From NCBI GenBank assembly GCA_050115495.1, contig JASFQK010000022.1, forward strand, positions 1 to 64,000: a DNA stretch of 64,000 nt, in the 5' to 3' direction. The stretch is from Phycisphaerae bacterium (GTDB taxonomy: Bacteria > Planctomycetota > Phycisphaerae > UBA1845 > Fen-1342). Below the pieces are notes generated by a model. That model did no database searches. It was not told the DNA's origin and was given only the letters and a program-made list of their open reading frames with translations. A program made the translations under genes and the position numbers. Below, piece by piece: positions 1-64,000 of the stretch (position 1 is its first letter; the number at the start of each line of letters is the position of its first letter).

Positions 1-170
1 CGCGTCGTTACTCTCGTGCATCGGCGTACTCCTCTGCCCAGCGTGGGCGGCTCGGAACCAATCTTGATCCCGAGAGTACGCCGCCTTTTTTCATCCCGCC
101 ATCAACGAAATTCGGTTATAGCTCCCAGGGAATTCGCCCCCAGCAGATGCCGTGAGGGGGCCCGTGTTCG

Positions 171-809
171 ATGGACGGTGTCCGTAAGTGGGGTCGTAGC
201 CGAATGAGAACTGGCGTGCGTGTACGCAGGTTGACGACGGGCAGAGTGGTCCGCAGCTTCGGGTGGAGTGTTGTTTCAATCTGCGTGTATCTCGGTGCAT
301 ACCAACTCGTTGGCGCGCCTGTGTCTTTTGGACTCTGTGGCCTGCGGCTGACCACGCGTGCAATCGCCTTGAACGTGACGAGCGCCCCCGTCTACGCGGT
401 CCCTGTCTTCGTGGCAGGAGTAGGGACGGTGGTACTGGTTGTGCACGTTGTTTTTCGCGCCGTTGCTCTCCGGTGCTTTGGTGGAAGTCGACGCCATCTG
501 TGGCGAATGACTCTCAGATGTGTGGATTCGTCGAAGCGCGTTTGGCTGGTCTCTGCAACCTCCGCCAGTCTGTTCTGTGTGACCGCCGCGCCCGAGTGGT
601 GGATAGTCGGTGTTGCTCTGCTCACACTCTACGAAGGGTGCGCCGTGTATGGCTTCATCAGGCGGAGAATGTACGAGCGTGTCAGGAAGATCATGCCGCT
701 GTGCCGTGGTTGCGGATACAACCTGCGCGGATCCACAGGCCGTTGCCCCGAATGCGGTACGCCAATGACGAGGCCGGGAGAGGGGGAGGAAGAACAGCGT
801 GTTCCGTGA
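171..809 (+). CDS. Membrane protein with C-terminal zinc ribbon (CxxCGYNL...CPECG); possible RHS-associated immunity protein
   Basis: Several hydrophobic segments followed by CRGCGYNLRGSTGRCPECG. True start may be ATG 204. Lies directly upstream of an RHS core fragment. Confidence 0.6.
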   Translation: MDGVRKWGRSRMRTGVRVRRLTTGRVVRSFGWSVVSICVYLGAYQLVGAPVSFGLCGLRLTTRAIALNVTSAPVYAVPVFVAGVGTVVLVVHVVFRAVALRCFGGSRRHLWRMTLRCVDSSKRVWLVSATSASLFCVTAAPEWWIVGVALLTLYEGCAVYGFIRRRMYERVRKIMPLCRGCGYNLRGSTGRCPECGTPMTRPGEGEEEQRVP

Positions 810-837
810 CCCGCCCCGCCTTCCTGACGGCGGGCCG

Positions 838-1224
838 GGCAACTGGCGGATCTTCGAGGTTCGCGACGGGAGCAACCAGGCGACGCGGCAGTGAGTCTGG
901 GGGACGCGGTACATCGATGAGCCGCTGTTCATGGACGTGAACGCCGACCCGACGGCGAATGACGACTGCGACCCGGACGCCGGCGTGGACGCCGATCGGC
1001 GGTACTATTACAGCCAGGATCGGAACTGGAACGTCGTGACGCTGTACGAGTCGGACGACGGGTCGGGCACGGCGGGCCGGGTGCGGGAGTACTACGCGTA
1101 TACGCCGTACGGGGAGTTCACGGTCCTCGGCGGCGACGCCGGCAGCGGCCTGCAGATCAGCGCCGGCGGTGTGTCGGGCGTCGGTAACGCCTTGGGAGAA
1201 GGGGACACTCCGCTCTTTCGGTGA
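838..1224 (+). pseudogene. Orphan RHS repeat-associated core fragment
   Basis: Frame 1 reads GNWRIFEVRDGSNQATRQ*VWGTRYIDEPLFMD...RRYYYSQDRNWNVVTL...VREYYAYTPYGEFTVL, which is typical RHS core sequence. In-frame TGA at 892-894; truncated near 1195. Confidence 0.75.
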
Positions 1225-1246
1225 CGAAAAAATAGACTGTCCCCTT
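1199..1246. repeat. Inverted repeat (AAGGGGACA...TGTCCCCTT); REP-like element or terminator
   Basis: Arms at 1199-1207 and 1238-1246. Truncates the RHS fragment and lies just past the purQ stop. Confidence 0.5.
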
Positions 1247-1277
1247 TTCTTGTGGGGATTGGCACTCCGCTGCGCGA

Positions 1278-2264
1278 TCAGGTGAGAAACGCGACGGCGC
1301 GGCGGAAGAGGGCCAGGCCGTCGCCGGCTTCGTCGCCGGGCCGTGCGGTCCAGCACGGATGCTGCGTGCGGGTGACGAAACGCTCGGGATGCGGCATGAG
1401 GCCGAGGACGCGGCCGGTTTCATCGCACAGGCCGGCGATGTCGCCCTCGCTGCCGTTGGGATTGGCCGGGCCTTCGTAGCGGCCGGTCTCCGTGCCGGCC
1501 GTCGAACGCTGTTGAGCATCGGCACTGGTGGGCGAGCCACCTGTGGCACCCGACGAGTCGGCCGTCGAACGTTGCTGAACGCCCGCACTGGTGGGCAAGC
1601 CACCAGTGCCACCCGACTCGCGCGAGCCGCCGGTGACACCGGGTTCCACGTACCGCAGCGCGCGGTGGCCGCCGGCGAGGACGCGATCGAGCCCGGCCGC
1701 GTCGGAGAAGACCACCCGCCCTTCCCCGTGGGCGATCGGCATCTCGTACCTGCGCCCCTGCTTCAGAAACGCGCAGCGCTGCGTGTCGGCGGCGAGCGTC
1801 ACCCAGCGGTCCTGAAAGCCGGGCGGCTCGTTGTACGTGATGGTGCACGTTCTCCGATCCGCCACCTCGCGAACCGGCAGCAGACCGAGTTGCACCAGTA
1901 CCTGAAAACCGTTGCAGATGCCGAGCACGAGCTTGCCGGCGTCGACGAAGCAGGAAATCGCGTCGAGCAGATGGCGACGGAGCTGCGCCGCGAGGATCCG
2001 CCCGGCGGCGATGTCGTCTCCATAGCTGAAACCGCCGGGCAGCGTGAGCACCTGGCATTGATCCAGCAACGCCGGCTCGGCAATGAGTCGGCGGACGTGC
2101 ACGCGCTCGGCCGTCGCTCCGGCCAGCTCCCAGGCGTGCTGAGTCTCCAGGTCGCAATTGGTGCCGGCGGCACGCAAGATCAACACTCGGACAGCGGCCA
2201 ACTGTGCCACTCCTGCGCTGCGGCCGCGGCGATACTCGGCGCCGCCGCCTTGAAACTCACTCAC
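1278..2264 (-). CDS. purQ: Phosphoribosylformylglycinamidine synthase glutaminase subunit, with an internal insertion
   Basis: Motifs RAAGTNCD, LPGGFSYGD, LGICNGFQ, PIAHGEG, NPNGS, GLMPHPER. About 50 aa of repeat-derived insertion precedes NPNGS. Start may be GTG 2210. Confidence 0.95.
   Translation of the reverse strand: MSEFQGGGAEYRRGRSAGVAQLAAVRVLILRAAGTNCDLETQHAWELAGATAERVHVRRLIAEPALLDQCQVLTLPGGFSYGDDIAAGRILAAQLRRHLLDAISCFVDAGKLVLGICNGFQVLVQLGLLPVREVADRRTCTITYNEPPGFQDRWVTLAADTQRCAFLKQGRRYEMPIAHGEGRVVFSDAAGLDRVLAGGHRALRYVEPGVTGGSRESGGTGGLPTSAGVQQRSTADSSGATGGSPTSADAQQRSTAGTETGRYEGPANPNGSEGDIAGLCDETGRVLGLMPHPERFVTRTQHPCWTARPGDEAGDGLALFRRAVAFLT
1476..1617. repeat. Composite REP-like insertion inside purQ (GTAG-palindrome plus two 63-bp units)
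   Basis: GTAGCGGCCGGTCTCCGTGCCGGCCGT at 1476-1502. GCACTGGTGGGC(A/G)AGCCACC(A/T)GTG at about 1522 and 1585. Period 63 bp. Near-identical copies at 17277-17433 and 18961-18989. Confidence 0.8.
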
Positions 2265-2317
2265 CCCGAAGCGAGAATTTACTGGAAGGACCGCAGCTTG
2301 TCTTCCCGGAGGTCAGC

Positions 2318-3553
2318 ATGAAACGCCGCGCCTTGTTCCTGGCCGCCTCGTGTCTGGCCGTCGTCGCCGTCGCCCAGCCGCCGGAGGAGGAGGACACCGA
2401 CGAGCGCCCGTACGCCGCCCTGCAACGGAACGTGCGGAACCTGTTCGAGGCATTCCGCGGGCTGAGCGACTGGGACACGCACCGCGAACTGATGATCGAG
2501 TCGGTCGAGAAAGTGTACGCCCGGAACGGGTGGGACTCCGAGCCGGACATGTTCTCGCTGTCGCTGATTCACGGCGTGAACGAAATCCCGCCGTGGCGGC
2601 CGCAGGAACGGTTCGAGACGCTCATCCAGATCGTCAGCGACCGGTACCTGCTGGACGAACGGCAGGAGGACGTACTGCGCAACACGATGGTCCGCGAGGC
2701 CACGCGGATGTTCATGCGGCATTCCGGGCGGATCGCCCAGTACGCTGGCGAGGCGATTCGCACGCGGGCGGCGGGCGAACCGTTCACGCCCGACCAGGTC
2801 GCCCGCTGGGTAAAGCTGGCCGAGCCGGTGATGGAGGACATGCGCTCGCGGTCCGCGGAGCTGTCGACGGAGTTGATGGCCGAGCTCGATCCGGACCAGC
2901 AGTTGCTGCTCGAAGCCGACATGGCCGCCTTCACGCGGCGGTTGGACGGCATGCAGGAGATGGCACAGCACTGGGCCAACGGTGAGTGGACGCCGGAGGA
3001 CTGGGGGCTGGAGGACGACCCCATCCAACTCGGCCAGCTCCAGCAGCCGCCGGACACGGTGGTGGAAGGGACGGAACAGGCGCCGGCGAACACGGATTTC
3101 GGGCGGCCGCCGCCTCGCGTCGTCGAGCCGCCTCGCCAGCGCCCGGAGCAGGTCGCCGGTGACGATGAAGCGGCCGGCGACAACGACCCGTGGGCGCAGT
3201 ACGTTCGGCGGTTCATCGCCCGCTACCGGCTCAACAACGACCAGCGCTCTCGGGCGTGGAAGATCTACCGCGATGCCCGCACGCGCGGCGACCACTACCG
3301 CCGACGATTCGGCGAGCAGATCGACGCGGCCCGTCGGCGGCTCAGTGTGAGCGACGACGAGGCCGCGCGCGCGCGGCTGCGCAACATCGAGACCCAGATG
3401 CAGGCGTCGCTGGACCGGCTGTTCGAGCAGCTTCGCCGACGGCTCGAACGCATTCCCACGCGTGCCCAGCGGCGTGATGCCGCCCCGGTCCCGCTGGAGG
3501 AGCCGCAGCCGGCGGAGAAGAAGCCGGTCAGCCCGCGTCTGGACGGGCCGTAG
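2318..3553 (+). CDS. Secreted, largely helical hypothetical protein
   Basis: Signal peptide MKRRALFLAASCLAVVAVA with GGAGG upstream of ATG 2318. Recurring L-x-x-x-Q helical motifs (RYLLDERQ, ELDPDQQ, RYRLNNDQ). Confidence 0.75.
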   Translation: MKRRALFLAASCLAVVAVAQPPEEEDTDERPYAALQRNVRNLFEAFRGLSDWDTHRELMIESVEKVYARNGWDSEPDMFSLSLIHGVNEIPPWRPQERFETLIQIVSDRYLLDERQEDVLRNTMVREATRMFMRHSGRIAQYAGEAIRTRAAGEPFTPDQVARWVKLAEPVMEDMRSRSAELSTELMAELDPDQQLLLEADMAAFTRRLDGMQEMAQHWANGEWTPEDWGLEDDPIQLGQLQQPPDTVVEGTEQAPANTDFGRPPPRVVEPPRQRPEQVAGDDEAAGDNDPWAQYVRRFIARYRLNNDQRSRAWKIYRDARTRGDHYRRRFGEQIDAARRRLSVSDDEAARARLRNIETQMQASLDRLFEQLRRRLERIPTRAQRRDAAPVPLEEPQPAEKKPVSPRLDGP

Positions 3554-3645
3554 GATAACTCTGTCGTTCGGCGCGTTGCGGGCAGTTGCCATGCGTCAGA
3601 CAATCAGTAGAATATGGACGTCGGGTGCAAAGCCCGACGACGTCT

Positions 3646-3718
<73 letters not shown>

Positions 3719-3832
3719 TTCTGTAACTCCCGTCGAGAGCGCAACTTGCGCTCACCTATCCCCCAAGAGAATGCGACAGAACAAGGCCAGTGGCGCGGAG
3801 CGCGCTCCGCGCAATGCACGCAGGAGCGCACA

Positions 3833-4105
3833 ATGTCCCGTCCCCCCACCCTCCTACCGGAAACGCCCGATCCACGGCCGTGAAATCACCTTTGTCACCC
3901 CTCGGGCCCCAGAAGCGGGCCGGCGACGGGATTACTGGCTCGGCGACTGCGGCGCCCCCGATTGCCGAGCCGCGTACGCTCGCACCCTCGCTGAGTGGTC
4001 ATCGCGCGGGTGGCAGTTTCCGGACTCTCGCGATCCGCTGCGTCCCGCCGACGGTGTAACGGCCGCGTAGATCGTCGCGGCCGATGGCTTCCCACTGATG
4101 CACGC
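3833..4105 (+). pseudogene. N-terminal remnant of a planctomycete-type tyrosine integrase
   Basis: PSYRKR...FVT...GRRRDYWLG...PDCRAAYARTLAEW...GVTAA*IVAA resembles the PSYR...YLG...AY.RL.AEW N-terminus of planctomycete integrases (recalled from memory). Frameshift in the C-run after ATG 3833, TAG at 4068, and no catalytic domain. Lies immediately downstream of a tRNA. Confidence 0.65.
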
Positions 4106-4143
4106 CAGCCGTCGCGCGGAGCGCTCCGCGCAATGGAGCGCGA

Positions 4144-4172
4144 TTGACACGCCCCGCATGGATCGTCATACT
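4144..4172 (+). promoter_or_regulatory. Sigma70-type promoter of the his operon
   Basis: TTGACA (4144-4149), 17 bp spacer, CATACT (4167-4172), just upstream of the leader ATG. Confidence 0.75.
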
Positions 4173-4181
4173 GGGTTTGTT

Positions 4182-4247
4182 ATGAACTCGTCGCGGATGC
4201 ACCATCATCATCACCATCATCACCACCCGGTGTGCGGGGCTGGATGA
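4182..4247 (+). CDS. hisL: his operon leader peptide MNSSRMHHHHHHHHHPVCGAG
   Basis: Nine consecutive His codons (4200-4226) between a promoter and a terminator upstream of hisG. Too short for the ORF track. Confidence 0.9.
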   Translation: MNSSRMHHHHHHHHHPVCGAG

Positions 4248-4287
4248 TGGTGCGGTCTGACGACGCGGTCGCCTGATTGACACCAAA

Positions 4288-4319
4288 GACGCCGGCCTCG
4301 GGTCGGCGTCGTTCTTTTT
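4288..4319 (+). terminator. Attenuator terminator hairpin
   Basis: GACGCCGGCC-TCG-GGTCGGCGTC stem followed by GTTCTTTTT. Confidence 0.85.
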
Positions 4320-4376
4320 CCCCCCCGAACGACTCGCGCCGCCCCGGGGCCCGCAGAAAGGCCAACGGAGGTTGCA

Positions 4377-5342
4377 GTGGCACGAGCGAACAACACAGCG
4401 GAAATCAGCCAGACCCAAGCGAACCCGCCCGCGGAGAACCGGCCGGTGGCGGAGCACGCGGTCATCCGGCTCGCCCTGCCCAAGGGGCGGATGCAGGAGG
4501 GCGTGCTCGGCCTGCTGGCCGGCGCCGGCATCCGCGTAACGGGCGGGCCGCGGGCCTACCGGCCGAGCGTCTCGCTGGCGGGCTTTTCGGCCAAGGTCCT
4601 CAAGCCCCAAAACATCGTCGAGATGCTGCACGTCCGCTCACGCGACCTGGGCTTCGCCGGGGCGGACTGGGTGGCCGAGCTGGAGGCCGACGCCGTCGAG
4701 CTGCTGGACACCGGCCTCGATCCCGTCCGCTTGGTGGCCGCGGCGCCACGGGGCACGTTCACGGGCGGCTGCGCCGGTGGACCGATCGCAGGCGATGGGC
4801 GGTCGGCGCACCGTCCCCTCGTCGTCGCCTCTGAGTACGAACGGCTCACCCGGCGCTGGATCGAGCGCCGCCGGCTCAACGCCGTGTTCGTCCGCTCGTA
4901 CGGGGCCACGGAGGTTTTCCCGCCCGAGGACGCCGACTGCGTTGTGGACCTGACCGCCACCGGGGCCACGCTCGAAGCCAACGGCCTGGAGATCATCGAT
5001 GAGCTGATGACCTCGTCCACGCGGCTGTATGCCAGCCCCGCCGCTTTGGAGGACGCCGGACGGCGAGAGGCGATCGAACGGTTCGTGCTGCTGCTCCGCT
5101 CGGTGCTGGAGGCTCGGCGGCGGGTCATGCTGGAGGTCAACGTCACCGCCGAGAAGCTCGAAGCGGTCATCGCCGCGCTGCCGTGCATGCGGCAGGCCAC
5201 CATCGCCCCGCTGCACGGTGAGGCCGGCTACGCGGTGAAAGCCGCTGTCCCGCGGAGCGAGCTGCCGCGTGTCATCCCCGAGGTCAAGGCGCGGGGCGGC
5301 AGTGACTTGGTGGTCAGCGACCTCTCGCAGATTGTCCCGTGA
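4377..5342 (+). CDS. hisG: ATP phosphoribosyltransferase (long form)
   Basis: RLALPKGRM, DLGFAGADW, SYGATE, VVDLTATGATLEANGL, plus a C-terminal regulatory domain. GGAGG precedes GTG 4377. Confidence 0.95.
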   Translation: MARANNTAEISQTQANPPAENRPVAEHAVIRLALPKGRMQEGVLGLLAGAGIRVTGGPRAYRPSVSLAGFSAKVLKPQNIVEMLHVRSRDLGFAGADWVAELEADAVELLDTGLDPVRLVAAAPRGTFTGGCAGGPIAGDGRSAHRPLVVASEYERLTRRWIERRRLNAVFVRSYGATEVFPPEDADCVVDLTATGATLEANGLEIIDELMTSSTRLYASPAALEDAGRREAIERFVLLLRSVLEARRRVMLEVNVTAEKLEAVIAALPCMRQATIAPLHGEAGYAVKAAVPRSELPRVIPEVKARGGSDLVVSDLSQIVP

Positions 5343-6538
5343 CCTGGAGGTGTGTAGCCGTGAGCGAAGCACGCGTGAACGAGATATCTGAGCTGACTGC
5401 CGCTGCCGGCGTGGCGGGCGTGGCCCCCTATCGCGCCCCGCAGCCGCAGCCGCACGTCGACCTTCGGCTCGACAGCAACGAGGGCATCATGCCCGACGCC
5501 GGTCTGCTCGGACTGCTGCGCGACGCCGGTGCGGCGGTGCTGCGCGAGTATCCGGCCGCGAGCGAATTGGAGAAGCTGCTGGCCCAGCGGCTGGGTGTTG
5601 AGCCGGCGCAGGTGCTGGTGACCGCCGGGGCGGATGAGGCCCTCGACCGGGTGTGCCGGGCCTACCTCGCGCCCGGCCGGGAGTTGGTCCTGCCGGTGCC
5701 GGCGTTTGAGATGCTGGAGCGGTACGCACGCCTGGCCGGGGCCGGCGTAGTGACCGCGCCCTGGCTGGCGGGTGCGTATCCGCGGGCGGCCGTTCTCGCG
5801 GCGGTCACGCCAAGGACTAGCGCCATCGCCGTGGTCAGCCCGAACAACCCCACCGGCGCCGTCGCGTCCGCGGCCGACCTGGAAGCGTTGTCGTCAGCGG
5901 CGCCACGGGCGTTGCTGATCGTGGACGCCGCCTACACGGAGTTCGCCGACGAGGATCTGACGCCGGTCGCGCTGGGGCTGCCGAACGCCGTCGTCGTGCG
6001 CTCGCTGTCGAAGGCCTGGGGCCTGGCCGGTCTGCGCGTCGGCTACGCCGCCGGTTCGCAGCGGCTCATCGACGCGCTGCGGGCCGCGGGGAGTCCATAC
6101 TCCGTCTCCGGCCCGTCGCTCGCGCTCGCCGCGGCCTGGCTCGAACGAGGGCCGGCCCGGGTGCATCACTTCGTCACCCGCGTTCAGGCCGAGCGCCTCG
6201 CGTTGTCGCGTCTGCTGCGTGAGTTGGACGCCGAGCCGCTGCCCTCGCAGGCGAACTTTGTGCTGGCTCGCTTTCGCTATGCACGCGGCGTGTACGACGG
6301 TCTGGCGGGACTGGGCATCGCGGTGCGGATGTTTCCCGGCCGGCCGGAGCTGGACGGACAGTTGCGTATCACGTGTCCGGGTGACGTCGCGTCATTCGAC
6401 CGATTGACTGCGGCGTTGCGGACGGTGCTGGGCGAGCCGGCGGGCGGTGAACCGGCACCCACAGCGACTGGGTCGAGTCACCCCGACACCGCGTGCCCAC
6501 CGAGAGACAACAGGAACTCCGAGGACCTACTGACATGA
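5339..6538 (+). CDS. hisC: Histidinol-phosphate aminotransferase
   Basis: LDSNE, SPNNPTG, DAAYTEF, RSLSKAWGLAGLRVGY, PSQANFVL. Start may be GTG 5360. Confidence 0.93.
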   Translation: MTWRCVAVSEARVNEISELTAAAGVAGVAPYRAPQPQPHVDLRLDSNEGIMPDAGLLGLLRDAGAAVLREYPAASELEKLLAQRLGVEPAQVLVTAGADEALDRVCRAYLAPGRELVLPVPAFEMLERYARLAGAGVVTAPWLAGAYPRAAVLAAVTPRTSAIAVVSPNNPTGAVASAADLEALSSAAPRALLIVDAAYTEFADEDLTPVALGLPNAVVVRSLSKAWGLAGLRVGYAAGSQRLIDALRAAGSPYSVSGPSLALAAAWLERGPARVHHFVTRVQAERLALSRLLRELDAEPLPSQANFVLARFRYARGVYDGLAGLGIAVRMFPGRPELDGQLRITCPGDVASFDRLTAALRTVLGEPAGGEPAPTATGSSHPDTACPPRDNRNSEDLLT

Positions 6539-7122
6539 CCACTCGAAGTGCCGAGATCAAAAGAGCCACATCGGAGACCGACATTCGCCTCTGCCTGCTC
6601 CTCGACGGAACCGGGCAGGTCGAGGTCGCGACCGGCATCGGTTTTCTGGACCACCTGCTCGCCGCGCTGGCCCGGCACGCCGGCTTCGACCTGGCGCTGA
6701 GCTGCGGAGGCGACCGGCACGTGGACGATCATCACAGCGCTGAGGATTGCGGCCTGGTCCTGGGGTCGGCCATCGATCAGGCGCTGGGCGAGCGTCGCGG
6801 GATCGTGCGTTTCGGTTCCGCCTACGCGCCGCTGGACGAATCGCTGGCCCGCGCGGTCGTTGACCTTTCCGGCAGACCGTTTGCCGCCGTCGACCTGGGC
6901 CTGAGGCGAGAGACCCTGGGTGGACTGGCCTGCGAGAACGTCGGGCACGTGCTGCGTTCGCTGGCGACGACCGCGCGGGCGACGCTGCACGTGGACGTGC
7001 TGCGCGGCGAGAACGATCACCACCGGGCGGAGGCGGCGTTCAAGGCCACGGCCCTGGCGCTTCGCCGGGCGGTGACGCTAACCGGTGCGAACGAGATACC
7101 CAGCACGAAGGAGGTGCTCTGA
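6535..7122 (+). CDS. hisB: Imidazoleglycerol-phosphate dehydratase (monofunctional)
   Basis: RATSETDI, TGIGFLDHLL, DDHHSAED, NDHHRAEAAFKA, PSTK. ATGA overlap with hisC. Confidence 0.95.
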   Translation: MTTRSAEIKRATSETDIRLCLLLDGTGQVEVATGIGFLDHLLAALARHAGFDLALSCGGDRHVDDHHSAEDCGLVLGSAIDQALGERRGIVRFGSAYAPLDESLARAVVDLSGRPFAAVDLGLRRETLGGLACENVGHVLRSLATTARATLHVDVLRGENDHHRAEAAFKATALALRRAVTLTGANEIPSTKEVL

Positions 7123-7745
7123 TGGCCCGACCGGAGGTGATCGTGGTCCGCACGGGCGTCGCGAACGTGGCCTCCGTCGTCGCCGGTCTGCTGCGAGCCG
7201 GCGGCGCACCGCGCCTGACGAGCGACGCTGAAGAGGTGCGCTCTGCCGAGCGCGTCGTGTTGCCGGGCGTGGGCGCGTTCGCGGCCGGGATGAGCTGCCT
7301 GCGTGGTGCCGGGCTTGACACTGCGCTGAAGGACCGCATTGCCGCGGGCCGGGCAACGCTGGCGGTCTGTCTGGGGCTGCAACTGCTGTGTGAGGGCAGC
7401 GAGGAAGACGTGGACGAAGCGGGGCTTGGCGTGCTGCGTGGATGTGCGTCGCGTTTCCCCGAGTCGGTGAGCGTGCCGCAGCTCGGGTGGAACCGCGTCG
7501 AGCCGGATGCCGGCTGCCGCCTGCTGCGGCCGGGTTACGCATACTTCGCCAATTCGTACCGGCTCGCCAATGGGCCGGTCGGCTGGCCGGCGGCCTATGC
7601 CGAGCACGGCGGCCGGTTCGTCGCCGCCGTCGAGACCGACTGCGTGCTGGCCTGCCAGTTTCACCCGGAGTTGTCGGGAACGTGGGGCACGGAGCTGCTG
7701 GGCCGCTGGCTCGCCGGCAGCGGGCGGGGAGGTGAGCGATGCTGA
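7122..7745 (+). CDS. hisH: Imidazole glycerol phosphate synthase, glutaminase subunit
   Basis: VLPGVGAF, VCLGLQLL, PQLGWN, YFANSY, CQFHPE. Confidence 0.95.
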   Translation: MARPEVIVVRTGVANVASVVAGLLRAGGAPRLTSDAEEVRSAERVVLPGVGAFAAGMSCLRGAGLDTALKDRIAAGRATLAVCLGLQLLCEGSEEDVDEAGLGVLRGCASRFPESVSVPQLGWNRVEPDAGCRLLRPGYAYFANSYRLANGPVGWPAAYAEHGGRFVAAVETDCVLACQFHPELSGTWGTELLGRWLAGSGRGGERC

Positions 7746-8494
7746 CCGTGCGGATCATCCCCTGTCTCGATGTGAGCGATGGCCGGGTGGTCAAGGGCGT
7801 TCGCTTCGATCGGCTCCGTGACGTCGGCTCACCTGCGGACCTCGCCGGTCGCTACGAGCGGCAAGGCGCCGACGAGATCGTTCTCCTGGACGTGAGTGCC
7901 ACGCCACAAACGCGGTCAACGTGCCTGGAGACGGTCCGACAAGTTCGCGAGCGATTGGCCATTCCCTTGACCGTGGGCGGCGGCGTGCGATCGGTGGCGG
8001 ACGCGGCTGCGCTGCTCGAAGCGGGTGCCGACCGCGTGGCCATCAATACGGCTGCGGTGCGGCAACCTGAGCTGATCGGCGAGATGGCAGCCCGCTTCGG
8101 CCGGCAGTGCATTGTCGTATCACTGGATGCGGCGCGGTCCACACAAGACGGTTGGGAAGTTCTCGTTTGCAGCGGACGCGAGCGAACAGGTATCGACGCG
8201 ATCGACTGGGCCCGGAACGCTCAGTCACAGGGCGCTGGTGAGATTCTGCTGACGAGCTGGGACCGCGACGGGACGCAGGCCGGATACGACCTCGAACTCC
8301 TCGCGGCCGCTTCGGCGGCGCTCTCGGTGCCGATCATCGCCTCCGGCGGCGCGGCAGGGACTGGCCACCTGCTGGCTGCGGTCCGCGCGGGTGCCGACGC
8401 GGTCCTGGCGGCGTCCATCTTCCATGACGAACGCCTCATGGTGTCCGACGTGAAGGCAGTGTTGAGGGACTCGGGTGTGGAGGTGCGATTGTGA
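7739..8494 (+). CDS. hisF: Imidazole glycerol phosphate synthase, cyclase subunit
   Basis: RIIPCLDV, VVKGVRF, LTVGGGVR, GEILLTSWDRDGT, IIASGGA, LAASIFH. Confidence 0.96.
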   Translation: MLTVRIIPCLDVSDGRVVKGVRFDRLRDVGSPADLAGRYERQGADEIVLLDVSATPQTRSTCLETVRQVRERLAIPLTVGGGVRSVADAAALLEAGADRVAINTAAVRQPELIGEMAARFGRQCIVVSLDAARSTQDGWEVLVCSGRERTGIDAIDWARNAQSQGAGEILLTSWDRDGTQAGYDLELLAAASAALSVPIIASGGAAGTGHLLAAVRAGADAVLAASIFHDERLMVSDVKAVLRDSGVEVRL

Positions 8495-9765
8495 TTGTGC
8501 CATCGATTGACCTCATGGACGGCCGCGCCGTGCAACTGGTCGGCGGCCGCGAGAAAGTGCTCGACGCCGGCGATCCTCGACCGATCGCCGAGCGGTTTCG
8601 CCTGGCCGGCGAGATCGCGGTGATCGACCTCGACGCGGCGTTGGGACGCGGCTCGAACGCGGCAGTGATTCGTGACCTGTTGCGCATCGCCCCGTGCCGC
8701 GTGGGCGGCGGAATCCGCGACGCGGGCACCGCGTTGGAGTGGCTCGACGCCGGCGCTCACCAGGTCATCCTCGGCACGGCGGCGACTCCTGAGGTTCTGA
8801 GCCAGTTACCAAGCGAGCGGGTCATTGCCGCGCTCGACGCGGACGATGGCGAAGTCGTCGTGGAGGGTTGGCGGAAGCGCACCGGCCGGGGTGTCGCCGA
8901 GCGGATGAAGGAGCTGACCGGTCTGGTCGGCGGCTACCTGGTGACGTTTGTCGAACGTGAGGGCCGTCTGGCGGGTGTTGATATGGAGCGAGCCAGACAG
9001 CTCGTTGATCATGCGGGCGGCGCCCGGATCACGTTCGCGGGGGGAATCACAACGGCCGCTGAGATTGCCGAACTGGATCGACTCGGGGCGGACGCCCAGG
9101 TGGGCATGGCGATCTACACGGAACGACTCGAACTCGGCGCTGCCATCGCCGCCCCGCTCACCTCGGACCGCCCTGACGGCCTGTGGCCAACGGTCGTGGT
9201 CGACGAGCACGGCATTGCTTTGGGGCTGGCGTGGTCGAACCTGGAGAGCGTGTGCACGGCGGTGCGTACGCGGCGCGGCGTCTACCATTCGCGCTCACGC
9301 GGACGGTGGGTCAAGGGTGAGACTTCCGGCGCCACACAGGAACTGCTGCGTGTTGACCTCGACTGTGACCGTGACGCGCTGCGGTTTGCGGTGCGGCAAC
9401 GCGATCCGGGCTTCTGCCATCAGGGCACGCGCACTTGCTGGGGCTCCGACCGCGGACTGACGGCGTTGCCGAGACGCTTGAATCAGCGTGCGGAAAACGC
9501 GCCCCCGGGATCGTACACGCGGCGATTGCTTGATGATGCGCACCTCCTGCGAGCGAAGCTGATCGAAGAAGCCGGCGAGCTGGCGGACGCGGCGACGACG
9601 GGCGAAATCGCGGCCGAGGCGGCCGACTTGTTCTACTTCGCGTCGGTCGCCTTGGTGCGCGGCGGCGTGTCATTGGAAACCGTGGCGGACGAGCTGGATC
9701 GCCGGGCGCTGCGTATCACGCGCCGCCGCGGCGACGCAAAGACCACCCCGGAGCGCCAACCATGA
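8491..9765 (+). CDS. Fusion of a HisA-like barrel, HisI cyclohydrolase and HisE pyrophosphatase
   Basis: N-terminal IVPSIDLMDGRAVQL, IDLDAA, VGGGIR. Middle KGETSG...DCDRDAL...FCH..TRTCW (HisI). C-terminal SYTRRLL...KLIEEAGE...EAADLFYF (HisE). Confidence 0.9.
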   Translation: MIVPSIDLMDGRAVQLVGGREKVLDAGDPRPIAERFRLAGEIAVIDLDAALGRGSNAAVIRDLLRIAPCRVGGGIRDAGTALEWLDAGAHQVILGTAATPEVLSQLPSERVIAALDADDGEVVVEGWRKRTGRGVAERMKELTGLVGGYLVTFVEREGRLAGVDMERARQLVDHAGGARITFAGGITTAAEIAELDRLGADAQVGMAIYTERLELGAAIAAPLTSDRPDGLWPTVVVDEHGIALGLAWSNLESVCTAVRTRRGVYHSRSRGRWVKGETSGATQELLRVDLDCDRDALRFAVRQRDPGFCHQGTRTCWGSDRGLTALPRRLNQRAENAPPGSYTRRLLDDAHLLRAKLIEEAGELADAATTGEIAAEAADLFYFASVALVRGGVSLETVADELDRRALRITRRRGDAKTTPERQP

Positions 9766-11051
9766 ATACGTCCCTGCTCCGGCGCATCGACGCCGACGAA
9801 GTGCCGACGCTCCGCCGCGGTCCCGTGGACGCCGAGACATCGGCCGCGGCTGCGGCGATTGTCGACGATGTCAGAACGCGTGGCGCCGCGGCGGTCCGCG
9901 AGCACGCCGAGCGTCTGGGTGACCTGCGCCCCGGCGAGCCACTGATTCGTGAAGAGACCGAATTGCGAAACGCCCTTCGAGCGCTCGACGCGGCGCAGCG
10001 AGGGTTGCTGGAACGGACCGCCGCCCGCATTCGCGCGTTTGCCGAAGCGCAACGGCGCTGCCTGACCGACCTGACGTTTCCGATTGTCGGCGGCACGGCG
10101 GGTCACACCGCCGAGCCGCTGCAGTGCGCCGGCTGCTACGCACCGGCGGGGCGCTATCCGTTGCCCTCGTCCGTCCTGATGACCGCGGTCACCGCGCGCG
10201 TGGCCGGCGTCGAAGAGGTCTGGGTCGCGTCACCGCGGCCCACAGCGCTCACGCTGGCCGCGGCGGCCGTTGCCGGCGCAGACGCGCTGTTGGCGGTGGG
10301 CGGGGCGCAGGCGATTGCGGCTCTGGCCTACGGCGCCGCACCTGTGCCGCCCTGCGATGTGATTGTCGGACCGGGCAACCGTTGGGTGACCGCGGCGAAG
10401 AAGCTCGTCGCCGGCACCGTGTCGATTGACATGCTCGCCGGTCCATCGGAGCTGGTCATTCTAGCCGACGGCTCGGCCAATCCTGCGGTCGTCGCCGCGG
10501 ATCTGCTCGCTCAGGCCGAGCACGACGCCGATGCGCTGCCGGTGCTGATCGCGCTGGACAGCGACCTGGCCGTGGCCGTGGAGCGTGAGCTGGAGCAACA
10601 ACTCCGAGAGCTTCCGACGGCCGACACCGCACGAACGGCACTGGCGAACGGATTCGTCGTGCTCGCGGAATCGATCGAGGCGGCCGCTGCGCTGTGCGAT
10701 CGCCTGGCCCCTGAGCATCTGCACGTCGTCCTGCGCAACGCGGGAACGGTCGCCAGCCGCCTGCGGCACTACGGGGCCCTGTTCATCGGCGAGAGTAGCG
10801 GCGAAGTCCTGGGCGACTACGGCGCCGGACCCAACCATGTGTTGCCTACCGGCGGCACCGCCCGCTCAACAGGTGGCCTCTCTGTGTTGAGCTTCCTGCG
10901 GTTGAGGACCTGGCTGCGGATGGACGACGTCGCCGGCGCGAGCGCCTTGGCAGAGGACGCGGCTGAATTCGCCCGGTTGGAGGGGCTTGAGGCACACGCG
11001 CGGGCGGCCGAGCACCGAATGTGCCGCAATCACCACCGCCCGATGTCGTAG
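9762..11051 (+). CDS. hisD: Histidinol dehydrogenase
   Basis: PLPSSVLM, GGAQAIAALAYG, GPGNRWV, IDMLAGPSE, DLLAQAEH, APEHL, GDYGAGPNHVLPT, EGLEAH. ATGA overlap with the previous gene. Confidence 0.96.
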   Translation: MNTSLLRRIDADEVPTLRRGPVDAETSAAAAAIVDDVRTRGAAAVREHAERLGDLRPGEPLIREETELRNALRALDAAQRGLLERTAARIRAFAEAQRRCLTDLTFPIVGGTAGHTAEPLQCAGCYAPAGRYPLPSSVLMTAVTARVAGVEEVWVASPRPTALTLAAAAVAGADALLAVGGAQAIAALAYGAAPVPPCDVIVGPGNRWVTAAKKLVAGTVSIDMLAGPSELVILADGSANPAVVAADLLAQAEHDADALPVLIALDSDLAVAVERELEQQLRELPTADTARTALANGFVVLAESIEAAAALCDRLAPEHLHVVLRNAGTVASRLRHYGALFIGESSGEVLGDYGAGPNHVLPTGGTARSTGGLSVLSFLRLRTWLRMDDVAGASALAEDAAEFARLEGLEAHARAAEHRMCRNHHRPMS

Positions 11052-11234
11052 TGTCTCGCCCAGCGAACCAGCGTCGCCCAGTCGGCGGTCCCCAACACGC
11101 CCTAAATCGACTGGCAGTGCGTCTCCACGTCGTCATCGCAGATCATTGTCGGTACTCCAGCAGCCGTCACGAAGAGCAGAACCGAAGACAGGTGGTCGCC
11201 CTGCGGCAGCCGGTCATCGTCAATCACGGTCGGC

Positions 11235-11792
11235 GTGCGGCTGACCGAACGCGGCGTCGCCTGCCAGTGGGTCCCCTCGTACCTCATGTCCAAGGAAATG
11301 GTGGCGACGATCATTAAGACCTTCTCCGCCGAGGTTTCCTGCGTGACCGTCCGGACCAGCGGCGTTATCGGCGACCTGTTTTTGATCGGCTCGAACGGCG
11401 AACTGGAGCTCGGCCACGTGGCCTTCCTGGCCCGTCTCGCCGACCCCGAGATTGACGCGGACCTGGAGCGCATCAGCATGAACGATACCAGCCTCCTCGT
11501 CCGGACGTTCAAGTTCGGCCCGCTCGGTGTCCGCGAGTTCCTCGCGGAGTTCCCGGCCGACCTGCCGCTGAACACGGACGCCCACCCGATCGTGGAGTTC
11601 GGCGCCCCGCGGTTCCTGCTGGAACCGCGCATCGCCCGGAACTTCAACCAGCGCAGCGACCTGACCGGCAACCTGTCGCGACTCCTGGAGCTCATCGCCT
11701 TCGAGCGCAACGCCGACCGGCTGGCATCCGCTCGCACGGCGCAGCACAACATCCCGGGAGGCTCACCGGACGCTGTGCCGGTCACGCCATAG
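11235..11792 (+). pseudogene. C-terminal remnant of a fused membrane spermidine-synthase-like protein
   Basis: RLTERGVACQWVPSY and LNTDAHPIVEFGAPR match the C-terminal half of such proteins (from memory). No N-terminal part and no clear start. Confidence 0.55.
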
Positions 11793-12498
11793 CGGGCGCC
11801 GGCCACGCTCCCCCGGCCAACCCGACAGCCGGCCATCCCGTGTGGGTCACCGTGCAGTCGGTATCGAGCGGTGAAGCGACGTTGAGTACCGAGATGCGGG
11901 CGAGCTCCATCAGGGACTCGACCTGCATCTTTTCCAGAAGATGCTCGCGGTCCAGTTGAATCGTCCGCACGGTCAGCCTGAGCTCACGGGCAATCTGCTT
12001 GGGCGAGCAGCCCGCCAGGCTCCGTTCGAGCACCTTGCGCTCGCGGTCGGTCAGCAAGGCCAGGGCGGCGAGGTACTTCGCGTGTTCGGCCGCGGCCCGG
12101 CGGCAGTGGACGTCCCGAGAGAGAGCCTCCCGAATGCGCCGCACCAGCAGTTGGATGCGCACGGGCTTGTCGAGGAAATCGACGGCCCCGGAGCGAAACG
12201 CACGTGAGCTGGTGGCGACGTCGCCGTAGGCCGTGAGGAAGATGACGGGCACGTGGCTCCCCTGCGCCCGCAGCACGTCCTGGAGTGCCAGCCCATCCAT
12301 ACCCGGCATACGCAGGTCCGAGACCACGCAGCCCGGGCGCTGCGGATCGTGGACCTGGAGGAAGTCCTCGGCCCGCGAGTAGCTTTGCACACGCAGGCCG
12401 CAGGATTCCACGGCCGCTGAGAGACTCGTACGCACCGCAACGTCATCATCAATGACGAAGACGGTCGGCGTGTCGATCGGCTCGCTCCGTTCGCCCAT
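11782..12498 (-). CDS. FixJ/NarL-family response regulator
   Basis: VFVIDDD, VVSDLRMPGMDG, FLTAYGD, FLDKP, then a LuxR-type HTH (LTDRERKVL...KQIAREL). Confidence 0.9.
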   Translation of the reverse strand: MGERSEPIDTPTVFVIDDDVAVRTSLSAAVESCGLRVQSYSRAEDFLQVHDPQRPGCVVSDLRMPGMDGLALQDVLRAQGSHVPVIFLTAYGDVATSSRAFRSGAVDFLDKPVRIQLLVRRIREALSRDVHCRRAAAEHAKYLAALALLTDRERKVLERSLAGCSPKQIARELRLTVRTIQLDREHLLEKMQVESLMELARISVLNVASPLDTDCTVTHTGWPAVGLAGGAWPAPAMA

Positions 12499-14140
12499 CG
12501 TTGCCCCCATCGAGCCAGAACGGCAGCGTGAAGCTCAGGACCGTTCCCTCTGGCTCGTGTGGTTCCGCCCACAGCCGCCCGTCATGCCCCTCGATGATCC
12601 AGCGGCTGACGAATAACCCTACGCCGAATCCGTTCGGCTTGGTCGAGAAGAAAGGATCGAAGATCGACTGCTCGGTCCCCGGTGTGATGCCGACGCCCCG
12701 ATCGGACACGGCCACCTGCACGCATCCTTGCTCATTCTGCCAGGCTCGAACGGCCACCTCGCGCCGCTCGTCCGGCACCTGCTCGCAGGCGTCGACGGCG
12801 TTGCGCATCAGATTGAGAAGGACAACCTGGATCAGCAGCGGATCGACCGACGCGACCAGCGGCGACGGGGCCACTGCCACGGACAACCGCGCACGCCGTG
12901 CCTGAACCCGGGCACCCATCGCCTCCGCTGCGGCGCGCACGATCTCCGCCACGTCGGCCAGAACACGCTGCGCCCGCCGTCGCCGCATGAGACCCCGCAG
13001 CCGACTCGTGACTTCGCTGGCCCGGTCAACCTGTTCGAGAATGCCCTGCAACCATTGTCGAAGCGACGGTACCTGGGTGACGAGCGTGTCGAGGTGGTTC
13101 AGCGCGGCGTCGGCGTAGCCCATAATGGCCGCCAGTGGCTGGCCCAGCTCGTGTGTGACCGCGGTCGCGGTTCCAGCGACGGCGGCCATCCGCCACGTCT
13201 GAGCCAGCGCCACCTGGTGCGAGCACTCCCGCTGCTGAGCCTGCCGCAGGAACGCATCCGTCTTGTGGCACTCGGCGATTTCGTGGTCGATACGACGGCG
13301 CGCCATCTGCAGTTCCGCCGTGAGCTCGGTCACGCGAAGTCGCAGGTTCTCGTTCAGCCTCCTGGCGGTCTGTTCCGCCTCCTTGTGCCTGGTGATATCG
13401 CGAATCAGCGATTGTGTGCCAACGACCCGGCCATCCTGGGCAACGGCGGTCACGGCCATTTCCACCCAGATCCGGCCGCCGTCCTCGCGTTGGCCCTGAA
13501 ACTCGAAGCGCGTGGCCGCCCCCCCGCCCCGTACGCACCGCTCGTGGCAATCGCGCAGATGGTCGCGGTACTCGGGTGCCGCGCAATCCTCCAGCCGGGC
13601 CTTGGACAGGTCGTCGCGAACGAACCCAAACATCTGGAGAAACGCCTCGTTGGCGTACACGATTCGAGCCGGCACGTGCGTGTCGGTGAGGTCCACAACG
13701 AGCACGCTGTCCGGCAACGAGTCCAGGATGCCGCGGAAAGCCGAGGCCTGGTCTCTCGGCGGCGCGCTCGCCTGTGCGAGAAGCACGGAAGGAGACAGCC
13801 CGCCTCGCTCCTCGTGCGGTGCGCAAGTTGCCCGTGGGTCCCCGTTGTCTCCTGTTTGGCCGCCCCGCCTCGTTGGGAGTGGTCGTCCAGCACCACCCAC
13901 GGTGTACCCTCGCATCGCTCGGCCGGGGTGCTCGCCAGACACACTGCCCCGGTGGGAGAAACGAACGCCGTGACCCGGTAGGCCGCCATCGGAGCCTTCC
14001 CCATCTAGGCGCGATTGCGCATTTGCCCGCGAGTCGGACTGGTCGGCGTTGCGGCGGTCACGCCGCGGAAGACCGCTGTTGCTCGGCCTTGCAGCGGATG
14101 TTATCGGCTGTTCAGGAAAACACCTTATGCATTTTTCCAC
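12449..14140 (-). CDS. PAS-domain sensor histidine kinase (FixL-like)
   Basis: PAS/PAC (IVYANEAF...IRDIT), H box THELGQPL, N box NLMRNAVDA, DRGVG, FFSTKPNGFGVGL. True start is probably well downstream of 14140. Confidence 0.88.
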   Translation of the reverse strand: MEKCIRCFPEQPITSAARPSNSGLPRRDRRNADQSDSRANAQSRLDGEGSDGGLPGHGVRFSHRGSVSGEHPGRAMRGYTVGGAGRPLPTRRGGQTGDNGDPRATCAPHEERGGLSPSVLLAQASAPPRDQASAFRGILDSLPDSVLVVDLTDTHVPARIVYANEAFLQMFGFVRDDLSKARLEDCAAPEYRDHLRDCHERCVRGGGAATRFEFQGQREDGGRIWVEMAVTAVAQDGRVVGTQSLIRDITRHKEAEQTARRLNENLRLRVTELTAELQMARRRIDHEIAECHKTDAFLRQAQQRECSHQVALAQTWRMAAVAGTATAVTHELGQPLAAIMGYADAALNHLDTLVTQVPSLRQWLQGILEQVDRASEVTSRLRGLMRRRRAQRVLADVAEIVRAAAEAMGARVQARRARLSVAVAPSPLVASVDPLLIQVVLLNLMRNAVDACEQVPDERREVAVRAWQNEQGCVQVAVSDRGVGITPGTEQSIFDPFFSTKPNGFGVGLFVSRWIIEGHDGRLWAEPHEPEGTVLSFTLPFWLDGGNDGRTERADRHADRLRH

Positions 14141-14649
14141 AGCCTTCTACGGACCGCGCAACTACCGCGCCCGGTGCCGCGCGGAGCGCAGTCAATCCGG
14201 GGAGTCTCCGAACATCTGGCTTGTGAAATGCTGCTGATGGAAGCTGAGGTCAGGCGGGCGGGAAAACCTGGGGGACGGGGCGTGTGCGCAACAAACAGGC
14301 CCTCGCGGCGGAGGGCTCCTCCCTGACGCTGCGGAGTGGCTGGCGCTCGTGGGCCGCTCGGTGCGTTTATGCGTATCACCAGACGGCCCGACGAGCGCAG
14401 CAGCTTGCGATCTGCTACAGGAACGTGAAAACGAGTTCGAAGATCGCAATCAGCAGTTGGAAGATCCAGCTGAAAACGTCCATTCCGAGTCTCCTTCAAG
14501 GACAATCACACTGCGCTCGGGTCCGTGCCCAATCCATTGAGCCTACCCGTATACACGCGACGACGCCGAATTATGCGTCCATATCGGACTACATACAAGC
14601 TCGACCGTACCCTTTCCGACCGGAAGGGCTGTCGGCCGCCCGGGGCGGC

Positions 14650-14901
14650 CTAGGGCGTGGTCGAGCTGCTCTGGCCCAGGTCAGTGATGGCGGAGTTCAA
14701 CTCGCCGCCGACGGTGCTGAAGACCGTGCTCATGGAATCCTCGAAGACGCCAAGGGCGCCCTGCATCACCGTCTGACGGATCGTGTCGTCACAGCCGGTG
14801 CAGATCAGCAGGGCTAGCGTCAGTACGAGGATTGCGCCGTAAGCGCAGATGCTGCGCTGCCCGTGTTGCCGACCGTTCGTTCGCTTCGTGCGTCTGGTCA
14901 T
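14650..14901 (-). CDS. Small lipoprotein
   Basis: Basic N-terminus MTRRTKR, a hydrophobic stretch, and a lipobox-like ICTGC; 83 aa. Confidence 0.6.
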   Translation of the reverse strand: MTRRTKRTNGRQHGQRSICAYGAILVLTLALLICTGCDDTIRQTVMQGALGVFEDSMSTVFSTVGGELNSAITDLGQSSSTTP

Positions 14902-15091
14902 CGTAAGCTCCGCTTCCGTCTTCACTTGCCAACGGCCTCGCCGACAGCAACCACAAGTGTGCCGCGAGCCACCCGTAGTAGTGCAACCGCCGTGCCCGGC
15001 GAGCGGCGGCGGGCAACGGCGACACGACAGACCCGTGAAGTTCTGGTACGCTGATGCCCGCCACACGTCGGCAGCATGCGGGAGCACGCTG

Positions 15092-16024
15092 ATGCTGAAG
15101 ATCACCTGGGCAGACATCGCCGGAGAGGACGAGTCGCTGGCTCGCTGCCTGGGAGTGGTGCTGGAGGCGGCGGGCGGGCGAAGGCCATACGACGAGCTGG
15201 TGAGCCTGCTGGGGCTGGGGGCGGCGACGGTGGCCGTGGAGGGGATGAACCCATCGTGGTGGCCGACGTGCGGGCGGGATGTGGCCCTGGATTCGACGGC
15301 GGTGCTGCTGGGGATGCGGGTCCGAGAACTGCACCCCCCTGCCGCGGCGGTCGGACTCGAACGGTCCAGCGAGTATGCGGCGCATTTTCGGGATAGCTAT
15401 GCGCCGCTGGTACGGGTGGCACTGGCGAACGATCAGCCGGTGCTGGCGTGGTGCGGGTGGCCGGCGCCGGCGGAGCGGTGCTGGGGCGTGATCGTACGGG
15501 CGCGTGAGGAGGCGCTGATCGGGTACGTCGGCGGGCATGACGGGCAGCCGGTGGAGCTCGTTGGGCCGGCGCTGCAAGCGCACGTGATCGAGGATTGCCA
15601 CCCCACCGCCGCGACGGCGGAGCAGCATCCAGCGTTGTTCGAGCATGCGGTGCGTGTGGCGGAAATGTGGTATCGGGGTGGGATGCGCGAAGGAGCGGTG
15701 CGGACGGGGGCGGCGGCGTGGGCGCTGTGGGGCGAGGTCGTGGCGCAGCAGGTTGTGCCGGCGGAGTGGCACCTGCCGGCGATTCGGGCGGTGGTCGACG
15801 GGCGACGGTGCCTGGCGGCGTGGCTCGAACACATCGCCGGTGACCTGAACGCCGGCCAGCGGGCCATCGCCGACGAGTGGCTGGACACGTGTGCCGAGGT
15901 GGCGGCGCTGCTGGCGCCGCTGGTGTTACGGCCGGAAGAGGCGACGCTGGCGAAGGCGATTGCGGCGGCCGGCCGGCGTGAGGCCGCCCTGCTACCCCGG
16001 CTGGCCAAGGTGGGGCATACATGA
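15092..16024 (+). CDS. Hypothetical protein coupled to dprA (possibly BtrH/papain-like fold)
   Basis: Coding-like codon use and ATGA overlap with dprA. The segment ALANDQPVLAW...WGVIV is only weakly suggestive of fold. Confidence 0.6.
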   Translation: MLKITWADIAGEDESLARCLGVVLEAAGGRRPYDELVSLLGLGAATVAVEGMNPSWWPTCGRDVALDSTAVLLGMRVRELHPPAAAVGLERSSEYAAHFRDSYAPLVRVALANDQPVLAWCGWPAPAERCWGVIVRAREEALIGYVGGHDGQPVELVGPALQAHVIEDCHPTAATAEQHPALFEHAVRVAEMWYRGGMREGAVRTGAAAWALWGEVVAQQVVPAEWHLPAIRAVVDGRRCLAAWLEHIAGDLNAGQRAIADEWLDTCAEVAALLAPLVLRPEEATLAKAIAAAGRREAALLPRLAKVGHT

Positions 16025-17175
16025 CGAACACCATTACCGAGACGGGGCGGCTGTACCTGCGATGGGCGCTGACCGACGGTATCGGCCCGATCACGTTCAC
16101 ACGCGTGCTGAACCACTTCGGCGACGCGGCGGTGGCGTTGGGGGCGAGTGCGGTCGAGTTCGAGAAGGTTCACGGCATCGGCCGCGTGCTGGCGGACAAG
16201 GTGGTGCGCTCGCGCGACGAGGCAGCGATCGACGGCGAGATTGAGGCCGCGGCGGCGAACGGGGCGCGGATTATCTGTCGGGCGGATCCCGAGTATCCGC
16301 CGGGGCTGAGGCAGATTCCGGATGCGCCGATTGTGCTGTTCGTGAAGGGGGAGCTGCGCGAGACGGACACCGTTGCCATGGCCATCGTCGGCACGCGGCG
16401 GTGCAGTATCTACGCGGGCGAGCAGGCCCGGCGGTTCGGCGAGCTGCTGGCCGGAGCGGGGCTGACGGTGGTCAGCGGGCTGGCGCGCGGCGTCGATGCG
16501 TTCGCGCACCATGGGGCGCTCGACGCGGGCGGCCGGACGTTAGCCGTGCTCGGGGCGGGGTTGACGGAGATCTATCCGCCGGAGAACGCCAGTCTGGCGG
16601 AGCGGATTCTGCCGAACGGAGCGTGGATCAGCGAATTGCCGATGTGCACGTCGGTTCGGCGGGAGAACTTCCCGAGCCGGAACCGGATCATCGCCGGCAT
16701 GACGCTGGGGACGTTGGTCATCGAGGCGCCGATGCGGAGCGGGGCGCTCATCACGGCGCGGCTGGCGAGCGATTACAACCGCGAGGTCTTCGCCGTTCCG
16801 GGGCGACTTCAGGAACCGACGGCGGCAGGCACGAATGCCCTGATCCGCGATGGTGTGGCCAAGCTGGTGACGTGCCTCGAAGACGTGCTCGATGAGCTGG
16901 GCGAGGTCGGGCTGAAGCTGCGGGCGACGGGCGGCGCCGAGCCCGATGCCAAGCCCGCGGGTGGCGAGCCGGGCGGCGCGGTGCCGGTTCGCCTGTCGGC
17001 GGCGGAGGAGCGCGTCCTGAGCATCGTGCCGGTCGAGCCGATGTTGCAGGATGTGGTCCTGCGGGCGGCGGAGCTGCCGCCGGGAGAGGTGCTCGCGGCG
17101 CTGACCACGCTCGAATTGAAGGGGCTGGTCAAGCGCTGGCCGGGGAACCTGGTGTCCCGGGGGCGGCAGGCGTAG
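16021..17175 (+). CDS. dprA: DNA-processing protein DprA
   Basis: AIVGTR, VVSGLARGVD, AVLGAG, FPSRNRIIAG, SGALITA, REVFAVPG, GTNALIRDG, C-terminal winged helix. Confidence 0.95.
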   Translation: MTNTITETGRLYLRWALTDGIGPITFTRVLNHFGDAAVALGASAVEFEKVHGIGRVLADKVVRSRDEAAIDGEIEAAAANGARIICRADPEYPPGLRQIPDAPIVLFVKGELRETDTVAMAIVGTRRCSIYAGEQARRFGELLAGAGLTVVSGLARGVDAFAHHGALDAGGRTLAVLGAGLTEIYPPENASLAERILPNGAWISELPMCTSVRRENFPSRNRIIAGMTLGTLVIEAPMRSGALITARLASDYNREVFAVPGRLQEPTAAGTNALIRDGVAKLVTCLEDVLDELGEVGLKLRATGGAEPDAKPAGGEPGGAVPVRLSAAEERVLSIVPVEPMLQDVVLRAAELPPGEVLAALTTLELKGLVKRWPGNLVSRGRQA

Positions 17176-17276
17176 GCAGTGGTCGCGTCGACTCCACGGC
17201 GGCGACGCCGTCCGTCCGAGCCCTAAGCGGCAGCGACGGGTTGCCGCGGGTGACCGTGCTGTTTGCGCAAACCGAC

Positions 17277-17433
17277 GGGTGCCACTGGTGGCTTGCCCAC
17301 CAGTGCCAGAGCGTGTCGGCGATCGACGTCGGCCACGGGGGGCCGACGCTACATGCCGGCGCCTTCGGCTTCAGCATGCCACACTCCGGCTGACGGCTCG
17401 CCGAAGACGGCCGGCACGGAAACCGGCCGCTAC
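17277..17433. repeat. Cluster of REP-like palindromes between dprA and cysS
   Basis: GGGTGCCACTGGTGGCTTGCCCACCAGTGCC (17277-17307), CGTCGGCCACGGGGGGCCGACGCTAC (17327-17352) and ACGGCCGGCACGGAAACCGGCCGCTAC (17407-17433). The last two end in CTAC (GTAG on the minus strand). Confidence 0.75.
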
Positions 17434-17497
17434 AAGATGGCGGGGGTTGGACGTACAATGCGGGGGCGGTGCAGAACATGGTCACGTGAGGGTTCTC

Positions 17498-18955
17498 ATG
17501 GCACTGAAGGTCTTCAACACGCTCGGTCGCAAGCTGGAAGAGTTCCAGCCACTCAACCCGCCCAAGGTCGGCGTCTACGTCTGCGGGCCGACGGTGTACG
17601 GTCACAGCCACCTGGGCCACGCCAAGAGCTACGTCGGGTTCGACGCCATCATCCGCTGGCTGCGGTTCAGCGGGTACGAGGTCACGTACGTGCAGAACAT
17701 CACGGACGTGGGACACCTCACCGATGACGCCGACGCGGGCGAGGACAAGGTCATCGCCGAGGCCCGCCGCCGGGGACTGCACCCGATGGCGGTCGTCGAG
17801 ATCTTCATGCGCAGCTATCTCGAAGACATGGACGCGATGAACATCGCCCGGCCGGACATCATGCCACGGGCGTCGGGGCATATCCCCGAGCAGATCGCGT
17901 GCGTGCAGAAGCTGCTGGAGACGGGCAACGCGTACGAGGTGAACGGCTCGATCTACTTCGACGTGCAGTCGTTCAAGGGCTACGGCAAGCTGAGCGGACG
18001 GAACGTGGCGGAGATGGAGGCCGGGGCCCGCGTCGCCGTCAATGAGGAGAAGCGGCACCCCGCCGACTTCGCCCTGTGGAAGCGGGCCGAGCCGGGGCAC
18101 ATCATGCAGTGGGCCAGCCCGTGGGGACAGGGTTTCCCCGGCTGGCACCTCGAATGCTCGGTGATGAGCCAGAAGTACATCGGCGACACGCTGGACATTC
18201 ACGGCGGCGGACTCGAAAACCAGTTCCCCCACCACGAGTGCGAGATCGCCCAGGGCGAATGTGTCACGGGCAAGCCGTTCTGCCGCTACTGGCTACACAA
18301 CAACATGTGCACGCTGAACGGGCAGAAGATGGGCAAGAGCCTGGGCAACTCGATCAGCCTGAAGGAGATCTTCCACACGGGGCACCGGCTGCTGGAGAAG
18401 ACGTTCGCGCCGGTGGTCATCAAGCACTTCATCCTGACGAGCCACTACCGGGCGCCGCTGGATTTCTCGAACGACGCGCTGAAGGCCGCCGAGAGCGGGA
18501 GCTACAAGCTGCGCGATGCGCTGCGGACGCTGGGTGAGGCCGCCGACAAGGCCCCGGAACGGCCGGCGACGGACGCGGTCCGCACGGCGCTGGCCGACGT
18601 CGAGACGCGTTTCACGGCGGCGATGAACGAGGACTTCAACACGGCGGCGGCCATCGCCACGCTGTTCGACCTGGCCAAGCTCTCCGGCGTGTGGATCCGT
18701 GAAGGCGCCGGCCGCGAGGACCTGTCGGCGGCGCACACGCTGATGCAGCGGTTCGCCGGCGACGCCCTCGGCCTGAAGTGGCCGGACGACACCGCCGGCG
18801 ACAACACACGTGCGGACGCGGTCATCGGCATTCTGGCCGACCTGCGCAACGAGGCCCGCAAGAGCAAGAACTTCGCGCTATCAGACCAGATCCGCGATCG
18901 GCTGGGCGAGATCGGCGTCGAACTCCGGGATACGCCGGAAGGGACGAAGTGGTAG
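17498..18955 (+). CDS. cysS: Cysteine--tRNA ligase
   Basis: [12 protein letters not shown] (HIGH motif), [35 protein letters not shown]. Confidence 0.97.
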
Positions 18956-18960
18956 GTCAA

Positions 18961-18989
18961 CACTGGTGGGCAAGCCACCAGCGGTACCC
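18961..18989. repeat. REP-like palindrome copy
   Basis: CACTGGTGGGCAAGCCACCAGCGGTACCC, same family as the copies at 1585 and 17277. Confidence 0.7.
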
Positions 18990-19145
18990 CGGGGGGGTGA
19001 TCGGCGCCAATTGGCGACAGAGGGTAACAGGATCGCGCAGTAGGCGCGATTGGAGCGCAGTGGAGGGGATGTCTGCTAGAAAAGCTAGGGAGCGGCGCGT
19101 AGGCTTCGATGGGCCCCCGGACCGCATGGGGCCGCGGAGCCGACC

Positions 19146-20615
19146 ATGACCGTCTGTGAGTCTGCCGGGCTGCCCGCGTCGCTGGCGTGGGCGCGTACGT
19201 TTCTGCCGGACTACTTCTCCGCCGACCCGGCCCCCTTCCATGTTGAGCTGATGGGCGACCTGGAGGATCCCGCCCGCCGACTGATCGCCCGGATCGCGCC
19301 GCGCGGGCATGCGAAGAGCACGTGTGCTGCCCTGGCCTACCCGCTGTGGTGCCTGTGCGAGCAGCGGCGGCGGAATATCGTGATCATCACGCATGAATCG
19401 TCGCTGGCTCGCCAGTTTGTTCGCGATATCCGCACGGAGCTTGAGGCCAACGAGCTGCTCCTCGAACGGTACGGCGATCTCGCCGTCGACGCGCCGCCCG
19501 CTCCCGCCGGCCGGAAGCGGAAGAGGACGACGCGCGGTAAGTGGACGGAGGAGAAGTTCACGACGTGCAGCGGGCTGACGGTGCAGGCCAAGGGATCGGG
19601 GGCGAGTTTTCGCGGGACGCGCGTCGGCCCGCAACGACCCGACCTCATCATCTGCGACGACATCGAGAAGGACGAGGAGATGGCCTCCGCCGACAGCCGG
19701 CAGAAGCTGGAGTACTGGCTGCGGCGAGTGGTCATGCCGGCCCTGTCGCCGGACGGGCAGCTCATCGTGGTCGGTTCGCTGATTCACCACGATTCGCTGC
19801 TGGCGCGGCTGCGGGATCGGCGGCGGTTTCCGCGGTGGGACTACAAGGTCTACCGGGCGATCGAGGCGCGGCAGGCCGAGAACGGCCAATGGTACCGGGT
19901 GGCGCTGTGGCCGGGTCGGTGGCCGCTGGAACGGCTGGAGGAGGAGCGGGCTCGCATCGGTACGCTGGCGTTCGAGCAGGAGTACATGGCCAACCCGATC
20001 GACGACTCGATCCGCGTCTTTCCGCAGAAATGGCTGAGGCGCTACGATCCGGTGGAGCTCGAAACGCGCGGTGATTCGCTGGTGACGCTGATGGCCGCGG
20101 ACCCGGCGACGGGTGCGGCTGACGGAGACTTCTTCGCGCTGTGGATCGGCAGCCTCGATCTGTCGACGGGGATTATCTACACGCGCGAATTGACGATCGA
20201 ACGCATCGGCATCGTCGAGCAGGTCAGACGTATCGAGTCGGCGGCGTTGCGCTGGCGGCCGGTGAAGATCGGCATCGAGACGGCCGCGTACCAGGTGGCG
20301 CTCAAGGACGTGCTCGATGACAACAGCCGGCGGCGACGCCTGTATCTGCCGATCGTGGGCTTGGTGACGACGGCGAACAAAGTGGCCCGCATCGTGGGTT
20401 CGTCGCCGTTTTACGAGAACGGGACGTTTCTGCTGCCGCCGGTGCTGGACCCGGAAGTGGAGGCGCAGTTTCTGCAATTCCCAAAGAGCAAGCACGATGA
20501 CGCGCCGGATGTGTGCGCGATGGGCATCGAGCTGGCCCGAACGCTGCGCGGCGGGCGGCTGGAGGGCCTGTCCCGCCGGCAGCAGAAGGGTCCCGCTCAA
20601 CGCGGAGAGTGGTGA
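19146..20615 (+). CDS. Phage-type terminase large subunit (orphan)
   Basis: Walker A APRGHAKST, Walker B RPDLIICDDIE, AFEQEYMANP, nuclease motifs AADPA and FPKSKHDDAPD. Confidence 0.88.
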   Translation: MTVCESAGLPASLAWARTFLPDYFSADPAPFHVELMGDLEDPARRLIARIAPRGHAKSTCAALAYPLWCLCEQRRRNIVIITHESSLARQFVRDIRTELEANELLLERYGDLAVDAPPAPAGRKRKRTTRGKWTEEKFTTCSGLTVQAKGSGASFRGTRVGPQRPDLIICDDIEKDEEMASADSRQKLEYWLRRVVMPALSPDGQLIVVGSLIHHDSLLARLRDRRRFPRWDYKVYRAIEARQAENGQWYRVALWPGRWPLERLEEERARIGTLAFEQEYMANPIDDSIRVFPQKWLRRYDPVELETRGDSLVTLMAADPATGAADGDFFALWIGSLDLSTGIIYTRELTIERIGIVEQVRRIESAALRWRPVKIGIETAAYQVALKDVLDDNSRRRRLYLPIVGLVTTANKVARIVGSSPFYENGTFLLPPVLDPEVEAQFLQFPKSKHDDAPDVCAMGIELARTLRGGRLEGLSRRQQKGPAQRGEW

Positions 20616-20640
20616 GGGCAGCAGACCGGCGCCGTGGCGA

Positions 20641-22689
20641 TCAGCCGCCGGCCAGCAGGTCGACGAACGGGGCGATGTCGAAGTTGCTCACGGTGCCGTC
20701 CTGGTTCACGTCGGCCAGGTTGCGGTCGCAGTCCGAGTAGGCGGCGGCGTAGCCGGTCGGGCTGGTCAAGGCCAGGACGAAGGCGTGGATGTCGAAGTTG
20801 TCGACCGTGCCGTCGCAGTTCAGATCGCCCAGCGCGTACGCCGGCGACGCGTTGCGGACGAGGCGAACGTGGTTGAAGACGCGCTGCACGTCGCCCTGCG
20901 GACCGCCGCCCCATTGCGGATAGTCTTCCGGGTCGCCGTCTTTGGGATCGCCGCGCTGGCAACCGGCGCCGTGGACGTCGATGACGTTCACGCCGTCCAT
21001 CGAGCCGAGACCGCGGCCGAACGCGACGTAGACACCGCGGTCGGCGCTGCCATCGAAGCGCAGGTGCGTCGTGCCCGTCCAGTAGAATGCGTAGTCCGAC
21101 TCGCCGGCCTCGTTCACGATTTCGGTCGCGCAGAAGACCGGATCGATCGCGGCGGAGTCGGTCGTGTCCGGCGACCGCGTGTAGTCGATGATGCTCTCCA
21201 GCTCCTTCGGATTTGGCAGACGCCAGTCGTTGTGACCGAGATAATCCTCGCTGTTTCTGGCCTGCACCCAGGCCAGTGCGTCTTCCCAGTTCACGCCGGT
21301 GCCGCCATCGTCAGCCTGCGACCACATCAAGCCGGTCGCCTCATCCGTGATCGTGCCGTCGCCGTTGTCGATGAGGATGTTCGTGCCGTAGTCGGGGTTC
21401 CCGCGCACGAGGTGGACGCAGAAAGCTTTGGTGAGCGGGTAGCCCTTGATGCGGCCGTCGGCGAAGTTGACGCCGAACATGGCGCTCTGATTGCCGAAGA
21501 CGGTGCCGACATACACGGTGCACGTCGCGTATTGGGAGTCGATGACGCGTTCGCCGGCGGCCGTGTCGCCGTGGGCAAAGTCAAAGTAGTCGGTGTTGAT
21601 GAAAGGCGTGAGGCCGCTGGTATCGTCACCTTCGACCACCGGATCCGTTCCCCGGAAGTCGATCAGCGAATACAGCTCCTTGATGCTGGGCACACGCCAG
21701 TCGTTGTAGCCGCCGTAGTTCTGGGCGTTGAGGACGTCGGGGTAGGTCTGGGCTTCGTAGTAGGTCAACTTGTCGTCGATATCGATGTCGCCGTCGCCGT
21801 CGAGATCCGGACTGCGGGTCCAGGTCAGGCCGGTGACGTTGTCGTGGACGGTCAGGCCGTCGCTGCTGAGGGCGTAGCTGGGCTGGTTACCGTCGAACTG
21901 GGCGTCCTGGCCGTAGAAGGGATCGCCGGCTGACGGGGTGGCGATAGTGGCGTAGTCGTCGTAGCACAGGTCCTGTCCGGTGTCGACGATCGGATAGGCG
22001 CCGGTCGGCAGCTCGGCCACCGTCAGCACGGCATCGTCCGACGTATCGGTGCCGAAGTCGTTGCTGACGATGCAGCGATAACTGCCGGCGTCGTCCCAGT
22101 CCACCGGGTTGATCGTGTACGACGCGTCGGTCGCGCCCGTGATGTCGATCGCGTCCTTCTGCCACTGGTAGTGCAGCGGCTCAGTCCCGTAGGCGACGAC
22201 CGTGAACGTCGCCGAACTGCCGGGCGGAGCCCTCCGCGACTGGGGCTGCTGCGTGATCGTCGGCGGCGTGTCCTCCCCGACCGTCACGGTGAACCCGCCG
22301 GCCATCGAGAAGGTGAGCGAACCATCGGGCGTCGTGAAGCCGATCGTGACGTCTTGCGGCCCTGGAGGCTCGGTGCCGGGGATGTTGAGCACAGCCGTGA
22401 TCGTGTACTGGCTGCTGTGCGTCACGGACGAGCCGGTCATGCCGCCGATCGTGACGCTATCGGGCATGATGCCGGCGGGCGGGGCTGGAGGGACATCCGT
22501 GTCGAGCGTGAAGGTTACGAGCAGGTTAACGGTGCCTTGTGCGCCCGAGTCCGGATCGACGGCCGTGATCTCGTTGGTGGCCTGCCCGAAGGCCGGCGTG
22601 GCCCACAAGCTCAGCGTGAGGACGGCGAAGGCGCAGATGGTCACGCGTATGCGGCAGTGCCGCCGGCTCATGGCGTCCGTGCGCTTCAT
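20641..22689 (-). CDS. Secreted DUF1566/Lcl-domain protein with Ig-like domains and a C-terminal dockerin-like tag
   Basis: Signal peptide; Ig domain (PTITQQP...YQWQKD...YRCIVSN); two DUF1566 repeats (DNVTGLTW...DWRVPSIKEL; DEATGLMW...DWRLPNPKEL); C-terminal GDLNCDGTVDNFDI...ADVNQDGTVSNFDIAPFV. Confidence 0.85.
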   Translation of the reverse strand: MKRTDAMSRRHCRIRVTICAFAVLTLSLWATPAFGQATNEITAVDPDSGAQGTVNLLVTFTLDTDVPPAPPAGIMPDSVTIGGMTGSSVTHSSQYTITAVLNIPGTEPPGPQDVTIGFTTPDGSLTFSMAGGFTVTVGEDTPPTITQQPQSRRAPPGSSATFTVVAYGTEPLHYQWQKDAIDITGATDASYTINPVDWDDAGSYRCIVSNDFGTDTSDDAVLTVAELPTGAYPIVDTGQDLCYDDYATIATPSAGDPFYGQDAQFDGNQPSYALSSDGLTVHDNVTGLTWTRSPDLDGDGDIDIDDKLTYYEAQTYPDVLNAQNYGGYNDWRVPSIKELYSLIDFRGTDPVVEGDDTSGLTPFINTDYFDFAHGDTAAGERVIDSQYATCTVYVGTVFGNQSAMFGVNFADGRIKGYPLTKAFCVHLVRGNPDYGTNILIDNGDGTITDEATGLMWSQADDGGTGVNWEDALAWVQARNSEDYLGHNDWRLPNPKELESIIDYTRSPDTTDSAAIDPVFCATEIVNEAGESDYAFYWTGTTHLRFDGSADRGVYVAFGRGLGSMDGVNVIDVHGAGCQRGDPKDGDPEDYPQWGGGPQGDVQRVFNHVRLVRNASPAYALGDLNCDGTVDNFDIHAFVLALTSPTGYAAAYSDCDRNLADVNQDGTVSNFDIAPFVDLLAGG

Positions 22690-23032
22690 GGTCGGTCTCC
22701 TCGCTTTGGGGTGAGTCATTCCAGCGGCCACTAACCGCCGCCGGTAGAGGAAACGGTAAGCGGGCCGAATCCTTCGCCGACAGGAGGAGGAATCTTCGCG
22801 GACGTGCTGGCTTTCGGCGGCGGAGCCGCGGGGGATGGGCCGTAAAGCATTGCCATTGCGCAGCTTACGCTTCTTCGAGCGATCCGAACGGGTGATGTCC
22901 CTGGGGCAGATGTTCGATGGTGAAAGCCGCCGCTGGGTCACGACGTCACTGATGACGTCTGGCAGCGGCTGCGACGGGCGGGATGAGGTTCCTTGGAACG
23001 TGTCCGTTGGCGAGACAGGCCCTGCGCCTCAC

Positions 23033-24301
23033 TCACTTCGATGGCGGGGGCTCGGGTAGGTTGATCTGCATGACCACCGTGGATGGAAGGACAGGGTACT
23101 CGACGCGCAGGCGATAGACGTCGAAGCGCTTGTCGCCCCAGCCCAGCCGGTCGAGCACGTGGCGGCCGAGCTCGGGATAGCGGGGAACGTCCGGCGTGAA
23201 GAGCACGTCCGGGCCCTTGCCCAGATAGGACGCCTTCTCGTGCAAGTCCAGACGCTGCCATTCCTCGCTCAGGTTCGGCGAGGTGAATTCACCGAGATGG
23301 TCGGCGCAGGCGAGTGTCTCCGGCGTGAGCTGGCCGAACGTGTCCTCGCGGATCAGCATGTCGAGGAGCAGGACCTCGCAGGGCAAGCGGACCTGCGCCA
23401 CGTTGCCCAGAACGCCGTGAATTTCCTCGCGATAGCGCGGACAGGCCGCGCGCGAGACGTAGCCCTCCACGTAGTCGATGGCGGCCTTGTTGCCCATGCC
23501 GTTGCCGAGGAGCTGGCTGTGCACCGTTCCCGCCGCGGTCTCGACGGTCCGATAGTCGGGCAAGGGCTGGCTGCAAAACTCACGTAGCAACGACAGCCCG
23601 TACGGCTGGTCGGCGACGGGGTCGATCGGCTCGCGCCCCACATCACACACGGCGCCGCGGTCATCCGTCGCGTACACCTGGGACACGATCAGCGGCGTGT
23701 TCGGGCGTAAGCGGCGCAGGGCGAGCAGGCCCTTGATCTGGGCGAAGTCCAGGCGGTCGCCGGCCTCTGACGGGCCTGTAACGACCAGCTTGAACTGCGC
23801 CCGGGCGTGGAAGCCGAAGATGTGCCGCTGACTGCGATAGGCGTTACGCCGATGCTGCAACGTGATCTGGGCGACATCGTCCGTGTCAGCCAGCGAGCTC
23901 ACCATCGAATCGAAGGCGGTGCGATCGCCGGCGTGGCTCGTGACGAGCCGATCGAAGGCGGCCACCGATTCGGCGGCGGCGTCGACGAGGGCGTCGCGAA
24001 CGCCGGCCTTGCGGGCGGCTTTGAGGAAAATGCGCAGCGCGCTGAGACCCGGCACGTGCGGCCCGGCGGCCATCGAGCCAGACGCGTTGACGACCCGGAA
24101 GACCTTGCAACTGACGTTCATGTCGATCTTCAGGGCGCGGCGCAGCTCGGCCGGCTTGGAGACGCGACCGGGCACGCCGGCGATGACACCGGCGAGGCTG
24201 GTGCGGAGCCGCTGGAGGACGTCGGTGGCGGCGAGCTCGAAATCGGACACCTGCCGGTTCTGAGTGTCTCCGGCATCGACGATAGTTGGATCTGGGTTCA
24301 C
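23033..24301 (-). CDS. Hypothetical cytoplasmic protein with a possible N-terminal HTH
   Basis: Long ORF with coding-like codon use. KPAELRRALKIDMNVSCKVFR is HTH-like. Divergent from the PEP-CTERM gene across an AT-rich spacer. Confidence 0.7.
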   Translation of the reverse strand: MNPDPTIVDAGDTQNRQVSDFELAATDVLQRLRTSLAGVIAGVPGRVSKPAELRRALKIDMNVSCKVFRVVNASGSMAAGPHVPGLSALRIFLKAARKAGVRDALVDAAAESVAAFDRLVTSHAGDRTAFDSMVSSLADTDDVAQITLQHRRNAYRSQRHIFGFHARAQFKLVVTGPSEAGDRLDFAQIKGLLALRRLRPNTPLIVSQVYATDDRGAVCDVGREPIDPVADQPYGLSLLREFCSQPLPDYRTVETAAGTVHSQLLGNGMGNKAAIDYVEGYVSRAACPRYREEIHGVLGNVAQVRLPCEVLLLDMLIREDTFGQLTPETLACADHLGEFTSPNLSEEWQRLDLHEKASYLGKGPDVLFTPDVPRYPELGRHVLDRLGWGDKRFDVYRLRVEYPVLPSTVVMQINLPEPPPSK

Positions 24302-24638
24302 GGCGAAGTAACCCTGGGCGCTGGAAGTAGGGTCGCGGGCCCGAGTCGTCCTATAATAACAAACGCGACCAATTTGAAACAAACTGATTCTTAACGTACA
24401 CGCGTAGTGTACCACGTCGGGCGGGCGATGACAACACCCAACCAACTTGCCAGATACGTGTGCGGATAATTATTCAAGTAGCTACCCAGAAAATTCTCCA
24501 GGTAGAATTGACCCTTAACTCACGAGTCGATAATCTGGGGTTCATCCGGTCGACGCCGCCCGCGCGAAGGTGCGAGACGCGGCCGCCCGATTGCTGAGGT
24601 CGGCGCCTCAGGCCACATCCAAACCGAGGAGGAGACTG

Positions 24639-25457
24639 ATGAAGGACGCCATCCGACTGCTGGCCCTGGGAGCTCTGCTCTGTGTCCCCGCGGTGACGCT
24701 GGCGCAGACGAGCCCGTTGTACATCACGAACTTCGACTGGCCGCCGGTGCACCACGTCGTCCAGAACGGCGAGGTCATCAATGAGTGGCAAACGGGAGGG
24801 GCATACGGGGGTGACTACCAGTGGGCCATGGCCGTCACCGACACGATCAAGATCTTCGCATCGTCCGCAGACGGCATGGGCTACGAGTACAGCCTGGACG
24901 GCGAAATGCTCTTGGGTACGTACCCCAACCCCGGCTTCAATGACTGCTTCGACGGCGCCACCAGCGGCACACAGAACTGGACGATTGCTCACAATGACAC
25001 CGCGTCAGATTTCGCCGTTCTGGTGGCCGATGCGGATTGGGGCAGCGCCGCCGTGGCTTTCGTACCACAACGACGCAGCAGCGGCATCACGTATGACGGC
25101 AACACGGGGACACTATGGGTGACCAACACGACCAGCGTGTGCGATCGTGTCCAGCAGTACTCGCTGGAGGGCGACCTTCTGTCCGAGTTTGCCGTCGACG
25201 ATATCTTCGGCGGCTATGGCATTGCGTGGGATCCCGCCGACGACACGCTGTGGATCTCCCAAATGTGCCCATTTGGCGAGCCTGGCCCCGAGCTGCATCA
25301 GTTCGACAAGCAGGGCAACCTTCTCCAGAGCGTCGATCTGCCCGGTGTGGCAGCTACCGTGTTTGGGGCCACGGGTCTCGAGTTCCAGATGGTTCCCGAG
25401 CCCGCTTCGGCGTTACTGCTCGTCATCGGCGCGCTGGCGATCGTGCGGCGGCGCTAA
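24639..25457 (+). CDS. PEP-CTERM protein (beta-propeller-like)
   Basis: GGAGGAG RBS, signal peptide, C-terminal VPEPASALLLVIGALAIVRRR. Confidence 0.9.
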   Translation: MKDAIRLLALGALLCVPAVTLAQTSPLYITNFDWPPVHHVVQNGEVINEWQTGGAYGGDYQWAMAVTDTIKIFASSADGMGYEYSLDGEMLLGTYPNPGFNDCFDGATSGTQNWTIAHNDTASDFAVLVADADWGSAAVAFVPQRRSSGITYDGNTGTLWVTNTTSVCDRVQQYSLEGDLLSEFAVDDIFGGYGIAWDPADDTLWISQMCPFGEPGPELHQFDKQGNLLQSVDLPGVAATVFGATGLEFQMVPEPASALLLVIGALAIVRRR

Positions 25458-25524
25458 CCAGCGGGCCTCAAACACGATCGCGGCCGCAGCAATGAACGCG
25501 GCGCGATGCGGCGGATTGTGAAGC

Positions 25525-25563
25525 CAGGGCGGGTCGGCAACGCAGCCGACCCGCCCTGTTTTT
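25525..25563 (+). terminator. Rho-independent terminator
   Basis: CAGGGCGGGTCGGC / GCCGACCCGCCCTG 14-bp stem followed by TTTTT. Confidence 0.85.
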
Positions 25564-25766
25564 GCGCGCCATTGAGGACACGTGACGCAGGATCGCCAGA
25601 CGGGGGCCACTACCCTGGCCCGAGGCCGCCATGTACGGCGACTGACGGGAGCCAGCCTCGTTCTAGCTCATACGACGAACTAATCTGAGCACATGCCCCT
25701 GGCAACAGATACTGAACGTAAAGCGCTTCGAAATATTGACTTATATGATCTTCCAGACAAGATCAC

Positions 25767-25815
25767 TTGACATATCAACTAGGAAGCGTTATTTTACTCG
25801 TAAGCTGAGGATAAG
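25767..25815 (+). promoter_or_regulatory. Sigma70 promoter with an overlapping candidate ROK operator
   Basis: TTGACA (25767), 17 bp spacer, TATTTT (25790). ATTTTACTC-N7-GAGGATAAG at 25791-25815. Confidence 0.6.
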
Positions 25816-25853
25816 TTAACCACGTCTTTCCGGATCGCGCAACGAGGTGGCCA

Positions 25854-26792
25854 ATGGCCAATCGATCGCCAGCATACCTGGACGGGTCCGCCGGCACCGG
25901 TCCGCTTCAACCCAGCACCTGCGACTGCCCGCCGGCGGGCAACCCCGATGGCCCCGTCGCCCGGAGGAGACGAGGCGGATTGATCGCCACAACCGGGGCG
26001 ACTGGACGCCAGGGGTTCACGCTGATCGAGCTCCTGGTGGTGGTCGCCATCATCGCGTTGCTTATTTCAATATTGCTGCCCAGCCTTCAGGGGGCGCGCG
26101 ACCGAGCCAAGGCGGCGGTTTGCGGCGCCAATCTTCGGCAGATGGGCGTGGCCCTGGAGCTCTACCTGGATCACAACGAGGGCTTCTACCCGGGCGAGCA
26201 TAGCTTGAAGGGAAACACCGCCTTCATCGTCTGGGCCCCGCGGGTACGGCTGTACGCGGCGATGCAGGAGAAGATCTTCTGGTGCCCCGCCGCGGACAAC
26301 AAGTCGCACTGGAAAGTGGTCATGGGGGCCGAGCTCGTCCCCCGCTACGTGCTCGGCTACGGGTACCAGCTCGGCGAGAAGCCGCTGCGTTCGGGCGACA
26401 ACGGGGACCTGTTCTGCTACGGGTACAACAGTTGGGGGGTTGCTGAGGTCATCAACCCTGTCACCGGGGTGTGCCTGGGGCTGGGGGCGAACGTGGACGA
26501 TCCGAACTGGCCGGAGGCCTGGAGCGTCCGCGTGGAGCACATCGTCCAGCCTTCAGACATGATCGCCCTGGCTGACAGCCAGGCGGACGGCGTCTGGGAC
26601 TCGGCCATCGACCCCGAGAACTGGCAGGATCACGAGTGGCCCAGCGCCCGCCACTACGGCGGAGCGGAAGTCATGTTCTGCGACGGGCACGCGACGTACA
26701 TGAAACAGAAGGCGCTCGTGGAGCCGGTGGAGTGGATGCGACGCCGTTGGAACAACGACTACCTCCCCCATAAGGATGTCTGGCAGGACTAA
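25854..26792 (+). CDS. Prepilin-type N-terminal cleavage/methylation protein (DUF1559-like)
   Basis: [30 protein letters not shown], and C-terminal H-X9-DG ([14 protein letters not shown]). Confidence 0.92.
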
Positions 26793-26828
26793 GCCGCCTC
26801 CGGGGAGCGGCGTTGGAGTACACACGGT

Positions 26829-27206
26829 ATGTCCGCTGCTGCAAGCAGGCAGAAGCTCGCCCACGTCGCGATCGCCGTCGTGGCGGTGGCCGCGGCCGGG
26901 GCCGTCCTGTGGAGCACCGTCCGTGACGGCGCGACCAGCGACTTCCCCGAAGGACACATCTACATCTGCCGCGACTGCGGGGCGACGACCCTCCTCTCCG
27001 AGCACGAGCTCCTGGAGATCAAGGCAGCAGCACGGGAAGCGCCGACGCTCGAGCCGGCCGCCGTGCCGTGCAGCCAATGCGGTTCGAAGAACACAGTCCC
27101 CGGCGTGCGGTGCCCGGCCTGCGGGCACTGTTTCGAGCGGCCGAAGGGCCGTCCGACCTGCCCGAAATGCGGGCAGGCCTTCCCGCGGCCGACCGGCGCC
27201 GGATGA
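26829..27206 (+). CDS. Small membrane-anchored multi-zinc-finger protein
   Basis: N-terminal TM helix and four CxxC motifs (CRDC, CSQC, CPAC, CPKC). Confidence 0.75.
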   Translation: MSAAASRQKLAHVAIAVVAVAAAGAVLWSTVRDGATSDFPEGHIYICRDCGATTLLSEHELLEIKAAAREAPTLEPAAVPCSQCGSKNTVPGVRCPACGHCFERPKGRPTCPKCGQAFPRPTGAG

Positions 27207-27334
27207 GCAGAGCGGCGGCAGGTGCGTGCCTGACGCCGGGAGGTTGGGAACACGAGGAGAGACCGGCGGTACGACCGCGCGGCGTCCGCGGCAAGGAAGG
27301 ACGGAAGGGAAACGACGGTACAGAGGAGAAGGCC

Positions 27335-29680
27335 ATGAAGAAGCCAGAGTCTTGGTGGATGGTATGGGCAATCGTGGGAGCGTTGGCGTCTGCGACCGCC
27401 TTTGCTCAGGACGAGGTCGAGCCGCCGTGGGGTGCCCCCTGGGCCAACATCTACGGCACGTCGAGCTCGACGGGCATCCCGGTCGACTTCCAGCCGGGCG
27501 GAACATGGGAGACCGCGTGGGTGCTGGACACATTCGCCGCGGGTGCCAACCCGCCGGTGAACGGCACACACATCGTGTTCGACGCGGACGGCAACCTCTA
27601 CTGGCATTCACAGGCCAATGAATCCTGGGCCGACCACGTCGCCTCGTGCACGCCGGACGGCCAGTTGCGCTGGCTTGGGCCGCCGGGCGGTCTCGGCGAC
27701 TGGCAGTCCGATCTCTCGCCGATCGTCGGCGTGGAACGCGTGTACATGCTGGGCATGTACACGAACGACTACCAGGATCAGCACGTCTTCGCCATCAGCA
27801 AGGCGGACGGCAGCCTGATCTGGGACACGATCCTGAGCTTCGAGCCTTTCGGCGTCGACACGAACAACGCCCAGCCCACGCCCGTGCTCTACAACGGCAA
27901 GCTCTACGTGATGGGCAAGCCGAGCGAGAACGGTGCTGCCGTCTACCAGATCGATGCCGAGACAGGAAACATCGACTTCCATTCGCTGATCGAGGAGCTC
28001 CAACACCGGATGTGCGGGAACACGGTGCTGGTGCCGAATGCGTTCGGCGCGGGCATCCACGGCATTTACGTCGTGACCTGGGACCGTCCCGAGCCGCCGG
28101 AGTCCAGCCCACCGCAGGTGTTCGGCATCGCGGTGAACACCATCACGAACGTGGCGTCGTACGCCTGGTCGTCGTCGCCCACCTTCACCGGGGTCGAGCT
28201 GGGCTTCGTCTGGTGGTGGACACCCACGCACGTCATGTACAACCCGGTCTCCAACCGCATCTACGTCTACACCGAGGACAACACGTACGGCTACGAGTTC
28301 TTCAGCTTCGACGCGGTGACCGGCGCGCTGCCGGCGGCCCTCGGTGATGCCGGCGAAGGTGGACACCACGCCGGCTATCAGACAGGGGCGATCGACTTCG
28401 ACGGACAGCGCGTCATCACGGGCGGCTGGGGCGACCGCTTCCTGATGTACAACGATGACGGCACGGGTGCCATCAACTACACCGGTGCCCTCGAACACCT
28501 GGGCACGTGGGACCAGTTCCGGCAGTTCATCCAGTTGCTGCAGGACGGCGATCACACGATCGCGGTCACGGCGACCAGCGGCATCGGTACGGGCATGACG
28601 CACGCCCTGGTCATCGATCTGGACAACACCGCCGAGCCGCCGGCCGAGGACGGGCCGACGTACATCGACGATGTCCGCGTGTACCAGGGCCCCGACATCG
28701 GCAACCTGACGCTCGTCTGGTCCGACGACTTCGAGGCTTACGACGTGGGCGAGCTTCCGCCCGAGACCGGCTGGGTAACCATGACGGGTACCCCGCAGCC
28801 GTCGCCAGTGATCGTCGAGGACCCGACGGGCGAGGGGTACGGCAAGGTGCTCATGCTGGATCCGGTTCCGGCGCCGGGCGATCCCGACGACTGGTACGGG
28901 CACGGCGTGTATCACGCCTTCACGCAAACGACGGACAACGTGATCGTCACGCGCTACCGGCAGTGGCGTGAGGACACGGCCGACACATACGAGGTCTTCT
29001 GGGGCGAGAACGACGAGGATGAATCGCGCGGCTTCGCCTACGCGTATGATCTCGATCGGCGGGTCACGACGCTCGAATGGCTGGAAGTCTGGAACCAACC
29101 CAACTACCAGATCGACCGCAAGTGGGAAGAGATCGTCTTCACGTACGATTTCGGGGTCGAGACGGCGGCGGTGAAGACCGCCGAGCGTACGGAACTCGTG
29201 TCCTCGTGGATCGACCCCGGGACGGGCAACCCGTACGAGTTCGCTCCGACCGACTCCGCCGCCGGCTTCGGCCTGTTCCTGTGGCACACGGACGTGGGCG
29301 AGAAGTGGGAGCGGGTGCGCGCCAATGAACTCGTGGACGTGCGTTACGGCTACCTCAGCGCCAACCTGCTCGGCGGTCCGATCATCGGTCCCGACGGCAA
29401 GATGTACTACTTCGAGTCGCATCAGGCCGGTTGGGATCCGCCGAACGAGTGCCCGGGCTGCCTGCACGCCATCCAGGCGGTGGCCGAGTGTACGCCGGGT
29501 GACGTAAACGGCGATGGCATCGTCAACAACTTCGACATCAGCCCGTTCGTCTATGCGATCACGCACGATCAGGCGACGTTCGAGAGCACGTTCCCGAACG
29601 GCTGCTACTGGGGCGCGGACGTCAACGACGACGGGATTGTGAACAACTTCGACATCAGCCCGTTCATCGGTCTGTTGTAG
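27335..29680 (+). CDS. Secreted PQQ-like beta-propeller protein with a C-terminal dockerin-like tag
   Basis: Signal peptide; repeats such as FAISKADGSLIW and PVLYNGKLYV; C-terminal GDVNGDGIVNNFDISPFV...ADVNDDGIVNNFDISPFI. Confidence 0.8.
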   Translation: MKKPESWWMVWAIVGALASATAFAQDEVEPPWGAPWANIYGTSSSTGIPVDFQPGGTWETAWVLDTFAAGANPPVNGTHIVFDADGNLYWHSQANESWADHVASCTPDGQLRWLGPPGGLGDWQSDLSPIVGVERVYMLGMYTNDYQDQHVFAISKADGSLIWDTILSFEPFGVDTNNAQPTPVLYNGKLYVMGKPSENGAAVYQIDAETGNIDFHSLIEELQHRMCGNTVLVPNAFGAGIHGIYVVTWDRPEPPESSPPQVFGIAVNTITNVASYAWSSSPTFTGVELGFVWWWTPTHVMYNPVSNRIYVYTEDNTYGYEFFSFDAVTGALPAALGDAGEGGHHAGYQTGAIDFDGQRVITGGWGDRFLMYNDDGTGAINYTGALEHLGTWDQFRQFIQLLQDGDHTIAVTATSGIGTGMTHALVIDLDNTAEPPAEDGPTYIDDVRVYQGPDIGNLTLVWSDDFEAYDVGELPPETGWVTMTGTPQPSPVIVEDPTGEGYGKVLMLDPVPAPGDPDDWYGHGVYHAFTQTTDNVIVTRYRQWREDTADTYEVFWGENDEDESRGFAYAYDLDRRVTTLEWLEVWNQPNYQIDRKWEEIVFTYDFGVETAAVKTAERTELVSSWIDPGTGNPYEFAPTDSAAGFGLFLWHTDVGEKWERVRANELVDVRYGYLSANLLGGPIIGPDGKMYYFESHQAGWDPPNECPGCLHAIQAVAECTPGDVNGDGIVNNFDISPFVYAITHDQATFESTFPNGCYWGADVNDDGIVNNFDISPFIGLL

Positions 29681-29941
29681 GAACCCTATGGCGGGGCCGA
29701 CGTGGCCCCCCTCTCCTCGACCTCCCTATCCGCGTCTGCCGGACGTACGGGCCGGCGGTCTCGACGGCACAGCGTCGTACATGTGCCGCCGGGGCCGCCG
29801 GCCACTTGTTTATCGCTCGTCCAATGAGCCAATATGTGTTTTTCAGCCCGGCGGGATTGACCGCGGGCTGTTGGAGTTGATAAGTATTTGGCGTATGATA
29901 GGTTGAAGTGCCGCTCGAGCGATTAGACGGGGAGGGCCGCG

Positions 29942-31246
29942 ATGGTCGCGACCCGAGCGAAATCGACGGAATGGCTCTCGGGCCGACGAGCGGCCGGGTC
30001 ACAGGCCGAGCGAACCATGCCAGGAAAACGCCATACCTCACGGCGGATGCCGATCAACTCGAAGAACGCGGGGCTGCGAAACGAGCGGCTGGTCATCTCA
30101 TTACTGAGACAGCATGAGAGCCTCTCGCAGGCGCAGCTCTGCCAGCTTGCCGGGCTGAGCAGCTCGACGGCCAGCTACATCGTCGGCCGCCTGCGTGAGA
30201 AGAAGCTGATCACCGAGGAGCGCGGCGACAGCACGAAGCGCGGGGCCAAGCCGGTCATCATCAGCCTGCATCCGCTGGCGCAGCTCGCGGTCGGCGTCGA
30301 GATCGGTCCGAGCAACATCTACATCGGCCTGTTCGATTTCCACTGCAATCTCGTCGAGAGCCTGCGGGCGCCGCTGGGAGAGGACCACTCGCCGGAGACG
30401 GTCGTGCACCTGGTCGAGATCAGCGTGCGCGGATTGCTCAGCAAGCACAACGTGGCCGAGCAGAGCCTGCTGGGGATCGGAGCGACCGTCAGCGGAGCGA
30501 TCTCAGCGGACGGGGTCGTGCAGCTTTCCAGCCCGATGGGCTGGAAGAACGTACCACTGCGGGAGAAGCTGCAGGAGCGCTTTCACACACACATCAGCGT
30601 GCACACGACGCGCGTTCGCATGTTCGCCGAGATCAGCCTGCTGCCCACGGGCGTTGCGCGTAACATCGTTCTGCTGAACTTCGCGGACGGCGTGGGGGCC
30701 AGCATGGCCGAGGACGGCCAGTTGTCGCGGGGGGCGACCAACCGGGCTGGTGAGATCGGCCATATCATCTTCGATCCGAACGGGCCGCAGTGCGGCTGTG
30801 GACACCGGGGCTGCCTGGAGACGTTCGTGTCGGGTCCGGCGCTGGCCGGCAGGATCAATCGCGACCTCGGCAACGGCACCAGTTCCGTCCTGCGGGATTG
30901 GATCCGGCCCGACGATCCGCCCAAGAAGGTCGTCTCGCAACTGGGACGGGCGATGGCCGAAGGCGACGCCTACGCCCTGCAGATCCGGGAGTTTCTGGCG
31001 GACTACGTCAGCCGCGCCACGGCGATCGCCATCAACTGCTACGATCCGGACATGCTCATTCTCGCCGGGTACGTGGTGGCGCAGTGCCCCGACCACCTCA
31101 TCGCCGCCGTCGAGCAGCGAATCGGCAGCGACGTCTTCGACCCCTCTTCGCGCAAGATCCAGGTTGTCGTGGCCCGGGCGGGCGAGGAAGCCCTGATCCG
31201 CGGCATCGCGACGGTCGTGCTCCGCGACGCACTCGAGCGAATCTGA
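29942..31246 (+). CDS. ROK-family transcriptional regulator
   Basis: N-terminal HTH (LSQAQLCQLAGLSSSTASYIV) and the ROK signature AGEIGH...CGCGHRGCLE. Start may be 30017 or 30047. Confidence 0.93.
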   Translation: MVATRAKSTEWLSGRRAAGSQAERTMPGKRHTSRRMPINSKNAGLRNERLVISLLRQHESLSQAQLCQLAGLSSSTASYIVGRLREKKLITEERGDSTKRGAKPVIISLHPLAQLAVGVEIGPSNIYIGLFDFHCNLVESLRAPLGEDHSPETVVHLVEISVRGLLSKHNVAEQSLLGIGATVSGAISADGVVQLSSPMGWKNVPLREKLQERFHTHISVHTTRVRMFAEISLLPTGVARNIVLLNFADGVGASMAEDGQLSRGATNRAGEIGHIIFDPNGPQCGCGHRGCLETFVSGPALAGRINRDLGNGTSSVLRDWIRPDDPPKKVVSQLGRAMAEGDAYALQIREFLADYVSRATAIAINCYDPDMLILAGYVVAQCPDHLIAAVEQRIGSDVFDPSSRKIQVVVARAGEEALIRGIATVVLRDALERI

Positions 31247-31392
31247 CGAGCGCCCAAGGCCGGGCCGCTGGGGGTTCTCATCACCCGATTATAACTCGAC
31301 TTGCGATTGATAATCTGGCGAGATACCCCCGGATCAGAACGATTCCATAAAAGCATTGTCATAAACATTTTACGCATCGCACGAGAAGGGAC

Positions 31393-31444
31393 TTGATTCT
31401 ATACCGTGACTCAGGCTATTATTAACTCAATGAATGAGGTGTTG
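31393..31444 (+). promoter_or_regulatory. Promoter and candidate ROK operator of the uxaE operon
   Basis: TTGATT (31393), 18 bp spacer, TATTAT (31417). TATTAACTC-N7-GAGG at 31420. A second site TTATAACTC-N7-GATTGATAA at 31289-31313. Confidence 0.55.
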
Positions 31445-31514
31445 CGATGCGGCCCAGCAGTGGCTGGGACTGGAACGTCGCCACGGGCCGACCGTTCGCT
31501 CAAGGGGAAACTGA

Positions 31515-33077
31515 ATGGCGTCGCGTATCGACATAACCGAAGATCGGGTCATGCAGGAGCACCCGGGCACGCGACTCGAAAGCGCCTGCGCCGCCCTCAA
31601 TGTCCGCCCCTATCCTGACTCCGTTACGGTGGGTGACGGCCTGACTCTCCTGCTGGTTCGGCGGGATTCAACCAGGTATCTCCTCCTCCTGTCGGCGAGC
31701 GACGGGCGGCTGACGGGCTGGGACGGCCCGACGCCGCCCGCGCCGGTGGAGGCGACGGGACAATGGGCGAAGCTGTGCCCCCTGTCGCCACACAACGCCA
31801 CCCTCCTCCGCAAACAGGTTCCGTCGCTCGCCCCGGTGGTGCTCGGCCCCAGTCCGTCGCTGGGCACCGGTGACCGGCTCGGGCTGGCGACGCCGGGTCA
31901 TGTGGCCGCCGTGCGCGGCCGAGGCATCTTCCCGGTTCTGGCGCAGCAGTCCGTGCGGGAGATGTCGCGTACCGGGCGTGCGCCGCGGGAAGTGCTTGAT
32001 GACGCCACGTGGGGTGCTCTCCAGGCCGGCTACCGCGACGGTTACGCCGCCGACGCCGACCACCTGCGCAGTCCGGAGGACGTGGCCGCCGCCGAGGCTG
32101 CCGGCTTCACGATGTTCACGGTCGACCCGGCCGAGTGGGTGGATAACGACGCCGATCGCGCCGATGTTCACGCCCTGGCCGACCGCTACGCCCTGCTACC
32201 CTGGGAAGCCCTCGCCTCGACGCCGACCGACTGCCGGCGAGCGTACGCCGACCAGGCGTTCACGGTGGGCGACGGTCCGGACGTAATGAAGCTCGCGATC
32301 AGCGGCGAGGCGTTGCTGCGGGCGGCAGTGAAGTACGGTCGCACGCTCGCCCACACCGCCACGATGTACCAGACGCTGCTGCGGCGACGGCCGCGGGCGG
32401 CGTTCACGTTCGAGCTTTCCGTCGATGAGACGACGGCACCGACGTCGGCCGCCGAGCATTTCTACGTCGCATCGGAACTGAAGCGGCTGGACGTCGCGCT
32501 GGACAGCTTCGCGCCGCGTTTCGTCGGTGAGTTCTACAAGGGCGTCGAGTACGTCGGTGACCTCGCCCGCTTCCGCAGCACGCTGGCCGAGCACGTCGTG
32601 CTGGCCCGGCATTTCGGCGGATACCGTATCAGCCTGCACTCCGGCAGCGACAAGTTCTCGATCTACCCCATCGTGGCCGAACTGGCCCGCGACCTGGTGC
32701 ACGTCAAGACCGCCGGCACGAGCTACCTGGAGGCCCTGCGGGTCGTGGCGAAGGTGGACCCGGCGTTGTTCCGCGAGATCCTGGAGTGCAGCCGGCTGTG
32801 CTTCGTGAGCGACCGGTACAGCTACAATGTTGACGCCGACGTGGCCCGGTTCGCCGCCTCGACGGCCGCGCCGGACGCGGATCTGCCCGCCCTGCTGGAC
32901 CAGCGGGACGCACGGCAGGTCTGCCACGTGACCTTCGGATCCGTCCTGACCGCCCAGAACGACGACGGGACACCGCTGCTGCGGGATCGGCTCCTGGCGT
33001 TGCTCCGCCACAATGAGGACGAGTATCATCGCCGGTTGCGAGAGCACTTTGACCGGCACATTCGTCCCTTTCTGTAA
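31515..33077 (+). CDS. uxaE: Tagaturonate/fructuronate epimerase
   Basis: GTGDRLGLATPGH, AQQSVREMSRTGR, ADADHL, ELSVDET, SLHSGSDKFSIYP, HVKTAGTSYLEALR, HVTFGSVL. Confidence 0.92.
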   Translation: MASRIDITEDRVMQEHPGTRLESACAALNVRPYPDSVTVGDGLTLLLVRRDSTRYLLLLSASDGRLTGWDGPTPPAPVEATGQWAKLCPLSPHNATLLRKQVPSLAPVVLGPSPSLGTGDRLGLATPGHVAAVRGRGIFPVLAQQSVREMSRTGRAPREVLDDATWGALQAGYRDGYAADADHLRSPEDVAAAEAAGFTMFTVDPAEWVDNDADRADVHALADRYALLPWEALASTPTDCRRAYADQAFTVGDGPDVMKLAISGEALLRAAVKYGRTLAHTATMYQTLLRRRPRAAFTFELSVDETTAPTSAAEHFYVASELKRLDVALDSFAPRFVGEFYKGVEYVGDLARFRSTLAEHVVLARHFGGYRISLHSGSDKFSIYPIVAELARDLVHVKTAGTSYLEALRVVAKVDPALFREILECSRLCFVSDRYSYNVDADVARFAASTAAPDADLPALLDQRDARQVCHVTFGSVLTAQNDDGTPLLRDRLLALLRHNEDEYHRRLREHFDRHIRPFL

Positions 33078-33089
33078 GGAGTCCGCCGG

Positions 33090-33908
33090 GTGAAGGGGCG
33101 CTTCGATCTGAACGGGCGACGACTGGTCATCACCGGTGGCGGTGGTGTGTTGGGTGGCGCGCTGGCGGCGGCGCTGGCCGAGGTTGGCGCACACGTAGGC
33201 GTATTGGACCGCGACGCCGATGCGGCTGAACGAGTCGCGCAGCGCATCCGCGATGGTGGCGGGCGGGCGATCGCGGTTGCGGCGGACGTCACGGAGACCG
33301 AGAGCCTGGCGGCCGCCGCCGGGCAGGTGGTCAGCGAGCTGGGGCCGGTGGATGGGCTGGTCAATGCGGCGGGCGGGAACCGGGCGGAAGCCACGACGTC
33401 GGCGGAGCGGTCGTTTTTCGACCTGCCGGCGGATGCGATGCGCTTCGTGGTCGAGCTGAACCTGCTGGGCACGATTCTGCCGGCGCAGGTGTTCGGGCGG
33501 CAGATGGCGGAGCGCGGGCAGGGCGTGATTCTGAACATCGCCAGCATGAACGCCCTGCGTCCACTGACCAGTATCCCGGCGTACTCGGCGGCCAAGGCGG
33601 CGGTGAGCAACTTCACGCAATGGCTCGCCGTGCACATGTGCCAGAACTACTCGCCGCATCTGCGGGTCAATGCGCTCGCCCCGGGCTTCTTCCTCACGCA
33701 GCAGAACCGATACCTGCTGATGGACGAGGGGAGCGGTGAACTGACGACGCGCGGCCAGACCATCCTGGAGCACACGCCGATGCGCCGCTTCGGGCAGCCG
33801 CAGGACCTCGTCGGTGCGGCGCAGTGGCTGCTGAGCGACGACGCCGAGTTCGTCACCGGCGTGGTCGTGCCGGTGGACGGCGGCTTCTCGGCGTTTGGCG
33901 GCGTGTAA
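33090..33908 (+). CDS. SDR D-mannonate oxidoreductase / fructuronate reductase (UxuB-like)
   Basis: TGGGGVLG, NAAGGN, RPLTSIPAYSAAKAAVSNFTQWLAVH, APGFFLTQQNR, VDGGFSA; context after uxaE. Confidence 0.88.
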   Translation: MKGRFDLNGRRLVITGGGGVLGGALAAALAEVGAHVGVLDRDADAAERVAQRIRDGGGRAIAVAADVTETESLAAAAGQVVSELGPVDGLVNAAGGNRAEATTSAERSFFDLPADAMRFVVELNLLGTILPAQVFGRQMAERGQGVILNIASMNALRPLTSIPAYSAAKAAVSNFTQWLAVHMCQNYSPHLRVNALAPGFFLTQQNRYLLMDEGSGELTTRGQTILEHTPMRRFGQPQDLVGAAQWLLSDDAEFVTGVVVPVDGGFSAFGGV

Positions 33909-33931
33909 CGATCAATACGGACAGGACCACG

Positions 33932-34822
33932 ATGGACCACGATCCCACACGGGTGCTTGGCGATTTGCAGCCGCGGCACGATTTCTTCATCGGCGTCGAT
34001 TCGGATGGCTGCGCCTTCGACACGATGGAGATCAAGCACAAGCAGTGCTTCATCCCGAACATCATCACGTGGTGGCAGCTCGAACCGATCGCGGCGCAGG
34101 CCCGGGCCGCCGCCGAGTTCGTCAACCTGTACAGCAAGTGGCGGGGCATCAACCGCTTTCCGGCGCTGGTGATGACATTCGACCTGCTGCGCGAGCACGA
34201 CGAAGTGCGGGCCGACGGGGTGGAGATTCCGGTGGCGCAGCCGTTGCGGGACTGGATCGCCGGCGAGACGCGGCTGGGGAATGCGGCGTTGCGGGAGGCC
34301 GTTCAGCGCCGTCCGGACCCGATCCTGGCGAACGCGCTCGGCTGGAGCGAGGCGGTGAACCGGACGGTCTCGGAGATCGTCAACGGGGTGCCGCCGTTTC
34401 CGTTCGTGCGTGAGACGCTGGGTGAGGCGGAGAAGCGGGCGGATATCGTGGTGGTGTCGGCGACGCCGACCGAAGCGTTGCAGCGTGAATGGAACGAGCA
34501 TGGCCTCGCGGCCGGCGTGCGAGCTATCGCCGGCCAGGAGCTCGGCACGAAGGCCGAGCATTTGAAGCTCGCCGCCGGCGGGAAGTACGCAAGGGAGCGG
34601 ACGTTGATGATCGGCGATGCGCCGGGTGACCTGAAAGCGGCACGGGCCAACGGCGCTTCGTTCTATCCGATCGTCCCCGGCCGCGAGGCCGAATCGTGGC
34701 AGCGGCTGCATGCGGAGGGTCTGGCGCGGTTCTTCGACGGGCGGTATGCCGGGGCGTACGAGGCGGCGCTCGTCGCCGACTTCGAGGCCGTGCTGCCCGA
34801 CACACCGCCGTGGAAGCGCTGA
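33932..34822 (+). CDS. HAD-family hydrolase/phosphotransferase
   Basis: Motif I GVDSDGCAFDTM, motif II VVSAT, motif IV MIGDAPGD. Confidence 0.88.
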   Translation: MDHDPTRVLGDLQPRHDFFIGVDSDGCAFDTMEIKHKQCFIPNIITWWQLEPIAAQARAAAEFVNLYSKWRGINRFPALVMTFDLLREHDEVRADGVEIPVAQPLRDWIAGETRLGNAALREAVQRRPDPILANALGWSEAVNRTVSEIVNGVPPFPFVRETLGEAEKRADIVVVSATPTEALQREWNEHGLAAGVRAIAGQELGTKAEHLKLAAGGKYARERTLMIGDAPGDLKAARANGASFYPIVPGREAESWQRLHAEGLARFFDGRYAGAYEAALVADFEAVLPDTPPWKR

Positions 34823-34837
34823 CGGTCAGCGAGGAAG

Positions 34838-36163
34838 GTGCGGGACGGCATGCTGCACTTCGCCGAAGGATCGCCGACCACCGCCATCAGCCCGGAGCGG
34901 GCGCAAGCGCTGGTTGAGCGGCTCGTGGCGGAGTTGGGCGAGCCGAGGCGTGTGCTGCTGATTCCGCCGGATTTCACGCGGCAGTACTCGGGTGCGGGCG
35001 GATTGACCGTCATGCTCTACGAGCGGCTGGCGACACGCGGCCAGGTGGAGATTCTGCCCGCGCTGGGCACGCACGCCGCGATGACCGCCGGCGAGCGGGA
35101 GGCGATGTTCCCCGGGCTGCCGGCGTCGGCGTTCCACGTGCACGAGTGGCGGCGGGGGCTCGCGCGGCTGGGTGAAGTGCCGGCGCCCGTCGTGGAGCGG
35201 ATCACCGCGGGGCGGCTGAGCTTCGCCATTTCGTGCGAGGTGAACCCCCTGCTCGTCGAGCGGCCGTGGGACCGCATCGTTTCGATCGGGCAGGTCGTCC
35301 CGCACGAGGTCGCCGGCCTGGCCAACCATTACAAGGCCATTCTCGTTGGCGTCGGCGGGCCGGACACGATCAACAAGACGCACTACGTGGGGGCGGTTCA
35401 CGGTGTGGAGGCGACGCTCGGCCGGCGACGAACGCCGGTGCGGACGCTGCTGGCCTACATGGCGGCGGAGTTCCTGCGTGATCTACCGATCACGTACGTG
35501 CTCACCGTGCGCGGGCCTGACGTTGACGGTGCGCTGGTGACGCGCGGGCTCTTCGCCGGCGACGATGAAGCATGCTTCGAGCCGGCGGCGGCGCTGGCTC
35601 GCGACGTGAACATCACGCGGCTCGACGAGCCGGTCCGCCGGGCGGTCGTGTACCTCGATCCGACGCGGTACAAGTCCACGTGGCTCGGCAACAAAGCGAT
35701 CTACCGCACGCGGTTGGCCCTGGCGGATGGTGGCGAGCTCATCATCCTCGCTCCGGGCGTCGGCACGTTCGGTGAGGATGCGGCGATCGACGATCTCATT
35801 CGGCGGTTCGGCTATCGCGGCACGCCGCAGACGCTGCGGATGGTGCGGGAGAATGCGGATCTCGCCGACAATCTGTGCGCTGCGGCGCACCTGATCCACG
35901 GCTCGACCGAGGGGCGGTTCCGCGTGATCTACTGCCCCGGTCGGCTGACGCGGGACGAGGTCGAAGCGGTCGGCTACGAGTGGGCCGACCTCGCGGAGAT
36001 GCAAGCTCGGTACGATCCGGCGGCGCTGCGGGACGGTTGGAACGACGTGGGCGGCGAGCGGGTGTACTTCGTGTCCGATCCGGGGCTGGGGCTGTGGGCG
36101 AACCGCGAGCGGCTGGCGACGATCGATCGTGTCATGGAGGAGGATGCAGACGATGCCCGGTAA
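34838..36163 (+). CDS. LarA/DUF2088 lactate-racemase-family protein, likely mannonate/gluconate 2-epimerase (GntE-like)
   Basis: PPDFTR, PALGTH, VPHEVAGLANHYKAIL, WLGNKAIYR, HLIHGS. Substrate inferred from context. Confidence 0.8.
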   Translation: MRDGMLHFAEGSPTTAISPERAQALVERLVAELGEPRRVLLIPPDFTRQYSGAGGLTVMLYERLATRGQVEILPALGTHAAMTAGEREAMFPGLPASAFHVHEWRRGLARLGEVPAPVVERITAGRLSFAISCEVNPLLVERPWDRIVSIGQVVPHEVAGLANHYKAILVGVGGPDTINKTHYVGAVHGVEATLGRRRTPVRTLLAYMAAEFLRDLPITYVLTVRGPDVDGALVTRGLFAGDDEACFEPAAALARDVNITRLDEPVRRAVVYLDPTRYKSTWLGNKAIYRTRLALADGGELIILAPGVGTFGEDAAIDDLIRRFGYRGTPQTLRMVRENADLADNLCAAAHLIHGSTEGRFRVIYCPGRLTRDEVEAVGYEWADLAEMQARYDPAALRDGWNDVGGERVYFVSDPGLGLWANRERLATIDRVMEEDADDAR

Positions 36164-37433
36164 TGTCCTGGTGGCCCAGTCGGGCGGCCCGTCGGCCGTC
36201 ATCAACAACACGCTGCGCGGCATCATCGACGGCTGCCGGGCACACCCCGACACGTTCGGGCGGCTCTATGCCGGCTGGCACGGTATTGAGGGGGTGCTCC
36301 AGGAAGAACTGCTCGACCTGTCGGCCCAGGACGAACGCGAGATCGCTCTGCTGCGATTCACGCCGGCGGCGGGGACAATCGGCACGTGCCGCTACAAGCT
36401 TCGGTCCTCGCAACAGGCGGACTACGAGCGGATCGTCGAGGTGCTGCGGGCGCACAACGTGCAGTACTTCTTCTACATCGGCGGTAACGACTCGATGGAC
36501 ACGGCGGCGAAGATCAGCAGCCTGGCCCGCGAGCGCGGCCTGGGGCTGGTCGTCGTGGGCGGGCCGAAGACGATCGACAACGACGTGGGCGACGCCGAGT
36601 TCCGGCTGGTCGACCATACGCCGGGCTACGGCAGCACGGCCCGCTATTTCGCCCAGATCGTCCGTAACGCGAACGAGGAGAACGCCGGCTCGTGCCCTGC
36701 GGACCCGGTGTTGGTGATTCAGGCAATGGGTCGGAAGATCGGGTTCATTCCGGCGGCGGCGCGGCTCGCCGACCCGCAACGGGAAATGCCGCTCCAGATC
36801 CACCTGGCGGAGTCGGGGCTAACGCTGGCCGAGATCGGCGAGCAGGTGTGTGCGGGGCTGGCGCGGCATGGGAGATGCATTGTCGTGGTCAGCGAGGGGC
36901 TCGACGTGGGCGACCTGGGCGAAGTACGCGACGCGTTCGGGCACACGTCGTTTGGTTCGTCCGAGCGCAGCGTGGCGCAGGTGGTCACGAATTACCTCAA
37001 CTCGCTACGGCTGCCGGTGCGCGGCAAGGCTCGGTACCAGATTCCCGGTACGGATCAGCGTAGTGCGGCCATCTACGCGTCGACGGTCGATCTCGATGAG
37101 GCGTACGCGGTCGGCCAGAAGTGCGTGGAAATCGCCCGCACGGACGGCGACGGCTGGATGGGCACGATTCTGCGGCAGCCGGGCGAGCCGTACCGGCCGG
37201 TGTATGACAAGGTCCGGCTGACGCAGGTGGCCAATGCGGAGCGAACGTTCCCGCGGGCATGGATCGCCGCCGACCGGATCGACGTGACGGATGATTTCGT
37301 GCGGTATGCGCAGCCGCTGATCGGGACGGAGTGGCCGGCGGTGCCGCTGGTCGATGGGTTGCAGCGGTTCGCCCGCTTTGAGCCGATCTTCGCCGAGAAG
37401 AAGTCCGACGAGTACACGCCGCAGGCGTTCTGA
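36153..37433 (+). CDS. PfkA-family phosphotransferase, PPi-dependent type
   Basis: QSGGPSAVIN, GGNDSMDT and PKTIDND (Asp and Lys signature of PPi-dependent enzymes), MGR, VSEG, DAFGH. Confidence 0.88.
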   Translation: MPGNVLVAQSGGPSAVINNTLRGIIDGCRAHPDTFGRLYAGWHGIEGVLQEELLDLSAQDEREIALLRFTPAAGTIGTCRYKLRSSQQADYERIVEVLRAHNVQYFFYIGGNDSMDTAAKISSLARERGLGLVVVGGPKTIDNDVGDAEFRLVDHTPGYGSTARYFAQIVRNANEENAGSCPADPVLVIQAMGRKIGFIPAAARLADPQREMPLQIHLAESGLTLAEIGEQVCAGLARHGRCIVVVSEGLDVGDLGEVRDAFGHTSFGSSERSVAQVVTNYLNSLRLPVRGKARYQIPGTDQRSAAIYASTVDLDEAYAVGQKCVEIARTDGDGWMGTILRQPGEPYRPVYDKVRLTQVANAERTFPRAWIAADRIDVTDDFVRYAQPLIGTEWPAVPLVDGLQRFARFEPIFAEKKSDEYTPQAF

Positions 37434-37505
37434 GTGGCGAGACAGGTAGCGCGGGCTCGGCACGCGGCCACACGCAGAGATCGTCCTGCCGCCAACGAAA
37501 CAAAC

Positions 37506-37526
37506 GGCGGGCGAAGCCCGCCCTAC
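37506..37526. repeat. GTAG-type REP-like palindrome
   Basis: GGCGGGC-GAA-GCCCGCC-CTAC in the pfk-gnd spacer. Confidence 0.55.
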
Positions 37527-37583
37527 GATTGCGCGTGCCGGCGTGTTCCGCTTGTGCATGAAAGGCCAGAAGAGGAAGGCAGC

Positions 37584-39011
37584 ATGCCGTCGGCAGACAT
37601 CGGTCTCATCGGCCTCGCCGTGATGGGTGAGAACCTGGCGCTGAACATCGAATCGCGCGGATTCACCGTGGCGGTGTTTAATCGCACGGTGGCGCGGGTG
37701 GATGAGTTCATCCAGGGGCGGGCGGCGGGCCAGAACGTCGTCGGTGTGCATTCGCTCGCCGAGTTGTGCGGCGTGCTGAAGAAGCCGCGGCGGGTGATGC
37801 TGATGGTGAAGGCCGGCACGCCGGTCGACGACTACATTGCCCAGTTGCTGCCCTGCCTCGAACCGGGCGACATCATCATCGACGGCGGCAATTCGAACTA
37901 CGAAGACTCGACGCGGCGGACGAAACACGTCGAGAGCCGCGGGCTGCTGTTCATCGGGACCGGTGTCTCCGGCGGCGAGGAGGGAGCGCTGCGCGGGCCG
38001 GCGGTCATGCCCGGCGGGTCGGAGGCCGCGTGGCCGCACGTTCGACCCATCCTTCAGGCCATCGCGGCCCGCACCGCCGACGGGACGCCTTGTTGCGATT
38101 GGGTCGGTCCCGACGGTGCCGGCCATTTCGTAAAGATGGTGCACAATGGCATCGAGTACGGCGACATGCAGCTCATCTGCGAGGCGTATCACCTGATGCG
38201 GGCGGGGCTGGGGCTGTCGCTGGAGGAGATGAGCGACATCTTCAACGAATGGAGTCGCGGCGAGCTCGACAGCTATCTCATCGAGATCACGCGCGACATC
38301 CTTGACTACCGCGACGAGAACGGTGAGGCGGTGCTCGATTTCATCGAGGACGTCGCGGGGCAGAAAGGTACGGGGCGCTGGACGGCGCGGGCGGCGCTGG
38401 AGACGGGGCAGCCGCTCACGCTCATTGGCGAGGCCGTGTTCGCTCGCTTCCTGTCGGCGCTCAGGGAGCAGCGCGTCGCCGCCGCAAAGGTGCTGACGCC
38501 GGTGGTCGGGCGTTTCACCGGCGACGTTCAGGCCGCGGTGCGCGACCTGCGCGATGCGCTCTACGCCTCGAAAATCACGAGCTATGCCCAGGGCTTCCAG
38601 CTTATGCGGGCCGTCGCCGGTCAGAACGAGTGGAAGCTCGATTACGGCAACGTCGCCTTGCTCTGGCGGGCCGGCTGCATCATTCGCTCGGTCTTTCTGG
38701 AGCGCATCAAGGAGGCGTTCACGCGCGAGCCGGAACTGGTCAACCTGCTGCTCGATCCGTTCTTCGCCGAGGCGCTGATGCGTGCCCAGCCGGCCTGGCG
38801 CCGCACACTGCAAACAGCGATCGAGCTCGGCATTCCGACGCCGGCGATGAGCGCGGCCCTGGCGTACTTCGACGGCTACCGCACGGAGCGCCTACCGGCC
38901 AACCTGCTCCAGGCCCAGCGCGATTACTTCGGGGCGCACACGTACACGCGCATCGACCGCCCCGGTACATTTCACACGCAATGGACCGCGAAGCCCGGGA
39001 GGACGTCCTGA
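37584..39011 (+). CDS. gnd: 6-phosphogluconate dehydrogenase, decarboxylating
   Basis: GLIGLAVMG, DGGNS, GVSGGEEGA, KMVHNGIEYGDMQ, QKGTGRW, GCIIRS, QAQRDYFGAH. Confidence 0.97.
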   Translation: MPSADIGLIGLAVMGENLALNIESRGFTVAVFNRTVARVDEFIQGRAAGQNVVGVHSLAELCGVLKKPRRVMLMVKAGTPVDDYIAQLLPCLEPGDIIIDGGNSNYEDSTRRTKHVESRGLLFIGTGVSGGEEGALRGPAVMPGGSEAAWPHVRPILQAIAARTADGTPCCDWVGPDGAGHFVKMVHNGIEYGDMQLICEAYHLMRAGLGLSLEEMSDIFNEWSRGELDSYLIEITRDILDYRDENGEAVLDFIEDVAGQKGTGRWTARAALETGQPLTLIGEAVFARFLSALREQRVAAAKVLTPVVGRFTGDVQAAVRDLRDALYASKITSYAQGFQLMRAVAGQNEWKLDYGNVALLWRAGCIIRSVFLERIKEAFTREPELVNLLLDPFFAEALMRAQPAWRRTLQTAIELGIPTPAMSAALAYFDGYRTERLPANLLQAQRDYFGAHTYTRIDRPGTFHTQWTAKPGRTS

Positions 39012-40252
39012 TGGAGCTCAGCACGATCCGCCAGCAGGTCGACCGCTCGCTGACCCGAACGCCGATCGTCGACATTCACACGCACATCTACAGCGAGGCA
39101 TTCGGCGACCTGCTGTTGTGGGGGATCGACGAGTTGCTGACGTATCACTACCTCGTCGCCGAGCTCTTCCGCTACCGGCCGGATCTGACCTACGCCGACT
39201 TCTGGGCCCAGCCCAAGGCGAAACAGGCGGAGCTCATCTGGGACGAGCTGTTCGTCCGCCACACGCCACTGAGCGAGGCCACCCGCGGCGTGCTCACGAC
39301 GCTGCGGTTGCTCGAGATCGACGTCGAGCAGCGGAGCCTGGACCGGATCCGGCAGACCTATGCCCGCTTCTCGACGGCGGAGTTCATCGATCGCGTTTTC
39401 GCCGTCGCCGATGTGCAAATGGCGATCATGACCAACGACCCGTTCAACGCGAAGGAACAGGCCGTCTGGAACGCGGGCGGCCAACGGGATCCGCGTTTTC
39501 GGGCGGCGCTGCGCCTGGACCGGCTGCTCAACGAGTTCCCGCTGAGCCTGCCCGAGCTGAACGCCCAGGGCTTCCCGGCTTTCAGTCGGCTCGATCGCCG
39601 CACCATCACGGCCGTGCGCGACTTCCTGAACACGTGGATTGAGCGCATGCAGCCGGCGTATCTCGCCGTGTCGCTGCCGCCGAGCTTTCGGATGGACGAC
39701 GACTCCGACCGGGCCCAGCTCATCACTGAGTGCGTGCTACCGGTGGCGCAGGAAACGCAACGGCCGCTGGCGCTCATGATCGGCGTGAAAAAGCGGGTGA
39801 ACCCGGAACTCGGCGACGCCGGCGATTCGGTCGGCAAGGCGGACGTCGGCGTGCTGGAAACGCTGTGCCGCGATTTCCCGCGGGTGCGCTTCCTGGTAAC
39901 GATGCTCTCGCGCGAGAACCAGCACGAGCTGTGTGTCGCCGCCCGCAAGTTCCGGAACCTGCTGCCGTTCGGCTGCTGGTGGTTCCTCAACAACCCCAGC
40001 ATCATCCGGGAGATCGCGACGGAGCGCTTCGAACTGCTCGGCCTCACGGCGATCCCGCAGCACAGCGACGCTCGCGTGCTCGACCAGCTCATCTACAAAT
40101 GGGCGCATTCCCGTGAGATCATCGGCGACGTGCTCGCCCAGCGCTACTTCGACCTGAGCCGCGCCGGCTGGACGGTCACCGAGGAAGAGATCCAGCGCGA
40201 CGCGCAGACGATCCTGGGCGGCGGACTGCTGCTGGAACAGCCGTCGGTGTGA
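39011..40252 (+). CDS. uxaC: Uronate (glucuronate/galacturonate) isomerase, short amidohydrolase type
   Basis: DIHTH, LLTYHYLVAE, MTNDPF, FGCWWFLN, QHSDARVLDQLIYKW. TGATG overlap with gnd. Confidence 0.9.
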   Translation: MELSTIRQQVDRSLTRTPIVDIHTHIYSEAFGDLLLWGIDELLTYHYLVAELFRYRPDLTYADFWAQPKAKQAELIWDELFVRHTPLSEATRGVLTTLRLLEIDVEQRSLDRIRQTYARFSTAEFIDRVFAVADVQMAIMTNDPFNAKEQAVWNAGGQRDPRFRAALRLDRLLNEFPLSLPELNAQGFPAFSRLDRRTITAVRDFLNTWIERMQPAYLAVSLPPSFRMDDDSDRAQLITECVLPVAQETQRPLALMIGVKKRVNPELGDAGDSVGKADVGVLETLCRDFPRVRFLVTMLSRENQHELCVAARKFRNLLPFGCWWFLNNPSIIREIATERFELLGLTAIPQHSDARVLDQLIYKWAHSREIIGDVLAQRYFDLSRAGWTVTEEEIQRDAQTILGGGLLLEQPSV

Positions 40253-40270
40253 AGCCGGCGGCGTGCATGA

Positions 40271-41437
40271 TCACTTCACAGAAAACCGGTACACGGTCAC
40301 GTGGTGGTACGTCTTGCCCGGGCGCAGGATGCATGAGGGGAACTGCGGCTTGTTCGGCGAATCGGGGAAGTGCTGCGTCTCGAGGCAGAGGCCGGACCGG
40401 CGGCCGTAGACCTTGCCGCCCTTGCCCACGTCCTGGTCGTTGAGGAAGTTGCCGCTGTAGAACTGCACGCCCGGCTCGGTCGTGAGCATCTCCATGAAGC
40501 GCCCGCTCTGCGGGTCGTGCAGCGTGCCCACTGGGCGCAGCTTGCCATCCCAACGAGCGAAGACGAAGTTGTGGTCGTAGCCGCCGCCGAAGCGGATCTG
40601 CTCATCGTCTGCCTCGATCCGGGCTCCGATCGGCGTGGGCTTCGTGAAGTCGAACGGCGAGCCCGCAACCGGTCGCAGCTCCCCCGTCGGAATCAGGCTC
40701 TCGTCCACCGGCGTGAAGCGGTCCGCGGCCAGCATCAGCTCGTGGCCAAGGATATCGCCGTTACCGGCGCCGGCGAGGTTGAAGTAGGTGTGATTCGTCA
40801 GGTTGATCGGCGTGGGCGCATCGGTCGTGGCGGTATACTCGATGCGCAGCTCGTTGTCGTTCGTGAGCCAGTAGCACACCGTCGCGTCGAGATTGCCGGG
40901 GTAGCCCTCTTCGCCGTCGCGGCTGCGGTAATGCAGCTTCACGCCGACGCGGCCGTCGCCGACGAGGCCCTCGCCCGCCCAGAGCACTTTCTCGAAGCCG
41001 ATCTCGCCGCCGTGGAGGTGATTCGGCGGCCGATTCGCGGTCAGGTGGTAGGCCTTTCCTTCGAGGGTGAACTGGGCGCCGGCGATGCGGTTGCCGTAAC
41101 GGCCGACGACGGCGCCGAAATGCCGCCGATCGGCGACATAATCCGCCAGCCGGTCGTAGCCGAGGACAATATCCGCCATTTCGCCCGCTCGGTCGGGCAC
41201 GGTCAGGGAAACGATGATGCAACCGACGTCGCAGACGCGCATGCGGACGCCGGCGGCGTTCGTCAGCGTGTAGAGGGATACCGGCTGCCCGTCGGCGGTC
41301 TCGCCCCACGACTGCTTCTCGATCGAGCCCTGGACGCGGCCCTCGTCGGCGACGGCGACCGAGCGGGCGTCCCCCCACACCATCCAGGCGATCGCGACGA
41401 GAAACGATAACGACGACAAGGTGGGTCGGCAGCGCAT
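40271..41437 (-). CDS. galM: Aldose 1-epimerase with a signal peptide
   Basis: GRYGNRI, HLHGG, NLTNHTYFNL, GYDHNF, CLETQHFPD; hydrophobic N-terminal signal. Confidence 0.93.
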   Translation of the reverse strand: MRCRPTLSSLSFLVAIAWMVWGDARSVAVADEGRVQGSIEKQSWGETADGQPVSLYTLTNAAGVRMRVCDVGCIIVSLTVPDRAGEMADIVLGYDRLADYVADRRHFGAVVGRYGNRIAGAQFTLEGKAYHLTANRPPNHLHGGEIGFEKVLWAGEGLVGDGRVGVKLHYRSRDGEEGYPGNLDATVCYWLTNDNELRIEYTATTDAPTPINLTNHTYFNLAGAGNGDILGHELMLAADRFTPVDESLIPTGELRPVAGSPFDFTKPTPIGARIEADDEQIRFGGGYDHNFVFARWDGKLRPVGTLHDPQSGRFMEMLTTEPGVQFYSGNFLNDQDVGKGGKVYGRRSGLCLETQHFPDSPNKPQFPSCILRPGKTYHHVTVYRFSVK

Positions 41438-41756
41438 GGACAGGCTCCTGGCTGAACGTGGCCGGCGTCCCCGGCGGCGGGGAAGGATGCCATCCACCCG
41501 TGAGCTTACTTCAGCCGGCGGCGTGACGTCAACCTCATTCGCTCGGCACATGAGAGATTCTCTGTCGGGACGGAGCCGTCGGAGCGTTCTTCCTTTCCCG
41601 TGTGCTGGAGCGGACATCCGGGGCCCTGCGCCGGAGGATTTGCGTAATTCGCTCTTGCTTCGAGTGATTAGATCGGGTATTGTGCGCTGTGCCGAGGACG
41701 TTGGCGGACCGTCCCGCCGACGTCACCCCACCTTCGCCTTCAAACATGAGGTCGGC

Positions 41757-43328
41757 ATGAGCACACCCAAGAGCACACGTCGGGACTTCCTGAAAGCCGT
41801 GGGCGCCGGAGCGGCGGCTGCGGGACTGACCGCATCCGTCAGACAGGCCGCTTGCGCTGCGACGCCGCGGGCGACGGCCAACGCCGCCCTGACGGTCGAC
41901 CCGCAACCGAAGTTCGCCCTGTCGCCGTATCTGTACCAGCAGTTCATGGAGCCGCTGGGGACGACCGATGGATCGGTGGCGGCATCGTGGAATTTCGGCG
42001 GCGACCACTGGCGTGGGGACCTGGTCGAGGTGACCAGCAAGCTCGGCCCGCCGCTGCTCCGCTGGGGCGGTCTGTTCTCGTCGTATTACCGCTGGCGCGA
42101 GGCGGTCGGGCCGCGGGAGAAGCGCGTGCCGATGCTCAACATGTGCTGGGGTGGCATCGATACGAACCAGGTCGGCACGGCGGAGTTCGTCGACTTCTGC
42201 CGGCAGACCGGGGCCGAGCCGCTGATGTGCGTCAACTTCGAGTCGGACGGCAAGCCCTACTTCATGCGCGATGCCAAGGGCAGCAACCGCAAGGGCGACG
42301 CCGCCGAGGCCGCTGCCTGGGTGCGTTACTGCAACAACCCGGCGGACGCCGACCGCATCAGCCACGGCCACAAAGACCCGCTGACCATCCGCATGTGGCA
42401 GCTCGGCAACGAGACCTCGTACAACCCGGATTGGGACGCCGAGACTTGTGGCCGCAAGACGGTCGAGTTCGCGAAGGCGATGCGGGGCGAGGATCCGTCG
42501 ATCGAGCTCATCGGCTGGGGCGACAGCGGCTGGGGCCCGCGCGTGCTGGAAATGGCCGGCGAGCACCTGCAATACATCGCCTTCCACCACATGTTCGATC
42601 CATATCGCGGGCAACCCGACTCGCCGCTGCGCGGCATCGAATACCGCAAGGACCCCGACCGCACGTGGGACGCCCTGATGAACTCGTGGAAGTGCCACGA
42701 CGAGCGCATCCGCGCCATCCGCGAGGACATGAAGAACTACGACATGCCGCTGGCGCTCACCGAGTGCCACTTCGCGCTCGGCGGCCGGAATCGTTGCGAG
42801 GTGCTCTCCTCCTGGGCCGCCGGCGTAGCCAACGCCCGGCTGGCCAACTGTCACGAGCGGCACGGTGACAAGCTGAAAATCGCGACGCTCGCCGACTTCT
42901 GCGGCACGCGGTGGCAGGTCAACGCGGTCATGATCCCGGTGCCGGGCGGGCGTTCCTTCATGATGCCCGTGGCCCGCGTCATGTGCCTGTACCGACATCA
43001 TTCCGGCGAGCAAGCCGTCGACGTCACCGGTCACCCGGACGAGCTGGACGTCACGGCCAGCATCACCGGCGACCGCGTCTTCCTGCACGTCGTCAACACG
43101 GCTCGCACGCGCGACGTGAGCGCCACGCTCCAGATCGCCGGCCGGAAGATCACCGGCGGGCGGGCGTTCACGCTCGCCGCCGACCCGGAATTCGAAGTGT
43201 ACGAGCATCGCGACGACGTGCTCGAACCCGTCGAGAAACCCGTGCCGGCCAGCGGGGACTGGACGTTCCCGGCGGCGTCCGTCACGGCGGTCGAGCTGGA
43301 TCTGGGGACCGGCGGCGAAGAGGCCTGA
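41757..43328 (+). CDS. Tat-exported GH51-like glycoside hydrolase
   Basis: Tat motif STRRDFLK; LRWGG...YRWREAVGP; acid/base QLGNE; nucleophile LTE; C-terminal FPAASVT. Confidence 0.82.
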   Translation: MSTPKSTRRDFLKAVGAGAAAAGLTASVRQAACAATPRATANAALTVDPQPKFALSPYLYQQFMEPLGTTDGSVAASWNFGGDHWRGDLVEVTSKLGPPLLRWGGLFSSYYRWREAVGPREKRVPMLNMCWGGIDTNQVGTAEFVDFCRQTGAEPLMCVNFESDGKPYFMRDAKGSNRKGDAAEAAAWVRYCNNPADADRISHGHKDPLTIRMWQLGNETSYNPDWDAETCGRKTVEFAKAMRGEDPSIELIGWGDSGWGPRVLEMAGEHLQYIAFHHMFDPYRGQPDSPLRGIEYRKDPDRTWDALMNSWKCHDERIRAIREDMKNYDMPLALTECHFALGGRNRCEVLSSWAAGVANARLANCHERHGDKLKIATLADFCGTRWQVNAVMIPVPGGRSFMMPVARVMCLYRHHSGEQAVDVTGHPDELDVTASITGDRVFLHVVNTARTRDVSATLQIAGRKITGGRAFTLAADPEFEVYEHRDDVLEPVEKPVPASGDWTFPAASVTAVELDLGTGGEEA

Positions 43329-43404
43329 TCGCGAGCCATCGGCCGCGCACGCCTCGCGATCGCGTTAAGATAGTCGCTATCGGCGCGGCGGCCGGCTTGA
43401 GCCC

Positions 43405-44457
43405 GTGCCGAATCGACTCATGTTGCACCTCGCGAGAAGGCTGGATTCCGCTGGCGGGAGAGACCCGCGCCGGGCGGGTCTGCGCCGAGCGACGCTGCTC
43501 TTCATCGGCGCGGCGTTGCTGCTGGCGATGCCGGCCTGCCGCGAGCGAGACGGGGCAAAGACGCTCAAGCTCGCCCATTCCCTCAGCACCGAGCATCCGG
43601 TCCACAAAGCCATCACCTTCCTGGCTCGCCGCGTCGACGAGCTTTCAGACGGCACGCTGCGCATCGATGTCTACCCGGGCGAGCAGCTCGGCTCCGAACG
43701 CGAGGCGATCGAGTTGGTGCAGCTTGGCATCCTGGCCATGACCAAGACGTCGACGGGACCGATGGAGGGGTTCGTGCCGACGATGAAGGTGTACGGGCTG
43801 CCCTACCTGTTTCGTGACGACGAGCACATGTGGAAGGTCCTCGAAGGGCCGATCGGCAAGCGGTTGCTCGCCGCCGGCACGTCGAAGGGTCTGAAGGGGC
43901 TGTGCTACTACGACGCCGGGGCCCGCAGCTTCTACACGACGCACCGGCCAATTCACTCGCCGGCCGACCTGGCGGGCCTGAAGATCCGCGTGCAGCAGAG
44001 CGAGATGTCCCGGCGGATGATCGAGGCCATGGGCGGCGCGCCGACGCCGATCGACTGGGGCGAGCTCTACACGTCGCTGCAACAGGGCGTGGTGGACGGG
44101 GCCGAGAACAACCCGCCCAGTTTCTACAACTCGCGCCACTACGAGACCAGCAAGTACTACAGCCTGGACGAGCACCTCCGCGTGCCGGACATGCTGGTCA
44201 TCAGCCCCACCGTCTGGAACGACCTCTCGCCAAAGCAGCAGGCCATTTTGCAGCAGGCCGTCGACGAGTCGGTGCAGTTTCAGCGGCGTTTGTGGGCGGA
44301 GACGGAGGCCGCGGACCTAAAGGCCGTGCAGGAGGCTGGTGTCGAGATCATCCGGCCCGACAAGCAACCCTTCGTCGACGCCGTGCAGTTACTTTGGCAG
44401 GAGTTCAGCGGGACCGAAGTGGGCCAGATCGCCGAGGAAATCCGCCGCGTGGAGTAG
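43405..44457 (+). CDS. dctP: TRAP transporter substrate-binding protein
   Basis: LKLAH, HPVH, QLGSERE, GARSFY, GLKIRV, ELYTSLQQGVVDGAENN. Lipoprotein-like signal; exact start uncertain. Confidence 0.92.
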   Translation: MPNRLMLHLARRLDSAGGRDPRRAGLRRATLLFIGAALLLAMPACRERDGAKTLKLAHSLSTEHPVHKAITFLARRVDELSDGTLRIDVYPGEQLGSEREAIELVQLGILAMTKTSTGPMEGFVPTMKVYGLPYLFRDDEHMWKVLEGPIGKRLLAAGTSKGLKGLCYYDAGARSFYTTHRPIHSPADLAGLKIRVQQSEMSRRMIEAMGGAPTPIDWGELYTSLQQGVVDGAENNPPSFYNSRHYETSKYYSLDEHLRVPDMLVISPTVWNDLSPKQQAILQQAVDESVQFQRRLWAETEAADLKAVQEAGVEIIRPDKQPFVDAVQLLWQEFSGTEVGQIAEEIRRVE

Positions 44458-44459
44458 GT

Positions 44460-44978
44460 ATGCGTGCTGTCCGGACCATCCGTACGGTTCTCGACCGCTT
44501 CCTTGAAGCGCTGGTGGCGATCGTCATGGCCGTGCTGGTGCTCGATGTGTCCTGGCAGGTGTTCACACGCTACGTCCTGAAAGACCCCAGCACGTGGACG
44601 GATGAGCTGGCCACGTTCCTCATTGTCTGGGTGGCGTTCCTCGGCGCTGCGGTCGGGCTGAGGCGCGGGGCGCACCTGGGCATGGACTACTTCGTCGATC
44701 GGCTGCCCGCGCGGCGGCGCGCGTACGTCAACGTCTTCATCCACGTGTGCACCGGGCTCTTCTCGCTCAGCGTGATGACGATCGGCGGGCTGATCCTGGT
44801 GGTCCGCAAGTTCCATTTGCAGGAAACGTCGCCGGCGTTGGGCCTGAACCTGGCCTGGGTCTATGCCGCCCTGCCGATCAGCGGCCTGTTCCTCACGATG
44901 TACAGCGTCGAGCTCTTCGTCGGCGCGGTGCGCGCCCTGTCGCCGCGCGGCTCGACGGCGGCTGGCAAACCGGAGTAA
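44460..44978 (+). CDS. dctQ: TRAP transporter small permease
   Basis: Four TM helices, QVFTRYV, STWTDEL, HLGMD. Confidence 0.9.
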   Translation: MRAVRTIRTVLDRFLEALVAIVMAVLVLDVSWQVFTRYVLKDPSTWTDELATFLIVWVAFLGAAVGLRRGAHLGMDYFVDRLPARRRAYVNVFIHVCTGLFSLSVMTIGGLILVVRKFHLQETSPALGLNLAWVYAALPISGLFLTMYSVELFVGAVRALSPRGSTAAGKPE

Positions 44979-44986
44979 AGGTCCCC

Positions 44987-46285
44987 ATGGGTTTTCCGCT
45001 GGCGGTGCTGATCGTCACGTTCGTCCTGCTGCTGGCGCTCAACGTGCCGGTGGCCTTCAGCATCGGACTGGCCACCGTTGCCGCCGCCCTGGCCGTTGGG
45101 GATCTGCCAGCCCTGCTGCTCGTCGCGCAGCGGATGGCGACGGGCATCGACAGCTTCGCCCTGCTGGCGATTCCGTTCTTCATTCTCGCCGGTTTGCTCA
45201 TGGGTCGAGGCGGCATCGCCCGGCAGCTCATGGATTGCGCCGAGGTCTTCGTTGGTCCGTTTCGCGGTGGGTTGGCGTATGTGAACGTCGTGACGTGCAT
45301 GCTCTTCGGGGCGATTTCCGGATCGGCCACCGCGGCGGTCTCGTCCATCGGCGGATTCATGGTGCCGCAGATGACGCGCCACGGATACCACCGCGATTTC
45401 AACGCCGCCATCACCATCACCGGCGCGACCACCGGACTGCTGATCCCGCCCAGCAACATCATGATCGTGTACTCGCTGGCCACGGGCGGAGTGGTCTCCA
45501 TCGCTGCCATCTTCATCGCGGGGGTTCTGCCGGGCATCTTGCTGGGTGGGGCGCTGATGGTGGCCGCCGGCGTGATCTCCGCCCGCTGCGGCTACGGCGG
45601 GGGCAGTCGCGTCCCGCTGCGTGAAGCCGTCGTCCGCTGCCTCAAAGCCGTGCCCGCCCTGCTGCTCATCGTGATCATCCTCGGCGGGATTCTGAGCGGG
45701 CAGTTCACCGCCACCGAGGCGTCGGCCATCGCCGTCCTCTACGCCTTCATTCTGGCCGTCTTTGTCTATCGCCAGGTGCGGCTGCGGGAGCTGCCCGAGA
45801 TTCTGCTTCAGTGCGGCGTTACCACGTCGGTCGTCTTCATGCTCATCGCGACGTCGATGGCAATGTCGTGGGTGCTGGCCCACGAGAACATCCCGCAGGA
45901 CGTCAGCGCCGCCCTGCTCGGTCTGACCGACAACAAGATCCTCATCCTGCTCATCATGAACCTGCTGCTGCTCGCGGTCGGCACGTTCATGGACATGACG
46001 CCGGCGGTGCTCATCTTCACGCCGATCTTCCTGCCCGTCGCGAAGAACCTGGGCATCGACCCGATCCACTTCGGCATCATCCTCATCATGAACCTGTGCA
46101 TCGGCCTGTGCACGCCGCCGGTGGGGACGTGCCTGTTCCTCGGCTGCGGCATCGCCGAGACGACGATGGCCAAGGTCTTTCGCCCGCTGCTGCCGCTGTT
46201 CGCGGCGATGATCGTGGTTCTGCTGGTGACGACGTTCACGCCGTGGCTGTCGCTCGCCCTGCCGCACCTGTTCGGGCTCGGCTAG
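44987..46285 (+). CDS. dctM: TRAP transporter large permease
   Basis: LLAIPFFILAG, FGAISGSA, IPPS, TATEAS, GIDPIHFG, TPPVG. Confidence 0.95.
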   Translation: MGFPLAVLIVTFVLLLALNVPVAFSIGLATVAAALAVGDLPALLLVAQRMATGIDSFALLAIPFFILAGLLMGRGGIARQLMDCAEVFVGPFRGGLAYVNVVTCMLFGAISGSATAAVSSIGGFMVPQMTRHGYHRDFNAAITITGATTGLLIPPSNIMIVYSLATGGVVSIAAIFIAGVLPGILLGGALMVAAGVISARCGYGGGSRVPLREAVVRCLKAVPALLLIVIILGGILSGQFTATEASAIAVLYAFILAVFVYRQVRLRELPEILLQCGVTTSVVFMLIATSMAMSWVLAHENIPQDVSAALLGLTDNKILILLIMNLLLLAVGTFMDMTPAVLIFTPIFLPVAKNLGIDPIHFGIILIMNLCIGLCTPPVGTCLFLGCGIAETTMAKVFRPLLPLFAAMIVVLLVTTFTPWLSLALPHLFGLG

Positions 46286-46316
46286 TTCGCGACCGCCGGT
46301 GGGAGTGCAGGTCGAT

Positions 46317-48332
46317 GTGAGCGCCAGGAGGCTTCCCGTGATCCGTAACGCCGCTTTCGCGCTGCTTGTCGTTCTTCTCGCCACCACAGCCCTCGGGCAG
46401 GAACCGGCCGTTCAGGTCACGGTCACCGCCGACGAGCTGGCCGAACAGCCCGCGAGCCCGCTGATCTTCGGCGGGTTCATCGAGTCCGGCTTCGGCCGGC
46501 AGGTCGAGGGCATGTGGGCCGAGATGCTCTTCAACCGGGGTTTCGAGCCCATCCCCCCCTACACCCGCGCCAACTACGGCTCGCGCGGCTGCGGGCCCGA
46601 CACCGACCTCCCGGCCCAGCCCTGGTGGCATTCGGGCTATGAGGAGCAGCCCTGGGAACTCGCTCCCGGCAACCCGGACGCCCGTTGGTCCAATCCCGAG
46701 CACCTCAGCTTCTGGAACGGCCAGCGCGGCGGCTGGCTCGAAAACAAGAACACCGAGCAGTGGGCCGGCGTCGCCCAACGCGGTATCCACCTGCGTCGCG
46801 GCGAACGCTACACGTTCACCGGCATGCTCCGCACGGGCGAGCACGCCTGGGACACCGACCCGGACGATCGCTCACTCGACGCCGAAATCCGCCTCTACGC
46901 CGAGGATGACTGGTCGACGCCCATCCTCACGGGAAGAATCGAGAACATCCGCAAGGGCTTCCGGCAACACACCTGCACGCTCGATAACCCGGACTTCGAG
47001 GGGCGGGCTGCGTTCAGCATCTGGATTCGGCCCGAATCGAGCATCGGCGTCGACGCCCTCTCCCTTATGCCGGCGTCGAACGTCGACGGCTGGCGTGCCG
47101 ACGTGGTCGAGGTCGCCAAGCACATCAATCCGCGTATCATCCGCTGGCCCGGCGGCTGCTTCGCGTCGTTCTACCACTGGCGGGACGGTATCGGCCCGCG
47201 CAACGAGCGACGGCCCCTGCCGAGCTGGTTCTGGGGCGGCCTGTACGACAACGACGTCGGCACGGCGGAGTTCGTCCAGTTCTGCCGGTTCGTCAACGCC
47301 GAGCCGTTCATTTGCGTCAACGTGCTGACGGCCGACGCTGACGAAGCCGCCGACTGGGTCGCCTACTGCAACGCGCCGGCGACGCATCCCGTCGGCCGGC
47401 TGCGGGCTCGTGACGGCTTCGCCGAGCCCTTCGGCGTGAAATACTGGGAGCTGGACAACGAGGCCTGTCGCCGGTTCGACTCCGGTGAGTACGCCCGGCG
47501 GTGCGTCGGCTTCGCTCGGGCCATGCGGGCCGTCGACCCCGAGATCGAGATCGCCATCGTCGGCTACGACTGGTACCGTCTCACGCTCGCCGAGATGCTG
47601 GAAATCGCCGGCGGGGACATCAACTTCGTCGTCGACCGGGCCATCGACGAGCGAGCCCTCCGCGACGACCTGAAGATCCTCCGCCGTTACAACGAGGCGC
47701 ACGGCACGCACATCCGGCTGTGCAATACGGAATGGCCGGCCCCGGAGCGCGACGTCCCCGCCACCGTCGACCACGCCGCCCTGGACAAGATCACCACCGC
47801 CAAGGGCCGCCGCCGTTGCTGGTACAGCGCGCTCAACGTGGCCAAGACACTCCTTACGTTTCAGCGTCTCGGCGGCGATTTCGCCTTCGGCAACTTCAAC
47901 AACTTCGCCAACACCTGGGGCCAGAACACGATCGAATGTCTCAAGGACGCCGCGTATCCCTCCCCTGCCGGGCACGTCTTCGCCCTGCTGTCCCGCTCGC
48001 CAGCGGCCCGGGCGCTGAAGATCGAGATCGACGGGCCGGCGGAAAACGTCATCGTTCAGACGGCGTGGGACGAATCGCGTTTGAAGCTGTGCCTGGTCGT
48101 TCTCAACTACACGGCGGCGGACGTTCCGCTCTCGTTCGACCTGAAGCCCCTCGGCTGCACCTTCCAGACGTGCGAAATGAGTGTCCTGCGGGCGGATTCG
48201 CTGACGGCCTACAACACGCGCGCTCGACCCCGTGTCGTCGAACGGACGGATTCATCGAGCCCCCTGCCCGAGCCAACCACGTTCAGCACGACCGTCCCGC
48301 CGTTCGCCCTGCTGCACGCCGTCCTGGAGTGA
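46317..48332 (+). CDS. Secreted GH51-like glycoside hydrolase with an N-terminal CBM-like insert
   Basis: Signal peptide; GMWAEMLFNRGFE; IRWPGGCFAS.YHWRDGIGP; WELDNE; NTEW. Confidence 0.82.
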   Translation: MSARRLPVIRNAAFALLVVLLATTALGQEPAVQVTVTADELAEQPASPLIFGGFIESGFGRQVEGMWAEMLFNRGFEPIPPYTRANYGSRGCGPDTDLPAQPWWHSGYEEQPWELAPGNPDARWSNPEHLSFWNGQRGGWLENKNTEQWAGVAQRGIHLRRGERYTFTGMLRTGEHAWDTDPDDRSLDAEIRLYAEDDWSTPILTGRIENIRKGFRQHTCTLDNPDFEGRAAFSIWIRPESSIGVDALSLMPASNVDGWRADVVEVAKHINPRIIRWPGGCFASFYHWRDGIGPRNERRPLPSWFWGGLYDNDVGTAEFVQFCRFVNAEPFICVNVLTADADEAADWVAYCNAPATHPVGRLRARDGFAEPFGVKYWELDNEACRRFDSGEYARRCVGFARAMRAVDPEIEIAIVGYDWYRLTLAEMLEIAGGDINFVVDRAIDERALRDDLKILRRYNEAHGTHIRLCNTEWPAPERDVPATVDHAALDKITTAKGRRRCWYSALNVAKTLLTFQRLGGDFAFGNFNNFANTWGQNTIECLKDAAYPSPAGHVFALLSRSPAARALKIEIDGPAENVIVQTAWDESRLKLCLVVLNYTAADVPLSFDLKPLGCTFQTCEMSVLRADSLTAYNTRARPRVVERTDSSSPLPEPTTFSTTVPPFALLHAVLE

Positions 48333-48354
48333 GGCGGCGGCCCGTCGCCGATCG

Positions 48355-49884
48355 TCACGGGCCGGTGAACTGCTGCTGGAACAGGGCGAAGTCCTCCAGG
48401 GCCACGTCGCCGTCGCCGCAGAGGTCAGTTATGGCACAACCCGCCGATGGCGGCAGGTCGGGACCAGCCAGGCAGCCGGCCAGGATGGCGAAATCGTCTA
48501 CGTCGACGTCGAAGTCCCCATCGAAATCGGCCGCGTCCGGCACGACGATCGTCGCGCTGACGTAGCGCGTCATGCCCGGCCAGACGGACACCGGCGACCC
48601 AACGCCACCCGAGATGTTGGTGTAGACGCCGTCGCCGTCGAGATCGAGATAGAAGTCGACGCTGGTGATGGTGGCGGAGCCGACGGCGGAAACGTTCAGC
48701 GACACCGAGACGAAGACGTTCTTTGCCGTACCGGGCAGGAGGAGACCGGCGCCGTCCGTCAGGTCCACGACGACGCGGCGTGAATCGTTGATCGAAATCT
48801 CGCCTTCGTCCGTCTGCTCGATGGCGTCCGGTCCGACGAACTCGGGAGCCGACGTGGGCCCGACGCCGCCCGAGAACCGTATGTGATTCCGGGTCGAGTG
48901 GTTGAGGCCGGCGGCGGCGTACAGCGATGGTCGGTAATCCGGCCGGTCGATGTGGAAGTACATTTCGGGATACGGCGCGTTGTCGAAGCACGGGCTGACC
49001 GGGATCTCGTAGTCGTACCAGCCCATCTCGCCTTCGAGGAACATGTTGTACGCGATCCAGATGAAGCCCTTCGTGCCGGTCCCGGTGCTGTTGTACCAGC
49101 CCCAATTGGGCCCCTCGCTGTTGGCGACGAGGAACGCCCCGTAGTGCAACTGCCCATCGCGGTCGTCGTAGTAGGGCCGCTCGTCGTCGTAGGCGCAGAT
49201 GCAGATGGAATGCCGCAGGTAGTGCCAGCCCTCCCGCCGAAACATGACGCGATTGCTGATGCCGGTGCCGCTGGCGGTGCTTCCATAGTCACCGTAGTTG
49301 GAGAGGAAGTCGGCGCGGGTGACGACGCAGCCGCCGTCGGCGATGTGCTGCTTGACGATCTCGAGCCCGTCCTCGTTGTCCACGCGGATCTTCTGCAACT
49401 CGCCCGGGCGGTTGCGGAGAGCGGCGACCCAGGCCGCTTCGGTCGGCCAGTCCGTGTACCACGCCGTCATCGAATGCACCGACGCCGGAGCGCAGCCGAC
49501 ATCGGCCAGGCGGGCCATGGCGTGCCCCGTGCACTCGGCCCCCCACGACCCCTGGGCGATGATCGGGAACAGGAACCGCGGGCTGCAGATCACGTCGGGG
49601 TCGCCGGTCGAGGCGTCGAGCCCGTGATCGCGGGCCTGCGTGAAGGTGCTGTAGTAGTAGCAGGACGACCAGCACGTGCAGTCGCCGAGCTCCTGCTGTC
49701 CGATCGGCGGGAAGTACATGAGTGTGCTGCTGTCCGCCGCCGGCGGCCGATCGGCGCTGGCCGGGTCGCCCAGGGCAGTAAGCGCCAGCAGCAGTGCGGC
49801 GAGCCGAACGATCGACCGGTGGGCGGCGGATGAGACCCAACACTTGCTTACGCGACGAGTTAATGTGACACCGTTCAACGTCAC
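48355..49884 (-). CDS. Secreted papain-like (C1) cysteine peptidase with a dockerin-like tag
   Basis: PPIGQQELGDCTCW (Gln/Cys), RHSICICAYDD (His), ANSEG (Asn); C-terminal ADFDGDFDVDVDDF...DGDVALEDF. Confidence 0.8.
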   Translation of the reverse strand: MTLNGVTLTRRVSKCWVSSAAHRSIVRLAALLLALTALGDPASADRPPAADSSTLMYFPPIGQQELGDCTCWSSCYYYSTFTQARDHGLDASTGDPDVICSPRFLFPIIAQGSWGAECTGHAMARLADVGCAPASVHSMTAWYTDWPTEAAWVAALRNRPGELQKIRVDNEDGLEIVKQHIADGGCVVTRADFLSNYGDYGSTASGTGISNRVMFRREGWHYLRHSICICAYDDERPYYDDRDGQLHYGAFLVANSEGPNWGWYNSTGTGTKGFIWIAYNMFLEGEMGWYDYEIPVSPCFDNAPYPEMYFHIDRPDYRPSLYAAAGLNHSTRNHIRFSGGVGPTSAPEFVGPDAIEQTDEGEISINDSRRVVVDLTDGAGLLLPGTAKNVFVSVSLNVSAVGSATITSVDFYLDLDGDGVYTNISGGVGSPVSVWPGMTRYVSATIVVPDAADFDGDFDVDVDDFAILAGCLAGPDLPPSAGCAITDLCGDGDVALEDFALFQQQFTGP

Positions 49885-49988
49885 CCGCTCCTTCCTTCTG
49901 ATGGCTCAGCGCGTCTTCGTTCAGCGCGCCTCGATCCGTGGCCGCATCCGCGCGGCAATCCGGCACAGCGCGGAGCGCCGCCGGTCGG

Positions 49989-51593
49989 TTACGGCCCCGT
50001 GAACTGCCGCTGGAACGAGGCGAAATCGCCCAGGTCCACGTCGCCGTCTCCGGCGAGATCGGTGACGACGCAATCGGATGCCGGCTCCCAAGCGGGGCCG
50101 AGCAGACAGCCGGCGATCCGTATGAAGTCGGCCACGTCGACGTCGAAATCTGCGTCGAAGTCGGCCGCGGCTGGCACGGCGATGGTCGCGCTGACGTACC
50201 GGGTCGCGCCCGGCTCGACGGTGACCGGTCCCTGCATTTCCCCCGGCACCGTGGTGTACACCCCGTCATGATTGAAGTCGTAGCAGAAATCCACGCTGGT
50301 GATCGTGGCCGGCGCGGCCGCCTCAGCGGCGAGTGACAGCGAGACGAACACGTTGCTGCTCTCCCCTGGCGGCATGAATGGGATACCGTCCGTCAGGTCG
50401 ACGGCGACGCGGCGTGAATCGTTGATCGATATGTCGCCCAGCTCCGTGCGCTCGATCGCTTCCGGTCCGATGAACTCCGGCGCACCAGGCTGGCCGATGC
50501 CTCCGGAGAAGGTCAGGAGGTTTCGAGCGTTGTGGTTGATCCCGGCCACGCCGTAGAGGACCGGCTGGTAGTCGGGCCGGTCATCGTGGTAGTAGATCTC
50601 CGGGTACTCCGGGTTGTCGTAGCAGGGATCTGTGTAGGGGTTGTCGTCGTTGTCGTACAGGCCGAACTGGCCCTCGAGAAACATGTTGTACGCGATCCAG
50701 ATGAACCCTTTCGTGCCCGTGTCCGTGCTGTTGTACCAGCCCCAATCGGGCCCTTCGCTGTTGGCGATGAGAAAGGCCCCGTGATAGAGCTGTCCGTCGC
50801 GGTAGTCGTAGTAAGGGCGCTCATCGTCGTAGCCGCAGATGCACAGCGAATGCCGGAGGTAGTTCCCGCCCACGCCCGCGTACATGACGCGGTTGTTGAT
50901 ACCCGAACCGGTCGCCGTGGCCCCATAGCTGACGTAGTTGCCGTGAAACAGCGCCCGGGTGACCGCACAGCCCCCATCGGCGATGTGCTGCTTCACTTCC
51001 TCCAGGCCCGCCAAGTCGTCGGCCCGGACCTGGTGCAGCGTGCCCGTACGGTTGCGGAGCGCGCCGATCCAGGCCTGCTCCGTCGGCCACTGGGCGTACC
51101 ACGTGGACATCGGGTGCAGGGATGCAGGAGCACAGCCGATATCGGAGAGGCGAGCCATGGCGTGCTCGGTGCACTCGGCGCCGGCAGCACCTTGCGCGAT
51201 GAGGGCGAACAGAAAGCGGGGGCTGCAAATGACCTCGGAGTTGCCGGTCGAGGCATCCAGTCCGTGATCGCGGGCCTGCGTATAGGTGTTGTAGTAGTAG
51301 CAAGACGACCAGCAGGTGCAGTCGCCGATCTCCTGGTGCCCGATGGGCGGGAAGTACATGAGTGTGCTGTTGTCCGTGGCCGGCGGGCGCTCGGCCCATG
51401 CCGGCGCCACGGCGGCGGCGAACAGCACCGCCGCCGGAACACCGACGGAGAGAAGGAAGGCCCCGAGGGAGGGCCTGCAATTACTCGGCGCACGATCTAT
51501 CATTAAGGGACACATGATGGTGGGGTCCTGGATGTGCTGTTTTCTGGCGACATGGCTGGGTCCATTGTATACAGACCATAACCGCTCAATCAA
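49989..51593 (-). CDS. Secreted papain-like (C1) cysteine peptidase paralog 2 with a dockerin-like tag
   Basis: PPIGHQEIGDCTCW, RHSLCICGYDD, ANSEG; C-terminal ADFDADFDVDVADF...DGDVDLGDF. Start probably downstream of 51593. Confidence 0.8.
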   Translation of the reverse strand: MIERLWSVYNGPSHVARKQHIQDPTIMCPLMIDRAPSNCRPSLGAFLLSVGVPAAVLFAAAVAPAWAERPPATDNSTLMYFPPIGHQEIGDCTCWSSCYYYNTYTQARDHGLDASTGNSEVICSPRFLFALIAQGAAGAECTEHAMARLSDIGCAPASLHPMSTWYAQWPTEQAWIGALRNRTGTLHQVRADDLAGLEEVKQHIADGGCAVTRALFHGNYVSYGATATGSGINNRVMYAGVGGNYLRHSLCICGYDDERPYYDYRDGQLYHGAFLIANSEGPDWGWYNSTDTGTKGFIWIAYNMFLEGQFGLYDNDDNPYTDPCYDNPEYPEIYYHDDRPDYQPVLYGVAGINHNARNLLTFSGGIGQPGAPEFIGPEAIERTELGDISINDSRRVAVDLTDGIPFMPPGESSNVFVSLSLAAEAAAPATITSVDFCYDFNHDGVYTTVPGEMQGPVTVEPGATRYVSATIAVPAAADFDADFDVDVADFIRIAGCLLGPAWEPASDCVVTDLAGDGDVDLGDFASFQRQFTGP

Positions 51594-51701
51594 CGAGTAA
51601 ATTCGGATTGCCCTATCCCCGCCCCTGCCCCCTGCGCAGCCGACATCGTCAGACCCGCGTCACGCCACAATGGTCCTATAACACTGAGCCGCAGAACGCC
51701 T

Positions 51702-53066
51702 TTACTTCGCTCCGGCCGTCGGCACAGCCACCCGGGCGCTGACGGACACCGTCGTGCCGGCGGCGACCCTGGTTGGCGAGGCCATCGCCACCGGTACGGC
51801 GGTGTAGCGCCCGTCGCCATCGAAGTCGCAGTAGAAATCGACACTCGTGATCGTCGCGGGCGCCGACGCTGCATCGTCGACCGTCAGCGAGACGAACACG
51901 GCCTGGCTGGTCCCGGGAGCGATGAGGCCGGCCCCGTCGGTCAGGTCGACCGCGACGCGGCGGGAGTCGTTGATGGCAATCTCGCCGTGGTCCGTCCAGG
52001 TGATGGCCTCGGGACCCATGAAGAGCGGGGCATCCGCCGGCCCGACGCCGCCGGTGAAGGTGAGGAGATTGCGGGACGGGTGGTTGATGCCGGCGACGGC
52101 GATCAGGACGGGCCGGTAGTGCGGCCGGTCGTCGTGGAAGTAGACCTCAGGGTAGTCCGGGTTGTCGTAGCAGGGATCCGTATAGGGGTTATCGTCGTGG
52201 TCGTACAGGCCAAAGCCCCCTTCGAGGAACAGGTTGTAGGCGACCCAGAGGAAGCCCTTCGTACCCGCGCCGGTGCTGTTGTGCCAGCCCCAGTCGGGCC
52301 CCTCGCTGTTGGCGATGAGGAAGGCGCCGCTGTAGGTCTCGCCGTCGCGGTCATCCACGTAGCTAAGCGTGTCGTCGTAGCCGCAGATGCAGAGTGAATG
52401 GCGCAGGTGGTTCGGGCCGACGCCGGCGTAGAGGACGTGGTTGTCGATGCCCGGGCCGCCGGCGCTGTCGCCGTAGTCGACGTAGTTTCGGTGGAACAGG
52501 GCGCGGGTGACGGCACAGCCCCCGTCGGCGATGTGCTGCTTGACGGTTTCGAGCCCTGCCGGATTGTCGACGCGGATCTTGTGCAGCTTGCCGGGGCGGT
52601 TGCGGAGGGCGGCGATCCAGGCGTCTTCGGTCGGCCACACGGCGCAGTGCGTCGATACGGGGTGCTTGGCGGCCGTCGCGCAGCCGACGTCGGCCAGCCG
52701 GGCCATCGCGTTGGCCGTGCACTCCGCCCCGCCGGCGCCCTCGGCAATGAGGGCGAAGAGGAAGCGCTGGCTGCACAGGACGTTGGGGTCGCCGGTGGAG
52801 GCGTCCAAACCTTCGTCGCGGGCTTGCGTGTACGTGTTGTAGTAGTAGCAGGACGACCAGCACGTGCAGTCGCCGAGCTGCTGCGGACCGCCGATGGGCG
52901 GGAAGAACATCTCCGTGCTGTGATCGACGACAGCGGACCGCCCCGCCCCGCCGGCGGAACAGCCACCCGCGAAGACGACCGCCAGCGTGGCGGCGATCAC
53001 CAAGCCCACGGCCACGCTCGACCGGCCGAAATATCTCGTAAATCGAGGAAACTCATGTTGACTCAT
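51702..53066 (-). CDS. Lipoprotein papain-like (C1) cysteine peptidase paralog 3, no C-terminal tag
   Basis: Lipobox VFAGGC; QQLGDCTCW, RHSLCICGYDD, ANSEG; ends at VAVPTAGAK. Confidence 0.8.
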   Translation of the reverse strand: MSQHEFPRFTRYFGRSSVAVGLVIAATLAVVFAGGCSAGGAGRSAVVDHSTEMFFPPIGGPQQLGDCTCWSSCYYYNTYTQARDEGLDASTGDPNVLCSQRFLFALIAEGAGGAECTANAMARLADVGCATAAKHPVSTHCAVWPTEDAWIAALRNRPGKLHKIRVDNPAGLETVKQHIADGGCAVTRALFHRNYVDYGDSAGGPGIDNHVLYAGVGPNHLRHSLCICGYDDTLSYVDDRDGETYSGAFLIANSEGPDWGWHNSTGAGTKGFLWVAYNLFLEGGFGLYDHDDNPYTDPCYDNPDYPEVYFHDDRPHYRPVLIAVAGINHPSRNLLTFTGGVGPADAPLFMGPEAITWTDHGEIAINDSRRVAVDLTDGAGLIAPGTSQAVFVSLTVDDAASAPATITSVDFYCDFDGDGRYTAVPVAMASPTRVAAGTTVSVSARVAVPTAGAK

Positions 53067-53601
53067 GGGCGGTGGTCCCTCACTGGCCTTGGTCCATTCA
53101 TGAAACGTCCCCATGATACACGACATACAAATGCTCAGTCAACGAGCAAACACACCCACAGAGCGATGCCGCGTCGGGTTCGTCCGTCAGGGCGATGGAC
53201 TCGCGCTGCACCTGCTGGATGTCCAACGGTGTGTCCGCCGCCTCGGCGCTTGCTCCAGGTTGGGCGGCGAGGTGGTTCAGGGCGAGGTCCACTTCGAGGA
53301 CATCCTTCGTCGCCCGGTAGTTGCCGGCGATCTGATACACGTCCGGACCTGCAGTCGTTCGCGCCCGGTACTTCAGACAGACCGAGTCACCCCGCCGATC
53401 GGCCATACGTATGCGCTGCATGCCGTGTGGGCGGTGCGACTCCTGATCGCCAACTCATGGTTGGTGCCAGACGGTCGAACGCGTGGACCGGAGGACGCCT
53501 CGCCCGACTCCGACGCGCACGGTCTCGGTCAGAGCGGTGACCGCGTCCGGGAATGCGCGGAACCGGCCTAGGTGGGGCCGCAGATGTGGCCGACGCGACA
53601 C

Positions 53602-53648
53602 TTCCAACATGCTGTGCTTGACAGTCTGTTGCGTACTGCATATTGTGC
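53602..53648 (+). promoter_or_regulatory. nrdD promoter with two candidate NrdR boxes
   Basis: TTGACA (53618), 17 bp spacer, TATTGT (53641). TTCCAACATGCTGTGC (53602-53617) and GTACTGCATATTGTGC (53633-53648) are 31 bp apart. Confidence 0.7.
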
Positions 53649-53652
53649 CATC

Positions 53653-53846
53653 TTGCCGGTTTGCCCGCCGCTTCGGGCGGTGAGCATCGCAAGAGGGAAC
53701 CCGGTGAGAATCCGGGACTGCCCCGCAGCGGTAAGTAGGTACGACCGTCGTCTCATGCACTGGTCTCCTCGCAGACCGGGAAGCGACGACCAGTGGAACT
53801 CCTCCAATCCTGGGGGGCGCCTACGAGTCCGAAGACCTGCCGGCAG
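53653..53846 (+). ncRNA. Cobalamin riboswitch
   Basis: AGGGAACCCGGTGAGAATCCGGGACTGCCCCGCAGCGGTA ... CACTGG ... GGGAAG ... GAGTCCGAAGACCTGCC (B12 box), upstream of a B12-independent RNR. Confidence 0.95.
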
Positions 53847-54076
53847 CCGTGTTAGCCGCACGGGACTGGGTACGTCGCGTCGAGGGTAACGCGGCGTTCG
53901 AGCGGCGTGGATGTTGCCGCCGGTAGCAGAACGAGTTGAATCACTCTCCCCACCGCGCATTTGCGCGGTGTCGCTTTGTGCACGGACGGACCGCGGCGGA
54001 GTGTCGATGCACGGCGGCAACCGTGAATCGATAGATCAACTCACCGCAAGGCCACGCGCAGGTATGGAGACCGTCG

Positions 54077-56230
54077 ATGCAAGTCATTCCCCCCGAGCAG
54101 CCGCAGCGCGATCTTTTCGGCGATGTCATTGGTTTTACGGACATTCGCAAGCGTGACGGACGTGTTACACCGTTTAACGCGCGCAAGATTACGGACGCAG
54201 TTCAACGTGCGGGCGGTGCGACCGGCGAGTTCGACGAAGCGACGGCGCGACGCCTGACGCTCCGCATACTCAGCCTGGCTCAGGCAACCTTGGGCAACGG
54301 CATCCCGACGGTGGAGCAAATCCAGGACATCGTCGAACACGTCTTGCTGGAATCCCCCTTCAAGCGGACGGCTAAAGCGTACATTCTCTATCGGGACCAG
54401 CATGCACGGAACCGCGAGTTGATGGCGCGAGCCGACGTGGACCTTGTCGACCAATACCTGGAACGCCTGGACTGGAAGGTTCAGGAAAACAGCAACATGG
54501 CTTATTCACTCCAAGGCCTGAACAACTACGTTTCCAGCGAGGTCAGTAAGGTCTACTGGCTCAACAAGATCTACACGCCGGAAATCCGCGCCGCGCACAG
54601 CGAAGGTGACCTGCACATTCACGACCTCGGCGTGCTGTCGGTGTATTGCGTCGGCTGGGACCTGCACGACCTGTTGCTGGTCGGTTTCCGGGGAGCCGCG
54701 GGCAAAACGGAGAGCGCTCCGGCGCGCCACTTCCGCAGTGCGCTGGGCCAGATCGTGAACTTCTTCTACACGCTTCAGGGTGAAGCCGCAGGGGCACAGG
54801 CGTTTTCGAGTCTCGACACGCTCCTGGCGCCGTTCATCCGGTTCGACAACCTGTCATACGAGCAGACCAAGCAGGCGCTCCAGGAATTCGTCTTCAACGT
54901 CAACGTCGCCACTCGCGTCGGCTTCCAGACGCCGTTTACCAACGTCACGCTGGATCTCCAGCCGCCCGCGGCCCTCGCCAACCAACCGGTCATCATCGGC
55001 GGCAAACCGCGGGAAGAGACCTACAGCGAGTTCCAGGAAGAGATGAACGTGTTCAACCGCGCCATGCTCGAAGTGCTCAGCGAGGGAGACGCCAGGGGCC
55101 GCGTGTTCACCTTCCCGATTCCAACCTTCAACATCAGCCCCGACTTCGACTGGGACGCGCCCCAACTCGAGAAACTGTGGGAAATCACGGCCAAGTACGG
55201 CATCCCGTATTTCGCGAACTTCGTGAATTCTGACCTGTCGCCGGACGACGCGCGCTCGATGTGTTGCCGACTGCGTCTCGACCTGCGTCATCTGGCCAAA
55301 CGCGGCGGCGGTCTGTTTGGCGCCAACCCGCTCACGGGCTCGATTGGCGTCGTCACGATCAACATGCCGCGCCTCGGCTATCTGGCACAGTCCGAGGACG
55401 ATTTCCTCGGCCGGCTCGATCTGCTCATGGAAATCGCCCGGGCCAGCCTGGAAACCAAACGCAAAGTCCTGGAGCAACTGACCGAGAGGAATCTCTATCC
55501 CTATAGCCGCTTCTATTTGCGGCACATCAAAGAGCGGCACGATCGCTACTGGCACAATCATTTCGCGACGATCGGGCTGGTGGGCATGAATGAGGCTTGC
55601 CTGAACCTGCTGCAATGCGACATCGGTGCGCCGAAAGGAGTCGCGTTCGCCACGCGGGTGCTCGATCACATGCGCGACCGACTCGCCACGTTTCAACAAC
55701 AGACCGGGAACTTCTACAATCTCGAGGCGACGCCGGCCGAAGGGACGACCTATCGGCTTGCGCAGTTGGATCGGCAGCGATTCCCCGACATCCATGTGGC
55801 CAATGATCGCTCCGTCGCCGGCGGCGCCGAGCCGTTCTACACGAACTCGTCGCAACTGCCGGTCAATTACACTGATGACATCTTTGAGGTTCTCGATCTT
55901 CAGGATGAACTGCAGGCTCGATACACCGGTGGGACCGTCCAGCATATCTTCCTGGGCGAGGCTGTATCTGATCCCGCATCGGTGAAGGCTTTCGTCAAAC
56001 GGGTCTGTGACGCCTATCGACTGCCCTACTTCACGGTTACGCCGACGTTCTCGATCTGTGCGTCACATGGCTACTTGCTCGGCCGACAACCGCGTTGCCC
56101 AAAATGCAACGCGGAAACCGAGGTGTACTCGCGTGTCGTCGGCTATCTGCGCCCGGTCAAGCAATGGAACGATGGCAAGCAAGCTGAGTTCGACGAGCGC
56201 AGCCGCTACCTGCTCGGAGCGTCAGCATGA
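54077..56230 (+). CDS. nrdD: Anaerobic (class III) ribonucleoside-triphosphate reductase with ATP cone
   Basis: ATP cone IRKRDGR, HIHDL, SMCCRL, EATPAEGT, YTGGT, Zn site C..HG...CPKC, glycyl-radical motif YSRVVGYLRP. Confidence 0.96.
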   Translation: MQVIPPEQPQRDLFGDVIGFTDIRKRDGRVTPFNARKITDAVQRAGGATGEFDEATARRLTLRILSLAQATLGNGIPTVEQIQDIVEHVLLESPFKRTAKAYILYRDQHARNRELMARADVDLVDQYLERLDWKVQENSNMAYSLQGLNNYVSSEVSKVYWLNKIYTPEIRAAHSEGDLHIHDLGVLSVYCVGWDLHDLLLVGFRGAAGKTESAPARHFRSALGQIVNFFYTLQGEAAGAQAFSSLDTLLAPFIRFDNLSYEQTKQALQEFVFNVNVATRVGFQTPFTNVTLDLQPPAALANQPVIIGGKPREETYSEFQEEMNVFNRAMLEVLSEGDARGRVFTFPIPTFNISPDFDWDAPQLEKLWEITAKYGIPYFANFVNSDLSPDDARSMCCRLRLDLRHLAKRGGGLFGANPLTGSIGVVTINMPRLGYLAQSEDDFLGRLDLLMEIARASLETKRKVLEQLTERNLYPYSRFYLRHIKERHDRYWHNHFATIGLVGMNEACLNLLQCDIGAPKGVAFATRVLDHMRDRLATFQQQTGNFYNLEATPAEGTTYRLAQLDRQRFPDIHVANDRSVAGGAEPFYTNSSQLPVNYTDDIFEVLDLQDELQARYTGGTVQHIFLGEAVSDPASVKAFVKRVCDAYRLPYFTVTPTFSICASHGYLLGRQPRCPKCNAETEVYSRVVGYLRPVKQWNDGKQAEFDERSRYLLGASA

Positions 56231-56880
56231 ACATCGGTGGCCTGCAACCATTCAGCCTCAACGACTTCCCCGGACGGGTGGCCGCCGTCATCTTCACCCA
56301 GGGCTGCAACTTCTGTTGCCCCTTCTGCCACAACGGACAATTGGTTTCGTCCAACGGCGTCCCTGACGAGCAGTTGTCAGACGGCGATGTTCTCCGTTTC
56401 CTGCGGAACCGCCGGCGGCAGATCGACGGCGTCGTTCTAAGCGGTGGCGAGCCTACCCTACAGCCCGATCTGCCGGATTTTCTGTGCCAACTTCGCCGAC
56501 TCGGCTACGCGATCAAGATCGACACGAACGGATCGCGGCCCGACGTGATCCGGCGGCTGATCGCAGCCGAGTTCGTCGATTTCATTGCGATGGACGTGAA
56601 GGCGCCGCTGGAACGATATGACGTCCTGTCCGGTACACGCGTGAACACAGCGGAGATCCTGGAATCGATCCAGCTGATCTCGGCCAGCACGATCGCCCAC
56701 CAGTTCCGCACAACGGTAGTCCCTTCACTGCTCCATGCCGCCGACATTGCGCGGATTCGCCGCCTGCTTCCTGAGAACGAGGAACTGCGCTTGCAGACTT
56801 TCCAGCCGGAGCACGCTCGGGACCCGGCGCTGCGTCAGCAAGCTGCTGCGAATCAGTCTCACGCGGCTCTGGCTGGTTAG
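56227..56880 (+). CDS. nrdG: Anaerobic RNR activating enzyme (radical SAM)
   Basis: GCNFCCPFCHN, SGGEP, DTNG, MDVK, FRTT. ATGA overlap with nrdD. Confidence 0.93.
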   Translation: MNIGGLQPFSLNDFPGRVAAVIFTQGCNFCCPFCHNGQLVSSNGVPDEQLSDGDVLRFLRNRRRQIDGVVLSGGEPTLQPDLPDFLCQLRRLGYAIKIDTNGSRPDVIRRLIAAEFVDFIAMDVKAPLERYDVLSGTRVNTAEILESIQLISASTIAHQFRTTVVPSLLHAADIARIRRLLPENEELRLQTFQPEHARDPALRQQAAANQSHAALAG

Positions 56881-56899
56881 TGGCTGATCGGAGAACGCC

Positions 56900-57466
56900 A
56901 TGAGCATCTGCCCCGATACCTGGATTATCAGCAAGGCCCGCAACGAAGGCATGATCGACCCGTTCGTGCCCGGGCTGGTGCGCCAGATCGAAAACCGTCC
57001 CGTGATTTCTTACGGCGTGTCGTCTTACGGGTACGATGTTCGTGTCTCAAACCAGTTTCGCATCTTCACGAACGTTTACGGCTCTGTGGTCGATCCGAAG
57101 GCGTTCGATCCCAAGGGCTTGGTGGCAGTCGAGAGTGAGGTCTGTCTGATTCCTCCGAACAGCTTCGCGCTGGCGCTCAGCGTCGAGTACTTTCGGATCC
57201 CGCGGAACGTCTTGACACTGTGCGTGGGCAAATCGACCTACGCACGCTGCGGCATCATCGTCAATGTCACGCCATTCGAACCCGGTTGGGAAGGTCGCGC
57301 CGTGCTGGAGATTTCGAACACGACGCCGTTGCCGGCTCGTGTGTATGCGAACGAGGGCCTGGCCCAGGTGCTGTTCTTCGAAGCCGCGCAGCCCTGCAAG
57401 ACCAGCTACGCTGACCGCAAGGGTAAGTATCAATCTCAAAACGACATCACGCTACCACAAGCGTGA
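56900..57466 (+). CDS. dcd: dCTP deaminase
   Basis: [42 protein letters not shown]. Confidence 0.95.
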
Positions 57467-57793
57467 CGCAAGACCGTCGTGTGGGGTCACGGCCAGCGAA
57501 GGCGAGAGCCGCTGCAACTCGCGGCCGCTGTACACGTCCCACATGCGGGCGGTGCCGTCTTCGCTGGCGGACAGGGCGCGGGTGCCGTCGCCGGAAAATG
57601 TCGCCGACGTAACCGCCACGGTGTGCCCCCGGAATCGCAGCAGCTCGATTCCGTTCTCGACATCCCACAGCCGGAAGCTGCTTTCGCCACCACCTCGCGT
57701 CAGGACGTGCTTGCCATCGGGTGAGAACGGAATGGACACCCCGACGTCCGAGTGCCCCAACTGCGCCACCAGCAACCCGACGATTCCGATCAA
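57452..57793 (-). pseudogene. Truncated WD40-repeat gene remnant
   Basis: LVAQLGHS...FSPDGKHVLT...RLWDV...GHTVAVTSATFSGDG...SASEDGTARMWDV: only two repeats, then runs into the end of dcd. Confidence 0.65.
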
Positions 57794-57827
57794 ACGGAGA
57801 AACAGACGAACAGGCGAACGTATCCTG

Positions 57828-59969
57828 CTATTCCTCGGCGCGCGGCTCGGCGGCGGGGACGATGTCGAACGACACGTTCCGCGCCGCCCAGTTCACGGCG
57901 TTTTCGAAGTCGCCGCGGGCACGGGTGGCGTCCGCGCCGCGGGCGGTCTGCCGGCTCCAGGCGCGGTCGAGCTTCTGGATGAACGGATCACGCGGACCGC
58001 GGGCGCCGCGAGCCCTGGCCGAGGCGATCAACCAGTCGAAGTCCAGCTCCTTGCTGGCGACCAGCACCTTGATACCGACCGGCAGGCGGTCGACGCGCAA
58101 GTCGCCCAGCCGGGCGGTCGTCGTCCACGAGTGCGTCCTGTCGTTCTTGCCCGTTCCGAGCGTTATGCGGTGCGTGTCGCCAATCCGCATCAGAAGCGGC
58201 CCCTGCCCCAGTGCTTCCACGCGGTAGTACAGATAGACGTAATACGGCTCGGTGCCGCGGCTCGTGATGTTGATGCGGATGCGCGCTCCGTCCGGAACCT
58301 GGGCCACACCGCCGACTTCCATGAACGGGATGATCTCGTTCGTGTCGCTCGACACAGCGATGCCGGCCTGAATCTCGAGGTTCGCCTCGTTGCCGGTCAG
58401 GCCCCAGAAGCGCTGCTGCCGGGTGAGTTCATCGAGCGAGACGGCGACCTGGTCGGCGATGGTGTCCACCTGCCCGTTCGATGAGATCTCGATCGTACGC
58501 AGCGGCGCACCGGGCTCGGCGCTATCCGGCGCACCTTTGCGAAAGACGGCGTCGTCGTGGGCATAGATGGCCAGGGTCGCGTCCGATTTCGCCTTGTCGA
58601 TGATGAAATCCGCGTCGGTAGGGTCGTCACACAGAGCCAGCCGGCCCTCCTTGCCATGCGCGAGCAGTTCGTCGCGAACCGCCTCGGGGACGTTCGCTGA
58701 AACGAACGCCGGAAGATCACTGGCCGCCCAGGCGCTAACGACGGCGACCGCACCTTCCGGAACCGGGGACGGCGAGGGATCGACCAGCCGGATGATCGCC
58801 CGATCGAGAATGGCTTTCTCGACGAGGGCCTCGGCCACCGGCGGCTCGTTGTTGTACAGCGCGTCCAGGCTGGCGAGGACCCGGAGTTGCGTGCCGCTCA
58901 CCAGCCCCAGGGCCAGGCCGGCGTCGACCTCATACTCGCCATCTTCCGCTGTGTCCTGACGTGCGGTCACGTGGAAATGCACGGGCTGCAATTGCGTGGC
59001 GAAGCAGACCGTGCGGCGGTCCGCCGGCTCGACGGCATGCAGCGCGGGCTGCTGTTTCCAGCCGCGCTGTTGCATGTAGTCGCCGATGTCCCGGTGAAGG
59101 TCTGCGTAGCTGTGACCGGGGCGATGCTTGAGCAGCGACTGCTGCAGCGCGTAGGAGAACCGTCCCCACATCTCCTGGCACCCATCCGGACCGGTGGGGG
59201 CGTCGGTCTCCTCGGCCACGTCGTTGTCCTGCGTCGCGGCGAAGCACACAAACCGTGGCCGGCGTGTTCGCGTATCCTTCGGCGGTCCGCAGGCGTCCAC
59301 AAACTCACCCGCTTTGGCGTCCGGACGCAGGTTGCCGAAGCGCTTGCAGAGCTCAGGGAAGAGCGGTTCGCGCGGGCCGGGGGGAAAGTGCTCTCCGCGA
59401 CTGACGGATAAGCCGTCGCTGCCCCGCCAACTCGTCGCGCAGTGGCACGCGTCGACGAACATGACCAGATCGGCGCCCAGGTCGGCCACGGCCGCACGCC
59501 ACATGGCGACGTCATCGTCGCGTATGTCGTGTTCGCCGTGTCCCTCCGACTTGGTCACGGTGACCCAGGTTTCATCCAGGTGGTCGCTCTCATCGCCGTT
59601 TTGGTCTTCGACGCGACTGCCGTGGCCGAAGTAGTAGAGGACGGCGGTGACTTCGCGTCCCTCGCTACGGGCCTGCCGGATGCGCTCGAGGAAGTCGCGC
59701 AGGCGATCGCGCACGACCTCGCGCGAGCCGTCCATGAGCGGCTCGCCCCACGAGATGCCGAAGCACCTCGTCAACGACGGCAGCAGTCGGTCCTTGTGCG
59801 TGGCATTGCTCTCATACGTTGGACGGGCATCCTGGTAGTGTCCCATGCCGATGTAGAGACCGATGATCTCGCGGTCCTCGGCCAGTGCTGCGCAGTGGAC
59901 CAGCAAGGCGAAGACGCACGCGGCGAGCCAGACTCTGCCGGGCGAATTGGCTGACCGGCAATAGGTCAT
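57828..59969 (-). CDS. Secreted caspase-family (C14) protein with C-terminal beta domains
   Basis: Signal peptide; catalytic His in YYFGHGS and Cys in VDACH; WGRFSYAL, QQP; DUF4384-like C-terminus. Confidence 0.82.
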   Translation of the reverse strand: MTYCRSANSPGRVWLAACVFALLVHCAALAEDREIIGLYIGMGHYQDARPTYESNATHKDRLLPSLTRCFGISWGEPLMDGSREVVRDRLRDFLERIRQARSEGREVTAVLYYFGHGSRVEDQNGDESDHLDETWVTVTKSEGHGEHDIRDDDVAMWRAAVADLGADLVMFVDACHCATSWRGSDGLSVSRGEHFPPGPREPLFPELCKRFGNLRPDAKAGEFVDACGPPKDTRTRRPRFVCFAATQDNDVAEETDAPTGPDGCQEMWGRFSYALQQSLLKHRPGHSYADLHRDIGDYMQQRGWKQQPALHAVEPADRRTVCFATQLQPVHFHVTARQDTAEDGEYEVDAGLALGLVSGTQLRVLASLDALYNNEPPVAEALVEKAILDRAIIRLVDPSPSPVPEGAVAVVSAWAASDLPAFVSANVPEAVRDELLAHGKEGRLALCDDPTDADFIIDKAKSDATLAIYAHDDAVFRKGAPDSAEPGAPLRTIEISSNGQVDTIADQVAVSLDELTRQQRFWGLTGNEANLEIQAGIAVSSDTNEIIPFMEVGGVAQVPDGARIRINITSRGTEPYYVYLYYRVEALGQGPLLMRIGDTHRITLGTGKNDRTHSWTTTARLGDLRVDRLPVGIKVLVASKELDFDWLIASARARGARGPRDPFIQKLDRAWSRQTARGADATRARGDFENAVNWAARNVSFDIVPAAEPRAEE

Positions 59970-61696
59970 CAGGCCCCCCCGCCGAAGATCTGAGCCAGCG
60001 TACGATCAAGCTTCACGCCCTCGATCTGCGGCGTCTGTGGGCGCGCAGATCCCAGCTTCTCGGAGACGTACTCATGCACGCGAGCGCGAACGTGGTCCAT
60101 GAACTCGCGCATCGTGATGCGCGTGCCGTTGCCGTCGATCTCGTCCACCAGGAAACGGGTGAACACGCTCGGCCGGCCGTTCACGCCGGCGCGGGAGGTC
60201 TCGTCATCCGCGCAGCCGGCCCAGAGCACGTGATGACGCGGGCTGTCGACGAAGTGTCCTTCGCCGGCGTCGCCCTTGCTCGGGATGTACTCCGTCGGCA
60301 GAACGAGGTGTTCCTGGATCCAGGGGGCCTTGAGGTTCACCGCCTTGAAGTCCTCGCCGAGCGTGCCGGATCCGGCGTGACAGGAGTCGAAGATAGCCAG
60401 CGCGCGGTCGCAATCCAACTCGTCGAGCAGAGCGCCGATCTCGTCATCGACGAGCACGGACGAGGCGTCCTCCAGCCCCCACACGTAAAGCACCTCATCC
60501 AGGTCGTCTTTCTCGTCCTTGCGGCCGACGTCGTCCATCTGCGCCCCGTGGCCGGAGTAGTAGAACAGCGCCAGACCGTCCGGACCGACCTGACCGAGGA
60601 ACTCGCGGATACCGCGGATGATGTTGTCACGCGAGGCCTGGTTGTTGGTGAGCGTGAGGATGTTCTCCTCGCTGAACCCGAAGCGATCGACCAGCAGGTC
60701 CCGCATCACGCCCACGTCGATCACGCAACTGCTCAGGTCGGATTCCTCGCCGGGGTAGTCGTCGATGCCCACCAGCAGCGCGTATCGTCCGTCGGACGAC
60801 CCGCCGGTGCTGAAGGACGGCATCGGGGCCGCGCGCTCGACCGCCTCGACTTCCCGGATTCGCAGCTCGTAGTCACCCGATTCCCGTGCGGAGTAGGCGT
60901 TGACGACCGCGAAGTACCGGCCGGTGCGCGGGAGCTGGATGCGGATGCGGCTGCTGTTGCCCGAGCCGAAGTCGTCATTCGACGTCAGCACCGTGCGATC
61001 GTCATCTTCCACGATGCCGATGGCCAGAACAGGATCGAAGGACGAGGACGTCAGCGTCAGCACCAGGGTCTGGCCGCGACGGCCCTGGAAGTAGACGAGC
61101 TCGAAGAGGCTGCCGTCGCTGAGGCGATCATCATCGGACGCGGAGAGCCGGCCGCGATGAACGGGTGGCGGCGCGTCGGTTCCCGAATCGTCTCCGGACC
61201 AGCTCGACCGGCGACCCGCCCGCTCGACGTCGATCGTAAGCGTGTACTCGCCGCGATCGGAGCGGTCCGCGCCGTTCGCGACGACGAGGTACTCACCACC
61301 GGTCTCGATCGTGACCTCCAGCCGGGCATCCAGCCCCGGGCCGCTGTCGTCATCTTCCGCGACGGTGTCGAGGCCTTCGTCCGTACGCCGCACGAGCAGC
61401 ACGTACGCATCCAGGTCCGTCGAGGACATCGCGATCACCACGCGGTCGCCGGCGGAGAAGCTCGCCGTGTAGGCGTCGGCCCGCGATCCGTCGCGGATTT
61501 GCGTGTCGGAGCTGTCCAGCCGGCCGTATTCCGTCCTCCGCTCCCTGGTCTCGGAGAAGTCTCCTTTGAGCATGATCTTGTGGGGGGCTTCGAGTTCGGC
61601 CGTGATCTGCTTGGCTGGGGCCGGCGAATCGAGGCCGAGCGTGAACAGGCTGAGGCACGCGGTCGCGATGATGGCGGCGGCAATCCTGGCGTCCAT
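59969..61696 (-). CDS. Secreted caspase-family (C14) protein with two N-terminal PPC domains
   Basis: Signal peptide; two PPC repeats (AEDDDSG...GEYLV; NDDFG...GRYFA); YALLVGIDDY, YYSGHG, FDSCH, SVFTRFL, QTPQ. TGATG coupling with the next gene. Confidence 0.88.
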   Translation of the reverse strand: MDARIAAAIIATACLSLFTLGLDSPAPAKQITAELEAPHKIMLKGDFSETRERRTEYGRLDSSDTQIRDGSRADAYTASFSAGDRVVIAMSSTDLDAYVLLVRRTDEGLDTVAEDDDSGPGLDARLEVTIETGGEYLVVANGADRSDRGEYTLTIDVERAGRRSSWSGDDSGTDAPPPVHRGRLSASDDDRLSDGSLFELVYFQGRRGQTLVLTLTSSSFDPVLAIGIVEDDDRTVLTSNDDFGSGNSSRIRIQLPRTGRYFAVVNAYSARESGDYELRIREVEAVERAAPMPSFSTGGSSDGRYALLVGIDDYPGEESDLSSCVIDVGVMRDLLVDRFGFSEENILTLTNNQASRDNIIRGIREFLGQVGPDGLALFYYSGHGAQMDDVGRKDEKDDLDEVLYVWGLEDASSVLVDDEIGALLDELDCDRALAIFDSCHAGSGTLGEDFKAVNLKAPWIQEHLVLPTEYIPSKGDAGEGHFVDSPRHHVLWAGCADDETSRAGVNGRPSVFTRFLVDEIDGNGTRITMREFMDHVRARVHEYVSEKLGSARPQTPQIEGVKLDRTLAQIFGGGA

Positions 61697-62406
61697 CGGC
61701 AGTCCCCTTTCTGAGCTGCTCTGGGCCCTCATGTGAGAGCCGGGCTTCATCTTCCATCCACGAACAATCTGCCTGCGCACGGGTGCTGGCGAGCGCTCGC
61801 CCATCGAGGCAATTACGACACCCGCTCGCTCATTTGGATGCAGTTCTCGCTCGAGAGTTCCGCCCCTCGCCCGGCGTCGAACCGGAGACATGTCCGGACA
61901 AGAACGGAAACCCATTGTAGCAAGCACGATAGCACGTCGGAAGCATGCCTGACCGGGGGCACGCGACGGCCCGGACGCGTTGGATGCGGCTCGCGCGTCC
62001 GCCGCCGCCGAGCCGGCCGCCGACGGAGTCCGGAAGCCGGCCCGTGAGCGGTTCCGAACCTCGGAGCCGGCCCGCGTTCTTTACGCCGGCGGGGCGGGGC
62101 GGCATCATGGTGATGGCTGCCCGTCGACGCTTTTCGATCTGCCGCCTGGCGGCAGCGCCGGCGTCCTGACGGCGGCCGCGACGTGGTGCTTCCTGACGCC
62201 TGCCCGCGAGATGGGAGGGTTATTTTGGCGCTCCATTCCGGTCACGCGGTGAAGATGGGGAGCGGCTTGGTTACACGAACGGGACATATATCGGCGACCG
62301 AATCCGGTACCGTCAGAACCGAACCAGCCCGGCGACCACTCGCACTTCTAAGGTCCGCTCGTGCTCGTTAAGAATCGTGAATGAGGCGGGGTGAAAGCCG
62401 GACGAG

Positions 62407-64000
62407 ATGCGTATGACCTACTGCCCACAGCGAGACCAGATCCGCACCTGGCGATACGCAATCCGAACGAGCAGCATCGGCATCTGCCTGCTGCTTCTCG
62501 TCGCGGCACCACCCGCGCCAGCCCAGGAAACGCATCTGCTCAAACCGGGCGCTACGATCATCATCGAGGGAGAGCTAACAACCGCGGACCCACATCCAAA
62601 CGGTAGCCGCCCTGTCGACACGTACATCGTCACCGTCCCCGGCGGGCCGATCGCCATCGACGTGTACTCGTCGGATGTCGACACCTACCTGCACGTCGCG
62701 CTGGAAGAGGATGATGGTCACCTCGCGACGATTGGTGATGATGACGGAGGCGCTGATACGGATAGCCGCCTTGCGTTCAAACTGACGCATGCGCGGATCG
62801 TGTGCATTTCGGTTACTTCGATTGGCGCCGGCGAGTATGGCCGGTACAGGCTCCTGCTCACCTCTGGCACACCCGGCGGCCCGTTTCTACCGTTTCACGC
62901 GCTCGCCACGGTGCTTGAATTGCAGGACGACATGGACGACCGCAGGCAGGCGTTTGCGGAACAGGACATGCGCTTGCTGGCCAGCACCATCGCGTCAGCC
63001 GAGCAGATCGTCGCCATCAGGGAATCGCATCAGGCAGACTGGCCTGATGGCCGAGGCCCCTGGTGGGAGCTGCGAGACAGCGAACTGCAAGTCGCCGAAT
63101 TGAGACGGCTTCAGACACGCTCCGCGGAAGAGACGGCAGAACTGCGTGACGCCCGCATCGAGTTCGACATCGCCCTCGAAAGCGCCACTCCGGAGACGGC
63201 GGCAGAGGCGCTGCGCGATGCCGATCGCAGTCGGCTCGTGATGCAGTGCATCATGGGAGATGATCACCCGGATGTACTCGAAGCGCTCATCTATTCCGGC
63301 TATGCGCTGTATTCCCTCCACCAGTACACTGACGCTGAACCCTACTTCCGCGAGGCGATGGAGAAGCAGCGCCGGGTGCTGGGCCCGGATCACCCTTCCA
63401 CACTGCTCTCGGTGACCCTGTATGGTGCCGTGCTGGCGCGGCTGGACCGACCGGGGGAGGCCGAGCCCTACCACCGCGAGGCGCTGGAGGGCCGGCGCCG
63501 TGTGCTCGGCAGCAATCATCGCGACACGGTTGCCTCCTTGCTGGATTACGCCCACCTGCTCCACGCTCTCGGCCGCGATATGGAAGCTCAGCCCTATCGG
63601 CGGCAGGCGCTGGAGTGCAAACGACGAATACTCGGCAATGAGGACCCAAGCACCATGGCCTCGCTCTATGTCTACGGGGTTCGCGTCTTGGCGCTCGATT
63701 GCCCAATGGAGGCCGAACCGTACCTTCGCGAAGCCCTGGAATTGCGCCAGTCCGTCCTGGGGTACAACCATCCGGACACGCTGCATTCGCTGGATGCCTA
63801 CGGGCTGGTCATGGAATCACTGGGGCGCAATGCGGAGGCTCTGCTGTACTGGCGGGCCGCAATGGACGGTCGCCGTCGCGTGTTGGGAGAGGATCACCCG
63901 CTGACTTTGGGATCGCTGGAGCATTACGGTTCCGCGCTCTGGGCGCTGGATCGGCCGGCGCAGGCCGAACCGTATCTGCGTGCGGCCGTGGAAGGGCGTC
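62407..64000 (+). CDS. Secreted PPC plus TPR-repeat protein (partial, runs off the window; missed by the ORF track)
   Basis: Open frame 1 from ATG 62407/62413 to the window end: signal peptide, PPC domain (DTYL...GDDDGG), then 42-aa TPR repeats EAEPY.REA.E.RRRVLG.DHP.T. Confidence 0.88.
   Translation, partial: MRMTYCPQRDQIRTWRYAIRTSSIGICLLLLVAAPPAPAQETHLLKPGATIIIEGELTTADPHPNGSRPVDTYIVTVPGGPIAIDVYSSDVDTYLHVALEEDDGHLATIGDDDGGADTDSRLAFKLTHARIVCISVTSIGAGEYGRYRLLLTSGTPGGPFLPFHALATVLELQDDMDDRRQAFAEQDMRLLASTIASAEQIVAIRESHQADWPDGRGPWWELRDSELQVAELRRLQTRSAEETAELRDARIEFDIALESATPETAAEALRDADRSRLVMQCIMGDDHPDVLEALIYSGYALYSLHQYTDAEPYFREAMEKQRRVLGPDHPSTLLSVTLYGAVLARLDRPGEAEPYHREALEGRRRVLGSNHRDTVASLLDYAHLLHALGRDMEAQPYRRQALECKRRILGNEDPSTMASLYVYGVRVLALDCPMEAEPYLREALELRQSVLGYNHPDTLHSLDAYGLVMESLGRNAEALLYWRAAMDGRRRVLGEDHPLTLGSLEHYGSALWALDRPAQAEPYLRAAVEGR

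Follow-up and report, generated by a model that had tools for sequence, protein, structure and literature searches.

HIS4 belongs to the classic genes of yeast genetics. The N-terminal region of its product, comprising 130-220 residues, has been described as having an unknown function and no prokaryotic counterpart (PMC1963479). The question of where this region came from is raised by a histidine operon in a 64,000-nucleotide stretch of DNA from a Phycisphaerae bacterium (the window), in which one ORF joins a HisA-like barrel to HisI and HisE. It is considered very probable that this ORF encodes a trifunctional A-I-E enzyme, that operons of its type were donors to eukaryotes, and that fungal His4 is a chimera with a decayed A and a foreign D.

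The A-I-E ORF is the penultimate gene of a hisGCBHF-AIE-D operon that begins with an attenuator and ends in hisD (Table 1). In the operon leader, a run of His codons is followed by a terminator, as in leaders of the hisL type. Of 59 related loci, 33 are preceded by leaders of like kind (at least 4 His per 10 residues), versus 0 of 168 control windows. In an Rfam search of the leader region, His-leader was absent among the 5 matches at E<=1, while a Thr_leader match over positions 4185-4317 was weak (E 0.093) and under the gathering score. Expression would probably be controlled through His-codon attenuation, and the genes are probably coupled translationally via their 4-nt overlaps. The hisLGDC(NB)HAF(IE) operon of E. 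coli and Salmonella is also compact, with overlapping genes, a His-codon leader and a terminator; in contrast, the window displays the order G-C-B-H-F-(AIE)-D, a monofunctional HisB that lacks the phosphatase, and a HisA fused to HisIE. The patchy occurrence of the A-I-E operon type across many bacterial phyla suggests horizontal spread.

Table 1. Features of the histidine operon, in positions of the window.
Feature	Position	Strand	Basis and remarks
sigma70-like promoter, TTGACA-17-CATACT	4144..4172	+	10/12 consensus matches only; mean of 0.0 sites in 50 shuffles
His-rich leader peptide, 21 aa from ATG 4182	4182..4247	+	9 consecutive His codons, 4200-4226
Intrinsic terminator-like hairpin and U tract (attenuator)	4288..4319	+	-19.4 kcal/mol, z -3.3
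hisG, long form, start codon approximate	4377..5342	+	PF01634 and PF08029; TIGR00070 above cut-off
hisC	5339..6538	+	PF00155; best NCBIfam match TIGR01141, 217 bits, below cut-off of 277
hisB, dehydratase only, without phosphatase domain	6535..7122	+	PF00475; NF002111 above cut-off; start 6535 inferred from overlap with hisC stop
hisH	7122..7745	+	TIGR01855 above cut-off
hisF	7739..8494	+	TIGR00735 above cut-off; stop shares 4 nt with GTG of hisA-I-E
hisA-I-E, entire ORF	8491..9765	+	GTG start, 424 aa; stop 9763-9765
HisA (βα)8 barrel, residues 1-220	8491..9150	+	PF00977, 136 bits; AF2 and Foldseek; D7 at 8509-8511, E157 at 8959-8961
HisI (PR-AMP cyclohydrolase)	9160..9447	+	PF01502; D291-C292-D293, C309-H310, C316
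HisE (PR-ATP pyrophosphohydrolase)	9457..9708	+	PF01503; TIGR03188 above cut-off; E359, E360, E363, E376, D379
hisD, separate ORF in another frame	9762..11051	+	PF00815 and TIGR00069 above cut-off; ATGA overlap with A-I-E at 9762-9765

The earlier note had described a barrel, HisI and HisE in one ORF with hisD at a 4-nt overlap, and this description was confirmed by the shared ATGA and by three Pfam domains, all above their cut-offs (PF00977, residues 1-213; PF01502, 246-317; PF01503, 325-405). The HisI portion bears D-C-D...C-H...C, which we take to be the metal motif, and the HisE portion, also matched by TIGR03188, bears EExxE...ExxD, presumably the motif of HisE (PRA-PH); the residues listed in Table 1 for both are invariant in alignment A2 (80 rows). 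The translation further contains PSIDL (D7), TFVEREG (E157), SDRPDGLWPTVVVD, GVYHSRSR, APPGSYTRRLLDD and TRRRGDAK. The yeast motif TDRPDGLYTTLVVD, given in the earlier note, is present in a published alignment (PMC1963479, suppl. 5), and a consensus built from 87 rows, most of them fungal, contains counterparts of the HisE motifs, SAPxGSYTxRLFxD and ITRRPGNAK. An assembly or frameshift artefact was ruled out by the related genome loci, in which A-I-E forms a single frame (76/80) or is continued into A-I-E-D (4/80); a 4-nt overlap is possible at the A-I-E/hisD junction in 44 of the 80. Among 120 listed longer homologues, 112 are four-domain fusions of 806-950 aa. The AF2 model of A-I-E had a pLDDT of 92.7 and a pTM of 0.88, and a PDB sequence search yielded neither a His4 nor an A-I-E structure among the best 60 of 68 matches. 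The predicted trifunctional enzyme would cover steps 2-4 of histidine synthesis: HisE would convert PR-ATP to PR-AMP, HisI would convert PR-AMP to ProFAR, and the barrel would convert ProFAR to PRFAR, with D7 as the base and E157 as the acid that replaces the usual Asp176.

The barrel probably has HisA activity. The best Foldseek matches of its AF2 model were PriA and HisA structures (e.g., 5a5w, rmsd 1.9 Å), and residues D7, D46, R76, D116, W127 and E157 align with D7, D50, R83, D129, W145 and D176 of E. coli HisA; the roles of D176, W145 and R83 follow PMC9088769. In the clade, D7 is present in 79/80 barrels (one is truncated) and the other five residues in 80/80, a conservation that is inflated by the choice of these barrels for closeness to the query (61-73%). 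The acid position of loop 6 is Glu in all 80, with no Asp, and Glu also occupies it in 6/6 extracted matches to the His6-type family TIGR02129 (L174 was not among the extracted rows, and L180 was left out); no statement of a Glu acid in His6/HISN3 was found in literature searches. Canonical HisA (TIGR00007), PriA and His6-type HisA share with the window barrel the (βα)8 fold of the HisA/HisF family and the equivalents of D7, D129, W145 and R83. The window barrel differs in its shorter alpha4, its fusion to HisI-E and its scores, which are below every HisA equivalog cut-off (TIGR00007, 140.4 versus 228.95 bits; TIGR02129, 31.8 versus 229.3 bits), and Met occupies the position of E. coli R226. 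The remark that this was the only hisA of the operon holds for the operon itself, while contig C21 of the genome carries another hisA, canonical and stand-alone (TIGR00007, 252 bits; cut-off 229), given which the barrel could be dispensable in this genome. Canonical HisA above the cut-off was absent in 47 of 50 fusion-bearing genomes, four of which (G008, G017, G042 and G045) are single-contig or complete chromosomes; the 50 were drawn from the 80 genomes with loci, for the most part those whose loci are longer, and are mostly MAGs without completeness figures. His6-type HisA was absent from G000 at E<=1e-40. In G025, a third match was recorded at 121.6 bits.

The fungal N-terminal region was represented by an HMM of 75 N-termini, mainly from Mucoromycota, Mortierellomycota and Basidiomycota, from which P0211 (no DRxD motif) and sequences shorter than 140 aa had been dropped, and which a 70% redundancy cut had reduced from 138. 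Among 29,830 ORFs of the genome, this profile ranked the window barrel first (E 4.7e-7), followed by canonical HisA (0.069) and HisF (0.35). In hhalign, the fungal region matched the clade barrel with a probability of 97.9% (E 3.6e-13, 161 columns) at a sequence identity of ∼20%, versus 44.6% for HisF and 0.05% for the reversed control. The AF2 model of Actinomortierella residues 1-210, computed from a fungal-only alignment with zero bacterial barrels, displays eight strand-helix units in a (βα)8 barrel (pLDDT 95.4). Its top Foldseek match was PriA 2y85 (E 7e-7), and its top VIA match was HisA 4gj1 (Z 18.1), a rank that is weak alone among TIM barrels (HPS, Z 16.5; HisF-LUCA, 16.3). Motifs of the catalytic face are rare in the fungal N-termini (GGG[IVL] in 1/75, the loop-6 motif in 0/75, GW in 1/75), and those of the opposite face were retained (L[DN]xG[AVIT] in 46/75; Px[EDSN]R[LIVFM] in 57/75, and in 69/81 of the clade). 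When searched singly, just 9/75 fungal N-termini were detected by the clade HMM at E<0.001, and Pfam detected the barrel in 0/7. In S. cerevisiae His4, examined solely through the published alignment, the region spans ∼133 aa, with ∼50 columns missing (PMC1963479). The ESM Atlas returned a single cluster (0.77) for the fungal N-terminus and was uninformative. The profile ranking, the hhalign match and the predicted fold support the earlier suggestion of a decayed HisA: the His4 N-terminus is a barrel of the A-I-E family that in fungi has shed its catalytic loops, retained its fold and become the "unknown" region, probably because His6 performs the HisA step. Neither a barrel origin nor a TIM-barrel annotation of this region was found in literature searches, and the point was not found stated in work on his4 N-terminal genetics.

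Both halves of this account of the barrel have competitors. The bacterial barrel might be catalytically dead or weak, with the stand-alone hisA performing the step; this would fit the Glu in place of Asp176, the Met in place of R226, the scores below the HisA cut-offs and the presence of a canonical hisA in this genome and in 3/50 others. It is nevertheless very unlikely in view of the 47/50 genomes in which no canonical HisA was found, the invariant active-site residues across the clade and the shared Glu of the His6-type enzymes. The REG sequence, which the earlier note had pointed out where HisA usually has RDG, was accordingly dismissed as a sign of decay on the strength of the invariant Glu and the same 47 genomes. 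As to the fungal region, a TIM barrel of another source (canonical HisA, HisF or His6) could have been fused separately to a clade-type HisIE, and the low identity to the clade barrel, together with matches of the fungal model to His6 (2agk), HisF and other barrels at Z 15-16.5, would be compatible with this. However, the E-value of the fungal profile is five orders of magnitude better for the clade barrel than for canonical HisA and HisF; the fungal region and the clade barrel share a short alpha4 and an "LPxER/IPxER" loop that is lacking in E. coli HisA and the C21 HisA; and the fungal region is collinear with the clade barrel from residue 1, with identical spacing into HisI. A separate source is therefore extremely improbable.

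The earlier note had placed the adjacent HisI and HisE domains nearer to yeast His4 than to ordinary bacterial HisIE, and the trees support this. In the HisI tree, the clade and the eukaryotes were joined at 100/97, separate from all 24 ordinary HisI. In the IE tree (which left out P0144, without a HisE match), fungal HisI-E grouped with the clade at 100/99, and the AU test against a grouping of fungi with ordinary HisIE gave p=0.003, such that the window HisI-E belongs to the His4 lineage. A plasmid tblastn for named outgroups returned mostly redundant Klebsiella hisI and was unused. Neither the I tree nor the IE tree, both short, recovered the eukaryotes as one supported clade; 20 of 22 fell together at only 46/76, with the bootstrap unsettled.

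The HisD domain has a different history. The window hisD bears the clade motif GCYAPAGRYPLPSS, and its fungal counterpart is GLYVPGGTAVLPST. Fungal HisD is ∼36% identical to the window hisD versus 58-59% to plant and Balneolota HisD, with which (and an alga) it formed a group at 100/97 that was joined with E. coli at 100/100. Five protist HisD (100/99), in contrast, were nested inside the operon clade (100/99). Joining fungal HisD to that clade was rejected by an AU test on 36 of the 62 rows (p-AU 4e-46). Fani et al. (2007; PMC1963479, section 13) likewise found the fungal HisD in one group with that of plants. Unlike fungal HIS4, the window gene neither combines HisI, HisE and HisD in one polypeptide nor is accompanied by a HisD of the fungal/plant lineage. 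His4 is thus a chimera, with its decayed A, I and E derived from the A-I-E clade and its D from a plant/Balneolota/E. coli-like lineage: a patchwork, and not simply the A-I-E/hisD operon fused.

Among eukaryotes, the multi-fusions of amoebozoans and one protein of a choanoflagellate are closer heirs than fungal His4; complete A-I-E-D fusions occur in bacteria too. The heptafunctional His protein of Acanthamoeba (1,682 aa), whose fusion origin was left open in PMC6029752, has a barrel with PSID and TFVEREG intact (59% identical), HisI, HisE and HisD (57%) of the clade type and the H-F-A-I-E-D order of the operon, in one polypeptide with HisG at the end as opposed to the seven ORFs of the window. 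Its H, F, A, I, E, D and G domains are 44-59% identical to the window genes versus 28-46% to those of E. coli. The HisC domains of two other fusions (P0118 and P0123) are no closer to window HisC than to E. coli HisC. A clade operon very probably gave his genes to eukaryotes, with the amoebozoans retaining intact fusions of the H-F-A-I-E-D-G type. Somewhat short of an even chance is given to the fuller scenario, in which an early eukaryote took up the whole operon, the barrel became a pseudoenzyme domain, and the HisD of fungi was exchanged or fused anew, with a plant/Balneolota-like lineage as its source. In that scenario the uptake would precede the split of Amoebozoa and Opisthokonta, perhaps by more, since stramenopile-like A*-I-E proteins exist (a label based solely on the 0.92-0.96 ESM Atlas matches of P0232 to Oomycota/diatom clusters), and the barrel would have persisted in a structural or regulatory role owing to its last helix, which leads directly into HisI. 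Transfer of a his operon to eukaryotes was not found stated in literature searches. P0232 also matched a 300-aa cluster (0.87) with many Asgard archaea.

The idea that the operon represents the pre-fusion state of fungal His4 did not survive the HisD results. Descent of His4 as one unit, from the clade operon by loss of a stop codon or from an A-I-E-D fusion, would account for the identical domain order, and the junction overlaps and the A-I-E-D and four-domain fusions described above show such forms at hand; a choanoflagellate protein (P0124) even combines a decayed barrel, I and E with a clade-type D. Yet the present fungal HisD lies outside the clade by identity, by motif and by AU test, in agreement with Fani et al. 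(PMC1963479). Whole-unit descent is accordingly ruled out for the present D and highly unlikely overall, surviving solely as an ancestral architecture: the fungal ancestor may have carried an A-I-E-D form before D was replaced. The direction of transfer could also be reversed or mixed, with some or all bacterial copies derived from eukaryotes, or with several acquisitions by eukaryotes. Resolution inside the 38-row group of the IE tree is poor, and two multi-fusions (P0108 and P0126) sit among bacteria, away from the other eukaryote-type rows. Such a history is unlikely, however, in light of deeper A-I-E fusions outside the group (L109, L125 and L126, from prokaryote genomes, and P0131), the protist HisD nested in the bacterial clade, and the retention in bacteria of an unfused operon with its attenuator.

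The chimera reading may be set against what is in print. Trifunctional PRA-PH/PRA-CH/ProFAR-isomerase proteins, with the three-domain architecture of the window, were recorded in a sequence network by Witek et al. in 2021 (PMC8102479); in the parts of that paper available, they are mentioned only in passing, for some Gammaproteobacteria and Spirochaetia, fungal HIS4 is placed near Myxococcales-related sequences, and neither a link of the isomerase domain to the His4 N-terminus nor the bacterial A-I-E-D form appears. Archaeal HisA/F-HisIE fusions are also documented (PMC11237513). The A-I-E fusion as such has already been mentioned, and its chemistry is ordinary. Relative to fungal HIS4 (N-region, HisI, HisE and HisD; PMC1963479), the window gene has a homologous N-terminal barrel, HisI and HisE in the same order, with the common HisI-E signatures DRxDGLxPTxVxD, LGLxYS, GVYxS and GFCH; HIS4 differs in its lack of catalytic loops and in a fused HisD of another lineage, which in the window is a separate gene. 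Identification of the His4 N-terminus as a putative dead HisA would answer the question of its nature and open it to testing, and the bacterial gene would serve as an intact reference for a Glu-acid HisA subfamily that scores below the cut-offs of current HisA models. The conflict between the HisI-E and HisD trees would account for the separate position of fungal HisIE in earlier trees, and warns that the HIS4 fusion should not serve as one evolutionary marker. Should the early-uptake scenario be true, yeast HIS4 would contain a fourth domain that has gone unrecognised, namely a dead HisA, and would bear witness to an operon transfer as well as a domain swap. In the databases, the HisD-fused members are labelled merely "histidinol dehydrogenase".

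The + strand of the window carries a complete his operon, listed in the table below with the other features considered. The earlier note had seen a HisA-like barrel, HisI and HisE in one ORF, overlapped by 4 nt by hisD. Both observations were borne out: the product comprises a HisA/HisF-family barrel (residues 1-213), HisI (246-317) and HisE (325-405), and the ORF shares 4 nt with its neighbour at each end (hisF and hisD, the latter junction at 9762-9765). An AlphaFold model of this A-I-E protein, built from an 80-row alignment, was of high confidence (pLDDT 92.7, pTM 0.88), and its top PDB matches were PriA and HisA, with HisIE/HISN2 further down the list. No histidinol-phosphate phosphatase gene was found in the operon. 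Two eukaryotic relatives, P0118 and P0126, have both HisC and a HAD domain appended.

Features of the his region, of a second contig (C21) of the same genome (G000), and of the remaining window
Feature	Location	Strand	Remark
PurQ-like ORF	1278-2264	-	NF002252 matches residues 25-208 at 197 bits, below cut-off
tRNA gene	3646-3718		Rfam RF00005; just upstream of his promoter region
sigma70-like site	4144-4172	+	upstream of hisG
leader peptide	4182-4247	+	upstream of hisG; nine consecutive His codons
terminator hairpin	4288-4319	+	upstream of hisG
hisG	4377-5342	+	operon gene
hisC	5339-6538	+	operon gene
hisB	about 6535-7122	+	dehydratase-only
hisH	7122-7745	+	operon gene
hisF	7739-8494	+	operon gene
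HisA-HisI-HisE ORF	8491-9765	+	424 aa
hisD	9762-11051	+	operon gene
ORF	19146-20615	+	phage terminase large subunit-like by eye; directly after cysS-like ORF
canonical stand-alone hisA	G000:C21 about 15500-16260 (L081:6499-7263)	-	distant from operon

The A-I-E protein is a genuine fusion, common in bacteria and of ordinary chemistry. Witek et al. refer briefly to the architecture (PMC8102479), and HisA/F-HisIE fusions have been noted in archaea (PMC11237513). A scan of GTDB genomes returned at least 388 relatives, of which the best 80 were analyzed. These encode A-I-E as a single ORF in 76 cases and fused to HisD (A-I-E-D) in four, usually in the order G C B H F AIE D, and their hosts are Planctomycetota, Myxococcota/Deltaproteobacteria, Gemmatimonadota, Sumerlaeota, Acidobacteriota and some alphaproteobacterial MAGs. 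At the E/D junction a 4-nt overlap is possible in 44, another overlap occurs in 13 and a gap in nine, four are fused, and the remaining 10 show no D within the DNA retrieved or on the same strand. Among the longer homologues listed, 112 of 120 are A-I-E-D fusions of 806-950 aa, whose named members are bacterial and whose NCBI name is simply "histidinol dehydrogenase"; the other eight are multi-fusions, larger or built differently, five of them named as amoebozoan (Acanthamoeba, Paramoeba, Stygamoeba, Protostelium and Clastostelium). Planctomycetota, the phylum of the window, and Myxococcota each hold both clade-type and ordinary hisI, and this patchy occurrence within phyla suggests that the clade-type operon has spread horizontally.

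Several further fusions were noted. Loci L104, L109, L113, L125 and L126 and protein P0131 carry HisA-HisI(-E) fusions that branch more deeply and whose HisI is more like the ordinary type, possibly a stem group of the clade; in P0131, which is 860 aa long and fused to HisD, the acid position is occupied by Glu (TLVDREG). At nine loci (L010, L013, L020, L024, L039, L043, L048, L050 and L079) the hisH and hisF matches fall in a single stop-to-stop frame, which may encode a HisH-HisF fusion like the one that opens the Acanthamoeba protein. In the plasmid collection, Klebsiella accounted for 495 of the 616 matching records; the 19 Klebsiella rows among the matches listed are large plasmids with identical scores, in which the match is annotated as hisI.

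The active site of the barrel maps onto E. coli HisA (D7 to D7, D46 to D50, R76 to R83, D116 to D129, W127 to W145 and E157 to D176), where D176 acts as catalytic acid, W145 stacks against ProFAR and R83 holds the second phosphate (PMC9088769). The mapped positions are invariant across the 80 clade barrels, which were picked for closeness, except that D7 is present in 79 (one is truncated). The REG motif that the earlier note had set against the usual RDG is confirmed at E157, and the glutamate is shared by His6-type HisA, in all six extracted TIGR02129 matches (four above cut-off). The barrel is, as had been claimed, the only HisA of the operon but not of the genome, which has a canonical hisA on C21. 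Canonical HisA scored above the TIGR00007 cut-off in only 3 of 50 fusion-bearing genomes, the window's genome being a fourth case. Taken together, the conserved residues, the His6-type Glu and the rarity of canonical HisA predict that the window barrel is probably a working HisA. Since the three other genomes are all from uncultured Planctomycetales, the stand-alone gene may survive from a native, dispersed set of his genes. The C21 copy lies near OmpA-like and purH-like ORFs (both called by eye).

The earlier note had further proposed that the N-terminus of fungal His4 is a decayed HisA, and the evidence upholds this. Fungal His4 proteins were assigned by name, or else by similarity and a HisD motif, and an HMM was built from their N-termini (75 after removal of redundancy), each ending 8 residues ahead of HisI. 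Run against 29,830 six-frame ORFs from the genome, the HMM ranked the window barrel first (E 4.7e-7, about residues 80-204), followed by canonical HisA (E 0.069) and HisF (E 0.35). In profile-profile comparison the fungal N-termini matched the 80 clade barrels with a probability of 97.9% (E 3.6e-13, 161 collinear columns), versus 44.6% for HisF and 0.05% for a reversed control. Finally, residues 1-210 of Actinomortierella His4, modeled from 87 rows containing no bacterial barrels, folded into eight strand-helix units (pLDDT 95.4); Foldseek placed PriA and HisA on top, and among 48,161 chains HisA 4gj1 came first (Z 18.1, rmsd 2.5 A, 186 residues), and other barrels scored nearly as high. The His6 structure 2agk was also among the matches. 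Yeast has a separate His6 enzyme, and redundancy with it presumably caused the decay of the fungal barrel.

The fungal N-termini have lost the catalytic-face motifs while keeping LDxG and PxER, and Pfam detects no barrel in any of seven. Both facts fit the account of His4 by Fani et al., who found its N-terminus to be without homology and guessed at a structural role (PMC1963479). In the alignment printed there, S. cerevisiae His4 keeps FLNNGVSSLFI and VPKERVVV and is about 50 columns short, which probably leaves its barrel incomplete. In the open literature searched, no statement of the His4 N-terminus as a HisA barrel was found; AlphaFold DB, ECOD, TED, InterPro or subscription papers may show a TIM barrel. 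A decayed barrel likewise sits ahead of HisI in Hartaetosiga, a choanoflagellate (P0124; clade HMM E 2e-4), and in the stramenopile-like P0232 (clade HMM E 2.5e-5, fungal HMM E 3e-11). For P0232, an ESM Atlas cluster at rank 5 (score 0.87) holds HisIE proteins of ~300 aa, 62% archaeal and mostly Promethearchaeota (Asgard).

The claimed resemblance of fungal HisI-E to this clade, rather than to ordinary HisIE, holds. In the HisI tree (86 rows, 104 columns), a group at 100/97 unites the clade with 11 protist-type, 19 fungal and three unassigned rows, and all 24 ordinary HisI lie outside it. The clade-plus-eukaryote group recurs in the HisI-E tree (50 rows) at 100/99, with fungi at 96/97, and joining fungal HisI-E to ordinary HisIE was rejected (p-AU 0.003). 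Branching inside the group is poorly resolved, with 20 of the 22 eukaryote-type rows falling together at only 46/76.

The further suggestion that the operon may represent the pre-fusion state of His4 fails for the present HisD. Mean identity of the window HisD is 60% to the clade, 55% to protists, 37% to E. coli and 36% to fungi; for fungal HisD the mean to Balneolota and to plant/algal HisD is 58-59%, and its nearest stand-alone relatives among the named matches are from other fungi, plants, algae and Balneolota. In a careful HisD tree (36 rows, 429 columns), fungi (99/99) group with plants, a red alga and Balneolota at 100/97, then with E. coli at 100/100, and the operon clade (100/99) contains five protist HisD (100/99). 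Placing fungal HisD with the operon clade was 169 log-likelihood units worse (p-AU 4e-46). This conflict between trees argues that His4 is a chimera, its HisI-E belonging with this clade and its HisD derived from another lineage. The A-I-E protein is valuable as the intact counterpart that accounts for the N-terminal part of fungal His4, and it reveals the mixed ancestry of the whole. Schizosaccharomyces and Hyaloraphidium have fungal-type HisD as a stand-alone protein, and Diphylleia rotans has a related one (P0423, P0431, P0426, P0436), a distribution relevant to whether separate genes are the original condition or arose by fission.

Judged by sequence similarity, the amoebozoan fusions appear to be the eukaryotic proteins that descend directly from this operon. 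Their H, F, A, I, E, D and G modules are each nearer to the window genes than to those of E. coli, the single outgroup, as is B in the multi-fusion P0108. The Acanthamoeba protein has been described, its origin being left open in that description (PMC6029752).

Upstream of hisG, the leader region (4144-4319) gave no match to the Rfam His leader. Similar His-rich leaders, with a frequent -AG* end, occur at 33 of 59 related loci versus 0 of 168 control windows. In four Gemmatimonadota/Palauibacter loci (L051, L067, L070 and L071), leaders upstream of hisG such as MTNTHAFFGHYYYHR... mix His with Phe/Tyr codons and perhaps also sense aromatic amino acids. Elsewhere in the window, the terminase-like ORF, for which no NCBIfam match at E<=1e-20 was found, possibly marks the start of a prophage, and the PurQ-like ORF has an apparent repeated low-complexity insertion near its C-terminus.
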